Assembly: GCA_963758635.1 (NCBI GenBank)
Contig: CAVWWD010000004.1
Coordinates: 64,001-128,000, forward strand
Direction: 5' to 3'
Length of the DNA: 64,000 nt
DNA from: an uncultured Candidatus Rokubacteria bacterium
Lineage (GTDB): Bacteria; Methylomirabilota; Methylomirabilia; Rokubacteriales; CSP1-6
This document shows, piece after piece, positions 1-64,000 of the stretch. The notes under the pieces are model-generated. The model searched no databases and was not told where the DNA came from. It worked only from the letters and a program-made list of their open reading frames with translations. How positions within the stretch are numbered: position 1 is the stretch's first letter; each line of letters begins with the position of its first letter. A program made the translations under genes and the position numbers.

Positions 1-8
1 GCCCCGGC

Positions 9-272
9 GTGCGGCAGAAGAGGATCTGGGAGGATCCGGCGAGCGAGCGGCGCGCCATCCTGGCCCGCTTCGAGCCGGGCGCGACGCTCCCCCGCCATCG
101 TCACGTGGGCGACGAGCTGATCTTCGTGGTGGAAGGCGCGAACGCCGACGAATCGGGCGTGGTGGCCACGGGGAACATGAACTACCGGCCGAACGGGTGT
201 GTTCACACCGTGACCACGGCCAACGGCGCGACGGTGCTGGCCGTCGTCTGGGGACGCACGGAGCCGGTTTGA
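9..272 (+). CDS. ChrR-like cupin domain protein (probably 5'-truncated by the window edge)
   Basis: Cupin motifs PGATLPRHRHVGDE...EG and YRPNGCVH; frame is open to the window start. Confidence 0.75.
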   Translation: MRQKRIWEDPASERRAILARFEPGATLPRHRHVGDELIFVVEGANADESGVVATGNMNYRPNGCVHTVTTANGATVLAVVWGRTEPV

Positions 273-286
273 CGGGAGGAGCCGCC

Positions 287-587
287 ATGAGAGCGCTCGC
301 GTCGCTCCTGCTGATCGTCCTCGTCGTGCTCGCCGGCGCCGGCCCCGCCGCGGCCTCGCCGGAGGGGCAGATGACCTGGGCCGTGCACATCTCGCTCGCC
401 CCGACGTGGTTCGATCCCGCGGAGACGCCGGGGATCGGCACGCCGTTCATGATCCTCTACGCGCTCCACGACGCGCTGGTGAAGCCCATGCCCGGCAACG
501 CGATGGCGCCGAGCCTGGCCGAGTCGTGGAGCCTGTCGAAGGACGGCTCGTCAGAGCTCCCCCGACCCTCCGCTGAAGGGCAAGTAG
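287..587 (+). pseudogene. Internally deleted family-5 ABC substrate-binding protein paralogue
   Basis: RBS GGAGG; signal peptide and PEGQMTWAVHISLAPTWFDPAE...LAESWSLSKDG match the next gene; terminal codons LKGK-stop remain at 573-587. Confidence 0.7.
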
Positions 588-621
588 ACCGAGTGCATTC
601 ATGACCCGGGAGGCATTCTCC

Positions 622-2158
622 ATGAGATACGCGCACCGTCGCTTCGGGCTCCTCCTCGCCGTCGTGATCGTCCTCGCCGGCGCGTCCCCCGCGGCGGCGG
701 CGCCCGAAGGCCAGATGACGTGGGGGGTGCACGTCTCGCTCGCGCCCACGTGGTTCGATCCCGCCGAGACCTCGGGGATCATCACGCCGTTCATGACGCT
801 CTACGCGATGCACGACGCCATGGCCAAGCCCCTGCCGGGCCAGGCGATGGCGCCCGGCCTCGCCGAGTCGTGGACCATGTCGCCGGACGGGCTCCTCTAC
901 GAGTTCGTCCTGCGGAAGAACGTCAAGTTCCACAACGGCGATCCCGTGACCGCGGAGGACGTGAAGTTCTCGTTCGAGCGGTACCGGGGAGCGTCGTCCA
1001 AGGCGCTCAAGGAGGCGGTGGCGGCGGTGGAGACGCCCGACCCCGGGCGCGTCCGCTTCCGGCTGAAGCGGGCGTGGCCCGACTTCCTCACCTTCTACCT
1101 GGGCGCCACCGGGGCGGGGTGGATCGTGCCGAAGAAGTACGTCGAGCGCGTGGGCGACGACGGGTTCAAGAAGGCCCCGATCGGCGCGGGCCCGTACCGG
1201 TTCGTCTCGTTCGCGCCGGGGATCGAGCTGGTCCTCGAGGCCAACGAGCAGTACTGGCGGAAGTCCCCCAGCGTGAAGCGGCTCGTCCTCAAGGCCATCC
1301 CCGACGAGGCCACGCGGCTGGCCGCGCTGAAGGGGGGCGAGGTGGACGTGATCTACCAGATGCGCGGCGCCCTCGCCGAGGATCTCCGGCGCAGTGCCGG
1401 GCTCCGGCTCAAGCCCAACCTCGGCCTCGCCACCTACTGGGTCCACTTCCCCGACCAGTGGGACCCGAAGTCGCCGTGGCACGACCGGCGCGTGCGGCTG
1501 GCCGCCAGCCACGCCCTGGACCGGCCGGCGATGAACCAGGCCGAGGTCCTCGGCCACTCCCGGATCAACTGGAGCATCATCCCCAACAGCTTCGAGTTCT
1601 ACTGGCAGCCGCCCGCGACCGCCGTACGATCCGGTTCGGGCCAAGGCGCTCCTCGCCGAGGCCGGTCACCCCAACGGCTTCGACGCCGGCGACTACTCGT
1701 GCGACGCGGCGAACGCGGCCATCTGCGAGCCGGTGGTGAACTACCTGAACGCCGTCGGCATCCGGACCCGGCTCCGGCCGCTGGAGCGGGCGGCCTTCTA
1801 CCGCGGGTGGGCCGAGCGCCGCTTCAAGGGGCTGATCCAGGGCCAGAGCGGCGCCTTCGGCAACGCGGCGACGCGGATCGAGGCCTTCGTGGCCGCGGGC
1901 GGCACCTACGTCTACGGCAGCTATCCCGACATCGACGGGCTGTTCCGCGACCAGGCGGGGGAGACGGACGCCAAGCGGCGCGAGGCCACGCTTCACCGGA
2001 TCCAGCAGCTCATCCACGAGAAGGTGATCATGGCCCCCATCTGGCTGAACGCCGGCCTCGTCGGCCTGGGGCCGAGGGTGGAGGAGGCGGGGATCGGCCT
2101 CATCGCCGGCTACGCCTTCTCGGCGCCCTACGAGGACGTGAAGCTCAAGGGCAAGTGA
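622..2158 (+). CDS. ABC peptide/nickel-type substrate-binding protein (family 5), frameshift near 1620
   Basis: Signal peptide; LAESW..SPDG..YEF.LR..VKFHNG motif; GAGPY; C-terminal half in ORF 1733..2158. Confidence 0.9.
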
Positions 2159-3132
2159 TGGCCGGCGCTCCGTTGCTCGTGGTCGAGGACCTCAAGACTC
2201 ATTTCTTCACACGGCGCGGGGTCACCAAGGCGGTCGACGGGGTGAGCTTCACCCTCGACGCCGGGGAGACGCTCGCCCTCGTGGGAGAGTCGGGCTCGGG
2301 CAAGTCGGTCACGTGCCTGTCGCTGGTGCGCCTCGTGCCCGAGCCGGCGGGGCGCATCGTCGGCGGTCGCATCCTGCTCGAGGGAGAGGACCTGCTCGAC
2401 AAGAGCCCGGCCGAGATGCGCCGGGTGCGCGGCAAGCAGATCGCCATGGTGCTCCAGGACCCGATGACGTCCCTGAACCCGGCCCTGACCATCGGCACCC
2501 AGGTGAGCGAGGTGCTGCATCTGCACCAGGGGCTGCGCCGCTCGGCCCTGCGCGAGCGCGTGCTCGAGGCCCTCCGGCGCCTGCGCATCTCGGCCCCCGA
2601 CGCGCGTCTCGGGCAGTATCCCCACCAGTTCAGCGGCGGGATGCGCCAGCGGGTCACGAGCGCCATCGCGCTCGCGTGCGCGCCGCGCCTGCTGATCGCC
2701 GACGAGCCGACCACGTCGCTCGACGTGACCATCCAGGCCCAGTACCTGGACCTCCTCAAGGAGGTGCAGGCGGCCGCCGGCGTCGCGGTCATCCTGGTCA
2801 CCCACGACTTCGGCATCGTGGCCGCCAACGCCGACCGCGTGGCCGTGATGTACGCGGGGAAGATCGTGGAGATGGGGACCACGCTCCAGATCTTCAACGA
2901 GCCGCGGCACCCCTATACGCAGGCGCTCCTGCGCTGTCTCCCCGACGTCGCGGCCACGGGCCAGCAGCAGCTCGTCGAGATCGGGGGACAGCCGCCCGAC
3001 CTCGCCCGGCTCGGGCCGGGGTGCCCGTTCGCGCCGAGGTGCCCGCGGCGCGAGGCGGTCTGCGACGAGAAGTACCCGCCGGCGGTGACCGTGAACGGGG
3101 GACACGTGGCGAGCTGCTGGGCCGCGGCGTGA
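2158..3132 (+). CDS. Oligopeptide/dipeptide ABC transporter ATP-binding protein (OppD/DppD-like)
   Basis: GESGSGKS, FSGGMRQR, LLIADEP, C-terminal HPYT and Cys cluster; TGATG overlap with upstream gene. Confidence 0.93.
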   Translation: MAGAPLLVVEDLKTHFFTRRGVTKAVDGVSFTLDAGETLALVGESGSGKSVTCLSLVRLVPEPAGRIVGGRILLEGEDLLDKSPAEMRRVRGKQIAMVLQDPMTSLNPALTIGTQVSEVLHLHQGLRRSALRERVLEALRRLRISAPDARLGQYPHQFSGGMRQRVTSAIALACAPRLLIADEPTTSLDVTIQAQYLDLLKEVQAAAGVAVILVTHDFGIVAANADRVAVMYAGKIVEMGTTLQIFNEPRHPYTQALLRCLPDVAATGQQQLVEIGGQPPDLARLGPGCPFAPRCPRREAVCDEKYPPAVTVNGGHVASCWAAA

Positions 3133-4088
3133 TCCTCCAGGCCGTCGACGTCACGAAGCACTTCCCGTTGGCCCGCGGCTTCGGGATCGGCGGGCGTCGC
3201 GGGTTGATCAGGGCGCTCGACGGCGTGAGCGTGCAGGTCGGGGAAGGCGAGACCCTCGGCATCGTGGGGGAATCCGGGTCGGGAAAGACCACCCTCGCCC
3301 GGCTCTTCCTGCTCCTCGCGCGCCCGACCTCGGGCGCCCTGCTCGTGGACGGCAAGGACGTCCACTCGCTCGGCCCCGAGGACCTCGGGCGCTACCGCCG
3401 GTCGGTGCAGGCGGTGTTCCAGGACCCCTACAGCTCCTTGAACCCGAGGATGCGCGTCGGGGACATCGTGGCCGAGCCCCTGCCGCGCGACAACGGCACG
3501 AGCCGGGCGGACGTGCGCGCGCGCACGGCGGAGGTCCTCGAGCTGGTGGGGCTCCGGCCGGAGAGCGGCGCCCTCTACCCCCACGAGTTCAGCGGCGGCC
3601 AGCGTCAGCGCATCGCCATCGCGCGCGCCCTCGTCACGTACCCGAAGTTCATCGTCCTCGACGAGCCCGTCTCGGCGCTGGACGTGTCGATCCGCGCGCA
3701 GATCCTCAACCTGCTCAAGCGCCTGCAGGCGGAGCTCGGCCTCGCCTACATCATGATCTCCCACGATCTCGCCGCCGCCCGCTACCTCGCCACGCGCCTG
3801 GCCGTGATGTACGCGGGCAAGCTCGTGGAGACGGGCGACTGCGAGGCCGTGTACGCGGCGCCGCTGCACCCATACACGGAGGCGCTCCTGTCCGCCGCCC
3901 TGCCGCTGCACCCCTCGGCGCGCCGGCAGCGGATCGTGCTCGGGGGAGAGGTGCCGAATCCCGCGCGCCCGCCCGCGGGCTGCCGCTTCCACCCGCGTTG
4001 CCCGAAGGCGTTCGCGCCGTGCCCGACGGACGAGCCGGCCTGGCGCGAGGTGCAGCCCGGCCGCTTCACGGCCTGTCATCTGTATTGA
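3129..4088 (+). CDS. Oligopeptide/dipeptide ABC transporter ATP-binding protein (OppF/DppF-like)
   Basis: GESGSGKT, FSGGQRQR, LDEPVSALD, GCRFHPRC...ACHLY; GTGA overlap. Confidence 0.93.
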   Translation: MILQAVDVTKHFPLARGFGIGGRRGLIRALDGVSVQVGEGETLGIVGESGSGKTTLARLFLLLARPTSGALLVDGKDVHSLGPEDLGRYRRSVQAVFQDPYSSLNPRMRVGDIVAEPLPRDNGTSRADVRARTAEVLELVGLRPESGALYPHEFSGGQRQRIAIARALVTYPKFIVLDEPVSALDVSIRAQILNLLKRLQAELGLAYIMISHDLAAARYLATRLAVMYAGKLVETGDCEAVYAAPLHPYTEALLSAALPLHPSARRQRIVLGGEVPNPARPPAGCRFHPRCPKAFAPCPTDEPAWREVQPGRFTACHLY

Positions 4089-4465
4089 GCGCGGAGGGGC
4101 CGCCAGGACTTCCGTGCGCGCCCACGCCGATCCGCCAGGGGCGCCACGGGGACGTGAGCACCCGATATGATCCATCCGCGTGCTGGACCGAGGCCGCGGG
4201 ATGTCCGGAGCTCGGGCGAAAGGCATTCGGCCGATGGGGCAGGTCAGGTCAATGGGAGAGGATCATCCACGAGACACTGGGGCGCCTCGCAGGCTATCCG
4301 GCCCGGGCATTCGCCGGCGAGCGATGGAAAGGCGCCTCCGGACTGACACGAATGCTCTCTGGCTTCGGGGGACGTTTCTTGTTATGCACCGGCGATACAC
4401 TGACCGGGCAGTGCTACACGGTTCCGCCCAATTGTGGTTAGGGTTCAAAGGGCGACCACAAGGAG

Positions 4466-5503
4466 GTGAGTTCAATCGCCGAACGTCGCGCAAGTCGATT
4501 CGGAGTCGAACGTCGACTGCGGCTCGCCGTGTGCATCGGCCTCACCGTGGCGGTGTCGGTCAGCTCGTGCCCAGGCGAAGCCCAGCAGGTGGCCAAGACC
4601 GGTCGAGTGGGCTTCGTGGGGCTCAACCCGGGGGTCACCCGAGAACGAGCGGCGTTCCTGCAAGGCATGCGTGACCTCGGCTACGTCGAGGGCCGCAATG
4701 TCGTGATCGAATATCGGTTTGCACAGGGAGACCTCGCGCGGATTCCCGCTATCACGGCCGAACTGGTAGCGCTCAAGGTGGATGTCATCGTGGCGGCCGG
4801 CGGCTCACTGGCGCCTTGGCTGCCAAGCGAGCGACGACGACCATTCCCATTGTCTTCCCCGCCGTTGGCGACCCCGTAGCCGACGGGTTGGTGGCCAGCT
4901 TGGCGCGGCCGGGCGGGAATGCGACGGGGTTGGCTGTTCTCAACCAGGAGTTGATCGGCAAGCGCCTGGAGCTAGCCAGGCAACTCGTGCCGCACATGAG
5001 TCGTGCCGCCTTTCTCGTGAAGCCCGATGCCGCTCCCGACAGCACGATGAAGGGCGTCCTGAAGTCGGCGGAGGTAGCGGCTCGTGGGTTAGGCGTGAGG
5101 CTTCAGTCGTGGAGGCACGAGGGCCTGAAGACTTCAAGCGCGCTTTCGCGGACATGACCAGGGCAGGCGCGAACGTTTGAGCGTGCACTCCACCCCGGCA
5201 TTCGATCGTGAGCCACATCGCCTTGTAGCCCTGGCGCTGAGGCATCGCCTGCCGACGGTGTACTCATTCAGACACTACGTCGATGCCGGGGGGCTGATAT
5301 CCTACGGCCCCGACCTTCCTGATCTGTTTCGGCGCGCCGCGAGCTACGTTGACAAGATTCTCAAGGGGGCCAGCCCCGCCGACCTGCCAGTCGAGCAGCC
5401 GACCAAGTTCGAGCTGGTCATCAACCTCAAGACTGCCAAGGCACTCGGTCTGAAAGTCCCGCCATCGACACTTGCGCAGGCAGACGAGGTCATCGAGAAA
5501 TGA
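4466..5503 (+). CDS. ABC_sub_bind-family substrate-binding protein, frameshifts near 4810, 5110, 5175
   Basis: LGYVEGRNVVIEYR, ATTTIPIVF..GDPV, SYGPD, DLPVEQPTKFELVINLKTAKALGL across four ORFs; RBS AAGGAGG. Confidence 0.85.
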
Positions 5504-5531
5504 GCGCGGGCGGGCCGGACAACGTCTCGAA

Positions 5532-5599
5532 CCCTAACCTCAGCTGCAGCGGTCGGCACCTCGCGTTGCTCGGCGCCGCCGCTGAAGCGGGCGTTAAAC
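5532..5599 (-). mobile_element. Integron attC recombination site (solitary; no integrase in window)
   Basis: Minus strand GTTTAAC (RYYYAAC, containing the upstream TAA) ... GTTAGGG, 68 bp, internal stem CAGCGG-CGGCGCC / GGTGCCG-A-CCGCTG. Confidence 0.75.
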
Positions 5600-5790
5600 G
5601 CCGATGCGTGCCAGCCGGCGTGGCGGGAGCGCCTTGAGAAGCTCAAGCAGTTCGGGCATGAGCGGTGCGAACGATTCGAAGCGGTTGGTCGAGGCGACGA
5701 GAACGACAACTGAGACCGGTAGCGTCCTCAGGTTCTGCTGATGCTCGAGGTTCCTGTCGGCGGTGATGAGGACATCGAAGTGCTCATTGG
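5594..5790 (-). pseudogene. C-terminal remnant of a DUF5615-like PIN toxin (gene cassette remnant)
   Basis: FDVLITADRNLEHQQNL..LPVSVVVL motif; N-terminus missing; stop lies in the attC. Confidence 0.65.
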
Positions 5791-5795
5791 TCGTG

Positions 5796-6240
5796 TGATC
5801 ATCTGCGCGAGTCCAACGCTTTGCCCATGACCCGTATTCGAAACGGCGAACTCGACTGGGCACGCATGCGCGCTGCCGTCTTTGACGGGTTCCATCGCTG
5901 TCTGCCCGCCTTCGCCGCGGCCGGCAACAACCTGATCGTGGATCACATCATCGAGCAGGAGCAGTGGCGGGCCGATCTCGTCCAGCTGCTTGCGTCCTTT
6001 GACGTGTTCTTTGTCGCGGTGCACTGTCCGTTGCCAGAGCTGGAGCGTCGGGAACGGCATCGGGGTGACCGGCGCCCCGGAGAGGCCCGCAGGGACTTTC
6101 ACGCCGTGCATCGCTTCACGGAGTACGATCTCGCCATTGATGCGACCCAGCCGACCGAGGGCAACGGTGCGCGGCTGATCACGGCGTGGCAAGCGCGGAG
6201 CCGCCCGACGGCCTTTGAGCGCATGGCGACGCACGGCTGA
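5796..6240 (+). pseudogene. 5'-truncated chloramphenicol phosphotransferase (CPT)-family kinase
   Basis: AAAGNNLIVDH, VAVHCPLPELERRE..RGDR, YDLAID; N-terminal P-loop absent. Confidence 0.7.
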
Positions 6241-6471
6241 GGGCATTCGGGGTCCGCAGCTTGGGCGTTCGGCGGATCGAGCCACGGGCCGGCGGCGATG
6301 ACAGCGGAACCCGAGCAGGATTCCAGGGCAGCATTGATCGCTCGGATCGAGGGAAGGCAATCGCCCAACCGGCCAGGCCCTCGACTCGTACACCCTGCAT
6401 GCGGTACTGTCGACCGGCCGAACCCGCCGCTGAAGCACTCGGCCCGCGCGTAGAGGCGCACAGGAGACCAG

Positions 6472-7886
6472 ATGACCAACGACGACTCCTCCATGAAGCG
6501 GCGGCTCGCGGCCATCCTCGCCGCGGACATCGCCGGCTACAGCCGCCTCATGGGCGAGGACGAGGCCGCGACGGTCCGCGATCTGAAGGGGCACAGGCGG
6601 CGGTCCTGCCTCTGGTCGGCCGCTACGGCGGCCGCATCATCGACACCGCGGGGGACGGCATCCTGGCCGAGTTCCCGAGCGTGATCAACGCGACCGAGTG
6701 CGGGGTCGAGATCCAGACCGTCATGGCGACGCGCAACGAGGGGGTGCCAGAGTCGCGCCGCATGCAGTTCCGCATCGGCATCAACCTGGGCGACGTCATC
6801 CACGACGAGAGCCGCATCTACGGCGACGGCATCAACATCGCGGCCCGGCTCGAGGGCATCGCGGAGCCGGGCGGGATCTGCATCTCCCGCCAGGTGTTCG
6901 ACCAGGTGAGCCGGACGCTCAAGGCGAATTTCCAGGCGCTCGGCCCGCGCGCCCTGAAGAACATCGCGCAGCCGGTGGACGTCTTCGCCATCGCGCCGTC
7001 CGATGGCGGCGCCGGACCGGGCGTGACGGCTCCCAGCGCCGTCGATCTGCAGCAGGAGATCCGGTTCTGCACCGCGCCCGACGGCGTCCAGCTCGCCTAC
7101 TCGATGATCGGCCAGGGGCCGCCGCTGATGAAGACGGGCAACTGGATGACCCATCTGGAGTTCGACCTCGAGAGCCCGATCTGGCGGCACCTCTACCGGG
7201 AGCTGGCGAAGGACCACACGCTCGTCCGCTACGACGCCCGCGGCAACGGGCTGTCGGACCGGACCGTGGACGAGATCTCGTTCGACGCCTTCGTGAGCGA
7301 CCTGGAGGCGGTGGTGGACGCCGCGGGGATCGAGCGGTTCGCGCTGCTCGGGATCTCCCAGGGCTGCGCGATCTCGATCGCGTACGCCGTGCGCCATCCC
7401 GAGCGCGTGTCGCATCTCATCCTCTACGGGGGCTACGCGCTGGGCTGGAGCAAGCGCTCCCGCAGCGCGGCGGAGAAGGAAGAGGACGCCGCCATGCTGA
7501 CGCTGATGCGCCTGGGCTGGGGCAAGGAGAACGCCGCGTTCCGCCAGCTGTTCACCTCGCAGTTCATCCCCGGCGGGACCAAGGAGCAGGCCGACTGGTT
7601 CAACGAGCTGCAGCGCATCACGGTGTCGGGGGAGGTGGCGGCCCGGATCCACGAGGCGAACGGCGAGACCGACGTCACCGCGCTGCTCCCGCAGGTGCGG
7701 GTGCCGACCCTCGTGCTGCACGCGCGTGACGAGGCCCGGGTCCCGTTCGAGACCGGGCGTCGCATGGCGGCCGGCATCCCCGGCGCGCGGTTCGTGACGC
7801 TGCAGGGGCGCAACCACATCTTCCTCGAGACCGAGCCGGCCTTCGGCCAGTTCCTGGAGCACACCCGGGCGTTCCTCGCCACCTGA
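6472..7886 (+). CDS. Class III adenylate/guanylate cyclase fused to alpha/beta hydrolase, frameshift near 6595
   Basis: RRLAAILAADIAGYS, TAGDG, RIGINLGDV, GDGINIAARLE; hydrolase GISQG, RYDARGNGLSD, GRNH. Confidence 0.9.
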
Positions 7887-8049
7887 AGCCGCTCCACCGT
7901 GCATCCCGGCGCCCGGTGAAGCCCGGGCGGTTGCGCCCGGCCAGGCCGGTGACCGGGGCTCCGGTCGGCTGTACGAGCCCGGGCCGACTGGGGTATGGTG
8001 GGCGGCGTGAGCTCTCCCCAACGTCTGCGACGGAGAAAGGAGCACGCAC

Positions 8050-9736
8050 ATGGCCTATGACCTCCTGATCAGGAACGGCCGGATCATCGACGGCTCCGGC
8101 CGCCCCGCCTACCACGGAGACGTGGCGGTCGAGCGGGGCAAGATCGTCGAGCTGGGCAAGCTCGGCGGGCAGGCCAGGCGCACCATCGAGGCCGATGGGC
8201 GCGTCGTGGCCCCCGGCTTCGTGGACAACCACTGCCACTACGACGCCCAGGTGCTGTGGGATCCGCTCTGCACGTACTCGTGCCACCACGGCGCGACCAG
8301 CGTCATCATCGGGAACTGCTCGCTCGCCCTCGCCCCGGTGCGCCCGCACGAGCGCGAGAAGCTCGCGGGGATGCTCTCCTACGTCGAGGCCATCCCCATG
8401 GACGTGCTGAAGGCCGGCGTGCCGTGGAACTGGGAGACGTTCCCCGAGTACATGAGCGCGATCGGCCAGCGCCTCGGGGTCAACGTGGGCACGCTGGTCG
8501 GCCACTCCGCCGTCCGGCTCTACGCCATGGGCGAGGACTATTCGAAGCGCGACGCGACCGACGCCGAGCTCGAGACGATGCGGCGGATCGTGCGCGAGTC
8601 CCTCGAGGCGGGCGCCCTCGGCCTGTCCATCACGCGGAACATGAACCACTTCGACATCGCGGGCACGCGCATCCCCGCGGCGAGCGCTCCCGAGTCGGAG
8701 CTCTTTGCTCTCGCCGACGTGCTCCGCGAGGCGGGCACGGGCGTCATCCAGTGCGGCGGCGGCACCAACCCCGAGATGAAGGACCGCCTGCTGAGCCGCA
8801 TCGCCCAGGCATGCGGCCGGCCCATCATGTACAACACGCTCCAGGAGCAGGCTCGGCAGCCCGGGCGGTGGAAAGAGCACCTCGCCCACGCAGAGGAGAC
8901 GGCCAAGCAGGGCGTGCGCGCCATCCCGCTCGTCAACCCGGGCAGCGTGGTGAACCGCTTCACCATGAAGAACTGCCAGGTGTTCCGGGGCATGCCGACC
9001 TGGCTGCCCATCCTCCAGGCCGAGGACGCGGAGAAGCTGCGCCGCCTACCGCGATCCCGCCATGCGCGCGAAGCTCCGCGCCGAGGTCGACGCGCCGCTC
9101 ACGCCGGACTCGACGTTCTCCAAGCGCTGGGACCTGATGATCGTCGAGGAGCCGAAGGCCGCGAAGAACCGCCAGCTCCGCGGCAAGAGCGTGGCCGACC
9201 TCGCCAAGGCGCAGGGCAAGACGCCGGTGGACGCCTTCCTCGACCTCGCGGTGGACGAGAATCTGGAGACCGTCTTCAGCCTCGGCGAGATCAACATGGA
9301 CACCGAGGCGGTGGCGCAGATCCTGGGCAGCCCGCACGCCGTGGTCGGCCTCTCCGACGGCGGCGCCCACGTGCAGTTCCACTCCAACGTGTCGAACCCG
9401 ACCCGGCTGCTCGGCTACTGGGTGCGGGAGAAGAACATCATGACGCTCGAGCACGCGGTGCGGCGGCTCACGTTCGACTCCGCCACCGCGTTCGGCATCT
9501 ACGATCGCGGGCTGCTGCAGCCCGGCATGGCGGCGGACATCGTCGTGTTCGACGCCGATACCGTCCGGCCGGTGCCCGAGGACGTCGTCCACGACTTCCC
9601 GGCCAACGGCTGGCGGATGCGCGAGCTCGCCGAGGGCATCCACTACACGGTGGTCAACGGCGAGGTCCTGCTGGAGAAGGGCACCCACACCGGCGCGCAC
9701 CCCGGCAAGGTGCTGCACAACGCGCGGTACCAGTAG
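8050..9736 (+). CDS. N-acyl-D-amino-acid deacylase-like amidohydrolase, frameshift near 9045
   Basis: DLLIRNGRIIDGSG, APGFVDNHCHYD, GNC, SDGGAH, DRGLLQPGMAADIVVFD. Confidence 0.9.
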
Positions 9737-9855
9737 CGGTAGCCCAGGGTCCGAGCCTGCATCGCGAGCGGCCGGGGAACGGGTCGATGCGCCTCGACAG
9801 CGTCGACCCGGACCCCGGCCGCGCCGCGTTCGGGCGCCCGTGACCTGAGCCGGAC

Positions 9856-11712
9856 GTGACCTTCGAGCCGCAGTCGGTCCTCCGCGCGCGCTGCCATCAT
9901 CCCTCCGGCCGGTTCGTGCCGTTCGACGCGGCCGACGTCGAGCAATCGGTCCCGGCCCGCTTCGAGCAGCAGGTCGACCTCCACGCCGGCCGGATCGCCA
10001 TCCGCACCGCCGCAGAGACGCTCACGTATGGCGAGCTGGACCGGCTGGCCAACCGCATCGCGCAGGCGATCCTGGCCCGCATCGGCGAGGGCACCGAGCC
10101 GGTGGTGGTGCTGTTCGAGCACGAGGCCGCCGGCATCGCCGCCGTCCTCGGCGTGCTGAAGGCGGGCCGGTGCTACGTGCCGCTGGACCCCGCCGCGCCC
10201 ATCGCCCGGAGCGCGTTCCTGGTCGCGGATGCCGGCGCGCGCCTCGTCGTGACCCATCGCCGCTGCGTCTCCCTGGCCCGGAGCCTGGCCGGAGACCGGG
10301 AGATCCTCGACGTGGACGGGCTGGACGCGTCGGCGCCCTCCGAGCGGCCCGCCCTCGCCGTGTCGCCGGACGCCCTGGCCAGCATCTACTACACCTCGGG
10401 GTCGACCGGCCGGCCCAAGGGCGTGATGGAGATCCACCGGCACCGGCTCGTCAACGCGCGCGCGAACGTGAACCAGCTCCGCATCACGGCCGACGACCGC
10501 CTCGTGCTCCTCTACACCGTGGGCTTCAGCGGCTCGGTCAACGGCATCTTCGGCGCGCTGCTCAGCGGCGCCCGGCTCTGCCCGTTCGACCTCCGCGCGG
10601 CCGGGCCCGCCGCGCTGGCGCGCTGGCTCCGCGAGGAGGAGATCACGATCTACCATTCCACGCCGCCCATCTTCCGGAGCGTGCTCGACGCGCTCGGGCC
10701 GGCCGACACGTTCCCTGCGCTCCGCCTGGTGCTCCTCGCCAGCGACTCCGTCCACCCGGCGGACGTGGCGCGGTGGCGGCGCCACTTCGTGCCGTCGTGC
10801 CTGCTCCTCAACTCGTGGGGCGCGACCGAGTCGCCGTTCTTTCGCCCGTACTTCATCGGCGCGCGGAGCGAGCTGCCCGATGCCGGTGTCCCGGCGATCG
10901 GCCCGGCGACGGAGGAAGACGACGAGATCCGCCTGCTCGACGACGACGGCCGCGCCGTCGGGTCGGGCGAGACCGGGGAGATCGTGGTCGCCGGCCGTCA
11001 CCTCTCGCCGGGCTACTGGGGGCGGGAGGACCTCACGCGGGCGCGATTCCGGCCGGCGAGCGGCGGCGACGAGCGCGCGTACTTCACCGGCGACCTGGGC
11101 CGGAGGCTGGCGGACGGCTCGATCGTGCACCTCGGCCGGAAGGACTTCCAGGTCAAGGTGCGCGGCTACCGTGTCGAGCCCGGCGAGGTCGAGGGCGAGC
11201 TGCGCGCGCTGCCGGGGATCGGCGATGCCGCCGTCATGGGCCAGGCCGACGGCCAGGGCGGGCACCGGCTCGTCGCCTACGTGGTGCCGTCCGGCGCGGC
11301 GCCCGACGTGGGCGCGCTCCGCCACGCTCTCGGCGATCGGCTGCCGGAGTACCTGGTCCCGGCGCGGTTCGTCTTCCTCACCGCGTTGCCGTTGACCGCC
11401 AACGGCAAGCTCGACCGGCTCGCGCTGCCGGATCCGGGACGAGGGCGTCCGGCGCTGCACCAGGCGTTCCGGGAGCCGCGCACGCCGCTGGAGCGGACCC
11501 TCGCCGGGATCTGGGCGGCGGTGCTCGACCTGGACGAGGTCGGGGTGGATGACGACTTCCTCGATCTCGGCGGCGACTCCCTCCGGGCCATGCAGGTCGT
11601 GACGCGCGTGCAGGAGGCCTCGGGCGTGAGCGTGCCCGTGCAGGCGCTGTTCGAGGCGGCCACCGTGGCGCTCATGGCCACGGCCATCGCCACGCATCAA
11701 ACGCGGAGGTGA
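9856..11712 (+). CDS. Stand-alone NRPS-like adenylation + peptidyl-carrier didomain
   Basis: YTSGSTGRPKG, WGATE, TGDL, GRKDFQVKVRGYRVE, NGKLDR; PCP DDDFLDLGGDSL. Confidence 0.92.
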   Translation: MTFEPQSVLRARCHHPSGRFVPFDAADVEQSVPARFEQQVDLHAGRIAIRTAAETLTYGELDRLANRIAQAILARIGEGTEPVVVLFEHEAAGIAAVLGVLKAGRCYVPLDPAAPIARSAFLVADAGARLVVTHRRCVSLARSLAGDREILDVDGLDASAPSERPALAVSPDALASIYYTSGSTGRPKGVMEIHRHRLVNARANVNQLRITADDRLVLLYTVGFSGSVNGIFGALLSGARLCPFDLRAAGPAALARWLREEEITIYHSTPPIFRSVLDALGPADTFPALRLVLLASDSVHPADVARWRRHFVPSCLLLNSWGATESPFFRPYFIGARSELPDAGVPAIGPATEEDDEIRLLDDDGRAVGSGETGEIVVAGRHLSPGYWGREDLTRARFRPASGGDERAYFTGDLGRRLADGSIVHLGRKDFQVKVRGYRVEPGEVEGELRALPGIGDAAVMGQADGQGGHRLVAYVVPSGAAPDVGALRHALGDRLPEYLVPARFVFLTALPLTANGKLDRLALPDPGRGRPALHQAFREPRTPLERTLAGIWAAVLDLDEVGVDDDFLDLGGDSLRAMQVVTRVQEASGVSVPVQALFEAATVALMATAIATHQTRR

Positions 11713-11717
11713 GGGAC

Positions 11718-12530
11718 ATGACGCGTGCGCTCGTGCTCGCCTGGCTGTGCCTCGCCGCGCCCGCGCTGGCGCGCGCCGAGGCGCCGGACACGGTGTTCCT
11801 GGACGAGCTCACGTGGACGGAGGTCCGCGACGCCCAGCGGGCGGGGAAGACCACCGTGCTCGTGCCCACGGGCGGCACCGAGCAGAACGGGCCGCACATG
11901 GCGCTCGGCAAGCACAACGTGATCGCGCGTCACACCGCGGAGGCCATCGCCCGGAAGCTCGGCAACGCGCTCGTCGCGCCGGTGCTCGCCTACGTTCCTG
12001 AGGGCGCGGTGGAGCCGCCCACCGGCCACATGCGCTTCCCGGGGACGATCACGCTGCCCGAGACGCACTTCCGGAGCGTGGTGGAGTGGGCGGCGCGGAG
12101 CCTTCGCGCTGGCGGCTTCCGCGACGTCGTCCTGCTCGGCGACAGCGGCGGCAACCAGGCCGGGCTGCGCGCGGTGGCCGCCGCGCTCACGCGCGAGTGG
12201 GCGCGCGCGGGCGCGCGCGTGCACTTCGCGTCCGACTACTACACGGCGGGCGCCGACCGTGACGGCGCGGTGGCGCGCTGGCTCCGGGCGCAGGGCGGCC
12301 GCGCCGAGGACGCGGGCGCCCACGCCGGTCTCGCCGACACGGCACAGCTCATGGCGGTGGACCCGAAGCTGGTGCGGACGGACCGGCTGGCCGGTGTGAC
12401 GGTGGGATCGGCGACCGGCGTGGCCGCCAGCCCGGCCGGCGCCACCGCCGCTCAGGGCCGCCGGATGCTCGATCTACGCGTCGACGCCGCGGTGGCCCAG
12501 ATCACGCGGCTGATCGCCGCGGGGCGCTGA
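11718..12530 (+). CDS. Creatininase/MftE-family amidohydrolase with signal peptide
   Basis: ELTWTEV, PTGGTEQNGPHM, HMRFPGTI, GDSGGN, HAGLADT; hydrophobic N-terminus ending ALARA. Confidence 0.85.
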   Translation: MTRALVLAWLCLAAPALARAEAPDTVFLDELTWTEVRDAQRAGKTTVLVPTGGTEQNGPHMALGKHNVIARHTAEAIARKLGNALVAPVLAYVPEGAVEPPTGHMRFPGTITLPETHFRSVVEWAARSLRAGGFRDVVLLGDSGGNQAGLRAVAAALTREWARAGARVHFASDYYTAGADRDGAVARWLRAQGGRAEDAGAHAGLADTAQLMAVDPKLVRTDRLAGVTVGSATGVAASPAGATAAQGRRMLDLRVDAAVAQITRLIAAGR

Positions 12531-14308
12531 GCGCGCCTCGCCGCGCGCCGCGCGGACCAGCGCGGCGAGGTCGGCCACGGTGGAGGCGGCCAGCAGGGCG
12601 GCCATCGGGATCTCCACCGCGAACGTCTCCGCCATGCGGGCGATCACGCGCGTGGCCCGGAGCGAGTCGCCGCCCAGGTCGAGGAACGGGTCGTCCGCTC
12701 CCACCGTGTCGATCCCGAGCACCTCCTGCCACGTCGCGCGCGATGGCTCCGCTCCACGTCGTCCGCCGGCGCGCGGTACGCGGCCTCGAGATCGGGCCGC
12801 GCGGTGCCGGGCCGCGGCAGCACGCGGCGGTTCACCTTGCCGTTCTGGGCCTGGGGCAGGGCGGCGAGCTGGACGAACGCCGTGGGCATCATGGCGGTCG
12901 GCAGCACGGCGGCGAGCGCGCGGCGAAGCGAGGTCACGGTGGGCGGCGTGCCGGGCCGCGGCACAACGTACGCGACCAGACGCACCTCGTCGGCGTCGTC
13001 CGCGACGCCCGTCACCACCGCCTCGGACACGCCGGGATGCCGCAGCAGCGCCTGCTCGATCTCGTCCAGCTCGACGCGGTGGCCGCGGATCTTCACCTGC
13101 GAGTCCTTGCGGCCCATCGGCACGCAGTTCCCGTCTGGGAGCATGCGGGCGAGGTCGCCGGTGCGGTAGCGGCGAAGGGCTGGATCGTCGGGATCGACGG
13201 AGAACGCGGCGGCGGTCAGCGAAGGGCGCCGCCAGTAGCCCGGCGAGAGATAGCGGCTCCGCGCCACGAGCTCGCCGATCTCGCCGGGGGCCACCTCGCG
13301 GCCGTCGGCGTCCACCAGCAGCATCTCCACGTCCGGGGCGTTCCAGCCCACGGGAACGCGGTTGCCCTCGAAGGTCGACGCGTGGTCGAGGAAGATCCAG
13401 CGGAGCGGTCCCGTCTCGCTGCTGCCGAGGCGGTTGACCAGCCGCGCGTTCGGAAAGTGCCGGCGGAACGCCTCGAAGTCGCGCCGGTGCGAGGCCTCGC
13501 CCCAGAGCCGCACCAGCCGCACGTCGGGCATCTGCTCGCCCGGCGCGAAGGCCGCGGTCACGTTGCGGAACACGGTCGGCACCGAGGAGTACACGGTGCT
13601 GCGCTGCTCGCGGAGCCACGCGCCCACGCCGGCGACGCCGTCCCGCGCGGGGTGCCAGGGGCAGAAGCACCCGCCCGTGGAGAGCGAGATCAACAGGTCG
13701 TGCAGGCCTCCGTTGACGGCAAGGCCGAACAGCGAGGTGAGCCGGTCCTCCGGCGTCATGCGGAAGCCGTTGGCGTAGACCCAGAGGTACTGCATGAGGT
13801 TCCGGTGCGTCTGCACCAGCCCCTTGGGCTGGCCGGTGGAGCCCGACGTATAGACGATCCACACGTCGGTGTCCGGATCGATGGCCGCCGGGGGCGGCGT
13901 GTCCGGCCACGCGCGGTCCAGCGCGGTCACGTCGGCCACGTGCATGCCCGCGGGGGCGAGCGCGACGGCGCGGGAGAGATGCGCGGCGTCGGTGAGCACG
14001 ATGCGGGCCTGGCAGTCCTCCAGGATGGTCGCGGCGCGCGCGTCGGGCAGCCGCGGGTCGATCGGCACGTAGCGCTTGCCCGCGCGGAAGGCGCCCACGA
14101 ACGTCTCCGCCGCCTCGACGTCGCCGTCGAGCAGGACGGCGACCGACTCGACGCCCGGCCCGCCGGCGGCGAGGAGGGCGTGGGCGATGCGGGCGCTGGT
14201 GGCGTCCAGCTCGCCGTACGTGCGGGCCGCGCGGGTGGTGACGATGGCCGGGCGGTCTCGATGGCGCGCGGCGATCCGCGCGAACCGCGCGGCGAGGCTC
14301 TCGTGCAT
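12474..14308 (-). CDS. Second stand-alone adenylation + PCP didomain, frameshift near 12740
   Basis: YTSGSTGQPKG, LGSSE, YRTGDL, GRKDSQVKIRGHRVE, NGKVNR; PCP DDPFLDLGGDSL in the adjacent frame. Confidence 0.88.
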
Positions 14309-14409
14309 GTCGTCGCGGCGGAATCCACGGCGGGATTATAGCCAGGACGGCCCGGTCTCCCTCTCTGGTAATCTCTCGGAAGGAGTTCCACCTCGACCAA
14401 GGAGATCCG

Positions 14410-16623
14410 ATGAGCCGGAGCACGATCTACGAGACGCCGCGCGTCGCGCCGCGCGAGGGCGAGACCGTCGTCACCAGCACCTGCGGGCACAACTGCGGCG
14501 GGCGGTGCGTGGTCAACGCCCACGTGCGGGACGGCCGCATGGTGAAGATCTCCACCGACCCGCGGAAGTGGACGCCGGAGCTGCCGCCGCTGCACGCGTG
14601 CGTGCGCGGCTTCGGCCAGCTCGAGCGCGTCTATCATCCGGACCGGCTCACGCACCCGCTGCGCCGCACCGGCCCCCGCGGCTCCGGCCAGTTCGAGCGC
14701 ATCTCCTGGGACTCGGCGCTCGACGAGGTGGCCCGCCAGCTCCTGCGCGTGCGGGCGACACACGGGAACGCGGCCATCCTGGATGCCTCGCGCTCCGGCA
14801 GCACGTCGATGCTCCACGGCCGCCAGGTGGCCCAGCGCTTCCTCTACATGTTCGGCGGCTGCACCGAGCTCTGGTCGAACATGTCGGCGGAGGCCGAGAT
14901 GTTCTCGGTGAAGATGACCTACGGCGCCAAGGCCGAGTACAAGAGCGCGGGGCGCGAGCCCACCGACTACCCGAACTCCAAGCTGATCGTCATGTGGGGG
15001 TGGAGCCCGGGCGACGGCACGTTCGGCACCGGCACGTTCCAGTACCTCAAGTGGGCGCGCAAGCAGGGCGTGCGGATCGTGTGCGTGGACCCCCGGCGGA
15101 CCAAGTCGAGCCTGGAGCTGGCCGACGAGCACGTGTTCATCCGTCCGTCCACCGACGCCGCCGCCCTCATCGCGATGGCGTACGTGATCGTCACCGAGGG
15201 GCTGCACGACCAGGCCTACTGCGACCGCCACGTGCTCGGCTTCGACGAGGCGCACCTGCCCGCGGGCGCGCCGGCCGGCGCGTCGTACCGCTCGTACCTG
15301 CTGGGCCTCGCCGACGGCGTGCGCAAGACGCCGGAGTGGGCGGCCGAGCTCACCGGCATGCCTGCCGCCACCATCCGCCGGCTCGCCGTGGAGTTCGCCA
15401 CGTCGAAGCCCGCCGCCCTCCACTGCGGCTACGCGCCGGGGCGCACCGCCTACGGCGAGCAGTTCCACCGCTCCGCCTACGCGCTGGCCGCCATCACCGG
15501 CAACGTGGGCATCGCCGGCGGGAACTCCGGCGCCAGCAACGGCGCCACCGGCCGCGCGGGGATCCGGAGCCTGCCCATGGGCGCCAATCCCATCGACGCG
15601 CGCGTGGCCTCGCCGCTCCTGGCCGACCTCCTGGCGCGCGGCGAGGCGGGCGGCTATCCGGCCGACATCAAGCTGATCTACGCGGCGGCGGGCGACCTCT
15701 TCAACCAGGCGCCGAACGCCAACAAGACCGTGGCCTCGATCGACGGCGTGGAGTTCTTCGTGGCCCAGGACCACTTCCTCACCCCGACGGCGCGCTACGC
15801 GGACGTGGTGCTGCCCGCCACGACGTTCTGGGAGCGGAACGACGTGCAGACGCCGTGGGCGGGGGCGGGGCACTACACGATCTTCATGAAGCAGGCCATC
15901 GAGCCGTACGAGGAATGCCGGAACGACATCGACATCTTCGCCGACCTCGCCCGGCGCGTCGGCATCGAGGGCTACAACGACCGCACGGAGATGGAGTGGC
16001 TGCGCGAGCTGACGAAGGACGCGGTGGACGACTTCGACGCCTTCCGCGAGCGGGGCCTCGCGCGGCTGCCCGCCCCCGAGGACGCGGTGGCCTTCGCCCG
16101 GCAGATCCGCGAGCCCGAGGCGCATCCGTTCACGACGCCGTCGGGGAAGATCGAGGTCTACTCCACCGTGCTCGCGGCGAAGCCCGATCCCTACGGCCTC
16201 GGCGCCATCCCGCCCATCCCCACGTGGATCCCGCCGCTGACGCCGGATCCGCGCTTTCCGCTCCAGCTCTGCACGCCCAAGTCGCGGGCGCGGACCCACT
16301 CCGTGCACGGCAACCAGGAGATCCTCTCGCGGGCCGACCGCGACGACGTGTGGCTCCACCCGGACGATGCCGCCGCGCGCGGCATCGCCGACGGGCAGAT
16401 GGTCCGCGTGTGGAACGACCGCGGGGCCACGATCGTGCCGGCCAAGGTGACCGATCGCATCGCGCCGGGCGTGGTCTCGGTGCGGGAAGGCGCCTGGTAC
16501 TCGCCGGACGCCGAGGGCGCGGACCGGAAGGGCTGCGCCAACGTGCTGACCGACGACCGCTCGGCGCCCTGCGGCGCGACCACCTACAACACCTGCCTGG
16601 TCCAGGTCGAGCCCGCGCCGTGA
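14410..16623 (+). CDS. Molybdopterin oxidoreductase catalytic subunit (DmsA-like, no Tat signal)
   Basis: CGHNCGGRC...CVRG Fe-S motif, GQFERISWD, ADVVLPA, TPSGKIE, C-terminal molybdopterin-binding domain. Confidence 0.9.
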   Translation: MSRSTIYETPRVAPREGETVVTSTCGHNCGGRCVVNAHVRDGRMVKISTDPRKWTPELPPLHACVRGFGQLERVYHPDRLTHPLRRTGPRGSGQFERISWDSALDEVARQLLRVRATHGNAAILDASRSGSTSMLHGRQVAQRFLYMFGGCTELWSNMSAEAEMFSVKMTYGAKAEYKSAGREPTDYPNSKLIVMWGWSPGDGTFGTGTFQYLKWARKQGVRIVCVDPRRTKSSLELADEHVFIRPSTDAAALIAMAYVIVTEGLHDQAYCDRHVLGFDEAHLPAGAPAGASYRSYLLGLADGVRKTPEWAAELTGMPAATIRRLAVEFATSKPAALHCGYAPGRTAYGEQFHRSAYALAAITGNVGIAGGNSGASNGATGRAGIRSLPMGANPIDARVASPLLADLLARGEAGGYPADIKLIYAAAGDLFNQAPNANKTVASIDGVEFFVAQDHFLTPTARYADVVLPATTFWERNDVQTPWAGAGHYTIFMKQAIEPYEECRNDIDIFADLARRVGIEGYNDRTEMEWLRELTKDAVDDFDAFRERGLARLPAPEDAVAFARQIREPEAHPFTTPSGKIEVYSTVLAAKPDPYGLGAIPPIPTWIPPLTPDPRFPLQLCTPKSRARTHSVHGNQEILSRADRDDVWLHPDDAAARGIADGQMVRVWNDRGATIVPAKVTDRIAPGVVSVREGAWYSPDAEGADRKGCANVLTDDRSAPCGATTYNTCLVQVEPAP

Positions 16624-16676
16624 CGCCCGGCGGACGGCCGCGATCAGGCGCGAGTAGATCCTGCTGATGAGCTCTT

Positions 16677-16808
16677 CCCCTCTCCCCTCCGGGGAGAGGG
16701 CAGGGTGAGGGGCCGTCGCACAGGCACGCGGGTCGACTCCACGGACGTCAGCCCGCGAGGTGGTGCCACCGACCCTCACCCACCCCTCTCCCTGGAAGGG
16801 AGAGGGGG
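16677..16808. repeat. REP/REPIN-like inverted doublet of CCCTCTCCC..GGGAGAGGG palindromes
   Basis: cccctctcccctccggggagagggcagggtgagggg (16677-16712) mirrored by ccctcacccacccctctccctggaagggagaggggg (16773-16808), intergenic. Confidence 0.75.
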
Positions 16809-16816
16809 GACCTGTG

Positions 16817-18061
16817 ATGACGGACGGCTCCGCGTTCCGTCCGGGCGCCCGCTGGGTCGTCGTCGCCACGCTATGGGCGACGCTCGGCATCACCTCCGGG
16901 CTCTTCTTCTCCTTCCCCGTCTTCTTCGTCCCGCTGATCGAGGAGTTCGGCTGGTCGCGGGGCGTGGCCGCCGGCGCGTTCTCGCTGTCCTCGGTCGTCC
17001 AGGGGCTCCTGTCGCCGCTCGTCGGGATGCTGGTGGATCGCTTCGGCCCGCGGCGGGTCATGCTCGGCGGCTCGCTCCTCGTCGGCGTGTCCGCGTTCCT
17101 CGGCAGCCAGGTCGCCTCGCTCTGGCACCTTTACCTGGTGATCGGCGTGCTCGGCGCGGCGGGCATCTGCGCGGTGGGCTGGGTGCCAGGTGGCGCGCTC
17201 ATCACGCAGTGGTTCGCGGAGCGCCGCGGCAGCGTCATGGGCATCGCGTTCTCGGGCATGGGCGTCGGCATCCTCGTCATGGGCCCGCTCACCCAGTGGC
17301 TGATCGCCACGCAGGGCTGGCGCCGCGCCTACGCCCTGCTCGGCGTGGGCTCGGTGATCGTGCTGCTGCCCTTGATCTGGGCCGGCGTCCGTGAGGCCCC
17401 GCGGCCCGCGCGGCCGAGCGCGGCGGCCACGACCGCCCCCGCGGGGCCGCCGCCCGAAGGCATCACCGTCCGCGACGCTATGCGCACCCGCGCCTTCTGG
17501 GCGCTCTTCTTCGCGTACATGTGCACCCCGCTCGCCGTGTTCCCGGTGGTGACGCACCAGGTGGCCTTCGCCGTCGACCAGGGGTTTTCGCGGCTCTTCG
17601 TGGCGAGCATCTTCGGCCTCACCGGCCTCATGTCGGTGGGGGGTCGCGTGCTCTTCGGCGTGGCCGCCGACCGCATCGGCCGCGCGCCCTCGGCCACCTT
17701 GTCCTACACGTGCACCGCGCTGGGCACGCTAGCGCTGCTGTCGCTGGAGCGGTGGCACGACCCGGCGCCCCTCTACGTCTACGCGTTGCTGTTCGGCCTC
17801 GGCTTCGGCGCCCGCGGGCCCATCATCACCGCGATGGCCGCGCAGCTCTTCCCCGGCCGCCGCTTCGCCGCCATCTACGGCGCGATCACCGTGGGCAACG
17901 GCGCCGGCGGCGCCGTCGGCCCCTGGTTCGCCGGCGCCATCCACGACATGACCGGCAGCTACCGCATCGCCTTCCTTCTCTCGGTGTTCTTCTGCGCCAT
18001 GGGCGCCGCCTGCTTCTGGATCGCCTCCTACTCGCCCCGCCCGAGACACCGAGACGCGTGA
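16817..18061 (+). CDS. MFS transporter (OFA/MCT-like)
   Basis: About 12 hydrophobic segments, GMLVDRFGPR motif A, WFAERRG, ADRIGR. Confidence 0.9.
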   Translation: MTDGSAFRPGARWVVVATLWATLGITSGLFFSFPVFFVPLIEEFGWSRGVAAGAFSLSSVVQGLLSPLVGMLVDRFGPRRVMLGGSLLVGVSAFLGSQVASLWHLYLVIGVLGAAGICAVGWVPGGALITQWFAERRGSVMGIAFSGMGVGILVMGPLTQWLIATQGWRRAYALLGVGSVIVLLPLIWAGVREAPRPARPSAAATTAPAGPPPEGITVRDAMRTRAFWALFFAYMCTPLAVFPVVTHQVAFAVDQGFSRLFVASIFGLTGLMSVGGRVLFGVAADRIGRAPSATLSYTCTALGTLALLSLERWHDPAPLYVYALLFGLGFGARGPIITAMAAQLFPGRRFAAIYGAITVGNGAGGAVGPWFAGAIHDMTGSYRIAFLLSVFFCAMGAACFWIASYSPRPRHRDA

Positions 18062-18130
18062 GCCGCGCCCGTGCGCGCAACGCCGCGCAACACCGGGGTC
18101 AGACCTCGCGCAACACCAGCGCCTGGCCGT

Positions 18131-18277
18131 GGGGCGGCGGGGAGGGGGCAGGGGTCGCGGCGGCCCTTCCCCTCCTTCCGTCGACGGAGATCGCGCGCCC
18201 GGATGGAGCCCAGTCCCAGCGGGGTAGCGGACGCGTGCGGCGTGGTCCCGAGACCCCTGCCCCCTCCCCGTCGCCCC
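18131..18277 (+). repeat. ~147-bp dispersed element, copy 1 (MITE-like or structured RNA)
   Basis: 26-bp terminal inverted repeats; core shared with 46079-46224. Confidence 0.85.
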
Positions 18278-18381
18278 GCCCAAGCGCGCCCGGCGCGACC
18301 GCTCCGACGACCACGCCGCGCTGGAGTATCATCCGACCGAGCCGTAGGAGCCCCGAGCGGCGCATCAGGAGGACGACCCGG

Positions 18382-19525
18382 ATGAAGCGAAGCGTCGAGC
18401 GCATCCTGACCACCCACACCGGCAGCCTGCCGCGCCCCGCCGACCTCATCCGCACCATGTTCGCGCGCGAGGAAGGCGTGCCCGTGGACGCCGGCGCCCT
18501 CGCCGCGCGCATCCGGACCGCGGTCGGCGAGATCGTCCGCACCCAGGCGGAGTGCGGCGTGGACGTCGTCAGCGACGGCGAGCTCTCCAAGCCGAGCTAC
18601 GCGACCTACGTGAAGGACCGTCTCACCGGATTCGGCGGAGCGAGCCACCCGCTGACCTACCAGGACCTGGCCGACTTCCCGGAGCTTGCGCGCCGGGTGT
18701 TCGGCGACCCCGGCCGCGCGCGCCGGAAGACCCCCGCGTGCGACGGCCCCATCGCCGTGCGCGACGGCCAGGCCGCGCAGGTAGACGCCGACAACCTGAA
18801 GGCGGCGGTCGGCGCGGCCGGCGCCGGCGAGGGCTTCCTCAGCGCGGCCTCGCCCGGCGTCATCTCGCTCTTCTTCCACGACACGCACTACCAGGACCAC
18901 GAGCGCTACCTCTTCGCCATCGCCGAGGCCATGCGCCACGAGTACGAGACGGTGGCGCGCGCGGGGCTCACGCTCCAGATCGACTGCCCGGACCTCGCCA
19001 TGGGCCGCCACATCCAGTTCGCAAGCCTCGACCTCGCCGCGTTCAGGACGATGGCGCGCCTGCACGTGGAGGCCCTGAACCAGGCCACGGCCAACGTGCC
19101 TGCGGAGCAGCTCCGCCTCCACGTGTGCTGGGGCAACTACGAGGGGCCGCACCACTACGACGTGGCCGCTGGCCGACATCATCGACGTCGTCTTCGAGTC
19201 CCGCGCCACCGCGATCTCGTTCGAGGCGGCCAACCCGCGCCACGGCCACGAGTGGAAGCTGTTCGAGCGCGTGAAGGTGCCGGCGGGCAAGGTGCTGATT
19301 CCCGGCGTCATCGAGTCCAAGACCAACTACATCGAGCACCCCGAGCTGGTGGCGCAGCGGATCGAGCGCTACGCGCGCCTGGTGGGCCGCGAGAACGTCA
19401 TCGCCGGCACCGACTGCGGCTTCGGCACCTGGGTGGGCCAGGCCGCGGTGGACCCGGGCGTGGTGTGGGCGAAGATGCGGAGCCTCGCCGAGGGCGCGCG
19501 CCTCGCGTCGCGCCAGCTCTGGTGA
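18382..19525 (+). CDS. Cobalamin-independent methionine synthase II (MetE C-terminal) family protein, frameshift near 19165
   Basis: ILTTHTGSLPRP, SDGE, HVCWGNY, PGVI, TDCGF zinc-ligand motifs; RBS AGGAGG. Confidence 0.9.
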
Positions 19526-19573
19526 GACGCCGGCCGACCCTGACCCTCATCCCTCACTTCCGGAGGAGCGATC

Positions 19574-20601
19574 GTGCCATTCGGCGGAAATGACTGGCTG
19601 GCCCTGACGCAGGAACCGACCCTCGAGCCCGAGCTGCCGATCTGCGACCCCCACCATCACTTCTGGGATCACCGCACGGGGCGGATCCCGTACCAGCGCT
19701 ACCTGCTCCACGAGCTGGCCGGACGACATCAACAGCGGGCACAACGTGCGCTCCACGGTGTTCATCGAGGCGCGCTCGATGTACCGCGCCGACGGCCCCG
19801 CGGAGATGCGCCCCGTGGGCGAGGTCGAGTTCGTCCAGGGGCTGGCCGCGGCGAGCGCGAGCGGGCTCTACGGCCCCGGCCGGGCCGCCGCCGCCATCGT
19901 GGGCCACGCCAACCTGAACCTGGGCGCGAAGGTCGAGCCGGTGCTCGACGCGCTCCAGGCGGCGAGCCCGAACCGTTTCCGCGGCATCCGACACTCCGTC
20001 ACCTGGGACCCGCACCCGGAGGTGGAGAACACCGCCGAGCAGAAGATCGAGAAGCAGCTCGCGAGCGGCCCGTTCCGCGAGGGCGCGAAGGTGCTGGCGA
20101 AGAAGGGCATGACGCTCGAGGCGTGGATGTTCTTTCCCCAGCTCCCCGAGCTGGCCGACTTCGCCAAGGCCGTGCCGGGACTGACGATCATCCTGAACCA
20201 CATCGGCGGGCTCCTCCGCGTGGGCCCCTACGCCAACCGCGAGGACGAGGTGCTGGCCACCTGGCGGAAGGGAATCGCCGCGGTGGCCGCGTGCCCGAAC
20301 GTCGTACATGAAGCTGGGCGGCATCGGCATGCCGCGCACGGGCTTCGACTGGCACACGCGGACCACGCCCATCGGGTCGGAGGAGCTGGCCGCGTCCATG
20401 ACGCCGTGGATCGCGTACTGCATCGAGCAGTTCGGGCCCGGCCGCTGCATGTTCGAGTCGAACTTCCCGGTGGACAAGGTCTCGTTCTCCTACAACGTCA
20501 TGTACAACGCGTTCAAGCGTCTGTCGCGCGGCTACTCCGCGGCCGAGCGCGCGGCGATGTTCCACGACACCGCGGCGCGCGTGTACCGCGTGGGCGTCTG
20601 A
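19574..20601 (+). CDS. Amidohydrolase_2 family protein, frameshifts near 19720 and 20305
   Basis: ICDPHHHFWD, ILNHIGG, FGPGRCMFESNFPVD. Confidence 0.88.
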
Positions 20602-20605
20602 GCCC

Positions 20606-21373
20606 ATGCGCGCGAACACGACGAAGGCGAAGCTGGCCGAGGGCAAGGTGGTCTTCGGCGCCATCATCAGCCGGCACGCGCCGGACATGGTGGAGCTGCT
20701 CGGCGCCATCGGCTACGACTTCGTCATGATCGACTGCGAGCACGGCCCGATGAGCCTGGACGAGGTCGAGCACATGGTGCGGGCCGCCGAGTCCTTCGGC
20801 ATCACCCCGATCACGCGGATCCCGAACCACGAGGACTCGACGATCCTCCGCTACGTCGACCGGGGCGTGCAGGGGATCATCGTGCCGCACGTCAACACCC
20901 GCGAGGCGGCGGTGTCGGTGGCGAAGGCGGCGCGCTACCACCCCGAGGGCCACCGGGGCATGGCGGGCGGGCGTCCCCACGACTACGGCGTGGGCGTGAC
21001 GCGCGACGAGTCCACCCGCTGGCTCAACTCGCAGCTCCTGGTGATTCCCATGATCGAGGAGACCGAGGCGGTGGCGAACCTGGACGCGATCCTCACCGTG
21101 CCCGGCGTGGACGTGCTCCACGTGGCCTCCGGCGACCTCGGGCAGAGCATGGGCAACCCGGGCCCGGCCGCGGTCCGCCAGCTCATGCGCCAGGTGATTC
21201 CTCGCATCCGGGCGGGGGGCAAGCTGGTGGGTGTGGGCGGCAACGCCCCGTCCGACGCGGCCGGCGTCGCCGAGTTCATCAAGCTCGGCGCCAACCTCGT
21301 CACGATCTCGGCGCTGGGCCTGCTGCGCCTCGGCGCGGAGGACTTCCGCCAGCGGGTCCAGGCGGCCCTCTGA
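20606..21373 (+). CDS. HpcH/HpaI aldolase family protein
   Basis: GYDFVMIDCEHG, VPHVNT, MIEETEAV.NLDAIL..PGVD. Confidence 0.9.
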   Translation: MRANTTKAKLAEGKVVFGAIISRHAPDMVELLGAIGYDFVMIDCEHGPMSLDEVEHMVRAAESFGITPITRIPNHEDSTILRYVDRGVQGIIVPHVNTREAAVSVAKAARYHPEGHRGMAGGRPHDYGVGVTRDESTRWLNSQLLVIPMIEETEAVANLDAILTVPGVDVLHVASGDLGQSMGNPGPAAVRQLMRQVIPRIRAGGKLVGVGGNAPSDAAGVAEFIKLGANLVTISALGLLRLGAEDFRQRVQAAL

Positions 21374-21396
21374 ACAGCGCGCGTCGCCCCCAGTGC

Positions 21397-21969
21397 GTGG
21401 TGATTGCCGGGCCCAACGGATCGGGCAAGACCTCGGCGGCCCCGGGGCTTCTGCGTGATACCGTCGGCATCGAGGTATTTGTGAACGCGGACGTCATCGC
21501 CCAGGGGCTGGCGGGCTTTCACCCGCAATCGGTAGCCTTCGAGGCGGGCCGCATCATGCTGCGGCGCATCGCGGACCTCGTTCGCGCTCGAGCCGACCTT
21601 GCCTTTGAGAGCACGCTCGCGGGGCGCTCGGTGGCCGGGCTTCTGAGGCGCGTCATCCGAGATGGCTATGATGTCCACATCTTCTATCTGTGGCTTCCGT
21701 CGGCTGACCTCGCGCTGGCGAGGGTTCGCCGCAGGGTCGAGGAAGGCGGACATGACGTGGCAGAGGCTATCGTGCGACGTCGGTTCAAGAAAAGTCTCGT
21801 CAACTTCGATCGGCTGTACCGTCCGATTGCGACGACATGGCGCTTGTACGACGGCAGCGCGCCAGGAGGGCAGGCCATAGTCGCCCACGGCGCCGGGACG
21901 AGAGGGCCGACCATCGTCGAGGCGACGGCGTGGCGGGAGGTCGAGCAGCAGATGCGGGAGGCCGGATGA
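21397..21969 (+). CDS. Zeta-toxin-like P-loop protein (COG4185-like)
   Basis: IAGPNGSGKT, VNADVIA, FESTL, RVRRRVEEGGH; lower GC than flanks. Confidence 0.85.
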   Translation: MVIAGPNGSGKTSAAPGLLRDTVGIEVFVNADVIAQGLAGFHPQSVAFEAGRIMLRRIADLVRARADLAFESTLAGRSVAGLLRRVIRDGYDVHIFYLWLPSADLALARVRRRVEEGGHDVAEAIVRRRFKKSLVNFDRLYRPIATTWRLYDGSAPGGQAIVAHGAGTRGPTIVEATAWREVEQQMREAG

Positions 21970-22178
21970 ACCGGGGATCAAGACGCGATCCGGCGGAGGT
22001 GCTTCGCGACGGCGAGGCGATCGATCGAGCGATCGTCCGCGCCCACCGGGACGTGGTGCTGCGGCACCGGAAGCTCGGGCTGCCGCTGGTGATCTGGCGC
22101 GACGGGAAAGTCGTCGAGGTGTCGGCCGATAGCATCGACCTGCCTTCGGACGACGCACCGGAGACACGCGAGCCTTGA
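21966..22178 (+). CDS. Small partner protein (70 aa) of the zeta-like gene, putative antitoxin
   Basis: ATGA coupling; HRKLGLPLVIWRDGKVV motif typical of genes next to this ATPase family. Confidence 0.7.
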   Translation: MNRGSRRDPAEVLRDGEAIDRAIVRAHRDVVLRHRKLGLPLVIWRDGKVVEVSADSIDLPSDDAPETREP

Positions 22179-22258
22179 CGAGGCGCGCCGGCGGAGCCTA
22201 GCCTTGCGGAAACGATGCGCGCGGCGAGGCCGGGTGGTGGCTCGCCGGGGAGGACGAC

Positions 22259-23570
22259 ATGGCTGACACGTTCGGTGGGGGCGCCACGCACGCGACGCGG
22301 CACGTCAACGGGAGCGCCCAGGCCGCCAGCGGCGCCATCCCGAAGCTCAGCGGCGACATCCGGCCCCTCATCCCGAAGCTCGGCCTGCGCGAGTACTGGT
22401 ATCCCGCGCTGCCCGACCGCGAGGTCGGCGCGCGCAAGCCCGCGAAGGTCAGCCTGCTCGGCGACGACGTTCTGCCTGTTCCGCGGCGCCACCGGCAGCG
22501 TGGCGGCCATCCAGGACGTCTGTCCGCATCGCGGCGCGCGGCTCAGCGAGGGTGACTGCCACTACCGCGGCACCGTAGCGTGCCCGTACCACGGCTGGGT
22601 CTACGACGAGTCGGGCAAGAACGTGGCCGTGCTGTCGGAGGGCCCCGACTCCGGTGTCTGCGGGAAGCCCGGCACGGAGGCCCGCGTCTACCCGACCCGC
22701 ACGCTGAAGGGCATGGTCTTCGTGTGGATGGGGGAAGGCGAGCCCGCGCCCATCGAGGAGGACGTGCCCGAGGAGTTCTTCGACGACGAGGCCCTCGTGC
22801 TGCTCGGCAAGGTCTACTGGAAGTGCAACTGGGAAGTGGCCCTCGAGAACTCGATGGATTCCCACGTGAACTACGTGCACCGGAACGCGTTCGTCGTGGC
22901 GCGCGGCGGGTTCATCTCGCGCGGCGCGCAGGGCGAGCACCCGATCTTCGTCGGCAACGGCTTCGGCGGCGACGTGGCCGAGAGCAACTACATGCGCAAG
23001 AACCCGCGCTTCGACGTGTACCCGAACGGCTGGCGCTGGCCCAAGACCGAGTACCGGCGCTACTGGACGTGGCTGTTCCGGCCGTTCGTCGAGCGCGCGC
23101 GCCGGCAGATCCCGCCGCCGCGCACGGCGCGCTGGTGCGGGGGACACCACCTGCCAGGCATGTTCCGGGCCGAGTTCGCCTACGACCTCTACACGCGCAT
23201 GTGCGTGCCGGTGGAGGAGCACCTGACGCGCGTCTGGTACTACCACACGCTGCGGCCGACGGGGCCGATCCAGCGAGCGTGGCGGCGCTTCCTCTACGCC
23301 GCGCTGCATCGCTGGATCATCGAGTACAACTTCTCGCGCCAGGACGAGCGCGTGATGCTGAACCAGCGCTACGACACGCCGGAGAAGCTCTCGGGCACCG
23401 ACGCCGAGGTGATCCAGTGGCGGCGGCTGGTGGTCACCAAGCACTTCGGCGGCCGCGACGCGCCCTTCGAGTACCGGAACCCCGATGGGTTCGAGCCCGA
23501 CCAGGTGCCGCTCGAGCGCGTGTCGGTGCGCTACCTCCAGGAGCAGCAGCGCGCGAAGTCGAGGGCCTGA
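22259..23570 (+). CDS. Rieske non-heme iron oxygenase alpha subunit, frameshift near 22470
   Basis: CPHRG..CPYHGW Rieske motif; ENSMDSHVNYVH iron site; LREYWYP N-terminal segment. Confidence 0.9.
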
Positions 23571-23571
23571 G

Positions 23572-24711
23572 GTGGCGAGCCTGAGGGGGCACGGGCAGGC
23601 TCGGCCGGGGTACCCGCGGCCGATCACCCGGCGCGCGCTGCTCGGGACGGCGGTCCTCGCCGGCGCGGCGGCCGTCGCCCGCCCGGCGCGCGCGGCCGCG
23701 CCCTCGCCCGCGTGGAAGGACCTCGTTCCCGCGGCCAAGCGCGAGGGGAAGATCGTGGTCAATACCTTCCCGGGCGATGGGTACGGCCGCGCCCTGAAGG
23801 CGTTCACCCAGGCCTACCCCGAGATCAAGCTCGAGCACACCAGCATGCACTCCCAGGACTTCGCCCCGCGCATCCTCCAGGAGCGCAAGGCGAACCTCTT
23901 CACCTGGGACGTGGTGATGATTCCCACGAGCACGGCGCTCCAGGTGCTGCGGCCGGCGGGGGTCTGGGACCCGGTGCGTCCGGTCATCGTGCTGCCCGAG
24001 GCCAAGGACGACGCGGGATGGGACGGCGGCTTCGAGCGCGGCTTCTCGGTCGTCAAGGACCGCGAGCTCTCGTACGGGTTCATCGCCAACCGCGGGGGCG
24101 GCGTCACCATCAACACCGACCTCGTCAAGGAGGACCAGCTCCGGAGCTTCAAGGACCTCCTGGACCCGCGGTGGAAGGGCAAGGTCCTGCTGCCCGACGT
24201 GCGCGTGATGGGCGACACGTTCTGGCCCATGACCGCCGCGCGCCTCAGCATGGGCGACGACATCATCAAGCGTCTCTTCGTCGACCAGGAGCCGGTGCTG
24301 AGCCGGGACACGCGCCAGGTGGCCGACTTCATGGTGCGCGGCCGCTTCCCGATCGCGATGGGCGTCAACCCGGTGCTGCTCAGCCAGTTCCGGCGTCAAG
24401 GACTGGGCGGCAACCTCAAGCTCCTCCGTTACCCCGAGATCGACACCGTGAACTACAGCACGACGATCTGGCTGGTGAACAAGGCCCCGCACCCCGCGGC
24501 GGCCGCCGTGTTCATCAACTGGCTGCTCACGCGCGAGGCGCAGGTCCACTGGGCGCGCGAGGTGGAGACGAACAGCCGGCGCGCCGGCGTCGAGCCGGGC
24601 AACCCGGAGTTCGTGGTGCCGAAGGGCGCGCGCTTCTATCAGGTGGATGCCGAGGAGAACCTGCCCGAGGTGATCAAGACGCAGGACATCGCGAAGACGG
24701 TGATCAAGTAG
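23572..24711 (+). CDS. Extracellular solute-binding protein (Fe3+/AfuA-like), Tat-type signal
   Basis: ITRRALL, AAKREGK, DLLDPRWKGK, APHPAAA..FINWLL. Confidence 0.88.
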   Translation: MASLRGHGQARPGYPRPITRRALLGTAVLAGAAAVARPARAAAPSPAWKDLVPAAKREGKIVVNTFPGDGYGRALKAFTQAYPEIKLEHTSMHSQDFAPRILQERKANLFTWDVVMIPTSTALQVLRPAGVWDPVRPVIVLPEAKDDAGWDGGFERGFSVVKDRELSYGFIANRGGGVTINTDLVKEDQLRSFKDLLDPRWKGKVLLPDVRVMGDTFWPMTAARLSMGDDIIKRLFVDQEPVLSRDTRQVADFMVRGRFPIAMGVNPVLLSQFRRQGLGGNLKLLRYPEIDTVNYSTTIWLVNKAPHPAAAAVFINWLLTREAQVHWAREVETNSRRAGVEPGNPEFVVPKGARFYQVDAEENLPEVIKTQDIAKTVIK

Positions 24712-24719
24712 GGAGACCA

Positions 24720-25113
24720 ATGTCCGGAACGCTCATCGAGTACGCCGACGCGAGCCCGGAGGTCCGGGCCGTCTACGACGACATCATGAAGACCCGCGGC
24801 ACCGACTGGATCAACAACTTCTGGAAGGCGCTCGCCCACCACCCGCCGACGCTCGAGCGGACCTGGGAGTCGATCAAGGCCGTGATGGCCCCCGGCGCCC
24901 TCGACGCGCGGACGAAGGAGATGGTCTACCTCGCGGTGAGCGCGGCCAACGGCTGCGAGTACTGCATCGCCTCCCACACCGCGGGCGCGCGCAAGGCCGG
25001 CATGACCGAGGCCATGCGCGGCGAGCTGCTCGCGGTGGTCGGCATGGCCTGCGAGACCAATTCGCCTCGCCAACGCCTACCGCGTGCCGGTCGACGAGCG
25101 GTTCCGGTCCTGA
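24720..25113 (+). CDS. AhpD/carboxymuconolactone decarboxylase family protein (CxxC), frameshift near 25060
   Basis: KEMVYLAVSAANGCEYCIASH; RBS GGGAG. Confidence 0.85.
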
Positions 25114-25140
25114 AGCGCCTCGCTCACCGAGCGAGGTCGG

Positions 25141-25695
25141 TCACGGCTTCCAGAAGCCCTGCGACGGGATCCGGAACGCCCGATTGAAGCGCGACGAGGC
25201 GTTCTCCCACGCGATGATCATCGTCAGCTCCGCGATGGTGTCGTCGTCGAAGTGCCGCTGCAGGCGCGCGAACAGCTCGTCGTCAACGTCGCGGCGCGTG
25301 TCGGTCATCGCGTCGGCGTATTCGAGCGCCATCTTCTCCGCATCGGTGAAGAGCGAGCTTCTGGCGTAGTCGGCGAGCGCCTCGATCTTCTCGGTCGAGA
25401 CACCGTTTCGGCTGCCCACGGCAGCGTTGACGTCCTGTCAGAACTCGCAGCCGTTCCACGAGGCCACGCGCCGATTGACGAGCGCCCGGAGGGTCACGGG
25501 CACCCGCAGGGCCTCGTGCGAGAGGGCGGCCCACATCGCCTTCGCCGCGCGGAAGTACGCCGGGTGGCGCGCGTAGAACAGGTACGGATAGAGCGGCTCA
25601 CCGCGGAGCTTCGTCTGTTCCTCGAGCGTTTCGCGCAGGTCGTCCGGGAGCGTTTCGGGGTCGACCGGCGGGATGCGCGTCTTCCCTTCCAGCAT
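25141..25695 (-). CDS. AhpD/CMD-family selenoprotein, CxxU (in-frame UGA at 25438-25440)
   Basis: ORFs 25438..25764 and 25141..25419 are in the same frame, separated only by TGA in NGCEF-U-QDVN; RBS GGAGGAG; SECIS-like hairpin follows. Confidence 0.85.
25411..25425 (-). promoter_or_regulatory. Bacterial SECIS-like hairpin
   Basis: GCUGCC-GUG-GGCAGC starting 12 nt 3' of the UGA; apical loop begins with GU. Confidence 0.7.
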
Positions 25696-25824
25696 GGTCA
25701 TCTCCTCCACGTCGGCTCGGCGGCGTCCCCCGCGCGGCCACGAGGCCTCTCCGACGCGCGGCACGCCGCCAGGTTGATCATGCCGTGATTCTACATTCGC
25801 AAGGATGGGACGGGCCGGCGCGCA

Positions 25825-25842
25825 CTTCGACGGTGATCGAAG
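25825..25842. promoter_or_regulatory. Palindromic operator candidate CTTCGA-N6-TCGAAG
   Basis: Perfect 6-bp inverted repeat between the ArsR gene and the selenoprotein gene; TAGAAT -10-like box at 25788-25793 (minus). Confidence 0.55.
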
Positions 25843-25869
25843 CGTCCGGCGACGCCCTCGGCGACGCGA

Positions 25870-26586
25870 CTACCGTGTCCGGCGGCGGCCTGGCTCGGAC
25901 GTGTCGATACCGAAGGTGTCCCGGAAGCCCCGGCGGCCCAGCGGGGTGACGACGACGGCGTGGCTGCCGGTCACCCGCTCCATCCAGCCGAGGTCGAAGC
26001 AGCGCCGGGTGATCGCGGCCCCGACGGTCCCCGCGATGTGGGGGCGTCGCTCCGTCCAGTCGAGGCAGAGGCGGCACGAGCGCCGTCGGGTCGAGCGCGC
26101 CGTGGGCAGCGGGATCCCGAATGCGGTGAGAAAGCGCGTGCCGGCTCTCGTGATGTCGGCGGCTTCGTCGCCGTCGAGCACGACGTACTCGCGGGCGACC
26201 AGGGCGTCGGTGAGGTCGACGCTGAGGCGGCCCGCCAGGTGGTCATAGCAGATCCGGGCCGCGCTGAGCGCGCGCGCCTGACGGGACAGCGGCGGGTACC
26301 GAGGTCGCCTCGCGAGCGCGACGGCGACGATCCCGTCGATCATGTTCGCCACTGCCGGCGAGGCGAGCCGGAAGTGGCGATGCCGGCCCGTCCGGAGGGC
26401 CGAGAGCAGGCCGGCCTCGGTCAGCTTCGCCAGATGGGCGCTGGCGGTCTGAGGCGTGATACGCGCGACACGGGCGAGCTCGCTCGCGCTCATGTCGCGG
26501 CCGTCGAGGAGCGCCGATACGATCGTGGCCCGCGCGGGGTCTCCGACGAGAGCGGCGATCTCGGCGATGATGGGGCCGGTGATCAT
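25870..26586 (-). CDS. ArsR-family winged-helix transcriptional regulator
   Basis: AALVGDPARATIV..L, TASAHLAKL, ARICYDHLAG, CRLCLDWTERRPH. Confidence 0.9.
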   Translation of the reverse strand: MITGPIIAEIAALVGDPARATIVSALLDGRDMSASELARVARITPQTASAHLAKLTEAGLLSALRTGRHRHFRLASPAVANMIDGIVAVALARRPRYPPLSRQARALSAARICYDHLAGRLSVDLTDALVAREYVVLDGDEAADITRAGTRFLTAFGIPLPTARSTRRRSCRLCLDWTERRPHIAGTVGAAITRRCFDLGWMERVTGSHAVVVTPLGRRGFRDTFGIDTSEPGRRRTR

Positions 26587-27363
26587 CGGTGACAACGTCC
26601 GCCGGGCTGAGCCATTGGATGCAGCACGTCGAGCGCGTAGCCCAGGTCGAGCCGCTCCCCGTCCCATTCGGGGCACGTCGTCCGCGCGTCGAGTCGCAGG
26701 CCGTCCGCCTCGCTCCGCTCGCGTAGCGCGCCCACCGGATCCGTCGGCACCGGCGGGGGCGGTGGCAGGTCCGGGATGACGTGGCCGTCCGGGCGCCTGA
26801 ACCGAAGTGTCCCGTCCTGGCCGCGCTCGACCTGAAAGCCCTCTTCATGGACCGCGCGGTGGTGGCGCCGGCACAAGAGCGCGAGGTTCGACAGCGTGGT
26901 GGGTCCGCCCTGCGCCCAGTGCCGGATGTGATGGCCCTGCGTGTGGCGCCCGCGGCAGCCCGGGAAGCGGCAGCCATGGTCCCGTTGCTGAAGGGCACGC
27001 CGGAGGGCCGGCGGGATGGTCCGCGTCCGGGCCCCGACCTCGGTGACGCGCCCGTCGGCGTCGTGCCGCATGACCACGCGGGTGGCGTCGCAGGCGAGGC
27101 GCTGCGACGTTCCCGCGGGAACGTGCTGGCCGCCTTCCTCGAGGACGGACTGCCCGGGCTGGGAGGCATCGGCCAGCACCGGCGCATCGACGTGAACGAC
27201 GACCTGGTAGCGCTCCGCCGGCGCGCCGGGATCGAGGCCGTGGTGAAGGGCGACCTCGGCGAGGAGACCGAGCGCATCGGCCTGCTGCTGCTCCATGGAC
27301 GGGGCCTCCACGGTCTCGTTCATGAACCCCACGGCGGGTGTCGCAGCCCGCCGCCGCTGGTAG
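26583..27363 (-). pseudogene. 5'-truncated DUF222/HNH endonuclease
   Basis: QRLACDA, RTIPPALRRAL..RDHGCRFPGC, HHIRHW..GG.T.LSNL.LLCRRHHR.VHE; similarity is lost upstream of ~27365. Confidence 0.8.
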
Positions 27364-27662
27364 CTACACCCCGAATATCGAGCCACCTGCACGCCTCGCC
27401 GACGCGTCGCAACGGGCCGGGAATGATTTTCGCCGGCACTCACCTCTGCGGCGTCGCGGTGCTCCGACGCTGCCCGCTCGGCGGCTATTTGGGAGCCTCC
27501 GGCCGCCTCTAGGGACGGCCTGTTCAAAGACCCGTCAAGTGAGAAGTTGAGGCGATCCAGGCGGCCGGATTGCTAACTTCCGAATGGAGCTGACCGCGGC
27601 TCGCTGCGCTCGCCTCGGCACCGGATCCGTGCATTCCGGTGGAGCGGTCGCACTCGTCGGTA

Positions 27663-28770
27663 CTACCGGATGAGCTGCTTGGCGATGTCCTGGGTCTTCA
27701 CCAGCTCCGGCAGCATCTCCTCCGAGTCGATCTGCGTGAGGCTCACGCCCGCCGGGACCACGGTGTGCGGATCGCCGGGCTCGACGCCCGTGAAGCGGCT
27801 GTTGGTCTGGAGCTCCTTGGCCCACGCGGCCTGGGCCTCGCGCGTGAGCAGCCAGTTGATGAAGACGCGCGCGGCGTTGGGATGCGGCGCCCGGTTCATC
27901 AGCCACACGAGGCTGCCGGACGCCTGGTAGTCCATCTCGGGCAGGAGCTGGGTCTTCACGTCCTTGCCCACGCCGTGGCCCTGGAAGTCCTGGAGGGCCA
28001 GGACGTTGAGGCCGATGGCGATCGGGTACCGCCCGCGCACCATGAACTCGGTGAGCTGGTTGCGATCGCGGCTCAGCACCGGCTCCTGGTCCACGAGGAG
28101 CTGCTTCATGACCCCGTCGCCCAGCTTCAGGCGGGCCGGGGTGAGCGGCCAGAACGTCGAGCCGATCACGCGGGGATCGGAGATCGCGATCTTGCCCTTC
28201 CACTTCGGGGCGAGCAGGTCCCGGAAGCTCTTGAGCTCGCCGTCCTTCACCTGCTCGGTGTTCACGAACACGCCGACCGCGCGCACCAGGGTGAACGCGT
28301 AGGCGAGGCGCCGCTCCTTGTCGAGGAAGCCCGCCTCGAAGCCGCCGCGCCAGCTCGCGTCCTTCCGCGCCTCGGGCGCGATGATGGCCGGCCGCACCGG
28401 GTCGAACACGCCGGCTGGCTTCATCACCTGGAGCGCGGTGCTGGTCGGGATCGTGGTCACGTCCCACGTGTAGACGCCGGCCTTTCGCTCCTGGATGACG
28501 CGGGGGGCGAAGTCCGCGGACTCGAGGTTGGTGTGGTCGAGCTTGATCTCCGGATACGCCTGGCTGAAGAGCTTGAACACGCGCGCCGTAGCCCTGGCCG
28601 GTGAACGTGTTGACCGCGACCTTGCCCTCCTTCTTGGCCGCGGCCACCGTCTGCTCCCACTCCGCGGTCGCGCCCTGCGCCCGCGCGCGCCCGGCCGCCA
28701 TGGCGATCGCGGCGCCGGCGCCGAGGCTCCGGAGCGCCGCGCGCCGCGACATCGATTCTCGCTCGCCCAT
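27663..28770 (-). CDS. Extracellular solute-binding protein (paralogue of 23572-24711), frameshift near 28585
   Basis: SRRAAL Tat-like signal, AAKKEGKV.VNTF, IPTSTALQV, APHPNAA. Confidence 0.88.
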
Positions 28771-28828
28771 CCCGTGTCCTCCCATCTCGTTCGCGTCGTT
28801 CGTGCCGCGTCTCGGGGAGCCTATCAGA

Positions 28829-28857
28829 TTGACCCCCAGGGGGACGCCGAGTACTTT
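28829..28857 (+). promoter_or_regulatory. Sigma70-type promoter for the ABC ATPase gene
   Basis: TTGACC-N17-TACTTT, 8 nt before the ATG at 28866. Confidence 0.55.
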
Positions 28858-28865
28858 ACGCCCCG

Positions 28866-30033
28866 ATGAGTCGTGGGGAGTCGGCAGCGCCGGGCGTCGC
28901 GGACCGCGAGACGGTCCTCCGTCTCGCCGGGGTCAGCAAGCTCTACGGCGGCGTCCGGGCCGTGGACGGCGCGTCGCTCGAGGTGCGCCGCGGTGAGGTG
29001 TTCACCCTGCTCGGCCCGTGGGGCTGCGGCAAGACCACCACGCTGCGCCTCGTGGCCGGCCTCGAGCATCCCGACGGCGGCGAGATCACGCTGCGCGGCC
29101 GCGTGGTGGCGGCGGCGGCGCCGCGGCGGTTCGTGCCGCCCCACAAGCGCAACCTCGGCATGGTCTTCCAGTCCTACGCGATCTGGCCGCACATGACCGT
29201 GTTCGACAACGTGGCGTACCCGCTGCGTCTCCGGGGCGAGAAGGCCGCGGTGATCCGCGACCGGGTGGAGCGCGTGCTCGAGCTGGTCGGCCTCGCGGGG
29301 CTCGAGACGCGTTCCGCCACGCTGCTCAGCGGGGGGCAGATGCAGCGCCTGGCCCTCTGCCGCGCGCTCGTCTACGAGCCCGACCTGCTCCTGCTCGACG
29401 AGCCGTTCAGCAACCTCGACGCCAAGCTCCGCGAGCAGATGCGCGTGGAGCTCCGGCTCCTGCAGCGGCGGCTGGGCGTCACCGTGCTCTTCGTGACCCA
29501 CGACCAGATCGAGGCGCTGAGCCTCTCCGACCAGATCGCGGTGATGCGGGGCGGCCGCGTGGAGGAGGTGGGCTCCCCGCGGAGCCTCTACGAGCAGCCG
29601 GTGTCGGCGTTCGTGCGCGATTTCCTGGGGCAGACCGTGGTCCTCCGCGGCCGCGTGGCGGCGCGGCGCGCGAGGCGGCGCGGCGCGCGATGCCGGCGCC
29701 GTCACCGTGGCGATGGAGGGCGCGCTGGCCGGCCGCGCGCTGACCGGCCGCGCCGCCGCGGACGCGCGCCTGGCGCCCGGCGCGGCCGCCCACGTGGCGA
29801 TCCGGCCGGAGGACATCGTGGTGAGCCCGGAGGACCGCGCCGCAGCCGACGGCAACGCGCTCGACGGCACGATCGAGGCCCTGCTCTTCGTCGGCGATCG
29901 CTACGAGGCGCGCGTGACCCTCGGCGGCGACCAGCGCATCCTGTTGCTCCTGCCGCGCGCGGCCGACTGGCGGGAAGGCCAGCGGCTCCGGCTCGGCTTT
30001 CCGCCGGACGCGGTCAGCGTGTGGCCGTCGTGA
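28866..30033 (+). CDS. Fe3+/polyamine-type ABC ATP-binding protein, frameshift near 29670
   Basis: GPWGCGKTT, VFQSYAIWPHM, LSGGQMQR, LLLDEPFSNLD, C-terminal TOBE domain. Confidence 0.88.
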
Positions 30034-30076
30034 CGGCGCGGCACGGCGGGTGCCGCGTCGGGGTGGGGGAGGCCCG

Positions 30077-31792
30077 GTGACGTCCTCGACCGAAGCGCTC
30101 CGCGCCCGCGGTCCCTTCCGCCTCGAGGCGCAGGCGATGCTGTGCACGCTGGTGCTCGCCATCGTCGCGTTCTGCGTGGTCTACCCGATCTTCCTCGTCG
30201 TGCTGCAGAGCTTCCAGGTGGCGGCGCCGGGGCAGCCCGCGCGCTACGGCCTGGACGGCTGGCGCGCCGCCTTCGACGAGCCGGCGCTCCGCACCGCGCT
30301 CGTCAACACCCTCACGGTGACGTTCGTCCGCCAGCTCATCTCGTTGCCGCTGGCCGTGCTCGTGGCGTGGCTGCTCGCGCGCACGGACCTGCCCGGGCGC
30401 GGGTGGATCGAGTTCGCGTTCTGGGCCGCCTTCTTCCTGCCCCCCCTGACCGTGACGCTCGGCTGGGTGCTGCTCCTCGACCCGGATTACGGCCTCGTCA
30501 ACACGTGGCTCGCCGCCCTCGTGGGGCGGAAGCCGTTCGACATCTACTCGTTCTGGGGCATCGTCTGGGTGCACGTGATCACGGGATCGCTCACCGTGAA
30601 GGTCATCCTGCTCACCCCGGCGTTCCGGAACATGAACGCCGCGCTCGAGGAGGCCTCGCGCGTGGCGGGGGCGAGCACGCTCCGCACCGCGCTCCGGATC
30701 ACCGTGCCGGTGATGGCCCCGGCCATCCTGTCCGTGCTGCTGCTGGGCACGATGGTGTCGCTCCAGACCTTCGAGGTGGAGCAGGTCCTCGGCGTGCCGT
30801 TCCGCTTCTTCGTGTTCAGCACGATGATCTACGACCTGCTGGTCACGCGCGTGCCGCGCTACGACGCGGCCACCGCGCTCGCCGTGCTCATCCTGGCCGC
30901 GATGCTCCCGCTGGTGCTCGCGCAGCAGTGGGTGACACGAGGCCGCCGGTACACCACCGTGACCGGCCAGTTCCAGAACCGGGCCCACGCGCTGGGCCGC
31001 TGGCGCTGGGCCGCCGGCGCATTCGTGCTGGCCCTGGTGCTGGTGGTCCTGGTCGTGCCGATGGCCGTCGCCGGCCTGGGCACGTTCATGAAGCTCTTCG
31101 GCTACTTCCACATCAAGGAGCCGTGGACGCTCGACAACTGGCGCACCGTGCTCACCGACGACCTGTTCCTGCGCTCGCTCCGGAACACGGTCACGCTCGC
31201 GCTGGGCACCGCCGTGGCCGCGCTCGTCGTCCACTCGCTGATCGCGTACATCGTGGTGCGCACGCGCTACGCCGGGCGCCGCCTGCTCGACACCATCTCG
31301 TGGCTGCCCTTCACGGTGCCGGGGATCATCCTGGGCCTGGCGCTCCTGTGGCTCTTCCTCGACGTGGGCCTGCTGCGGCCGCTCTACGGGTCCATGACGC
31401 TCCTGGTCGTGGCCGGCGTCATCTCCGGCATGCCGCTCGGCGTGCAGATCATCAAGAGCGGGATGATGCAGCTCGGCAGCGAGCTCGAGGAGGCCTCGCG
31501 CATCGCGGGGGCGTCGTGGCTGGCCACGTACCGGCGGATCGTGCTGCGGCTGATGGCGCCCACGCTCCTGGCCGTGGGCATGATCACGTTCGTGGGCGCC
31601 GCGCGCAACATCGGGAACATCGCGCTGCTCTCGACGAGCGCGACGCGCCCGCTGTCCATCCTGCAGCTCGACTACATCGCCCAGCGGAAGCTCGAGGCGG
31701 CGGTGGTCGTGGCCTGCATCATCATGCTCATCTCGCTGGTCGGCGCCCTGGCCGCGCGGCTCGCCGGGCTGCGCGGCAGCAACGTCGGCTGA
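30077..31792 (+). CDS. Iron ABC transporter permease (FbpB/AfuB-like)
   Basis: Two EAA loops (LEEASRVAGAS, LEEASRIAGAS) and about 12 TM segments. Confidence 0.92.
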   Translation: MTSSTEALRARGPFRLEAQAMLCTLVLAIVAFCVVYPIFLVVLQSFQVAAPGQPARYGLDGWRAAFDEPALRTALVNTLTVTFVRQLISLPLAVLVAWLLARTDLPGRGWIEFAFWAAFFLPPLTVTLGWVLLLDPDYGLVNTWLAALVGRKPFDIYSFWGIVWVHVITGSLTVKVILLTPAFRNMNAALEEASRVAGASTLRTALRITVPVMAPAILSVLLLGTMVSLQTFEVEQVLGVPFRFFVFSTMIYDLLVTRVPRYDAATALAVLILAAMLPLVLAQQWVTRGRRYTTVTGQFQNRAHALGRWRWAAGAFVLALVLVVLVVPMAVAGLGTFMKLFGYFHIKEPWTLDNWRTVLTDDLFLRSLRNTVTLALGTAVAALVVHSLIAYIVVRTRYAGRRLLDTISWLPFTVPGIILGLALLWLFLDVGLLRPLYGSMTLLVVAGVISGMPLGVQIIKSGMMQLGSELEEASRIAGASWLATYRRIVLRLMAPTLLAVGMITFVGAARNIGNIALLSTSATRPLSILQLDYIAQRKLEAAVVVACIIMLISLVGALAARLAGLRGSNVG

Positions 31793-31820
31793 GAGGGGGA
31801 CGGGGGAGATCGTGACGAGA

Positions 31821-31835
31821 CGGCACGCCTTGTGC
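31821..31835 (+). promoter_or_regulatory. Possible sigma54 -24/-12 promoter upstream of the SDR gene
   Basis: CGGCACGCCTTGTGC (GG-N10-GC). Confidence 0.35.
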
Positions 31836-31912
31836 CCGCGGAGGCGCGGTGTTGGCCCGCTCGCTGGAGCCGAAGTCCGCGTTCTGTCACAACTCAAACA
31901 GGAGGAGACCGG

Positions 31913-32716
31913 GTGAAGCTCGAGGGGAAGGTCGCGATCGTCACGGGCACGAGCCCGAACATCGGGGGAGGGATCGCGCAGGGCCTGGCCGAGGAGGGCT
32001 GCCGCGTCGTGTGCGTGGACGCGGTGGCCGACAACGCGGGGCAGTGCGCAGCGTTCATCGTGAGCCGGGGCGGCCAGGCGCTCGGTGTCACCTGCGACGT
32101 GACGGACGAGGCCCAGGTCGAGGCCATGGTCGCGCGCGCCCGCGAGGCCTACGGCGGCGTCGACGTGCTCGTCAACAACGCGGGCATCCTCGGCGGGCTC
32201 TCCGTGCTGGAGATGCCGCTCGAGCGCTGGAGCCGGCAGATCGCCGTCAACCTCACGGGCACGTTCCTCTGCACCAAGCACGTGGCCCGCGCCATGGTGG
32301 AGGACCGCCGCGCCGGCAGCATCATCGTGATCGTGTCCACGGCCGGGCACCAGGGCCAGCCGGGCAACATCGGCTACTGCACGAGCAAGAGCGGCCTCCT
32401 GAACTTCACTCGCGCCGCCGCGATGGACCTCGCCCGCCACGGCATCCGCGTCAACAGCCTCACGCCGACCGCCACCGACCCGGAGGAGGCCGTGGAGCGC
32501 GGCGTGGCCTGGGGGCGCCCACGCCCGGCGCCCCGCGGTCCCGGCATGCTGGACTTCCGGAAGATGGTGCCGGCGGGCCGCCTGCCCAGCCCCCGCCACT
32601 ACGCCCGCGCCGCGGTGTTCCTGGCCGGGGACGACGCCGAGATGATCACGGGCATGGACCTGCGCGTGGACGCGGGGGCCATCGCGAAGTACTGGCCCTG
32701 GATCCCGAACGCGTGA
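31913..32716 (+). CDS. Short-chain dehydrogenase/reductase
   Basis: VTGTSPNIG, VNNAG, YCTSK, GIRVN; RBS AGGAGGAG. Confidence 0.92.
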   Translation: MKLEGKVAIVTGTSPNIGGGIAQGLAEEGCRVVCVDAVADNAGQCAAFIVSRGGQALGVTCDVTDEAQVEAMVARAREAYGGVDVLVNNAGILGGLSVLEMPLERWSRQIAVNLTGTFLCTKHVARAMVEDRRAGSIIVIVSTAGHQGQPGNIGYCTSKSGLLNFTRAAAMDLARHGIRVNSLTPTATDPEEAVERGVAWGRPRPAPRGPGMLDFRKMVPAGRLPSPRHYARAAVFLAGDDAEMITGMDLRVDAGAIAKYWPWIPNA

Positions 32717-32838
32717 GCGCGCGCGTGTCGTCGCATCGCGCCGCCACGGGCGGCTGACCTTCACCGGGAGCCGGACCGACGCGCATTCTCTGGCCTGTAC
32801 GGCTTCAGCTGCCGATACGGCTTCACCTGCCCGCCATC

Positions 32839-34062
32839 GTGGGCCCCTTCGTGACGCTGGGGCTCGTGTACGGAGTCTGGTACTCGTACTCCGTCCTGCT
32901 GGTCGCCCTCGTGCAGGAGTTCGCGTGGCCACGGGCCCTGGCCGCGGGGGCCTTTTCCGTCTTCGTGGTCGTCCACGGCGGGGTCGGGCCGGTCGTGGGC
33001 CGGCTCATCGAGTCGCTCGGCGTCCGGCTCGTCATGGTGTCGGGCGCCGTCTGCCTGGCCGCCGGCCTCCTCCTGGCCGCGCACACGAGCGCGTGGTGGC
33101 ATCTCTACCTCGCCTTCGGCGTGGCCGCCGCGGCCGGGTCGTGCGCGACCGGCTGGGTGCCCGCGGTGACCATCGTGCGCCGCTGGCATCCGAGGAACTT
33201 CGGCACCGCAGTGGGCATCGCCTCGGCAGGCACGGGCGTGGGCATCCTGGCGGTGGTCCCGGCCACGCAGCTCCTGATCGGCGGCCTGGGCTGGCGCTGG
33301 GCGCTTCGCATCCTGGCCGCGGTCATCTTGCTCTGGGTGCTGACCGCGGTGCGATGGTTCGCGGGAGACGGCCCGCGGGAGATGACGCAAGGGCCCGCCG
33401 CCCAGGACATGGCCGGTGGCGGCTCCGCGGCCTCCCACTGGACGCTGGCCATGGCGCTCCGCTCGTGGCGGTTCTGGGGCGTGGGCGTGGTCTTTCTCGC
33501 GGGCAGCACGGCGACCCAGACCCTTCTCGTGCACCAGGTGGCCTATCTCGTGGACACGGGCGTGGCCGCCATCGTCGCGGCCAGCGTGGCGAGCGTGGTC
33601 GGCCTGGCGAGCGTGGCCGGCAAGATCGCGTGGGGCTGGCTGGCCGACCACGTGGGCAGCGAGGTCGCGTTCACCCTCGCGTCGATCTGCGTGGTGGCGG
33701 CGATCGGCGTCCTGGCCTTGACCTCGCCCGGGATGCCCGCGCTCGCGTTCGTCTACGCCGTGCTCATGGGCGTGGGATACGCGTCCTCGGCGCCGCTCCC
33801 GCCCGCCGTGGTCGGCCGCCTGTTCCGGGGCCCGTACTTCACGAGCATCTTCGGCGCGCTGCAGCCCGCGACGTCCATCGGCAGCGCGGCGGGCGCCTGG
33901 GCCGCGGGCCGCATCTTCGACCGGACGGGAAGCTACGCGATCGCGCTCGCCCTGGCCGCGATCATTGCCGCCCTGGCGCCCGTTCTGCTCTGGATCGTCG
34001 CCCCCCGCCGCCCGCATCCGCCGCCTCCACCCCCACCAGGCACGCGAGCGCCATCAGCGTGA
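32839..34062 (+). CDS. MFS transporter (start uncertain)
   Basis: About 12 TM segments, resembles 16817-18061; GWLADHVG. Confidence 0.85.
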   Translation: MGPFVTLGLVYGVWYSYSVLLVALVQEFAWPRALAAGAFSVFVVVHGGVGPVVGRLIESLGVRLVMVSGAVCLAAGLLLAAHTSAWWHLYLAFGVAAAAGSCATGWVPAVTIVRRWHPRNFGTAVGIASAGTGVGILAVVPATQLLIGGLGWRWALRILAAVILLWVLTAVRWFAGDGPREMTQGPAAQDMAGGGSAASHWTLAMALRSWRFWGVGVVFLAGSTATQTLLVHQVAYLVDTGVAAIVAASVASVVGLASVAGKIAWGWLADHVGSEVAFTLASICVVAAIGVLALTSPGMPALAFVYAVLMGVGYASSAPLPPAVVGRLFRGPYFTSIFGALQPATSIGSAAGAWAAGRIFDRTGSYAIALALAAIIAALAPVLLWIVAPRRPHPPPPPPPGTRAPSA

Positions 34063-35161
34063 GCGCGCTGGCGACGGCGAATCCCACCCCGAGCGAGGCG
34101 CGCTCGACGACGGCGGCGATCAGCAGCGAGCCGGCGAGGATCCCGAGGTCCCAGGCTCCGGAGACCATGCCCATGGCCACCCCGCGCTCGCGATCCGGCA
34201 CTCGATCGACCACCAGGGCGACCAGCATCGGATAGAGCGCCGAGCTTCCGGCGGCCAGGAGGAACGCGGCGAGCGCCAGGCGAGGCGGGGCCGGAGGCGC
34301 GATCAGCACGGCGAAGCCCGCGGCCATCAGGCCGAGCGCCGGCACCAGGATGCGGGGCCGGCCCCAGCGATCAGCCATGCCGGTGACGCCGATGCGGAAG
34401 AAGATCATGGCGGTCGAGTACAGGCCGAAGAACCACGTGAGGTGGCGGTCGTGTCCGTGCGCGGCCGCGTGCAGCGGCAGGAACGCGTAGAGCACGCTCT
34501 GGCCCATGGCCGCCACGACGAGCACGAGCGACAGGGGCAGCGCTCCGCGGCTCCACAAACGCACGGGATCCCGCGCCGACGGGGCCCAGCCGCCCATCAC
34601 CGAGCGCATCGCGAGCGCGATGCCTACCGCGGCGAGCCCGAGCACGGTCACCAGCGCGAAGTTGGCGCGCGCGCCGACCTCGCGGAACAGCCAGAGGCCG
34701 AGCGGCGCGGCTGCGGCCATGGAGACCGGCGCGGCCAGGTAGTAGAGGCTCAGCGCTCGGCCCCGCTCGGCAGCCGGCGCGCTGGCGGCGAGGACCGCGG
34801 CCGCCATCGTGACCAGGCCGTAGCCCACCCCGAAGCCGGCCATCAGCGCGATGAACGCCGGCGGGCCGCTCGCGGCCTGGAGGCCGAGGGACGTGAGCAC
34901 CACGAGAGCGGCACCGGGGACGAGGGCCCTCCGGACGCCGCTCCGGTCGATCCAGACGCCCGCCATCGGACGCAGGATCACCGAGACCAGCGAGAAGACG
35001 GAGAAGAGCAGGCCGACCTGGGTGCTGGTGCCGCCCAGCGCCACCAGGTGCATGGACAGGACCGGCGTGAGCCCGTAGACGGCGAGGTGGGCCACCACGC
35101 TGATTCCCATCGCCGTGGCCAGGGCCGGTGAGATCGAAGCGACGAGCGCCCGTGGATTCAC
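33962..35161 (-). CDS. MFS transporter
   Basis: GVWIDRSGVR, ADRWGR, DRERGVAMG; about 12 TM segments. Confidence 0.85.
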   Translation of the reverse strand: MNPRALVASISPALATAMGISVVAHLAVYGLTPVLSMHLVALGGTSTQVGLLFSVFSLVSVILRPMAGVWIDRSGVRRALVPGAALVVLTSLGLQAASGPPAFIALMAGFGVGYGLVTMAAAVLAASAPAAERGRALSLYYLAAPVSMAAAAPLGLWLFREVGARANFALVTVLGLAAVGIALAMRSVMGGWAPSARDPVRLWSRGALPLSLVLVVAAMGQSVLYAFLPLHAAAHGHDRHLTWFFGLYSTAMIFFRIGVTGMADRWGRPRILVPALGLMAAGFAVLIAPPAPPRLALAAFLLAAGSSALYPMLVALVVDRVPDRERGVAMGMVSGAWDLGILAGSLLIAAVVERASLGVGFAVASALTLMALACLVGVEAADAGGGGRRSRAERAPGRQ

Positions 35162-35224
35162 GCCTTCCCGGGATGCCCAGACGGCCGCGCGCCCGCGCCG
35201 GCGGCGGCCCTCCACGGACGGGGC

Positions 35225-35292
35225 GAGCGGCAGCGTGAACGTGGACGTCGACTCTTCACCCAGCTGACTCTCCACCCAGATCCGGCCGCCGC
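35225..35292 (-). pseudogene. Histidine-kinase HATPase_c C-terminal remnant
   Basis: GGRIWVESQLGEESTSTFTLP resembles the G2-box tail GGRIWVES..G.GSTFTFTLP. Confidence 0.55.
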
Positions 35293-35313
35293 ACGATCCC
35301 GGCCAGGGTTTTG

Positions 35314-35739
35314 TCAGCGCCGCCGCAGCCAGTCGACGCTGACGATCCTCGCCGCGACCACCGGCGCGAACTCGCGATCGCCCGTGAGGATGACCGCCTC
35401 GTGCTCTCGCGCCGCGACGACGGCAAAGGCGTCGGCATACGACAAGGCAAAGCGCGCCTTCACGTGAGCCGCGGCGAGAACCGTCGAGCGCGTCACGGGC
35501 AGGATTGCGAGCGGCAGGGCGTCGACGGCGGCGAGCACCCGGTGAGCGTGTACGAGGCCGCGCCCGCGCTCGGTGATGTACAGCACCTCGCCGAGATTGA
35601 TGAGTGACATATAGACGACGCCGCGTCCGGCCTCGGCCGCCTCGAGCGCCGCGCGGACCTTGGGCATCCCGGGCTCGCCACCGAGGTACGCGAGGAGCGC
35701 GAAGCTGTCGAGGACGAACGCCGGAGCCTTATCGGCCAC
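35314..35739 (-). CDS. vapC: VapC-family PIN toxin
   Basis: VLDSFA, NLGEV, LSYADA, TGDREF. Confidence 0.9.
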   Translation of the reverse strand: MADKAPAFVLDSFALLAYLGGEPGMPKVRAALEAAEAGRGVVYMSLINLGEVLYITERGRGLVHAHRVLAAVDALPLAILPVTRSTVLAAAHVKARFALSYADAFAVVAAREHEAVILTGDREFAPVVAARIVSVDWLRRR

Positions 35740-35962
35740 GGCCCCGTTCGCGGCGGTGTTCGATCGACAGGGCGCGCGTCAAGGATCTCCTGCCCTTCAG
35801 CATCCCGGCGGCTTGCCGCGTTGGCCGGCCCATGGTCGGCACGAGCGCGAGGACACCCCCGTAGTCGACGACGCTCACCTCGGCGCCGGGCTCCAGATTG
35901 TACTTGCGGCGCAAATCGACAGGAATGACAACCCATCCCTTCTCGGACACAGTCACCGGCAT
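35729..35962 (-). CDS. AbrB/MazE/SpoVT-family antitoxin
   Basis: VSEKGWVVIPVDLRRKYNLEPG; overlaps the vapC start. Confidence 0.88.
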   Translation of the reverse strand: MPVTVSEKGWVVIPVDLRRKYNLEPGAEVSVVDYGGVLALVPTMGRPTRQAAGMLKGRRSLTRALSIEHRRERGRGR

Positions 35963-35981
35963 CGTGGCCTCCACGTCGTGG

Positions 35982-36013
35982 GCGTTATACTGGCGACTCG
36001 AATGGTATAACGC
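35982..36013. promoter_or_regulatory. Inverted-repeat operator upstream of the antitoxin
   Basis: GCGTTATAC-N14-GTATAACGC. Confidence 0.6.
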
Positions 36014-36095
36014 GTGGCCCTCCAGGCAAAAGACGGACGCTGACGACGCGGGTGTCAAGACGGCGTGCGGATCGCGTCGTCGAAGCTCTCCTCCG

Positions 36096-37232
36096 CTACG
36101 GCTTGATGCCCAGGAGCTTCGCCGCCGTCTCGCCGAGCATCGCCCGGCGCTGCGCGACAGTGAAGCCGGGCGCCTTCAGGATGTGATTCACGGAGTCGGC
36201 CTGCCAGGGGATCGGGTGGTCGGTGCCGATGACCAGCCGGTTCACGCCGACCTCGGCGGCCAGGTGGCGGAGCGCCTCCCCGGTGAAGACCAGCGTGTCG
36301 TAGTACATCTGCTTCAGATACTCGGTGGGCTTCTTCTTCAGGCGGACGCCGGTGTCCATGTCGGGCGCGACGCGCAGGCTGTTGTCGGAGCGCGCGGCGT
36401 AGGAGGGCAGGAAGCCGCCGCCGTGGGCGGAGACGATCTTGAGCCGCGGGAAGCGGTCGAGCGTGCCCTCGAAGATCAGGTGCGAGAGCGCGATCGTCGT
36501 GTCGAGCGGGTTGCCGATCGTGTTCTCCAGCCAGCCCTGCCCCTTGAAGCGGCCGGCGAGCTCGGGGGTGCTCTGCGGATGGATGAAGATGACCGCGCCG
36601 AGCTCCTCGGCCTTGGCCCAGAACGGATGGAACTTCGGGTCGGAGAACTCCTGGCCGGCGACGTTTGCCCCCACCGCGGCGCCGCGGAGCCCGAGCCCCT
36701 TCATCGCCTGCGTGAGCTGCTGCACCGCCAGGGCCGGGTACTGGAGCGCCACCGAGGCGAACGCGACGAAGCGGTCAGGGTACCGGGCGCAGAAGTCGGC
36801 GAGCGCCTCGTTCTGGATCGAGATCACCTTCTCCGCAACGTCGCGCTCGGCCCGGTACCAGCGGGGGTTGATGCTCAGCGCCTCCATGTCGATGCCCTGC
36901 GCGTCCATCTCGCGCATGCGCCGCGGGCCGACCTCCTCGATCCCCGGCCCGCGATGGTCCGACACCTGGAGGCCGAGGAGCGCGTAGGCCTCGGGGATGA
37001 TGCAGTGGGCGTGCACGTCGATCGTCCGCACCCGGCGGCCGCCCACCATCACCTCACGGCGCCGCGGCGCCGCGCGCCGCCGCGTCTGGCGCGCGCTCCG
37101 CTTGCCCCGCGCGGCCGCCGCGGCCCGGGTCCGTCCCCGTGCGCGCGCCCAGTCGAGCAGATCGCAACCGGTGAAGGCGATGGCGGCCGGCATCCCGGCG
37201 GTGCTCCCGGCGAACGGATCGCGCGTGGTCAT
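36096..37232 (-). CDS. Amidohydrolase_2 (ACMSD-like decarboxylase/hydratase)
   Basis: IDVHAH, IFIHP, SAHGGG, GTDHP. Confidence 0.9.
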   Translation of the reverse strand: MTTRDPFAGSTAGMPAAIAFTGCDLLDWARARGRTRAAAAARGKRSARQTRRRAAPRRREVMVGGRRVRTIDVHAHCIIPEAYALLGLQVSDHRGPGIEEVGPRRMREMDAQGIDMEALSINPRWYRAERDVAEKVISIQNEALADFCARYPDRFVAFASVALQYPALAVQQLTQAMKGLGLRGAAVGANVAGQEFSDPKFHPFWAKAEELGAVIFIHPQSTPELAGRFKGQGWLENTIGNPLDTTIALSHLIFEGTLDRFPRLKIVSAHGGGFLPSYAARSDNSLRVAPDMDTGVRLKKKPTEYLKQMYYDTLVFTGEALRHLAAEVGVNRLVIGTDHPIPWQADSVNHILKAPGFTVAQRRAMLGETAAKLLGIKP

Positions 37233-37346
37233 GGTGTCCTCCCTGCCTCGCGTCTCACGCGAGGTCTGGAGCGGTCGCCGGGGCGAATCCGGCGCCGCTC
37301 GCTTGGACGGCCTCGGTCGTCGTCTGCGTTTACACGGATTTCACGC

Positions 37347-39662
37347 TTACACCGGTCTCGGCCCGCCCGCCGCCATGGCGCGGATGTCCGCGCGCGTGAC
37401 GGGCACGCGGGTCACCCGCGCGCCGAAGGGGGCGAGGGCGTCCTCCACCGCCTGGGCGATCACGGGGTGCACCGGCATGATGCCGCCCTCGCCGGCGCCC
37501 TTCGCCCCCAGCGGGTTGAGCGGCGTCGGCGACTCCAGGTGGCGGATGTCGAAGGTCGGCGGGGCGTCCCCGGCGGTGGCGAGCGCGTAGTCCATGAGCG
37601 TGGCGGTGAGCCGCTGGCCCGACTCGTCGTGGACCAGCTGGTCGTTCAGCGCGTCGGCCAGCCCCTGGACCACGCCGCCGTGGATCTGGCCATCCACCAT
37701 GCCGGGATGCAGGACGCGTCCGCAGTCGTGGGCCACGACCCAGCGCAGCACCTTCACCGCGCCGGTCTCGGGGTCCACCTCGATGACGGCGGCGTGGGTG
37801 CCGTTGGCGTAGGACGAGCGCTCCACGGTGAACACGTTGGTGTCCTCGAGTCCGGTCTCCTCCCCGGGAACGCGCCCGGCGTGAGCGGCCGCCGCCACCT
37901 CTTCCCACGACACCGTGCGGGCCGGGAAGCCGCGGACCATGAACCGGCCGTCCTGGACGATCACGTCGGCGGCCGCGGCCTCGAGCAGATGGCCGGCGAT
38001 CCGGCGTGACTTCTCGGCCACGACGCGCCCGGCGAGGAGCGCCGCGCTGCCGCCGAGCGCGGTGACGCGGCTGCCGTAGGTGCCGCCGCCGGTGTGGATG
38101 AGGCTCGTGTCCCCCGTCTTCACCTCGATGCCGTCGGGGTCCACGCCGAGCTCGGCGCCGACCAGCCGCGAGAGCATGGTCTCGTGGCCCTGGCCCTGGG
38201 GCGACGCGCCGCACACCACGAGCACGCGTCCGTCCGCGCCCACACGCACGGTGACGGCCTCGAGCGGCACCGTGGCCGTGGCCTCCACGTAGTTCACGAG
38301 GCCCACGCCGAGCCAGCGCCCTTCGGCGCGCAGACGCGCCTGCTCCCCACGCACCGCGGGCATGTCGAGCGCCTCGCGCCGCCAGCTCCATGCAGCGCGG
38401 GTAGTCGCCGCTGTCGTAGATCACCGGGCCGCGCCCGGCGGTGTTGAGCCCGGTGTTGTACGGCTGCTCCTCGGGGCCGATCAGGTTGCGGCGGCGCACG
38501 TCCAGGGGGTCGAGGCCGAGCTCGCGGGCCACCGCGTCCACCGCGCGCTCGGCCACGAACGTGCCCTGGGGCCGGCCCGCCCCGCGATAGGCGCCGACCG
38601 GCGTGGTGTTGGTGAGCACGCCGCGCATGTGCAGGTCCACGTGCGGGATGCGGTACGCGCTGACGGAGTGGATCATCGTGTTCTGCGGCAGGTTGAGGCC
38701 CGAGGCGGTGTAGGCGCCGAGCTCGTGCAGGAAGCTGTCGCGGAGCGCCACCAGCGTGCCGTCGCGCCGGGCCGCCACCTCGAGCGTGTGCACCTGCTCG
38801 CGCTCCACCCACGAGGCCACGGTGTGCTCGCGACGGTCCTCGATCCACTTCACCGGGCGCCCGAGGCGCATCGCGAGGAGCGGCACCAGGATGTCCTCGG
38901 GATACCACTGCCCCTTCGTCCCGAAGCCGCCCCCCACGTCGGCGGGCGCGATGACCCGCACCTGCTCCTCCGGCAGCCCCACGTGCTGGGCGATGAAGCG
39001 CCGGTGCCGGTGCACCATCTGGATGGCCGCCCACACCGTGAGCTGCCCCTCGGCGAAGCGGGCCACGAGCCCGCGCGTCTCCAGCGGGTGCGCGCCGCCT
39101 CGCGACTGGCGGAGCGTGACGCGCACGACCACGTCGGCGCCGCGGATCGCCGCGTCGGGATCGCCCACGCGCTGCCGCCACTCCGCGGCCACGTTGCTCG
39201 CCAGCGCCTCGTGCACGAGCGCCGCGCCGGGAAGCGCCGCGGCCTCCACGTCGGCCACCGCGGGGAGCGGCTCGTAGTCGACGTTCACGAGGTCCACGGC
39301 GTCCTGCGCGCGATAGCGGTCCGTCGCCACCACCGCCACCACCGGCTCGCCCACGAAGCGCACGCGGCCGGCGGCGAGCGGCGGGATGCCCACGGGCGTC
39401 GGCAGCCCGGGGTGCGCGTTGAACACGGGGATGGGCGCGCCCGCCGGGCCCAGGTCCTCGGAGGTCACCACCGCGACCACGCCGGGCGCCTTCGCGGCGG
39501 CGCGCGTGTCGATCGACCGGATCACCGCGTGGGCGTGCGGCGAGCGCCCACCGCCATGTGCAGGCAGCCGTCCACGCGAAGGTCGTCGATGAAGAGCCCC
39601 CGTCCCGTGACGAGGCGCGGATCCTCCCGGCGTCTGATCACCTGCCCGGCATGCTCGGCCAT
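37347..39662 (-). CDS. Xanthine dehydrogenase/CoxL-like Mo-binding large subunit, frameshifts near 39550 and 38375
   Basis: RREDPRLVTG, GGGFG.K, AYRGAGRP, QGQGHET, GAKGAGEGG. Confidence 0.9.
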
Positions 39663-39684
39663 GCGATTCAGCTCCTTGCGTTGC

Positions 39685-39873
39685 TCACTCCGGCGCCCTC
39701 GGCATCACGATCCATAGCACGACGTACACGAGGATGCCGGGAAAGGCCACGGAGACGAGCGACACCACGATGTAGAGGATGCGTACGATCGTCGGGTCCC
39801 AGCCGAGCCACTCGGCGATGCCGCCGCAGACCCCGGCGATCATCTTGTTCCGGCGCGACCGCACGAGCGCCAT
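39685..39873 (-). CDS. pspC: PspC domain protein
   Basis: RSRRNKMIAGVCGGIAEWLGWDPTIVR. Confidence 0.85.
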   Translation of the reverse strand: MALVRSRRNKMIAGVCGGIAEWLGWDPTIVRILYIVVSLVSVAFPGILVYVVLWIVMPRAPE

Positions 39874-39875
39874 GG

Positions 39876-41394
39876 TCACTCCGCCTCCGCGGGCAGGCGC
39901 GACCGCCAGTCGAGGCTGCGCGAGACGAGGGGGCGCAGGGCCAGCGCCAGCAGGACGGCGCCGGCGGCGAGCAGCGCCACGGAGATGGGGCGCGTCACGA
40001 AGATGGCGTACTGGCCGTCGGACATGGCGAGAGACTGGCGGAGCGACAGCTCCATCATGGGCGAGAGCACCAGGCCCAGCACGATCGGCGCGGTCTCGAA
40101 GTCCAGCTTGCGCAGCACATAGCCCAGCACGCCGGTGGCGAGCATGATCCACACGTCCACCACGCTCCCGTTCACCGCGTACACGCCCAGGATGGAGCAC
40201 ACGAGGATGATCGGGTAGAGGACCGGGTACGGCACGCGGAGCAGGTTCACGAAGAGGCCCACGAGGGGCAGGTTCAAGACGAGCAGGATCACGTTGCCCA
40301 CGTACATCGAGGCGATGAAGCCCCAGAAGAGCTCGGGCGAGTTCTGGATCAGCAGCGGACCGGGGGTGACGCCGTGGACCATCATGGCCGCGAGCAGCAG
40401 CGCGGCGATGGGCGCGCTCGGCACGCCGAGGGCCAGCATGGGCACGAAGGCGCCGGAGGTGGCGGCGTTGTTCGCCGACTCGGGGCCGGCCACGCCGGCC
40501 ACCGCGCCCTGCCCGAACTCCTCGGGGCGCCGGGATATCTTCCGCTCGATGGCGTACGAGACGAACGTGGCGATGACGTGGGCGGAGCCCGGGGATGATC
40601 CCGATGAGGAAGCCGAGCGCGGTGCCGCGCCAGATCGGGCCGTTCGCCTCCCGCCACTCCTGGCGCGACGGCAAGAGGTCGCGCAGGCGAGGCCGGATCA
40701 CCTCGGGCGGCGCCGCCATCCCCGCCGTCACGAGGATCTCCGAGAGCCCGAACAGCCCCACCGCCACCGGGACCACGCCGATCCCGTCACCCAGCTCGGT
40801 GACCCCGTAGGCGAAGCGGAAGTAGCCGCTCATCTGGTCGATGCCGATGCTGCCGAGCAAGAGGCCCAGCGCGGCCATGGCGAGGCCGCGCAGCATCGAG
40901 CCGGAGTTCATGTAGGCGAGCACGAGCAGGCCCAGGAGCAGCAGCGAGAAGTACTCGGGCGGCCCGAAGCGGAGCGCGAGGGACGCGAGCGGCGGCGCGA
41001 GCACCATGAGCGCGATCACGCTCACCGTGCCCGCGACGTAGGAGCCCACCGCGGCGATGGCGAGCGCCGGCCCCGCCCGTCCCTTGCGGGCCATCGCGTA
41101 GCCGTCGATGCACGTCATCACCGACGCCGCCTCGCCGGGGATGCGCATGAGGATCGACGTGGTGGACCCGCCGTACATGGCGCCGTAGTAGATGCCGGCG
41201 AGCATCACGATGGCGCGCGTGGCGTCGAGCCCGAACGTGACGGGCAGGAGGAGGCTGATCCCGGCCAGCGGCCCCACGCCGGGGAGCACGCCGACCAGGG
41301 TGCCCACCACGCAGCCGACGAAGCCGTACCAGAGCACGCCCGGCGACAGCGCCACGCTGAAGCCCAGGTAGAGGTTCTGGAGGGTCTCGACCAC
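39876..41394 (-). CDS. tctA: Tripartite tricarboxylate transporter permease TctA, frameshift near 40590
   Basis: GVLPGVG, GAMYGGS, PESANNA. Confidence 0.93.
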
Positions 41395-41400
41395 GCGAGG

Positions 41401-41856
41401 TCAGAACCCGAGGGGCCCGCGCGGCAGCGGCACCCGCAGGACGGTGTTGAAGAGGTAGAAGCTCCCGCCCGCGACGGCGACCACGAGGACGGCGGTCAGG
41501 GCCGGGTGCTTCCGCTCGAGGACGCCGAGGAGGAACGCGAGGGCCACGGCCATGGTGAGGCGATACCCCAGCCGCTCGAGCCCCCATGCCGCGAAGGCGC
41601 ACGTGGCGAAGATGGCGACGGCGTGACGCCACTCGCTCCACGCGACGCTGGCGAACCGGCCGCTGGCCCCGCCGAGCGCGGCGACGGCCACGCCGAAGGC
41701 GACCAGCAGCAGGGCGAGCACGGCCGGCATGTAGGCGGGCCCGGGGTTCTTGAGCGAGCCCAGCGGGAGGCGGAGGCTCTGCCAGAGGGCGATCAGCCCC
41801 ACGAGGACGAGCGCGCCGCCGGCGACGCGGTCGGTCGTGAGGGCCCGCACGGTCAC
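41401..41856 (-). CDS. tctB: Tripartite tricarboxylate transporter TctB
   Basis: PGPAYMP, about 4 TM segments, C-terminal VPLPRGP. Confidence 0.88.
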   Translation of the reverse strand: MTVRALTTDRVAGGALVLVGLIALWQSLRLPLGSLKNPGPAYMPAVLALLLVAFGVAVAALGGASGRFASVAWSEWRHAVAIFATCAFAAWGLERLGYRLTMAVALAFLLGVLERKHPALTAVLVVAVAGGSFYLFNTVLRVPLPRGPLGF

Positions 41857-42839
41857 TTGGCGCTCTCGACCTTCCCGATCGCGCGCACGACCTGCGCGAG
41901 CCGCTGCGCGTCCTTGTCCCAGTACGCGTTGAACTCGTCGGCGTCCATGTAGGAGATGGGCGTGTCGAGCTTGGCGCTGGCCGAGACGACCTCGGGCTCC
42001 TTCACGGCCTGGCGGACGGCGTCGCGCAGGATCTTGATCACGTGGGGCGGCGTGCCCTTCGGCGCCACCAGCCCCGCCCACGCCGCGTAGTCCACGTCGT
42101 AGCCGAGGGACTTGAGCGACGGCACCTCCGGGTACGCGGCGATGGGCGCGGCGCCGGTGTGGGCGAGGAGCCGCAGCGTGCCCGTCTTCATGTGCGGCGC
42201 CACGAGGGTGTTCGTCGACGCGGTCACCTGGGCGTGCCCGCCGAGCACCGCGTTCATCATGGGCCCGCCGCCCGTGGTGGGCAGGTGGCGCATCTTGAGG
42301 CCGCCCGCCGCGTGCAGGAACATCTCGAACGGCACGTGGGAGGCGCCGTAGAGGCCGGACGAGGTGAACGTGATCTCGCCGGGGCGGCGGCGCGCGTCCT
42401 CGACGAGGTCCTTCAGCGTCTTCCACGGCGAGCTCGCGAGCACGGTGATGATCGACGGCTCGGCGTTGATGCGGGCGATGCCGGTGAGCTGGTCCTTCGT
42501 GTAGGTCGGCGGCCGTCCGAACAGCTTGTCCACCTCGGGCAGGACCGACACGCTGACCAGGGCCATCAGGAGCGTGTAGCCGTCGGGCTTGCTCGTGGCC
42601 GTGAACTGGTTGCCGATGGCGCCGGCCGCGCCCGGCTTGTTGGCCACCACCACCGGCTGCTTGAGGAGGCGCTCGAGCGCGGCGGCGACCGGGCGGGCGG
42701 TGAGGTCGGCGAGCCCGCCGGGCGGGAACGCCACGACGATGGTGATGGGGCGGGTCGGAAACGGCTCCTGGGCCGTGGCCGCGGCGGTGGTCCCGAGGAT
42801 GATCAGCACGACAGCCGCCCAGAGCGCTCGTTGGGTCAT
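41853..42839 (-). CDS. tctC: Tripartite tricarboxylate transporter substrate-binding protein TctC/Bug
   Basis: FPTRPITIVVAFPPGG..D, NKPGAAG, KPDGYTL. Confidence 0.93.
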   Translation of the reverse strand: MTQRALWAAVVLIILGTTAAATAQEPFPTRPITIVVAFPPGGLADLTARPVAAALERLLKQPVVVANKPGAAGAIGNQFTATSKPDGYTLLMALVSVSVLPEVDKLFGRPPTYTKDQLTGIARINAEPSIITVLASSPWKTLKDLVEDARRRPGEITFTSSGLYGASHVPFEMFLHAAGGLKMRHLPTTGGGPMMNAVLGGHAQVTASTNTLVAPHMKTGTLRLLAHTGAAPIAAYPEVPSLKSLGYDVDYAAWAGLVAPKGTPPHVIKILRDAVRQAVKEPEVVSASAKLDTPISYMDADEFNAYWDKDAQRLAQVVRAIGKVESAK

Positions 42840-42895
42840 GCCGCCTCCCGTGCTCGGGTTCCGACGTGCCGAGATCGTGCTCGGCGTGGCGAGCC

Positions 42896-42977
42896 ATCCT
42901 GGCGTGGCGGCTCCGGCGTGTCAAGGCGCGGTCCGCCGCCGGCGCCCCTTGACAACCCCACGGGGCGCACCTAAGGT
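42896..42977. promoter_or_regulatory. Back-to-back sigma70 promoters
   Basis: Plus strand TTGACA(42949)-N17-TAAGGT; minus strand TTGACA(42924)-N17-CAGGAT. Confidence 0.6.
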
Positions 42978-43197
42978 CGCGGTACTCGGACGAGCAGGAC
43001 ACGCGCGCGCGACGACCGCACCCCCATCGCTCCGTTGGGGAGGTGTCGGATGTGACGACCGCTCCCGCCCGGCCCGCTCCTCTTCCCCGACGCACCCCTG
43101 CGCTCCCGCGCCGGCTCCTCGGCTCGCTCCACGCTCGCTCCTCGGCACGACCTGGGTCTGGACCGCGGAACCCCACTCACGGGAAAGGAGTCACCCC

Positions 43198-44802
43198 ATG
43201 GGCTCGAGATCCTTGCGGCTCGGGACGATAGCGGCGCTCGTCGCGGCCACCTGGCTCGCCGGCATCCCGCCGGCGGAGGCGCAGAAGCGGGGCGGCACGC
43301 TCCGCGTGGCCTACGGCAACGAGATCGCCGGCCTCGACTTCCACACCGTGCCCGGCTACGAGATGGTCTGGGTCGCCACCAACGTCGGGTGCGGGCTCAT
43401 CGGCATCACGCCGGACGGGAAGTTCCTCCCCGAGGCGGCCGAGTCGTGGCAGATCTCGCCCGACGGCCTCCTCTACACGTTCAAGCTCAGGAAGGACGTC
43501 CTGTTCCACGACGGCAGCCGCGTCGACGCGGCGGCGGTCAAGTTCACCTTCGAGCGGATCATGAATCCCGCCACGCGCTCCAGCATGCGCTCGTTCCTCG
43601 AGTCGGTGCACTCGGTGGAGGTCCTCGACCCCTTCACCGTGCAGGTCCGGCTCAAGCAGCCCTACGCGTTCATGCTGCACATGCTCGCCGCGTACCGCAT
43701 GGGCCTGGTCCTCGCCTCGCCGGCCAACACCCAGAAATACAGCCCGGAGGAGCGGCGGGCGGGGAAGCCGGAGGCGGTGGTCGGATGCGGGCCCTTCAAG
43801 CTCGTCGAGTGGGTGAAGGGCAGCCACCTCATCATGGATCGCTTCGACAAGTACTTCGAGCCGGGCCTGCCGTACCTGGACCGTGTGATGATCCGCACCA
43901 TCAAGGACCCGGTCACGCAGATGGCCGCCTTCAAGGCGGGCGAGATCGACTTCATCGCCGACTTCTCGGCCGACCACGTCGAGACCATGCGGGCCCAGAA
44001 CCCGCGCGCCCAGGTCATGACGGGCAAGGAAACGACCCCGATGGTGGCCATGATGAAGGTCACCGTGCCCGCGGACGGCAAGCCGATGTCGAAGGACCGC
44101 GGCCCGCACGCCATCTTCAACGACCTCCGCGTCCGCAAGGCCATCGGGTGCTTCGGGATCGACCGCAAGGAGATCGTCAAGATCGCCTACAAGGGGCAGG
44201 CCACCCCCTGGGTCGGGATCATCCCGCCGGGGACGCTGGACACCGTGGACGTCAATCACGTGTGCCCGTACGACCCCGCGCGGGCGAAGGCGCTCCTCGC
44301 CGAGGCCGGCTGGGGCCCGCAGAAGCCGTTGACCTTCGAGCTGATGACCAACACCGAGAAGTCCGTGTTCGGCGTCATCGCCACCGTGATCAAGGAGCAG
44401 GTGGCGCGGATCGGCGTCACCGCGAACATCAAGCTCGTCGACAAGGTGAGCTGGATGAACACCGCCACCCAGGACGGCCCCTTCGACATGTACGTGGAGG
44501 ACCTGGCCTCGCTCATGACGCTGGACCAGAACACCTATCTCTCGGCGAGCACGGCGGCGTGGAACAGCGTGCGCCACGTCGACCCCAAGGTCGACGACTA
44601 CTACGTGCGGTACGCGCGGGAGATGGACCCCGCGAAGCGGAAGGCGATCGCGCGGGAGTTCCAGGAGTTCAGCGTGGACAAGCTCTACTGGAACACGATC
44701 TCCGGCTCGCCCTTCCACCAGGTGGCCCAGCCCTGGATGAAGGACTACGTGTACCAGGGCGAGTTCAAGGTGCTCTACAAGAAGGTCTGGCTCGACAAGT
44801 AG
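43198..44802 (+). CDS. ABC substrate-binding protein (family 5)
   Basis: Signal peptide, KRGGTLRV, AESWQISPDG..YTFKLR, GCGPFK; RBS AAGGAG. Confidence 0.92.
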   Translation: MGSRSLRLGTIAALVAATWLAGIPPAEAQKRGGTLRVAYGNEIAGLDFHTVPGYEMVWVATNVGCGLIGITPDGKFLPEAAESWQISPDGLLYTFKLRKDVLFHDGSRVDAAAVKFTFERIMNPATRSSMRSFLESVHSVEVLDPFTVQVRLKQPYAFMLHMLAAYRMGLVLASPANTQKYSPEERRAGKPEAVVGCGPFKLVEWVKGSHLIMDRFDKYFEPGLPYLDRVMIRTIKDPVTQMAAFKAGEIDFIADFSADHVETMRAQNPRAQVMTGKETTPMVAMMKVTVPADGKPMSKDRGPHAIFNDLRVRKAIGCFGIDRKEIVKIAYKGQATPWVGIIPPGTLDTVDVNHVCPYDPARAKALLAEAGWGPQKPLTFELMTNTEKSVFGVIATVIKEQVARIGVTANIKLVDKVSWMNTATQDGPFDMYVEDLASLMTLDQNTYLSASTAAWNSVRHVDPKVDDYYVRYAREMDPAKRKAIAREFQEFSVDKLYWNTISGSPFHQVAQPWMKDYVYQGEFKVLYKKVWLDK

Positions 44803-44850
44803 CCGCGCAAGCGCCCCGGCCCGGCCCGGGGCGCCTGCTAGAATCCGCCG

Positions 44851-46026
44851 GTGCTCTCGGTGGTCGTGGTGGGCGGGGGGATCGGCGGGCTCTCGCTCGG
44901 GCGCGAGCTCGCGCGTCGGGGCTGCCCCGTCACCGTGCTCGAGCGCGCGCCGCGGCTCGAGGCGGCGGGCGCCGGCATCATCGTCAACCCGAACGCGATG
45001 GCGGTGCTGGAGGCCAGCGGCCTCGCCGCCGGCGTGCGCGCGGACGGGGCCCCGTACCTCGGGCGGGATACGCTCGATCACCGTGGCCGCTGGCTCGCCA
45101 CCCGCGACTACCGGCCGCTCTACGACGCGGGGCGCCTCGCCGCGGGCGCCCTCGTCCACCGGGCGCGCCTGCACGCGCGCCTCGCCGATGGGCTCCCCGC
45201 GGGCACGCTGCGCCTGGACGTGGGCGTGCGCGCGCTCCACGCGGACGCGGACGGCGTTCGCGTGGAGACGGAGCGCGGCGAGACGCTCGCCGCGGACGTG
45301 CTCGTCGGCGCCGACGGGCTCCACTCCACCGTGCGGCGGGGCTGCTTCGGCGCGGTCGAGCCGGTCTACCTGGGCTACCGATCCCATCGCTTCGTGGTGG
45401 ACAACCGCGACCGGCTCGTCCACTTCACGGAGTTCCTCGGCCGCGGCCAGCAGATCGGCCTGGTGCCGATCGGCGACGGGAAGCTCTACGTCTGGACGGT
45501 GTTCGCCTCGCCGCGCGACAGCCGCGCCTGGGCGCTCGAGGACGCCGGCGCGCTGCGCGCGCTCTTCGCGCAGTTCACCGATGCCCGCGTGCGGAACGCC
45601 TTCGCTCAGCTCGCCTCGACCGAGGGCGTCATCTGCACCGACCTCGAGGAGATGCACCAGTCTCCGTGGACCTCGGGCCGCGTCGCGCTGATCGGCGACG
45701 CCGCGCACACCATCTCGCCCGGCCTGGGGCAGGGCGCGGGCATGGCCATGGAGGACGCCGCGGTGCTGGCGGAGGAGCTGGCCGCCACGGACGGCGACGC
45801 GGGGCGCCTCGCGCCGGCGCTCGCCCGCTACGAGGCCCGCCGGCGCGACCGCGTCGAGACGATCCGCCGGCTGTCGCGCGCCGTGATCGAGCGCGGACAG
45901 CTCACGCACCCGGTGGCGTGCTGGCTGCGGAACCGGCGCATCACGCGCGAGGGGCGGGACGTGGCGCGCATGCAGGACGGGCTCGCCCGCCTGCTCTCCT
46001 GGCCCCGGCCGGACGGCGAGGCCTGA
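44851..46026 (+). CDS. FAD-dependent monooxygenase (salicylate hydroxylase-like)
   Basis: GGGIGG, GADGLHS, IGDAAH..SP..GQGA. Confidence 0.92.
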   Translation: MLSVVVVGGGIGGLSLGRELARRGCPVTVLERAPRLEAAGAGIIVNPNAMAVLEASGLAAGVRADGAPYLGRDTLDHRGRWLATRDYRPLYDAGRLAAGALVHRARLHARLADGLPAGTLRLDVGVRALHADADGVRVETERGETLAADVLVGADGLHSTVRRGCFGAVEPVYLGYRSHRFVVDNRDRLVHFTEFLGRGQQIGLVPIGDGKLYVWTVFASPRDSRAWALEDAGALRALFAQFTDARVRNAFAQLASTEGVICTDLEEMHQSPWTSGRVALIGDAAHTISPGLGQGAGMAMEDAAVLAEELAATDGDAGRLAPALARYEARRRDRVETIRRLSRAVIERGQLTHPVACWLRNRRITREGRDVARMQDGLARLLSWPRPDGEA

Positions 46027-46078
46027 CCGAACCCAGAAATCACGCTCGGTCGGCTGACGACCTCCCGGCGCCTCGCTG

Positions 46079-46224
46079 GGGGCGGCGGGGAGGGGCCAGG
46101 GGTCGAGGGCGCCCTTCCCCTCCATCGGGCAACGGACCCCGCGCGCCCGGATGGAGCCCAGTCCCAGCGGGGCAGCGGACGCGTGCGGCGTGGTCCCGCG
46201 ACCCCTGGCCCCTCCCCGTCGCCC
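46079..46224 (+). repeat. ~147-bp dispersed element, copy 2
   Basis: Homologous to 18131-18277; terminal inverted repeats show a compensatory change. Confidence 0.85.
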
Positions 46225-46286
46225 GCCCTCGCGCGCATGTCGGCGTGATGACGGGGGGCAGAGGCGGGCTGCTACACTCGGAGCCC

Positions 46287-48355
46287 GTGGGCCTTCGACT
46301 CGGCATCGACGTGGGCGGCACGTTCACGGACCTCGTGCTCTACGACGAGGCCACCGGCGCGCTCACCGTCGAGAAGGTGCCGTCGGTGCCCGCCGATCCG
46401 TCCGAGGGCATCGTGCACGGGATCGTGCGACTGCTCCGCGCCGCCGGCGTGCCCGCCGCGGCCGTCCAGTACGTGGCGCACGGGACCACCGTCGCCACCA
46501 ACGCGCTCCTCGAGCGCAAGGGCGCGCGCACCGCGCTCATCACCACCAAGGGCTTCCGCGACCTCCTCGAGATCGCCCGGCAGAAGCGTCCGTCGCTCTA
46601 CGACCTGCACGCGCGGAAGCCCGTGGCCCTCGTGCCCCGCCATCGCCGCCACGAGGTGGCCGAGCGGCTCATGGTGGACGGCACCGTGCGCACGCCGCTC
46701 GACCTGGGTGACCTGGACCGCGCGCTCGCCGCCATCGCCGCGGACGCCGACGGCGGGCCCGTCGAGGCCCTCGCCATCTGCTTCCTCTACTCCTTCGTCT
46801 CGCCGGACCACGAGCGGCAGGCGCTGGAGCGTGCGCGCGCGCGCTTTCCCGGGCTGGCCATCGTGGCCTCGCACGAGGTGCATCCGGAGTTCCGCGAGTA
46901 CGAGCGCCTGTCCACCACCGTGGCCAACGCCTACCTGGCGCCCCGGATGAGCGCCTACGTGCGCGCGTTCCGGGAGCGGGTGGCCGCGCTCGGCATTCCC
47001 GCCCGGCCGTACATCAACCAGTCCAACGGCGGCACCATGTCGGTGGACGAGGCGGCCCGCGTGCCCGTGCGCACCGCGCTGTCCGGCCCCAGCGCGGGCG
47101 TGGCCGGCGCGGCGTGGATCGCCGGCCGGGCCGGGTTCGACGCCATCGCCACCTTCGACATGGGCGGCACGAGCACCGACGTGGCCTTCGTGCGCGACGG
47201 GCGCCCCGCGCTCTCGTTCGAGCGCGAGATCGGCGGGGTGACGCTGCGCGTGCCCGCGCTCGACATCCACACCGTCGGGGCGGGCGGCGGGTCGATCGCG
47301 TGGCGGGACTCGGGCGGCGCGCTCAAGGTGGGGCCGCACAGCGCCGGCGCCGAGCCCGGCCCCGCGTGCTACGGGCGCGGCGGGGAGGAGCCCACGGTCA
47401 CCGACGCGAACCTGGTGCTCGGGCGCCTCGGCGTCTCCGGGCTCGCCGGCGGGAGCGTGCCGCTCGATCCGGCGCGCGCGGAGGCCGCGGTGTCGCGGCT
47501 CGCGCGCGAGCTGGGGCTGGGCCTGGTCGAGACGGCCCGCGGCATCGTGCGGGTGGTCAACGCCAACATGGCCAACGCGGTGCGCGTGGTCACGGTCCAG
47601 CGCGGCGTGGACCCGACGGGGCTCACGCTGGTTCCCTTCGGCGGCGCCGGGCCGCTGCACGCCGGCGAGATGGCGCTCGACCTGGGCATTCCGACCATCG
47701 CGGTGCCGCCGGGGCCGGGGCTCCTCTGCGCCCTCGGGCTCCTCGTCGAGGACCTGCGGACGGACGCCGTGCGCACGTACCTGGCGCCACTCGAGGCGGC
47801 GAGCCTCCCCGCGCTCGCCGCGCGCTTCGCGGACATGGAAGCGCGACGTGCTGGCGTGGCTCGACCGCGAGCGCGTGGCCCCGGACCGCCGGCGGATCGA
47901 GCGCTGGCTCGACCTCCGCTACGTGGGCCAGAACTTCGAGCTGCTCGTGCCGGTGCCCGAGGAGACGTGGGCCACCGGCGACTGCGCCGCGCTCTCACCG
48001 GCGGTTCCTCGAGGCCCACGAGCAGGTCTACGGCTTTGCCGCCGAGGACGAGCCGGTGCAGGTGGTGAACGCGCGGGTGGTCGCCCGCGGCCTCGTCGAC
48101 CCGCCCCGCCTGGCCGGGGTGCCGCGTGACGGCGCCGGCGCGAGCGCGGCCGAGATGGATCGCCGCCCCGTGTACGTGGACGAGGCGCGCGGCATCGTGA
48201 CGTGCCCGGTGTACGACCGCGCGCGCCTGCGCGCCGGGCAGCGCATCGACGGGCCGGCGGTGGTGGAGCAGTTCGACGCCACCACGCTGCTGCTCGCCGG
48301 CCAGGCCGCCCGCGTGGACGACCTGGGCTTCCTGGTCATCGAGGCCGCGCGATGA
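46287..48355 (+). CDS. Hydantoinase/oxoprolinase A subunit, frameshifts near 47845 and 47997
   Basis: [45 protein letters not shown]. Confidence 0.92.
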
Positions 48356-48416
48356 CCTCCGGCCGCGGCGGTCGCCTCTTCGCCACGCGCCGGCTCATCG
48401 CGCGCGAGCCTCGCCG

Positions 48417-49179
48417 ATGACGCTGGCGGAGGCGCTCGGCGTCGGCCGGGGCGACAGCGTGGCCCTGGTCGGAGGCGGCGGCAAGAGCACGGCCATGTTC
48501 CGCCTCGGCGCGCGAGGTGGTCGGCACAGGCGGCCATGCGATCACGACCACCACCACGAAGATCTTCGCGGGCCAGATCGCGCTCTCGCCCGCCCACGTT
48601 CCCGCGGCGAAGGCCACGCGCGCCGCCGTCATGGCCGCGCTCGACGCCCATGGCCAGGTGCTGGTGATCGGCGAGGCGGACCCGGCCTCGGGCAAGGCCG
48701 ACGGCATCCCGCTCGACCTCTTCGCGCGCCTGCGCGAGTGGTTCCCGGACGCGTGCATGCTGAACGAGGCCGACGGCTCGCGGATGCTCCCGTTCAAGGC
48801 GCCCGCCGAACACGAGCCGGTGATCCCGCCGGCCACCACGCTGGTCGTGCCCGTGGTGGGCGCGGACGTGATCGGGCAGCCGCTGGACGCCGAGCACGTG
48901 CACCGCCCGGAGCGGGTACGCGCGCTGAGCGGCGCCTGCGCGGGCGCGGTCGTCACGCCGGAGATCGTCGCGCGCGTGCTCGCCCACGCGGACGGGGGGT
49001 GCAAGGGCGTGCCCGCGGGCGCGCGCGTGGTCGCCATGATCAACAAGGTCGAGGCCCTTGTCGACCGCGGCCCCGCCCACGAGACGGCCCGCCGGCTCCT
49101 GCGCGAGCCGCGCATCGAGGCGGTGGTGCTCGCCGCGGTCCGCGCGCCGCAGGCGGTGCTCGAGGTCTGCCGCCGATGA
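48417..49179 (+). CDS. yqeC: Selenium-dependent hydroxylase accessory protein YqeC, frameshift near 48510
   Basis: [39 protein letters not shown]. Confidence 0.85.
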
Positions 49180-50345
49180 CGCTCGACGTGGCCGCGCTCC
49201 GCGCCGACACGCCCGGCGTGGGCCGGGTGCTCCACTTCAACAACGCGGGCTCAGCGCTGCCGGCGCGGCCGGTCCTGGAGGCGGTGACGGAGCACCTCCA
49301 GCGCGAGGCGGCGATCGGCGGCTACGAGGCGGCCGCGGAGGCGGCGAGCCGCGTGGCCGACGTGTACGACGCGGCGGCCGCGCTGATCGGCGCGCACCGG
49401 GACGAGATCGCGTTCGTCGAGAACGCCACGCGGGCCTGGGACATGGCGTTCTATTCGGTCCCGTTCCGGCCCGGCGACCGGATCGTGACGGCGCGGGCGG
49501 AGTACGCGTCGAACTACCTCGCGTTCCTCCAGATGAAGCGGCGCGCCGGCGTGGAGATCGACGTGGTGGACGACGACGCGTCGGGGCAGCTCGACGTGGC
49601 CGCGCTGGAGCGAACGATCCGCCCGCGCACCCGGCTCATCGCGATCACCCACGTGCCGACCCAGGGCGGCCTCGTGAACCCCGCCGCGGCGGTGGGCGAG
49701 GTCGCGGCGCGCCACGGCGTCCTGTACCTCCTGGATGCGTGCCAGTCCGTGGGGCAGCTCGCCGTCGACGTGGGACGGATCGGCTGCCACATGCTGTCCG
49801 CCACCGGACGGAAGTACCTCCGCGGGCCGCGCGGCACCGGCTTCCTCTACGTGCGCCGCGACACGATCGCCGCGCTCGAGCCGCCGTTCGTCGACCTCGA
49901 GGCGGCCGCGTGGATCGACGCCGACACGTACACGGTCCGCGAGGACGCGCGCCGCTTCGAGAACTGGGAGCGCTACGTGGCCGGGCAGATCGGGCTCGGC
50001 GTGGCCGTGCGCTACGCGCTGGCCCTGGGCATGGACGCGATCGAGGCGCGGGTGAAGGGGCTCGCCGCGACGCTGCGGGAAGGCCTCGCGCGCGTTCCCG
50101 GGGTGGGCGTGCACGACCTCGGCGTGGAGAAGTGCGGGATCGTCACGTTCCTGAAGTCGGGTGAGGAGCCGGCGGCGACCCGCGAGCGCCTGCGGGTGAT
50201 GGGCATCAACGTGACCCACACCCGGGCGAGCTCCTCCCGCCTGGACCTGCCCCGCCGGGGCTTCGAGTCGCTCGTGCGGGCGAGCGTGCACTACTACAAC
50301 GACGAGGCCGAGGTGGAGCGCTTCGTCCGCGCGGTGGCGGGGTAG
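49176..50345 (+). CDS. PLP-dependent class V aminotransferase (SufS/EgtE-like)
   Basis: [37 protein letters not shown] coupling to yqeC. Confidence 0.9.
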
Positions 50346-50349
50346 GGGG

Positions 50350-50727
50350 TCAATCCCGGTAGAGCGTCAGCCCGGGGATGTCCGAGAAGTCCTCCGGATT
50401 GAGCGTCCAGAGCGAGGCGCCGTGCACGAGCGCGCATGCGGCCACCGCGAGGTCGGTCGAGCGCGCCCGTGGGCGGCGCAAGCTTCGGTAGAGCTCGGCG
50501 GCCAGCGCCGCCTCGACGGAGCCGAACGCGACAGCGGCGGTATCCGGGAACAGCGCCTGCTGCGCGCTCGTCTCCTCGTCGGTCCGTGGACCGCGAAGCC
50601 ACTCGTAGAGGACGAGCGTCGAGATCTGTAGCCGCTCGCCTCTCTCCACGATGCGCCGGAGGGTGATGGCATGCCCCCGCAACCCGGCGAGCGACGCCAC
50701 GAGGGCGGACGTGTCGAGGTGGATCAC
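50350..50727 (-). CDS. vapC: VapC-family PIN toxin
   Basis: IHLDTS, YEW..G, DLAVAACAL, TLN..DF. Confidence 0.9.
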   Translation of the reverse strand: MIHLDTSALVASLAGLRGHAITLRRIVERGERLQISTLVLYEWLRGPRTDEETSAQQALFPDTAAVAFGSVEAALAAELYRSLRRPRARSTDLAVAACALVHGASLWTLNPEDFSDIPGLTLYRD

Positions 50728-51014
50728 TCTCCGGCCTTCTCGGCCCGCCTCTTGCCGCTCTCGCGACGAGCCCGACGGATCTCGTCGAGTTCGGCCTGCA
50801 CGTCGTTCGCCGGTCGGGCGCGCCCGGCCGGCGCAAGCCGATCGAGGATCTCCAGCATGCGCCGCCGCTCGTCCTCGTCGAGCTTCTGGCTCCGTGCTTC
50901 GTAGTCGCGGATGGCCTCGCGAACGACCTGGCTCTGCGGTCGGGCCAGCCGGGCCGCCGCTCGGCGGAGACGAGCGACCGTGTCCTCATCGAGCGTGAAG
51001 GTCACCTTGATCAT
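50724..51014 (-). CDS. Ribbon-helix-helix (CopG-like) antitoxin
   Basis: KVTFTLDEDT..L...SQVVREAI; GTGA overlap with vapC. Confidence 0.85.
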   Translation of the reverse strand: MIKVTFTLDEDTVARLRRAAARLARPQSQVVREAIRDYEARSQKLDEDERRRMLEILDRLAPAGRARPANDVQAELDEIRRARRESGKRRAEKAGE

Positions 51015-51022
51015 GGCAGACG

Positions 51023-51041
51023 CCAGCATACCATATGCTGG
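51023..51041. promoter_or_regulatory. Operator palindrome overlapping the TA promoter
   Basis: CCAGCATA-CCA-TATGCTGG overlapping a minus-strand extended -10 (TGgTATGCT). Confidence 0.65.
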
Positions 51042-51217
51042 TGTGCTGGTAGATGGTCAGACTGACCGTGGAAACCAGCGAGGTTCTCGTCTCGCGTCCC
51101 CGACCGTTGACTCGCCCCGGCTCGCGTGTCTACGCTCCGCTTCGATGCCACTCGACCGCTCGTCTCGGCCCGTCGTCAGCCACGGCGACGGTTCAGCGTT
51201 CCCACGCCGGCTCCGGG

Positions 51218-52225
51218 ATGACCGGCGTTCCGTTGATCGACCTCGGCTCGGCGCGGCCGGGCGGGCGCCGGGAGCGCGAGGCGGCGGCCGCGGCCATGGA
51301 CGCGGCGTGCCGCGAGATCGGCTTCTTCGCCATCACCGGGCACGGCGTGTCCGATCGCCTCGTCGACGATCTGCGGGGCGCCGCGCACGGGTTCTTCGCG
51401 CTGCCGCTGGCCGAGAAGCTCGCGGCGCGGCATCCGGTCGACGGCACCAACCGCGGGTACCATCCGGTGGGCGGCGAGACGCTCGCCCAGGCCAACGACG
51501 CGGCGGCGCTCCCGCTCCCGGACCTCAAGGAGTTCTTCCACGTCGGGCCCGTCGACGTGACCGACGACGCGTACTACACGAGCGCGGAGGGGCGACAGCA
51601 CTTCCTGCCCAACCTGTGGCCGGCGCGCCCGGCCGGGTTCGCCGCCGCGGCCACCGCCTACTACCGGCAGATGGATGCGCTCGTCGCGTTCCTGATGCGG
51701 CTGGCCGCCCTCGCGCTCGGGGTCGACGAGGGCTTCTTCGACGACAAGGTGAACCGGTCCATCGGCACCATGCGCCTGAACTACTACCCGGCGCAGCCGC
51801 GCGCGCCGGAGGCCGGCCAGCTCCGCGCCAGCGCGCACACCGACTACGGCGGGTTCACCATCCTGAGCGGCGAGGACGTGCCCGGCGGCCTCCAGGTGCG
51901 CACGCGCGACGGGCGCTGGGTGGACGTGGCGACCACGCCCACCTGCTTCGTGGTGAACATCGGCGACCTGCTCATGCGCTGGACGAACGACCGCTGGCTG
52001 TCGAACCTGCACCGCGTGGTCAACCCGCCGGCCGCGGATGGCCCGAGCGCGGCGCGGCTGTCCATCGCGTTCTTCAACCATCCGAACTACGACGCGCTCA
52101 TCGAGTGCCTGGCCCCGCCGGGCGAGGCGAAGCACCCTGCCGTGCGCTCCGGCGCGTATCGGGACCTCAAGTACGCCAGGATCGGGCTCGCCGGCGCGGG
52201 CGCTCCCGCGCCCGGCCGCCGCTGA
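51218..52225 (+). CDS. 2OG-Fe(II) oxygenase (isopenicillin N synthase family)
   Basis: GFF..TGHG, LNYYP, HTD, VNIGD, HRV, RLS. Confidence 0.92.
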   Translation: MTGVPLIDLGSARPGGRREREAAAAAMDAACREIGFFAITGHGVSDRLVDDLRGAAHGFFALPLAEKLAARHPVDGTNRGYHPVGGETLAQANDAAALPLPDLKEFFHVGPVDVTDDAYYTSAEGRQHFLPNLWPARPAGFAAAATAYYRQMDALVAFLMRLAALALGVDEGFFDDKVNRSIGTMRLNYYPAQPRAPEAGQLRASAHTDYGGFTILSGEDVPGGLQVRTRDGRWVDVATTPTCFVVNIGDLLMRWTNDRWLSNLHRVVNPPAADGPSAARLSIAFFNHPNYDALIECLAPPGEAKHPAVRSGAYRDLKYARIGLAGAGAPAPGRR

Positions 52226-52238
52226 GAGGAGACCGCCG

Positions 52239-53081
52239 ATGCTCTACCGGGGAATGGATCGCGCCACGCTCGACGCCGCCTACAACAACGGAGCCGCCGT
52301 CGGCCTCGCCAGGCGCGATCAGTACGCGGAGGACCGGCGCCTCCGCAGCGAGGCGCTCCGCAAGCGCCTTCACGGCCGCCTCGACGTGCCGTACGGCTCG
52401 GGGGCGCGCCAGCGGCTGGACTTCTTCCCGTGCGGTCGCCCGGGCGCGCCCACGCTGGTCTTCATCCACGGCGGCTACTGGCAGACGAACGACAAGGAGC
52501 CGCTCACCTTCGTGGGCGAAGGCGTCCTGCCCGCCGGATTCAACCTGGCCCTGGTGGAGTACACGCTGGCGCCCGCGGCCCGGCTCGACGAGATCGTCGC
52601 GGAGGTGCGCGCGGGCGTCGCGTGGGTGATCGACCACGCCGCCGAGCTGGGCGCGGACGCCGCGCGCGTGTTCGTCTCCGGCAACTCCGCGGGCGGCCAT
52701 CTCACCGCGATGGCCATGACGGACCAGCGCATCGCGGGCGGCATCGCGATCAGCGGCCTGTACGACCTGGAGCCGATCCGGCTCTGCTACCTGAACGAGA
52801 AGCTCCGCCTGGACCCCGCGGAAGCGGAGCGCAACAGCCCGATCCTCCACCTGCCTGCGCGCTCGGCGCCGCTGGTGGTGACGGTGGGCCTGGGTGAGCT
52901 ACCCGAGCTGATCCGCCAATCGGCAGAGTACGCGGAGGCCTGGGGGAAGCACGGACTCCCTGGCTACTACCTGCCGATCGAGGTCCACGATCACTTCTCG
53001 ATCCTCGAGGAGCTGGCGCGGCCGGACGGCAAGCTGCTGGGCGCGCTCGAGGAACTGGCGAAGGGCGGCCGCGCCGCCTGA
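52239..53081 (+). CDS. Alpha/beta hydrolase (arylformamidase-like)
   Basis: HGGYWQ, GNSAGG, DHF; RBS AGGAG. Confidence 0.88.
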   Translation: MLYRGMDRATLDAAYNNGAAVGLARRDQYAEDRRLRSEALRKRLHGRLDVPYGSGARQRLDFFPCGRPGAPTLVFIHGGYWQTNDKEPLTFVGEGVLPAGFNLALVEYTLAPAARLDEIVAEVRAGVAWVIDHAAELGADAARVFVSGNSAGGHLTAMAMTDQRIAGGIAISGLYDLEPIRLCYLNEKLRLDPAEAERNSPILHLPARSAPLVVTVGLGELPELIRQSAEYAEAWGKHGLPGYYLPIEVHDHFSILEELARPDGKLLGALEELAKGGRAA

Positions 53082-53088
53082 GGGAGGT

Positions 53089-53121
53089 CCGGACGCGCGA
53101 GTTTGAAGTCCGCGCGTCCGG
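53089..53121. terminator. Hairpin between convergent genes (no U-tract)
   Basis: CCGGACGCGCG-N11-CGCGCGTCCGG. Confidence 0.4.
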
Positions 53122-53207
53122 GGTGGGTCAGACAGCACCCGCGAGCAGCACCTCGCTCCGCCCGACTGGACGCTGGCGGTCGCCGGTGCTCTGGGGTTTC
53201 GCCGAGA

Positions 53208-53336
53208 CTAGAACCCGTCGCAGAGACGCGTCTCGTAGGGGTTCTGTCTCGGTGCGGCCTCGGTCATCACCGGGACGAGAGTTGCCGCCACGGCCAGGAT
53301 GCCGAGCATCACGGCGATCACCTTGCTGAGCTTCAT
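53208..53336 (-). CDS. 42-aa secreted peptide precursor (absent from the ORF track)
   Basis: MKLSKVIAVMLGILAVAATLVPVMTEAAPRQNPYETRLCDGF; RBS AGGAGG; Sec-type signal; upstream sigma54 motif. Confidence 0.75.
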   Translation of the reverse strand: MKLSKVIAVMLGILAVAATLVPVMTEAAPRQNPYETRLCDGF

Positions 53337-53384
53337 GGCCTGTTCCTCCTCTCGGTAGATGTCTGCAGCTATCTTTCAGGTGAG

Positions 53385-53399
53385 GCACACGACGTGCCA
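53385..53399 (-). promoter_or_regulatory. Sigma54 -24/-12 promoter of the peptide gene
   Basis: TGGCACGTCGTGTGC (GG-N10-GC); AT-rich IHF-like tract at ~53415-53437. Confidence 0.65.
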
Positions 53400-53627
53400 G
53401 AGCGCCCATACGGCTAAAATCCTCTGGATTTCAAGGGATGAGCGGCCGGGCCCACCGCTCCTCCGAGTTGTTCGGGCGGATCGGCAGAAGCCGATCGGGC
53501 AGAAAGCCGTCGCGACGAAGAGCCGGCGTTTCGCTCCCGGCCGCGTTCGAGGCGCGGGCGAGCCGCATCATCGACTGATCCCGGTCGCCCTCTTGGCTCC
53601 AATCCGAACTGCAAGTAAGGAGCGGCG

Positions 53628-54471
53628 TCAGCTCCTTCCGTACCGGCTCGTCGGGCCCGCGCCATCGGCCTCGGGCGGCGGCACACCGAGGGTGTCACGC
53701 AGCGCCGCGCCCTGGCTCGTGAACCACTGATGGAGCGTCGTCATGTCCCAGCCCATGCAGAAGTGGTTGACGCCCATGTCGAGGTGGCGCTTGGCCTCGG
53801 CCGGCTCGCCGATCTCCGCGCGCGGCGCCACGCCGCGGCGTCAGCGCCGTGTCCACCATGAAGCGCTCGGCCTCGCGCACCGCGGGATGGTCCCACTGGC
53901 CGGCGAGGCCGATGCTCATCGCGTAGTCCGCGGGGCCGAACTGCACCATGTCCACGCCGGGCACGGCGAGGATGGCGTCGAGGTCCTCCACCGCCTGCTT
54001 CTTCTCGATCATGAGCGCGACCACCGCGTCGTCCAGCGCCTGCACGTAGGCCGGCGTGCCCACCTCCATCACGTGGCCCACGTCGCGCCGCATCCCGACG
54101 CCGTGGATGCCGCCCGAGCCCGGCGCCTCCGCGCGCACCGCACGCACGGCGGCCTGCGCGTCGGCCACGGTGCGGATGTCGGCGAAGAGCACGTTCTGGA
54201 TGCCCGACCCGATGGCGCGCACGGCCAGGTACGTGCGCGGCTCCTGCTCGACCTTCATCATGCCCGTCATGTGGGGGAAGAGGTCCACGGCGCGGCCCAG
54301 GTTCTCGAGCGCGTAGAGATCGTAGGGCGCGTACTCGGCCAGGAACTCGACGTAGTCGAACATCCGCGAGTGGCCCACCAGCTCCACGATCGACGGCCAC
54401 GAGATGGCCAGGTGCGTGCCGATCGACGGACGGCCCTCCCGCAGCAGCTCCCTCAGGCGATTTCGTCGCAT
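53628..54471 (-). CDS. HpcH/HpaI aldolase family protein, frameshift near 53835
   Basis: FDYVEFLAEY, MIEKKQAVEDLDAIL.VPGVDMVQFGPADY. Confidence 0.87.
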
Positions 54472-54550
54472 GGTACCCTCCAGGCCGCAGAGGATATCCC
54501 GCGCCGCGCGCGCCTCGCAAGGCGCGCGAGCGCCACGAGGAGACATCGTG

Positions 54551-55756
54551 ATGCAGATCGGCCGGCTCGGGGTGTGGGCGTCGATGGACGGCATGACCGC
54601 GGCGGCGGCGGCGGACTTCGCCCGACGCGTGGAGAGCTGGGGCTATGGCGCCCTCTGGGTGCCGGAGTCGGCGGGCCGGAACGTCTACGTGCTCTCCGCC
54701 TGGCTGCTGGCATCGACGCGCACGCTGGTCATCGCCACGGGCATCGCCAACATCTACGCGCGCGATCCGCAGGCCTCGGCGTCGGCGCAGAACGCGCTGA
54801 ACGAGCAGTCCGGAGGCCGCTTCCTGCTCGGGCTGGGCGTGTCCCACGTGCCGCTGGTGGAAGGGCTCCGGGGCCACACGTACGGCAAGCCGGTCGAGAC
54901 GATGCGCGCCTACCTGGAGGGCATGCGACGGGCGGGCTACGCGGCTCCGGCGCCTCCGGAGCCTCCGCAGACGGTCCTCGCCGCCCTCCGGCCGCGGATG
55001 CTCGCGCTCTCCGCGTCCCACGGCGCCGGCGCGCACCCGTATCTGGTCACGGCCGAGCACACGAGGCAGGCGCGCCGCGCCCTCGGCCCCGGGAAGCTCT
55101 TGTGCCCGGAGCAGACCGTGCTCGGGGTGACCGACGCGACGACGGCCCGTCGCGTCGGCCGCGCCTGGATCACGCGGTACCTCGCGCTGACGAACTACCG
55201 GGAGAACCTGCTGCGGCTCGGCTTCACCGAGGGCGACCTGGCCGACGGCGGATCGGATCGCCTGGTCGACGCGCTCATCGCCTGGGGCGACCCGCGGGCG
55301 ATCCGGGCGCGCGTGGAGGAGCACTGGGCGGCGGGCGCCGACCACGTCTGCGTCCAGGCGCTCGACCCCGCGGGGGCCACGCCGGCCCGCCCCGACGAGG
55401 GCCTGCTCGCCGCGCTCGCGCCCTCGGCCTCCGACCGCGCGCTAGAGGCCCGGCCTCACGGGCCGCCCCAGCAGGCTCCGCTCCGCCTCCCGCCGCGTCT
55501 CGAAGACGTGGGCGGAGACCTCCCGCCGCGCCAGCTCCTTGCCGAGCTTCAAGCGCAGGAAGCCGCTGTTGGTGAAGCGCGAGACCTTGAGGTAGTAGCG
55601 CTTCTCGACGTACTGCACGGCGTCCATGTACGCGGCCATGGCGTCGTCGTCGACCTCGAACCCCTCCGGCGGGTGACGCCGCAGCCGGCACGAGCACGGC
55701 CGCGCTACGTGCGGGATCGTTCTCGTCGCGCCGGCGCCCGGCCGCGCGCTCGATGA
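54551..55756 (+). CDS. F420-dependent LLM-class oxidoreductase (homology ends ~55430; true stop uncertain)
   Basis: GYGALWVPE, ATGIANIY.RD, LGLGVSH, AALRPRML, AGADHVCVQ. Confidence 0.85.
   Translation: MQIGRLGVWASMDGMTAAAAADFARRVESWGYGALWVPESAGRNVYVLSAWLLASTRTLVIATGIANIYARDPQASASAQNALNEQSGGRFLLGLGVSHVPLVEGLRGHTYGKPVETMRAYLEGMRRAGYAAPAPPEPPQTVLAALRPRMLALSASHGAGAHPYLVTAEHTRQARRALGPGKLLCPEQTVLGVTDATTARRVGRAWITRYLALTNYRENLLRLGFTEGDLADGGSDRLVDALIAWGDPRAIRARVEEHWAAGADHVCVQALDPAGATPARPDEGLLAALAPSASDRALEARPHGPPQQAPLRLPPRLEDVGGDLPPRQLLAELQAQEAAVGEARDLEVVALLDVLHGVHVRGHGVVVDLEPLRRVTPQPARARPRYVRDRSRRAGARPRAR
55442..55666 (-). pseudogene. C-terminal remnant resembling the extension of acyl-CoA:acetate/propionate CoA-transferases
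   Basis: GFEVDDDAMAAYMDAVQYVEKRYYLKVSRFTNSGFLRLKLG; recognised from memory, not searched; no upstream part. Confidence 0.5.
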
Positions 55757-57145
55757 TGTCCCCCAGGCGCGTAACGTCCTCGGCCCAGGAGCGCTCGCGT
55801 ACATGCGAACGCTAGCCGCAGCCGGGAGGTCACGCAGCTCTTCCGGCAGGTCGTCGCTGCGCGGCATCGTCGCGGCATCGACGAGGAGCGGCACGAGCGA
55901 CCTGCGCATGGTGAGCGCGGCACGCAGCGTCTCCGGAGGGGGACGGGCACGTCGGGCTCAACTTGCGGGACCTCGCGAAGGAGCGTGGCGAACGCCGGGC
56001 CGATGACCAGCAGGACCACGTGCGCGTGGGCCAGGGCGGCCTCTGGCAATGTTTCTCTGTCGGACGCGGAGTCCGGAGGCACGAGCGCGGCAGTTGCGTG
56101 TGCGTGCTCTCCGGCCCGAAGCGATCCGCCAGGTCCTGCCGGAGTCGATAGGTGTGTCGTGGTCTGTCGCCGCGTGAGAGCAGAGGTAGATGCGGAGGCG
56201 GGCCTGGTCGCGGGCAGGAGCCGGCGGTGGCGGCGCCGGCGCCCAGCGCCTTGGCCACCCGCTCGACGAGGCGCGTCAAGGCCTCGGGGCCGCCGTGGAG
56301 CGCGTCGAACGCCAGCGCGTTCCTCCGGGTGAGCGTGCGGATGGCCGGCGGAAGCTCGTCTTCGGTCGGCATGCGGGCGCCGTCGAGCAATACCGGGATG
56401 ATGCGGCCTCCGCTCTGTAGCGCGAGCGCGATCTCCTCGCTCGCGTAGCCCTCCCGCACCCCGTCGCGCGCGACGACGACCAGCGTGGCCACGGCGCGAG
56501 CCAGGATCGACTCCACGCGCGAACGGCGAACCGGGTCCGCGAAGTCGACGAAGTCGCTGCCGATCACCTCCATGTCGGGAAGCCGGTCCTGGAGCCCGCG
56601 AACGAGTGCCCGGTAGACGTAAGCGGTGGCCTCGATGAGGCCGCACGAGACGAAGAGGACCGGCTTGTCGGCCTGCGCGTCGGGCTGCCCCGCCGCGGGC
56701 CCGCGAAGCTGGCGGACGAGCGCCGAGACGTCACGTCCCACGACGGCGCCTCGACTCGGATCGCGTGGAAATCTGTCGGCTCACGGAGTGCGGGCCGGGC
56801 CTGGACGAACGTGTCGAAGGACGCGCCGTCGACCAGCACCGGGACGATGCGCTTGCCGAGCGCGCGCGCCCCCTGGATCTCCGCTGCGACGAGCTGGGTC
56901 TCCTCGCTGACCGCCTGCGTGTTGGCGATCCCAGTTGCGAATGGCCGATCGATCACGACCAGCACGGCTCGCGCCCTCTCGATCCCCGACCGCGCCCACC
57001 CCTCGATGGTCGTTCCTTCTGGCATGAACGCCAGATCACCCATGTCGTCTATGTCCCAGCCCTCTTGGCGCAGGCTCCGGACCAGCCTTCGTGCCGATTC
57101 GCTCGGATCGATGCGCGACGAGATGACATACAGGACGTTACCGGC
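55705..57145 (-). other. Three tandem TIR_2-like domains
   Basis: AAEIQGARALGKRIVPVLVDGA; SEEIALALQSGGRIIPVLLDGARMP..ELP; AALTMRRSLVPLLVDAATMP..DLP. Confidence 0.75.
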
Positions 57146-60100
57146 GACCGGCGCCTGCTCAGCGACTGCCGACGTGTCTGCCCGGTTGCCGCGCTCGGCT
57201 CCAGAGGTGCGCTTGCCGGCGACTCCGACGCCAGGTCTCGCGGCGCATTCGCCGTGGCCTGCGCCAGCGGGATCAGCTCGAGCGCCAGGAGCTTCCGCGC
57301 CACGGCCTCCGCGACGGCCTCCGTCGAGTCGCCACGCGCGAGGCGGATCTCTCCGGCCTCGTGGGCGCGGGGAACGGCGGTGGCATCCAGGGCGCCGGCA
57401 CCCGTCGGGCGCACCGCGGTGAAGCGGTCAACGGCGAGGGAGGCGACGGACGGCGGCACGGCGCCTGCGGTACCTTCCCACATGACCACGTCGAGCTCGG
57501 TCGCGCCGTCGTGCCCGAGCAGCGGCGTCACGAGCCACGCGACGAGCCGTCTGAGGAGCCACGCGACGAGCCCCGTCGGGACGCCCTTCCTGCCCGCCGC
57601 GATCGACCGTGCCAGGAGGAGCGCGGCGAGGCGCCAGGCTCCGAGCTGGATCCGAGGCAGCGTTCCCCACGCGGCGCCGCGGCGGACCACGTGGCAGTCG
57701 ACGGCCCGGCCTGCCGCGTCCAGCTGTCCGTGGATCAGCCGGGCAACACGCTCGGCCGCGGCGAGATCCTCCGAAGAGCAGAGGATCACCATGAAGCGAC
57801 GGACGATACGCGGGACGGGCGGCCGCAGCAGCCGCCGGAAGTCCAGCGAGGACCGCAGCATGCGCGCCTCGAAGTGCGTCCCCGGCAGGCTCGTGAACTG
57901 GGCGGCCGTGATTCCGGGGCGTACCGCCGCTGCGGCGGAACGAGGAACGAAGGCCGTCGACAGGGGCGCCGACGAGACGATCGGCCCGAAGCCCCCGAGG
58001 AGGAGCCTCGTCCTGAGTGGCAGATCTGGGCCCCGGATGACGAGCGCCTGGGCCGAGCTCTCCATGCGGCTTCCGATGACGAAGGGCCAGAGCTCGGCGG
58101 GCGCGTACAGCTCGCGCACCGGCAACGCGGGCCAGGCGTCGGGCTGCGCGTCGGCCCAGTCGTCGAGGTGCACGGGTCGAAGCGGGAAGAGCGCTTCCAT
58201 CTCGCCGGCGAGGCCGGCGGCCCGGAGATGCTCGCCGCCGATGCGCGGGCATCCTCGGGCACGGCGAGGATGGTGACCTGGCCCCCTCGCCAGCCCCCGG
58301 CGGCGCGCGCGGCCGCGCTGACGGTCTGGCCTCTCGTCCCGTTGTGGCACCAGGATCCAGAGCGGCACGTTGCAACGGGTGCCGGGGCGGCGAACCACAG
58401 CCGGATCCATCCGTAGGAGAGCGCGGCGGCCAGCGCCACGAGCCACTCCCGGCCGAGGACCACTCCGGCGTCCAGCCGCCACAGCACGAGCGGCACGAGG
58501 CAGCAGAGCGTGGCGGCGACGAGCGTCTCGCTGACGGCCACGGCCTCGAAGCGCCCGCGCAGCTGGCCGACGACGAGCCAGCGCGGTACACGCCACGCGG
58601 TCCAGCCGAGCGCGGCGAGCAGCGAGCACGGCGACGGCCCAGCCGGCGGTGACGCGAGGCTCTCGATCGGTGTGCCCATGGCGCGCGCCCGCCGTGGATC
58701 TCGACCGTCTGGCCGAGCCAGATCGCCGATACCAGCGCCGCGGCGAGGACCAGCACGCGGAAGCAGGTGTCACGCATCGGCGCGAGCGCGACGCCTGGCC
58801 GGAGCGCCACCGCGCGCCTGCCGTCGCGGCGAGCCACGCCAGTGGTGCCGTGACGGCGGCCCAGAGCAGCGCCAGCGGCTCGATGGCCGCCAGGAAGCCG
58901 AATCCGAGGATGGTAAGCAGAGGCCACGCCGTCGCCGCGAACGTGGCGACGGCGCCGAGCGCCAGGCCTCGGCCCAGCGACGATCCGCGACTGATCGAGC
59001 GCACGACGACCGCGAACAGCAGCGCACGCGGCGAACGGCAGCAGCAGCACGAAGGTCGCCACCTGGCCGGGCGCGACGACCGTCCGGCCGAGGCTGATCA
59101 GGAACCAGGTCGTGCTGAACACGGTGGCGCCGGGCGATCCGGGGACCGCGTAGAAGACGATGGCGAGCGGGATCGCCACCACCACGGCGAGCGCGGCGGT
59201 GACCAGGATGCCCCTGAGACGCACGCCCAGCGCCACGAGCACGAGCAGGAGCGCGACGCGAGCACGAGCGGCAGCGTGCGCACGAGCGGCAACGCCACCG
59301 CGCCGACCATCTGCGCGGCGATCACGGTGACGGGCGTCGCCACGGCCAGGGCGGCGAGCCGACCGAGGCCGCGCGGCAGGCTCGGTGGCACCGGCCGCCG
59401 GCGAGCCGGGCGAGGGGAGGCCGCGGACTCCGCCGGCTTCGTGGCATAGCTCGGCGACGGCGCTCACGCCGTGACCGCCCGCCTCGTCAGCGCGCGCCGC
59501 ACGCGGCGCTCGACCCGCAGAAGGGCCAGCAGCGTGCCCGCGAACGCCAGGGCCAGCAGCCACCAGATGGGCTGCCAGCCGGCCCGGGCCAAGGTGACGT
59601 TGTGGGCGATCAGGCCCTGGAGGCGGGAGACGCCGGAGGGCGCCGGCGCGCGGATACGGATTCAGCCTCCAGATCTGAACCGTATGGGTGCCGCATCGGA
59701 GCGTGGGCTCGTGGTGGAGGCGGCTTGCTGGCGAGCCGCGTCGGCGCGCTTCGCCTCTTCGCACGGACGCTGGCGGCGCGGGGCTCGATCGAGAGCTGTC
59801 GCGGGGGTCTCGGACGCGATCGCCAGGTACTCTCCCGTCGGCCCGATCGCGATCGTGTCGATCGGACGCCGGCGCTGCGGAGCGTGCCGAGCTCGGCGCG
59901 CGTGGTCGCGTCCCAGAGCCGCACGGTGCCGTTCGTGCTGGCCGCGATGATGCGGCGGCCGTCCGGGCTCCAGGCCACCCGGAACACCGTGCCGCTGGCC
60001 GTGGTGGCCGGACTTCCCGGCGAGTAGGCGAGAAACGGCGAGCCGATCTGGGCTCCGGTGTCCGCGTCCCAGAGACGGACGGTGCCGTCACTGAGCTGCC

Positions 60101-63100
60101 GGAGGCGATGAGGCGGCCGTCGGGGCTCCAGGCCACGGCCCGACACTCTCGGTGTGGCCTTCGAGGGCCGCCCGATCGGGGCGCCCGTTTGCACGTCCCA
60201 GATCCGCACCGTCCGGTCGTCGTTGCCGGAGGCGACACGGCGGCCGTCCGGGCTCCAGGCGACGCTGAACACCCAGATCGTGTTGCCCTCGAGGGGCTGG
60301 CCGATCGGGGCGCCGGTCTCGGCATCCCAGATCCTCAGGGTCGCGTCCTCGCTTCCGGAGGCGATGCGGCGGCCGTCGGGGCTCCAGGCCACGCTCGAGA
60401 CGCGGTCCGCCGTGGCGCTGAGAAAAGGAAGCGATCGGGACGACCGCTTCGACGCAGTCCCAGAGACGCAGGGTCGCCTTCCGTGCTGCCCGAGACGATG
60501 CGGCGTCCGTCCGGACTCCATGCCACGCTCCGACGCGCCCGAGTCCGGCGCGACGTCGCCTCGGAGGTGTCGACCGCTCGCCGCGTGTGCGCGTCCCAGA
60601 TCCCCAGGTTCCCGTCCCCGCCGGCCGTGACGAGGCGGCGGCCGTCCGGGCTCCACGCCATGCTCGAACACTCGATCCGACGTGCTGTCGAGCGGCTTGC
60701 CTACCGGCGTAGCGCTCTGCGTGCTCCAGAACCGCAGCGTGCCGTCATCGTCGAGCGACACGACGCGCTGCCCGTCGGGGCTCCACGCCACGCTCACGAC
60801 GGTGGCGGTGTGTCCTTCGAGGGGCACGCCGATGGGGGTGTAGGAGTCGGCGTCCCAGAGACGCAGCGTGTCGTCGGCGCTGCCGGAGAGGATGCGGCGG
60901 CCGTCGGGGCTCCACGCGACGCTCAGCACGGCGTTACGTGTGCCCCTCGAGCGGGGGTCCCAGGCTGGCCACTGACCGCGTCCCAGAGGCGCAGCGTGCC
61001 GTCGGCGCTGCCGGAGACGATACGTCGCCCGTCAGGGCTCCACGCGACGCTCGACACCTGGCCGGTGTGTCCCTGGAGCGGCGCGACGGACGGGTTGGCC
61101 GGTGTTCGCGTCCAATATCTGGATCCGTTCCGTCTTCGTCGCCCGAGGCGAGCAGCCGTGCGTCGGGGCTCCATGCGACGATCCCGAGCCAGGAGAACGC
61201 GGCTGCCGGGCACGGGCTTGCCGGCCACCAGAGCGCCGGTCCGGGCGTCCCAGACCTGCGGCGCAGGACCTCCGACCGCGACGATGCGCTGCCCATCCGC
61301 GCTCCACGCCAAGCGCAGCTCGACGGATCCGCTGTTGTCGAGCACGCGGATCGACGCGCCAGCGTCGGCGTCCCAGAGCCGGACTTCCGTCGCGTCCCCC
61401 GGAGGCGATGCGGCGGCCGTCGGGACTCCACGCCACGCTCGACACCGTGGTGCATGACCTCGGAGCGGCGCGCCGATCGGCATCCCGGTCTCCGCGTCCG
61501 AGATCCGGAGCGTGCCGGACTCGCCCCCCGAGACGACACGGCGGCCATCGGGGCTCCACGCCACCGCGAGGGTTCCCGGCGCCTCGATGAGGAACGGATG
61601 GGCCCGGTCGACGAAGAACGCGTTCCGGGGATCGTCGGCGCCGCCGGCGTCGACCGGCCCGCCGCCGCCGAGCGCCGCGACCAGCGGCAGGAGCAGAAGG
61701 ACGAGCGTGAGCGCGCGCCACCGGTTGAGCCCGAGGTACGGGAGCCCGTCCGCCCAGGCCCAGCGCGCCCACTCCGCGCGGGCGCGCTGGCCGGAAGCGC
61801 GCGAGCCATCCGCGCCAGCCGGGCTCGCGCGGCAGCCGCATGCGGCGCGCCCACGAGGCCCAGCGCGCGGGGGCGCGCAGCGCGAGCTGCTCCGGCGACA
61901 CGCCGCTCATGTAGCCCAGGTAGAGCGGATCGCCCTCCGGGCGCCCGTCGCGGCGGACCGCGAAGGGCGATCGCGCCGATCGACGTCGCTGCCCGGCGGG
62001 CGCTCGAAGCCCAGCTCGATGCCGTCGGTGACGGCGCGCGGCGAGATCTTCTCCAGCAGGTCTCTCCACGACGCGCCGGAGCTCGTCCTGTCGCGCGCGC
62101 GACAGCTCGGCCAGGAGCCTGAGCCGCAGCCAGTCCGGCATGCTCTCGCGCTGGAGCCAGGGCAGCCGGACGAGCCGCCGGTAGTTGCGCGCGAGCGCCG
62201 CGCTCAGCGAGCGCTCGTTCGCGAGCGCGTGGGAGCCGGGCCAGCGCCGCCTTGCCGAGGAGCAGCGTGAGCTCCCATCGCACGATGGGCGCGATCGCGA
62301 CGGCGGCGAGCCAGTGGAAACCCGTGCTCGCCCAGGTAGACGCGCAGCTCCAGGATCAGTCGCTCGCAGCGTCGTCCTCGTCGGGCGGCTCCGCGCCGAC
62401 GAAGCGCCGCGCCGTCGCCCTGGCGCAGGAGGCCGGGAAATCGCTGCGGCTCGCTGAGCGTCACCGTGGAGAGCTGGCCGGACACGCACCAGGTCGCCCA
62501 CGCGCCGAGGGCGGACTCCTCCAGCGGCAGCACGATGAAGCCCGGGGTCCGCGGCGCTCTCCGGCGCGCTCGATCGCCTCCTCGCGCGCGCCCCAGTCGC
62601 GCGGCTCGACCGGCGTGAACAGCGCGCGGTCGCGCCAGCGGTGGAAGTGGGAGCCGAGCGCGTCCGGGCGCCACGCGCCCTGCTCGTCCACGAGCGGGTC
62701 GCCGTCCGACACCACGATGAGCCGCTCGCCGAAGCGCGGCGCCCGCGACCTGCGAGAGCTGCGTCCAGCCGCGCTCGCCCGGGCGCGCTGGCGGCGGCGG
62801 GCGGACCATGAGCGCCTCGGCGCCCGATCGCTCGTCGCGCCGGCGCCGCGAGCAGGAGGATCTCCACGTCGAGGCCTTCGCGCTCGAGCCGCTCCGCCCA
62901 CTGGAAGAAGAGCCGGCCGCGCGGGTCCCGCTCGCTGGCCACGTCCACGAGCAGGAGGTAGCAGGGGTGGATGCGGGCCATGGAGTAGCGCAGCACCGGG
63001 ATGCCCTGGTTGCGGAGCGTGGCCTCGATGGTGCGGCGCACGTCCACGAGCGGCCGCCGGGCCAGCCGCTCGATGTCGATGCCGCGGCTGCGGACGTGCC

Positions 63101-63864
63101 GCGCGAGACGGTCCGCCAGCTCCGGCGGCATCGGAGGCACCAGGCGGCGCGCCTCGATGGCGAGCGGCTCCGGGTCGAGGAACATCGGCTCCGACCGCCG
63201 GCGCAGGCCGCGTCCGGCTCAGGACGAGCGCGGGCAGGCTCACGCCGAGCAGCGCGAGGAGCGGAAGCGCGCCGAGGAGCCAGATCCAGCTCGGGCCGGA
63301 GCTCCACGTTGAAGCGGAACGCGGGCTCGAGGCGATCGACGGCGCGGCCCCTGAGTCACTCCGGACGCGGCGCGACGGGCGGCACGGGCGGCGCGGGGCG
63401 TGTCCGGGGCGTCCGGCCCCGGCCCTCGATCTCGGGACGGACGCGCCTTCAGCCCGAGGAGGTCGAAGCGCCAGAGCGAGGCCGCCGGCGAGGGCCACCA
63501 GCGCGAGGCCGACCAGCGCGCAGGACAGCGGGCCGGACCGCAGGGCGGCGGGGGCGGAGGAGGCGGCGGCGGCGGGGGCGGCGGTGGTGGCGCGCCGCCG
63601 CTCCGGCCCTGCCCACCAGTCGTCGAAGATCGCGTCGAACGGCTCCTGCTGCTCGCCGGACTTGCAGAACACCGGGCGGAGGCGCGAGCGAAGCCGATCG
63701 CGATCGCCCAGGTCGGCCCCGCGCTCTCCGAGCGTCAGGAGGAGCTGGGTCGCGTCGATGGCCTCGGATACGCCGACGGGGAAGCCCGCGGCCCGGAGCG
63801 CCTCGACGAGATCCGCGATGCCCGGCCGCGGCCGAGCGTCGGCCGGCTCGGCGCTCGCGCTCAT
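55705..63864 (-). CDS. Giant multidomain protein (vWA/CoxE-like, WD40, multi-TM, tandem TIR) with many frameshifts
   Basis: LVEALRAAGFPVGVSE..FD.IFD; DVRRTIEATL..YLLLVDV; RLPWL...MPDWLRLRL; WSPDG repeats; hydrophobic 58.3-59.7 kb; three TIR-like units. A single-gene model is inferred. Confidence 0.65.
59700..61580 (-). repeat. WD40 repeat array (~14 units, ~130-bp period)
   Basis: 13 clear VAWSPDG..SG..D.T.R.WD units plus one degenerate unit (IAIGPTG). Confidence 0.9.
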
Positions 63865-64000
63865 GCCGGCCGCGCGCTCGAACCCCTCGAGGAACTCGCG
63901 CAGGATGCGGTGGTCGTCCTTGTGCTTGGAGACCGCCGACGCCGTCTTGCGCACGAGGTCGATCTGCTCCGTGAGCGCCGCGTCCGGCGCCGCCGCCTGC
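63861..64000 (-). CDS. C-terminal tail of an upstream gene, probably a MoxR-family AAA+ ATPase (partial)
   Basis: Only about 45 aa visible (..ASAVSKHKDDH..); ATGA at 63861-63864; identity inferred from the vWA neighbour. Confidence 0.4.
   Translation of the reverse strand, partial: RRRRRTRRSRSRSTSCARRRRRSPSTRTTTASCASSSRGSSARPA

Follow-up and report, generated by a model that had tools for sequence, protein, structure and literature searches.

Organization of the locus

The window, a stretch of 64,000 nucleotides that corresponds to contig positions 64001-128000 of a 6.17 Mb assembly (12 contigs, 70-72% GC), carries on its minus strand two frameshifted genes, A and B, which together span about 2,720 codons of the region 55705..64000 (Table 1). 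A preliminary description had proposed one giant vWA-WD40-TM-TIR protein of about 2,700 codons. The length and the domains agree with that proposal, but a TGA/GTG junction splits the single ORF.

Table 1. Features of the cassette, in window positions unless a contig position is given
Feature	Position	Strand	Remarks
TIR1	contig 129695 to ~130234	-	wholly outside the window
TIR2	contig 129057-129662	-	wholly outside the window
MoxR-type AAA+ ATPase, 3' end	63861..64000	-	gene start outside the window, at contig position 129046
Gene A	59464..63864	-	~1,470 codons; CoxE-like N-terminus, TM1, TM2, vWA-like, vWA-linker, TM3, 14 WD40, TM4, short basic tail
CoxE-like N-terminal helical region of A	63605..63864	-	collinear with intact relatives; named after Kaur 2020 (PMC7159879), without a profile match
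TM1, Pro/Ala-rich loop, TM2 of A	63220..63530, approximate	-	hydrophobic helices
vWA-like domain of A	62500..63100, approximate	-	alignment; both Asp kept, MIDAS serines lost
Helical vWA-linker of A	61850..62400, approximate	-	alignment; common to outgroup vWA proteins L026, L027, L039
TM3 of A	61665..61730, approximate	-	hydrophobic helix
14 WD40 repeats of A	59670..61600	-	Pfam WD40 in several frames; motif count across frames
TM4 of A, then Arg-rich tail and stop	59515..59575	-	hydrophobic helix
GTGA overlap, stop of A and start of B	59464..59467	-	ATGA at the same point in L019, L022, L030, L033, L034, L035, L051
Gene B	55705..59467	-	~1,250 codons; multi-TM block, domain X, domain Y, three TIRs; P0002/P0001 alignments
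Multi-TM block of B	58400..59400, approximate	-	homologue alignment; helical bundle in model of homologue P0034
Domain X of B	57950..58370	-	constant unnamed alpha/beta domain; conserved G-x-H, LFP, W, W-x-x-x-P-x-RE
Domain Y of B	57280..57830	-	second unnamed domain; in 56/114 family members
TIR-a of B	56760..57130	-	Glu kept; missing from 91% identical P0001
TIR-b of B	56250..56690	-	Glu kept
TIR-c of B	55740..56200	-	Thr at the catalytic Glu column

The gene adjoining A on its 5' side had been suspected to encode a MoxR protein, and Pfam, motifs and a tree bear this out. Pfam matches to AAA and AAA_5 are accompanied by weak ones to bpMoxR (17.5 bits, cut-off 27) and CbbQ; Walker A (GNPGTGKS), Walker B, sensor 1 and LRRC motifs are present, and the protein is homologous to ATPases that adjoin vWA-FGE-sulfatase genes. 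A MoxR-clade AAA+ ATPase, with the clade set by Pfam, motifs and homology rather than by a reference tree, therefore lies immediately 5' of the vWA gene, as is typical of the class. In the assembly, MoxR runs in frame into A, and an ATGA overlap lies at 63864; the read-through is most likely an indel error ahead of that overlap.

Further 5' are two genes of about 180 and 200 aa, both read as TIR. TIR1 matches Pfam TIR_2 (E 1.2e-8) and keeps the catalytic Glu in 10/10 relatives. TIR2, for which the catalytic Glu is variable, aligns to TIR1 by hhalign at 88%, and TIRs rank first for its structure model. The gene beyond TIR1 is not common to relatives. VMAP ternary systems are marked by a VMAP-C or VMAP-M third component and by WxhapG and PsWRxa motifs near the MoxR N-terminus. 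The upstream genes scanned contain no VMAP match in Pfam; some clade MoxRs carry an N-terminal Trp-Arg stretch.

Gene A and its predicted membrane topology

Much of what had been proposed for the first part of the chain is found in gene A. The CoxE-like N-terminal region and the two hydrophobic helices are collinear with intact relatives, and in the relatives looked at both the region and the helices are conserved, although the name CoxE is used without a profile or fold match. The motifs quoted for a vWA-like core with a degenerate MIDAS (LLVDVASERD and, later, VVSDG) are present, as are the RLPWL and MPDWLRL motifs of the helical domain and the TM helix that follows it. Profile matches to the vWA region are weak, with Pfam VWA_CoxE (E 0.088) and VWA_2 (E 0.07) each in one relative (2/12), and a weak collinear match (E 0.017) leads to a protein that itself matches VWA_CoxE; a search of the region against the PDB gave no vWA match. 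The domain is a putative vWA, called from motifs, context and these profile matches. The first MIDAS Asp is replaced in 8/10 aligned clade members, in 5 of them by Glu. The linker is continuous with the vWA domain in 9/10 of these, and L051 has an in-frame stop within it.

About 14 WD40 repeats had been anticipated, and the motif count is exactly 14, with a Pfam WD40 match; the repeats probably form two seven-bladed propellers. The propeller changes faster than the vWA domain (54 versus 83% and 51 versus 67%), and TIR2 changes faster than TIR1 (28 versus 70%, one pair). WD40 regions often outpace enzyme-like domains in divergence in any case.

The topology of A was judged from hydropathy and charge counts. 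The Lys and Arg residues in the 20 positions before and after TM1 to TM4, summed over five relatives (L030 was left out, as one helix is under threshold), number 18/5, 10/18, 18/7 and 9/23. These counts fit an arrangement in which the N-terminus, the vWA domain with its linker and the tail would be inside and the WD40 propellers outside. Domain Y contains a hydrophobic stretch that would decide whether the TIR tail of B is cytoplasmic.

Gene B and its family

A multi-TM block followed by TIR domains had been expected downstream, and is present; outside the preliminary list are the two unnamed domains of B, X and Y, that lie between them. Two Pfam TIR_2 matches (E 3.9e-5 and 0.004), those of TIR-a and TIR-b, lie below the curated cut-off, and a profile built from homologous tails was used to locate all three TIR units. 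The catalytic Glu of the TIR NADase is kept in TIR1, TIR-a and TIR-b, and TIR-c is probably inactive, judging from its substitution. TIR-a was gained or lost between the window and its 91% identical relative P0001.

With its swappable tails, gene B stands for a so far unnamed family of membrane proteins that comprises 113 clusters at 50% identity. The core combines, by model and alignment, a helical TM bundle with a Rossmann-like domain in which His, Trp, Arg and Glu residues are conserved. Among 107 proteins scanned with Pfam, the tails are TIR (30), WD40 (18), TPR (6), OmpA (5), caspase/CHAT (3) and trypsin (2); PASTA, IcmF-N and STAND tails were also met. The OmpA and PASTA tails suggest the cell wall rather than killing. 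A TIR1-type domain is fused into B in 5/113 proteins. There is no Pfam match in 42/107, and several proteins finish shortly past domain X or Y, so that a toxic tail is dispensable; L022, P0002 and L035 are tail-less. A constant core with variable effector modules is a feature of the conflict-system class.

Two genes rather than one chain

The TGA at 59466-59464 comes after TM4, and a GTG start overlaps it; GC3 is 0.98 in the frame that precedes the TGA. In six intact relatives, A ends 15-65 residues beyond the same helix. The stand-alone B homologue P0002 aligns from its residue 13 at 59445, such that its start fits the GTG, and the alignment of P0001 reaches 55710. The propeller and the TIRs sit on separate polypeptides.

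A single Toll-like chain of about 2,700 residues, running from vWA to TIR, is highly improbable. In favor of it, the overlap of A and B is four bases long, and since the assembly is full of indels a lone stop there may be an error. However, A stops past TM4 in L019, L021, L022, L030, L031/L032, L033, L034/L035 and L051, with the starts of B unmapped in L021 and L031/L032. A vWA profile matches 0/113 B homologues, the longest of which has 1,399 aa, and a weak search among A homologues of 1,926-5,000 aa yielded two (1,939 and 2,024 aa), both without domain X. The start of P0002 at the GTG likewise speaks against one chain.

The split did not separate unrelated genes: domain X lies 3' of A in 9/9 loci of sufficient length, so a two-chain receptor stays plausible. 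The proposal of a membrane-spanning, Toll-like receptor thus survives in part, in that the propeller is most likely across the membrane from the vWA domain, but propeller and TIRs are not one chain. Toll-like receptors have an LRR repeat ectodomain on one side of the membrane and a TIR on the other. By analogy only, the cassette would share a repeat ectodomain across the membrane from a TIR; unlike Toll-like receptors, it has WD40 repeats, places sensor and TIR on different chains and includes an ATPase chaperone.

Frameshifts in the assembly

A codon-model path requires about 26 shifts in gene A (5.9 per kb) and 13 in gene B (3.5 per kb), compared with 0-1.5 per kb in nine neighbouring gene regions. 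This density favors the idea that the family is functional elsewhere and the copy in the window is a decaying pseudogene, a reading that is compatible with the others but is itself rather unlikely. Against it, rpoB and its neighbours are also broken, rpoB by one shift, and the damage to A and B is almost all indels, with a single doubtful in-path stop over 8.2 kb. At the TIR2/MoxR boundary, the same five single bases, which fall inside a span of about 70 bases, are missing from contigs of both run X1 and run X2, with just 5-6 substitutions across the 310-base piece compared. P0001 is an open frame over 702 residues, the same part of which the window spreads over several frames. Read error is the likelier cause of the frameshifts; since runs X1 and X2 hold relatives, decay keeps a place beside it.

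Conservation and distribution

Loci were collected from a MoxR genome scan (11), a vWA-region metagenome scan (10) and domain X (one), for a total of 22. The clade comprises 16/22, or about 12 after merging of the near-copies L019/L038, L020/L036, L031/L032 and L034/L035. The order TIR1-TIR2-MoxR-A-B is complete in L019, L022, L030, L031 and L051, and it fits about a dozen relatives as far as the contigs extend; L051, located via domain X, carries all five genes. TIR1 is 5' of MoxR in 14/14 clade loci that cover the position, and TIR2 is found in 13/15, missed in L034/L035, where there is a gap of fitting size. TIR1, TIR2 and domain X are all missing from the six non-clade loci, some of which are short. 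In an unrooted tree with long outgroup branches and near-copies left out, thirteen clade MoxRs, including that of the window, form one side of a 100/99 branch, opposite six other MoxRs.

Named hosts include Gammaproteobacteria, Rhodocyclaceae, Burkholderiales, Rhodoferax, Massilia and Methylococcaceae. A six-sequence profile detects domain X in 1/251 genomes of the phylum of the window and in 2/401 and 3/301 of two other groups, with the centre genomes counted in. The five-gene cassette is rare and patchy.

Relation to known systems

Kinship with MoxR-vWA conflict systems and TIR outputs, as proposed in the preliminary description, is supported. The available parts of Kaur 2020 (PMC7159879) describe iSTAND MoxR-vWA systems that have a CoxE-type N-terminus, in 28% of cases also N-terminal TM segments, and third components fused to TIR; their effectors include TIR, repeat, caspase, OmpA and PASTA domains, and action near the membrane is predicted. 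As far as that account goes, the cassette resembles these systems in its order of third component, MoxR and putative vWA, its possible CoxE-like helices, its hydrophobic N-terminal helices, its 5' TIR and its similar effectors, the B tail list overlapping the effector list given there, so much of the domain mix was already anticipated. It differs in that a TIR gene pair fills the iSTAND slot, and in that the vWA tail is a constant TM-propeller-TM unit with the variable effectors on a fifth gene, together with a TM bundle and domain X. A Pfam iSTAND search of the 5' genes, run without a positive control, was blank; the size of the 5' genes and their TIR calls are the reason for considering an inactive STAND domain absent. 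Effectors C-terminal to vWA were not found either: in the six complete clade members looked at, the C-terminal part of A is propeller-TM.

In TERNS3/iSTAND2 systems, as the accessible portion of Kaur 2021 (PMC8195603) presents them, a TIR is common in the 5' gene and a separate downstream gene encodes the vWA-linker plus effector. The 5' TIR and the effectors on their own downstream gene are shared with the cassette. Here, however, the linker is fused to vWA, not carried with an effector on a gene apart from it, the separate gene encodes multi-TM plus domain X, and the 5' partner models as a TIR of about 200 aa, not as a TIR+TERNS3 fusion of about 410 aa. In beta-propeller ternary systems (PMC7159879) the propeller has about four blades, the P-loop often reads GXXXTAKS and conventional effectors are lacking. 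A propeller C-terminal to a divergent vWA and a membrane-linked extra component are common to both, whereas in the cassette 14 repeats follow a TM helix, Walker A reads GNPGTGKS and the effectors are TIRs.

Like the Thoeris type II and TM-effector types, as they appear in the available text of 10.1101/2024.01.03.573942 and 10.64898/2025.12.03.692087, the cassette has TIR genes that stand alone, close to the gene of a TM protein whose C-terminal domain is alpha/beta. Unlike them, it places MoxR, vWA and a propeller protein between the TIRs and the TM protein, and has no Macro, SLOG or SLATT match; Thoeris matches are just weak ThsB/ThcB-type ones. The B core is nevertheless laid out like the membrane-pore effectors of type II Thoeris, which carry a Macro domain, insofar as these sources describe them, and tail-less B proteins are known. 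Both would suit a relay driven by a diffusible ADP-ribose signal from TIR1 and TIR2: on binding this signal through domain X, B would breach the membrane with its TM bundle, and MoxR and A would only assemble or restrain B. Such a relay is considered improbable.

PADLOC has no model that fits the cassette, giving just generic AAA, WD40 and TIR matches. A search of openly accessible papers, with the text rather than the iSTAND neighbourhood table of PMC7159879, did not find a description of the cassette, and the portion available of the ParA preprint 10.64898/2026.10.19.760177 contains nothing on TIR1-TIR2-MoxR-A-B. The five-gene cassette is apparently an undescribed form of MoxR-vWA conflict system that includes a new, polymorphic family of membrane proteins.

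Proposed mechanism

The cassette is read, at a probability of about one half, as a five-gene inner-membrane MoxR-vWA system against invaders, probably phage, that would act as a two-chain receptor-effector. Two separate membrane proteins, their gene order, the conserved TIR Glu and the swappable tails of B are the observations from which it starts; the interaction steps among A, B, MoxR and the TIRs are those that we infer. From what is known of the families, a MoxR ring would grip the vWA domain and, with energy from ATP, build or re-set a complex that joins A and B to the soluble TIR pair. The trigger may be binding of a phage part or an envelope-damage ligand by the propeller or, alternatively, sensing of a phage protein by the fast-evolving TIR2. 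MoxR would then remodel the complex such that TIR1 and the B tail (here TIR-a and TIR-b) cluster, and the clustered TIRs could cleave NAD+, so that the infected cell is arrested or killed. Domain X may serve as a constant docking or ligand-binding hub that lets various tails plug into one trigger. In favor of this model are the collinear cassette, the grouping of the clade MoxRs, the patchy spread, the range of B tails, the charge pattern around the TMs of A, the fast change of propeller and TIR2, and the TIR1-type fusions in B. Against it count the generic PADLOC matches, the putative nature of the vWA domain with its replaced MIDAS Asp, the B proteins that have no Pfam match or finish early, the OmpA and PASTA tails, the general tendency of WD40 regions to diverge, and the scores of TIR-a and TIR-b below the cut-off.

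More tentative is a specific form of sensing by trans-membrane pattern recognition, in which the WD40 double propeller outside would detect phage before or during DNA entry and the AAA+ chaperone would relay this through the inner membrane to the domain X partner with its TIR, caspase, trypsin or cell-wall-binding tail. That sensing falls to the vWA protein has been argued before, in the available text of PMC10907252.

The genes could instead form an envelope-sensing or membrane-complex assembly operon without a role in defence; MoxR-vWA would then act as a chaperone for membrane proteins, with the TIRs as scaffolds. Pairs of MoxR and vWA proteins serve generally as chaperones of assembly, the B tails include OmpA, PASTA and IcmF-N, and PADLOC offers no matching system; the very patchy presence, the swapping of tails with caspase, trypsin and STAND domains and the invariant Glu of TIR1 nevertheless make this quite unlikely.

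Implications

As far as the available texts go, MoxR-vWA conflict systems are genome-context predictions. Because the cassette is compact, has a predicted measurable output in TIR NADase activity and is present in a Massilia genome record, it could be used to test how MoxR-vWA systems switch on. It also contributes a so far unnamed family of membrane proteins in which the tails are swappable and domain X is conserved. Should phage be sensed by the propeller outside the inner membrane, the cassette would show bacterial immunity being set off from across a membrane, which is unusual, and if trans-membrane pattern recognition is the true reading, it would amount to a bacterial functional analogue of Toll-like signalling, built from two chains.

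Edges of the cassette and other features of the contig

The features at either edge of the cassette, together with a gene pair elsewhere in the window, are collected in the table. The ORF upstream of TIR1 has no matches in Pfam, NCBIfam or PADLOC, and no counterpart was found in the loci of relatives. The piece that follows gene B occurs once in the genome and is without a match in an NCBIfam search; it resembles the C-terminus of acetate/propionate CoA-transferases and would then be what is left of a gene bordering the cassette.

Features flanking the cassette or lying elsewhere in the window
Feature	Coordinates	Strand	Remark
Intact ORF, ~190 codons	L001:12527-13110	minus	outside window, immediately upstream of TIR1
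Protein-like piece, ~80 codons	window 55445-55700	minus	directly after gene B
PIN-like toxin gene paired with a small antitoxin-like gene	window 50350-51029	minus	by eye from ORF list

Over the first 200 kb of the contig (C4), predicted frameshifts number 13 per 10 kb at the cassette locus and 1-7 elsewhere, with a second dense region (15-17 per 10 kb) at G000:C4:10000-30000.

Related loci

Gene B varies among related loci. Domain X, its constant alpha/beta domain, is joined in a single chain with domain Y (the second unnamed domain), a TIR1-type domain and WD40 repeats at L052:2-3223. In L030, a complete cassette, gene B is in two parts (L030:13843-17198), a short TM gene and then TIR-TIR-domain X-STAND ATPase, and a giant gene with CHAT and TPR-S lies upstream of TIR1. 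Two outgroup MoxR-vWA loci (L026:8483-16233 and L027:239-7241) carry FGE-sulfatase tails. Both adjoin putative, DGR-like reverse transcriptases, assigned by eye.

In the Massilia cassette (L022), gene A has a frameshift close to its end. Genes for patatin and TPR-S are immediately upstream (L022:5279-8727), suggesting that this cassette resides in a defence island.
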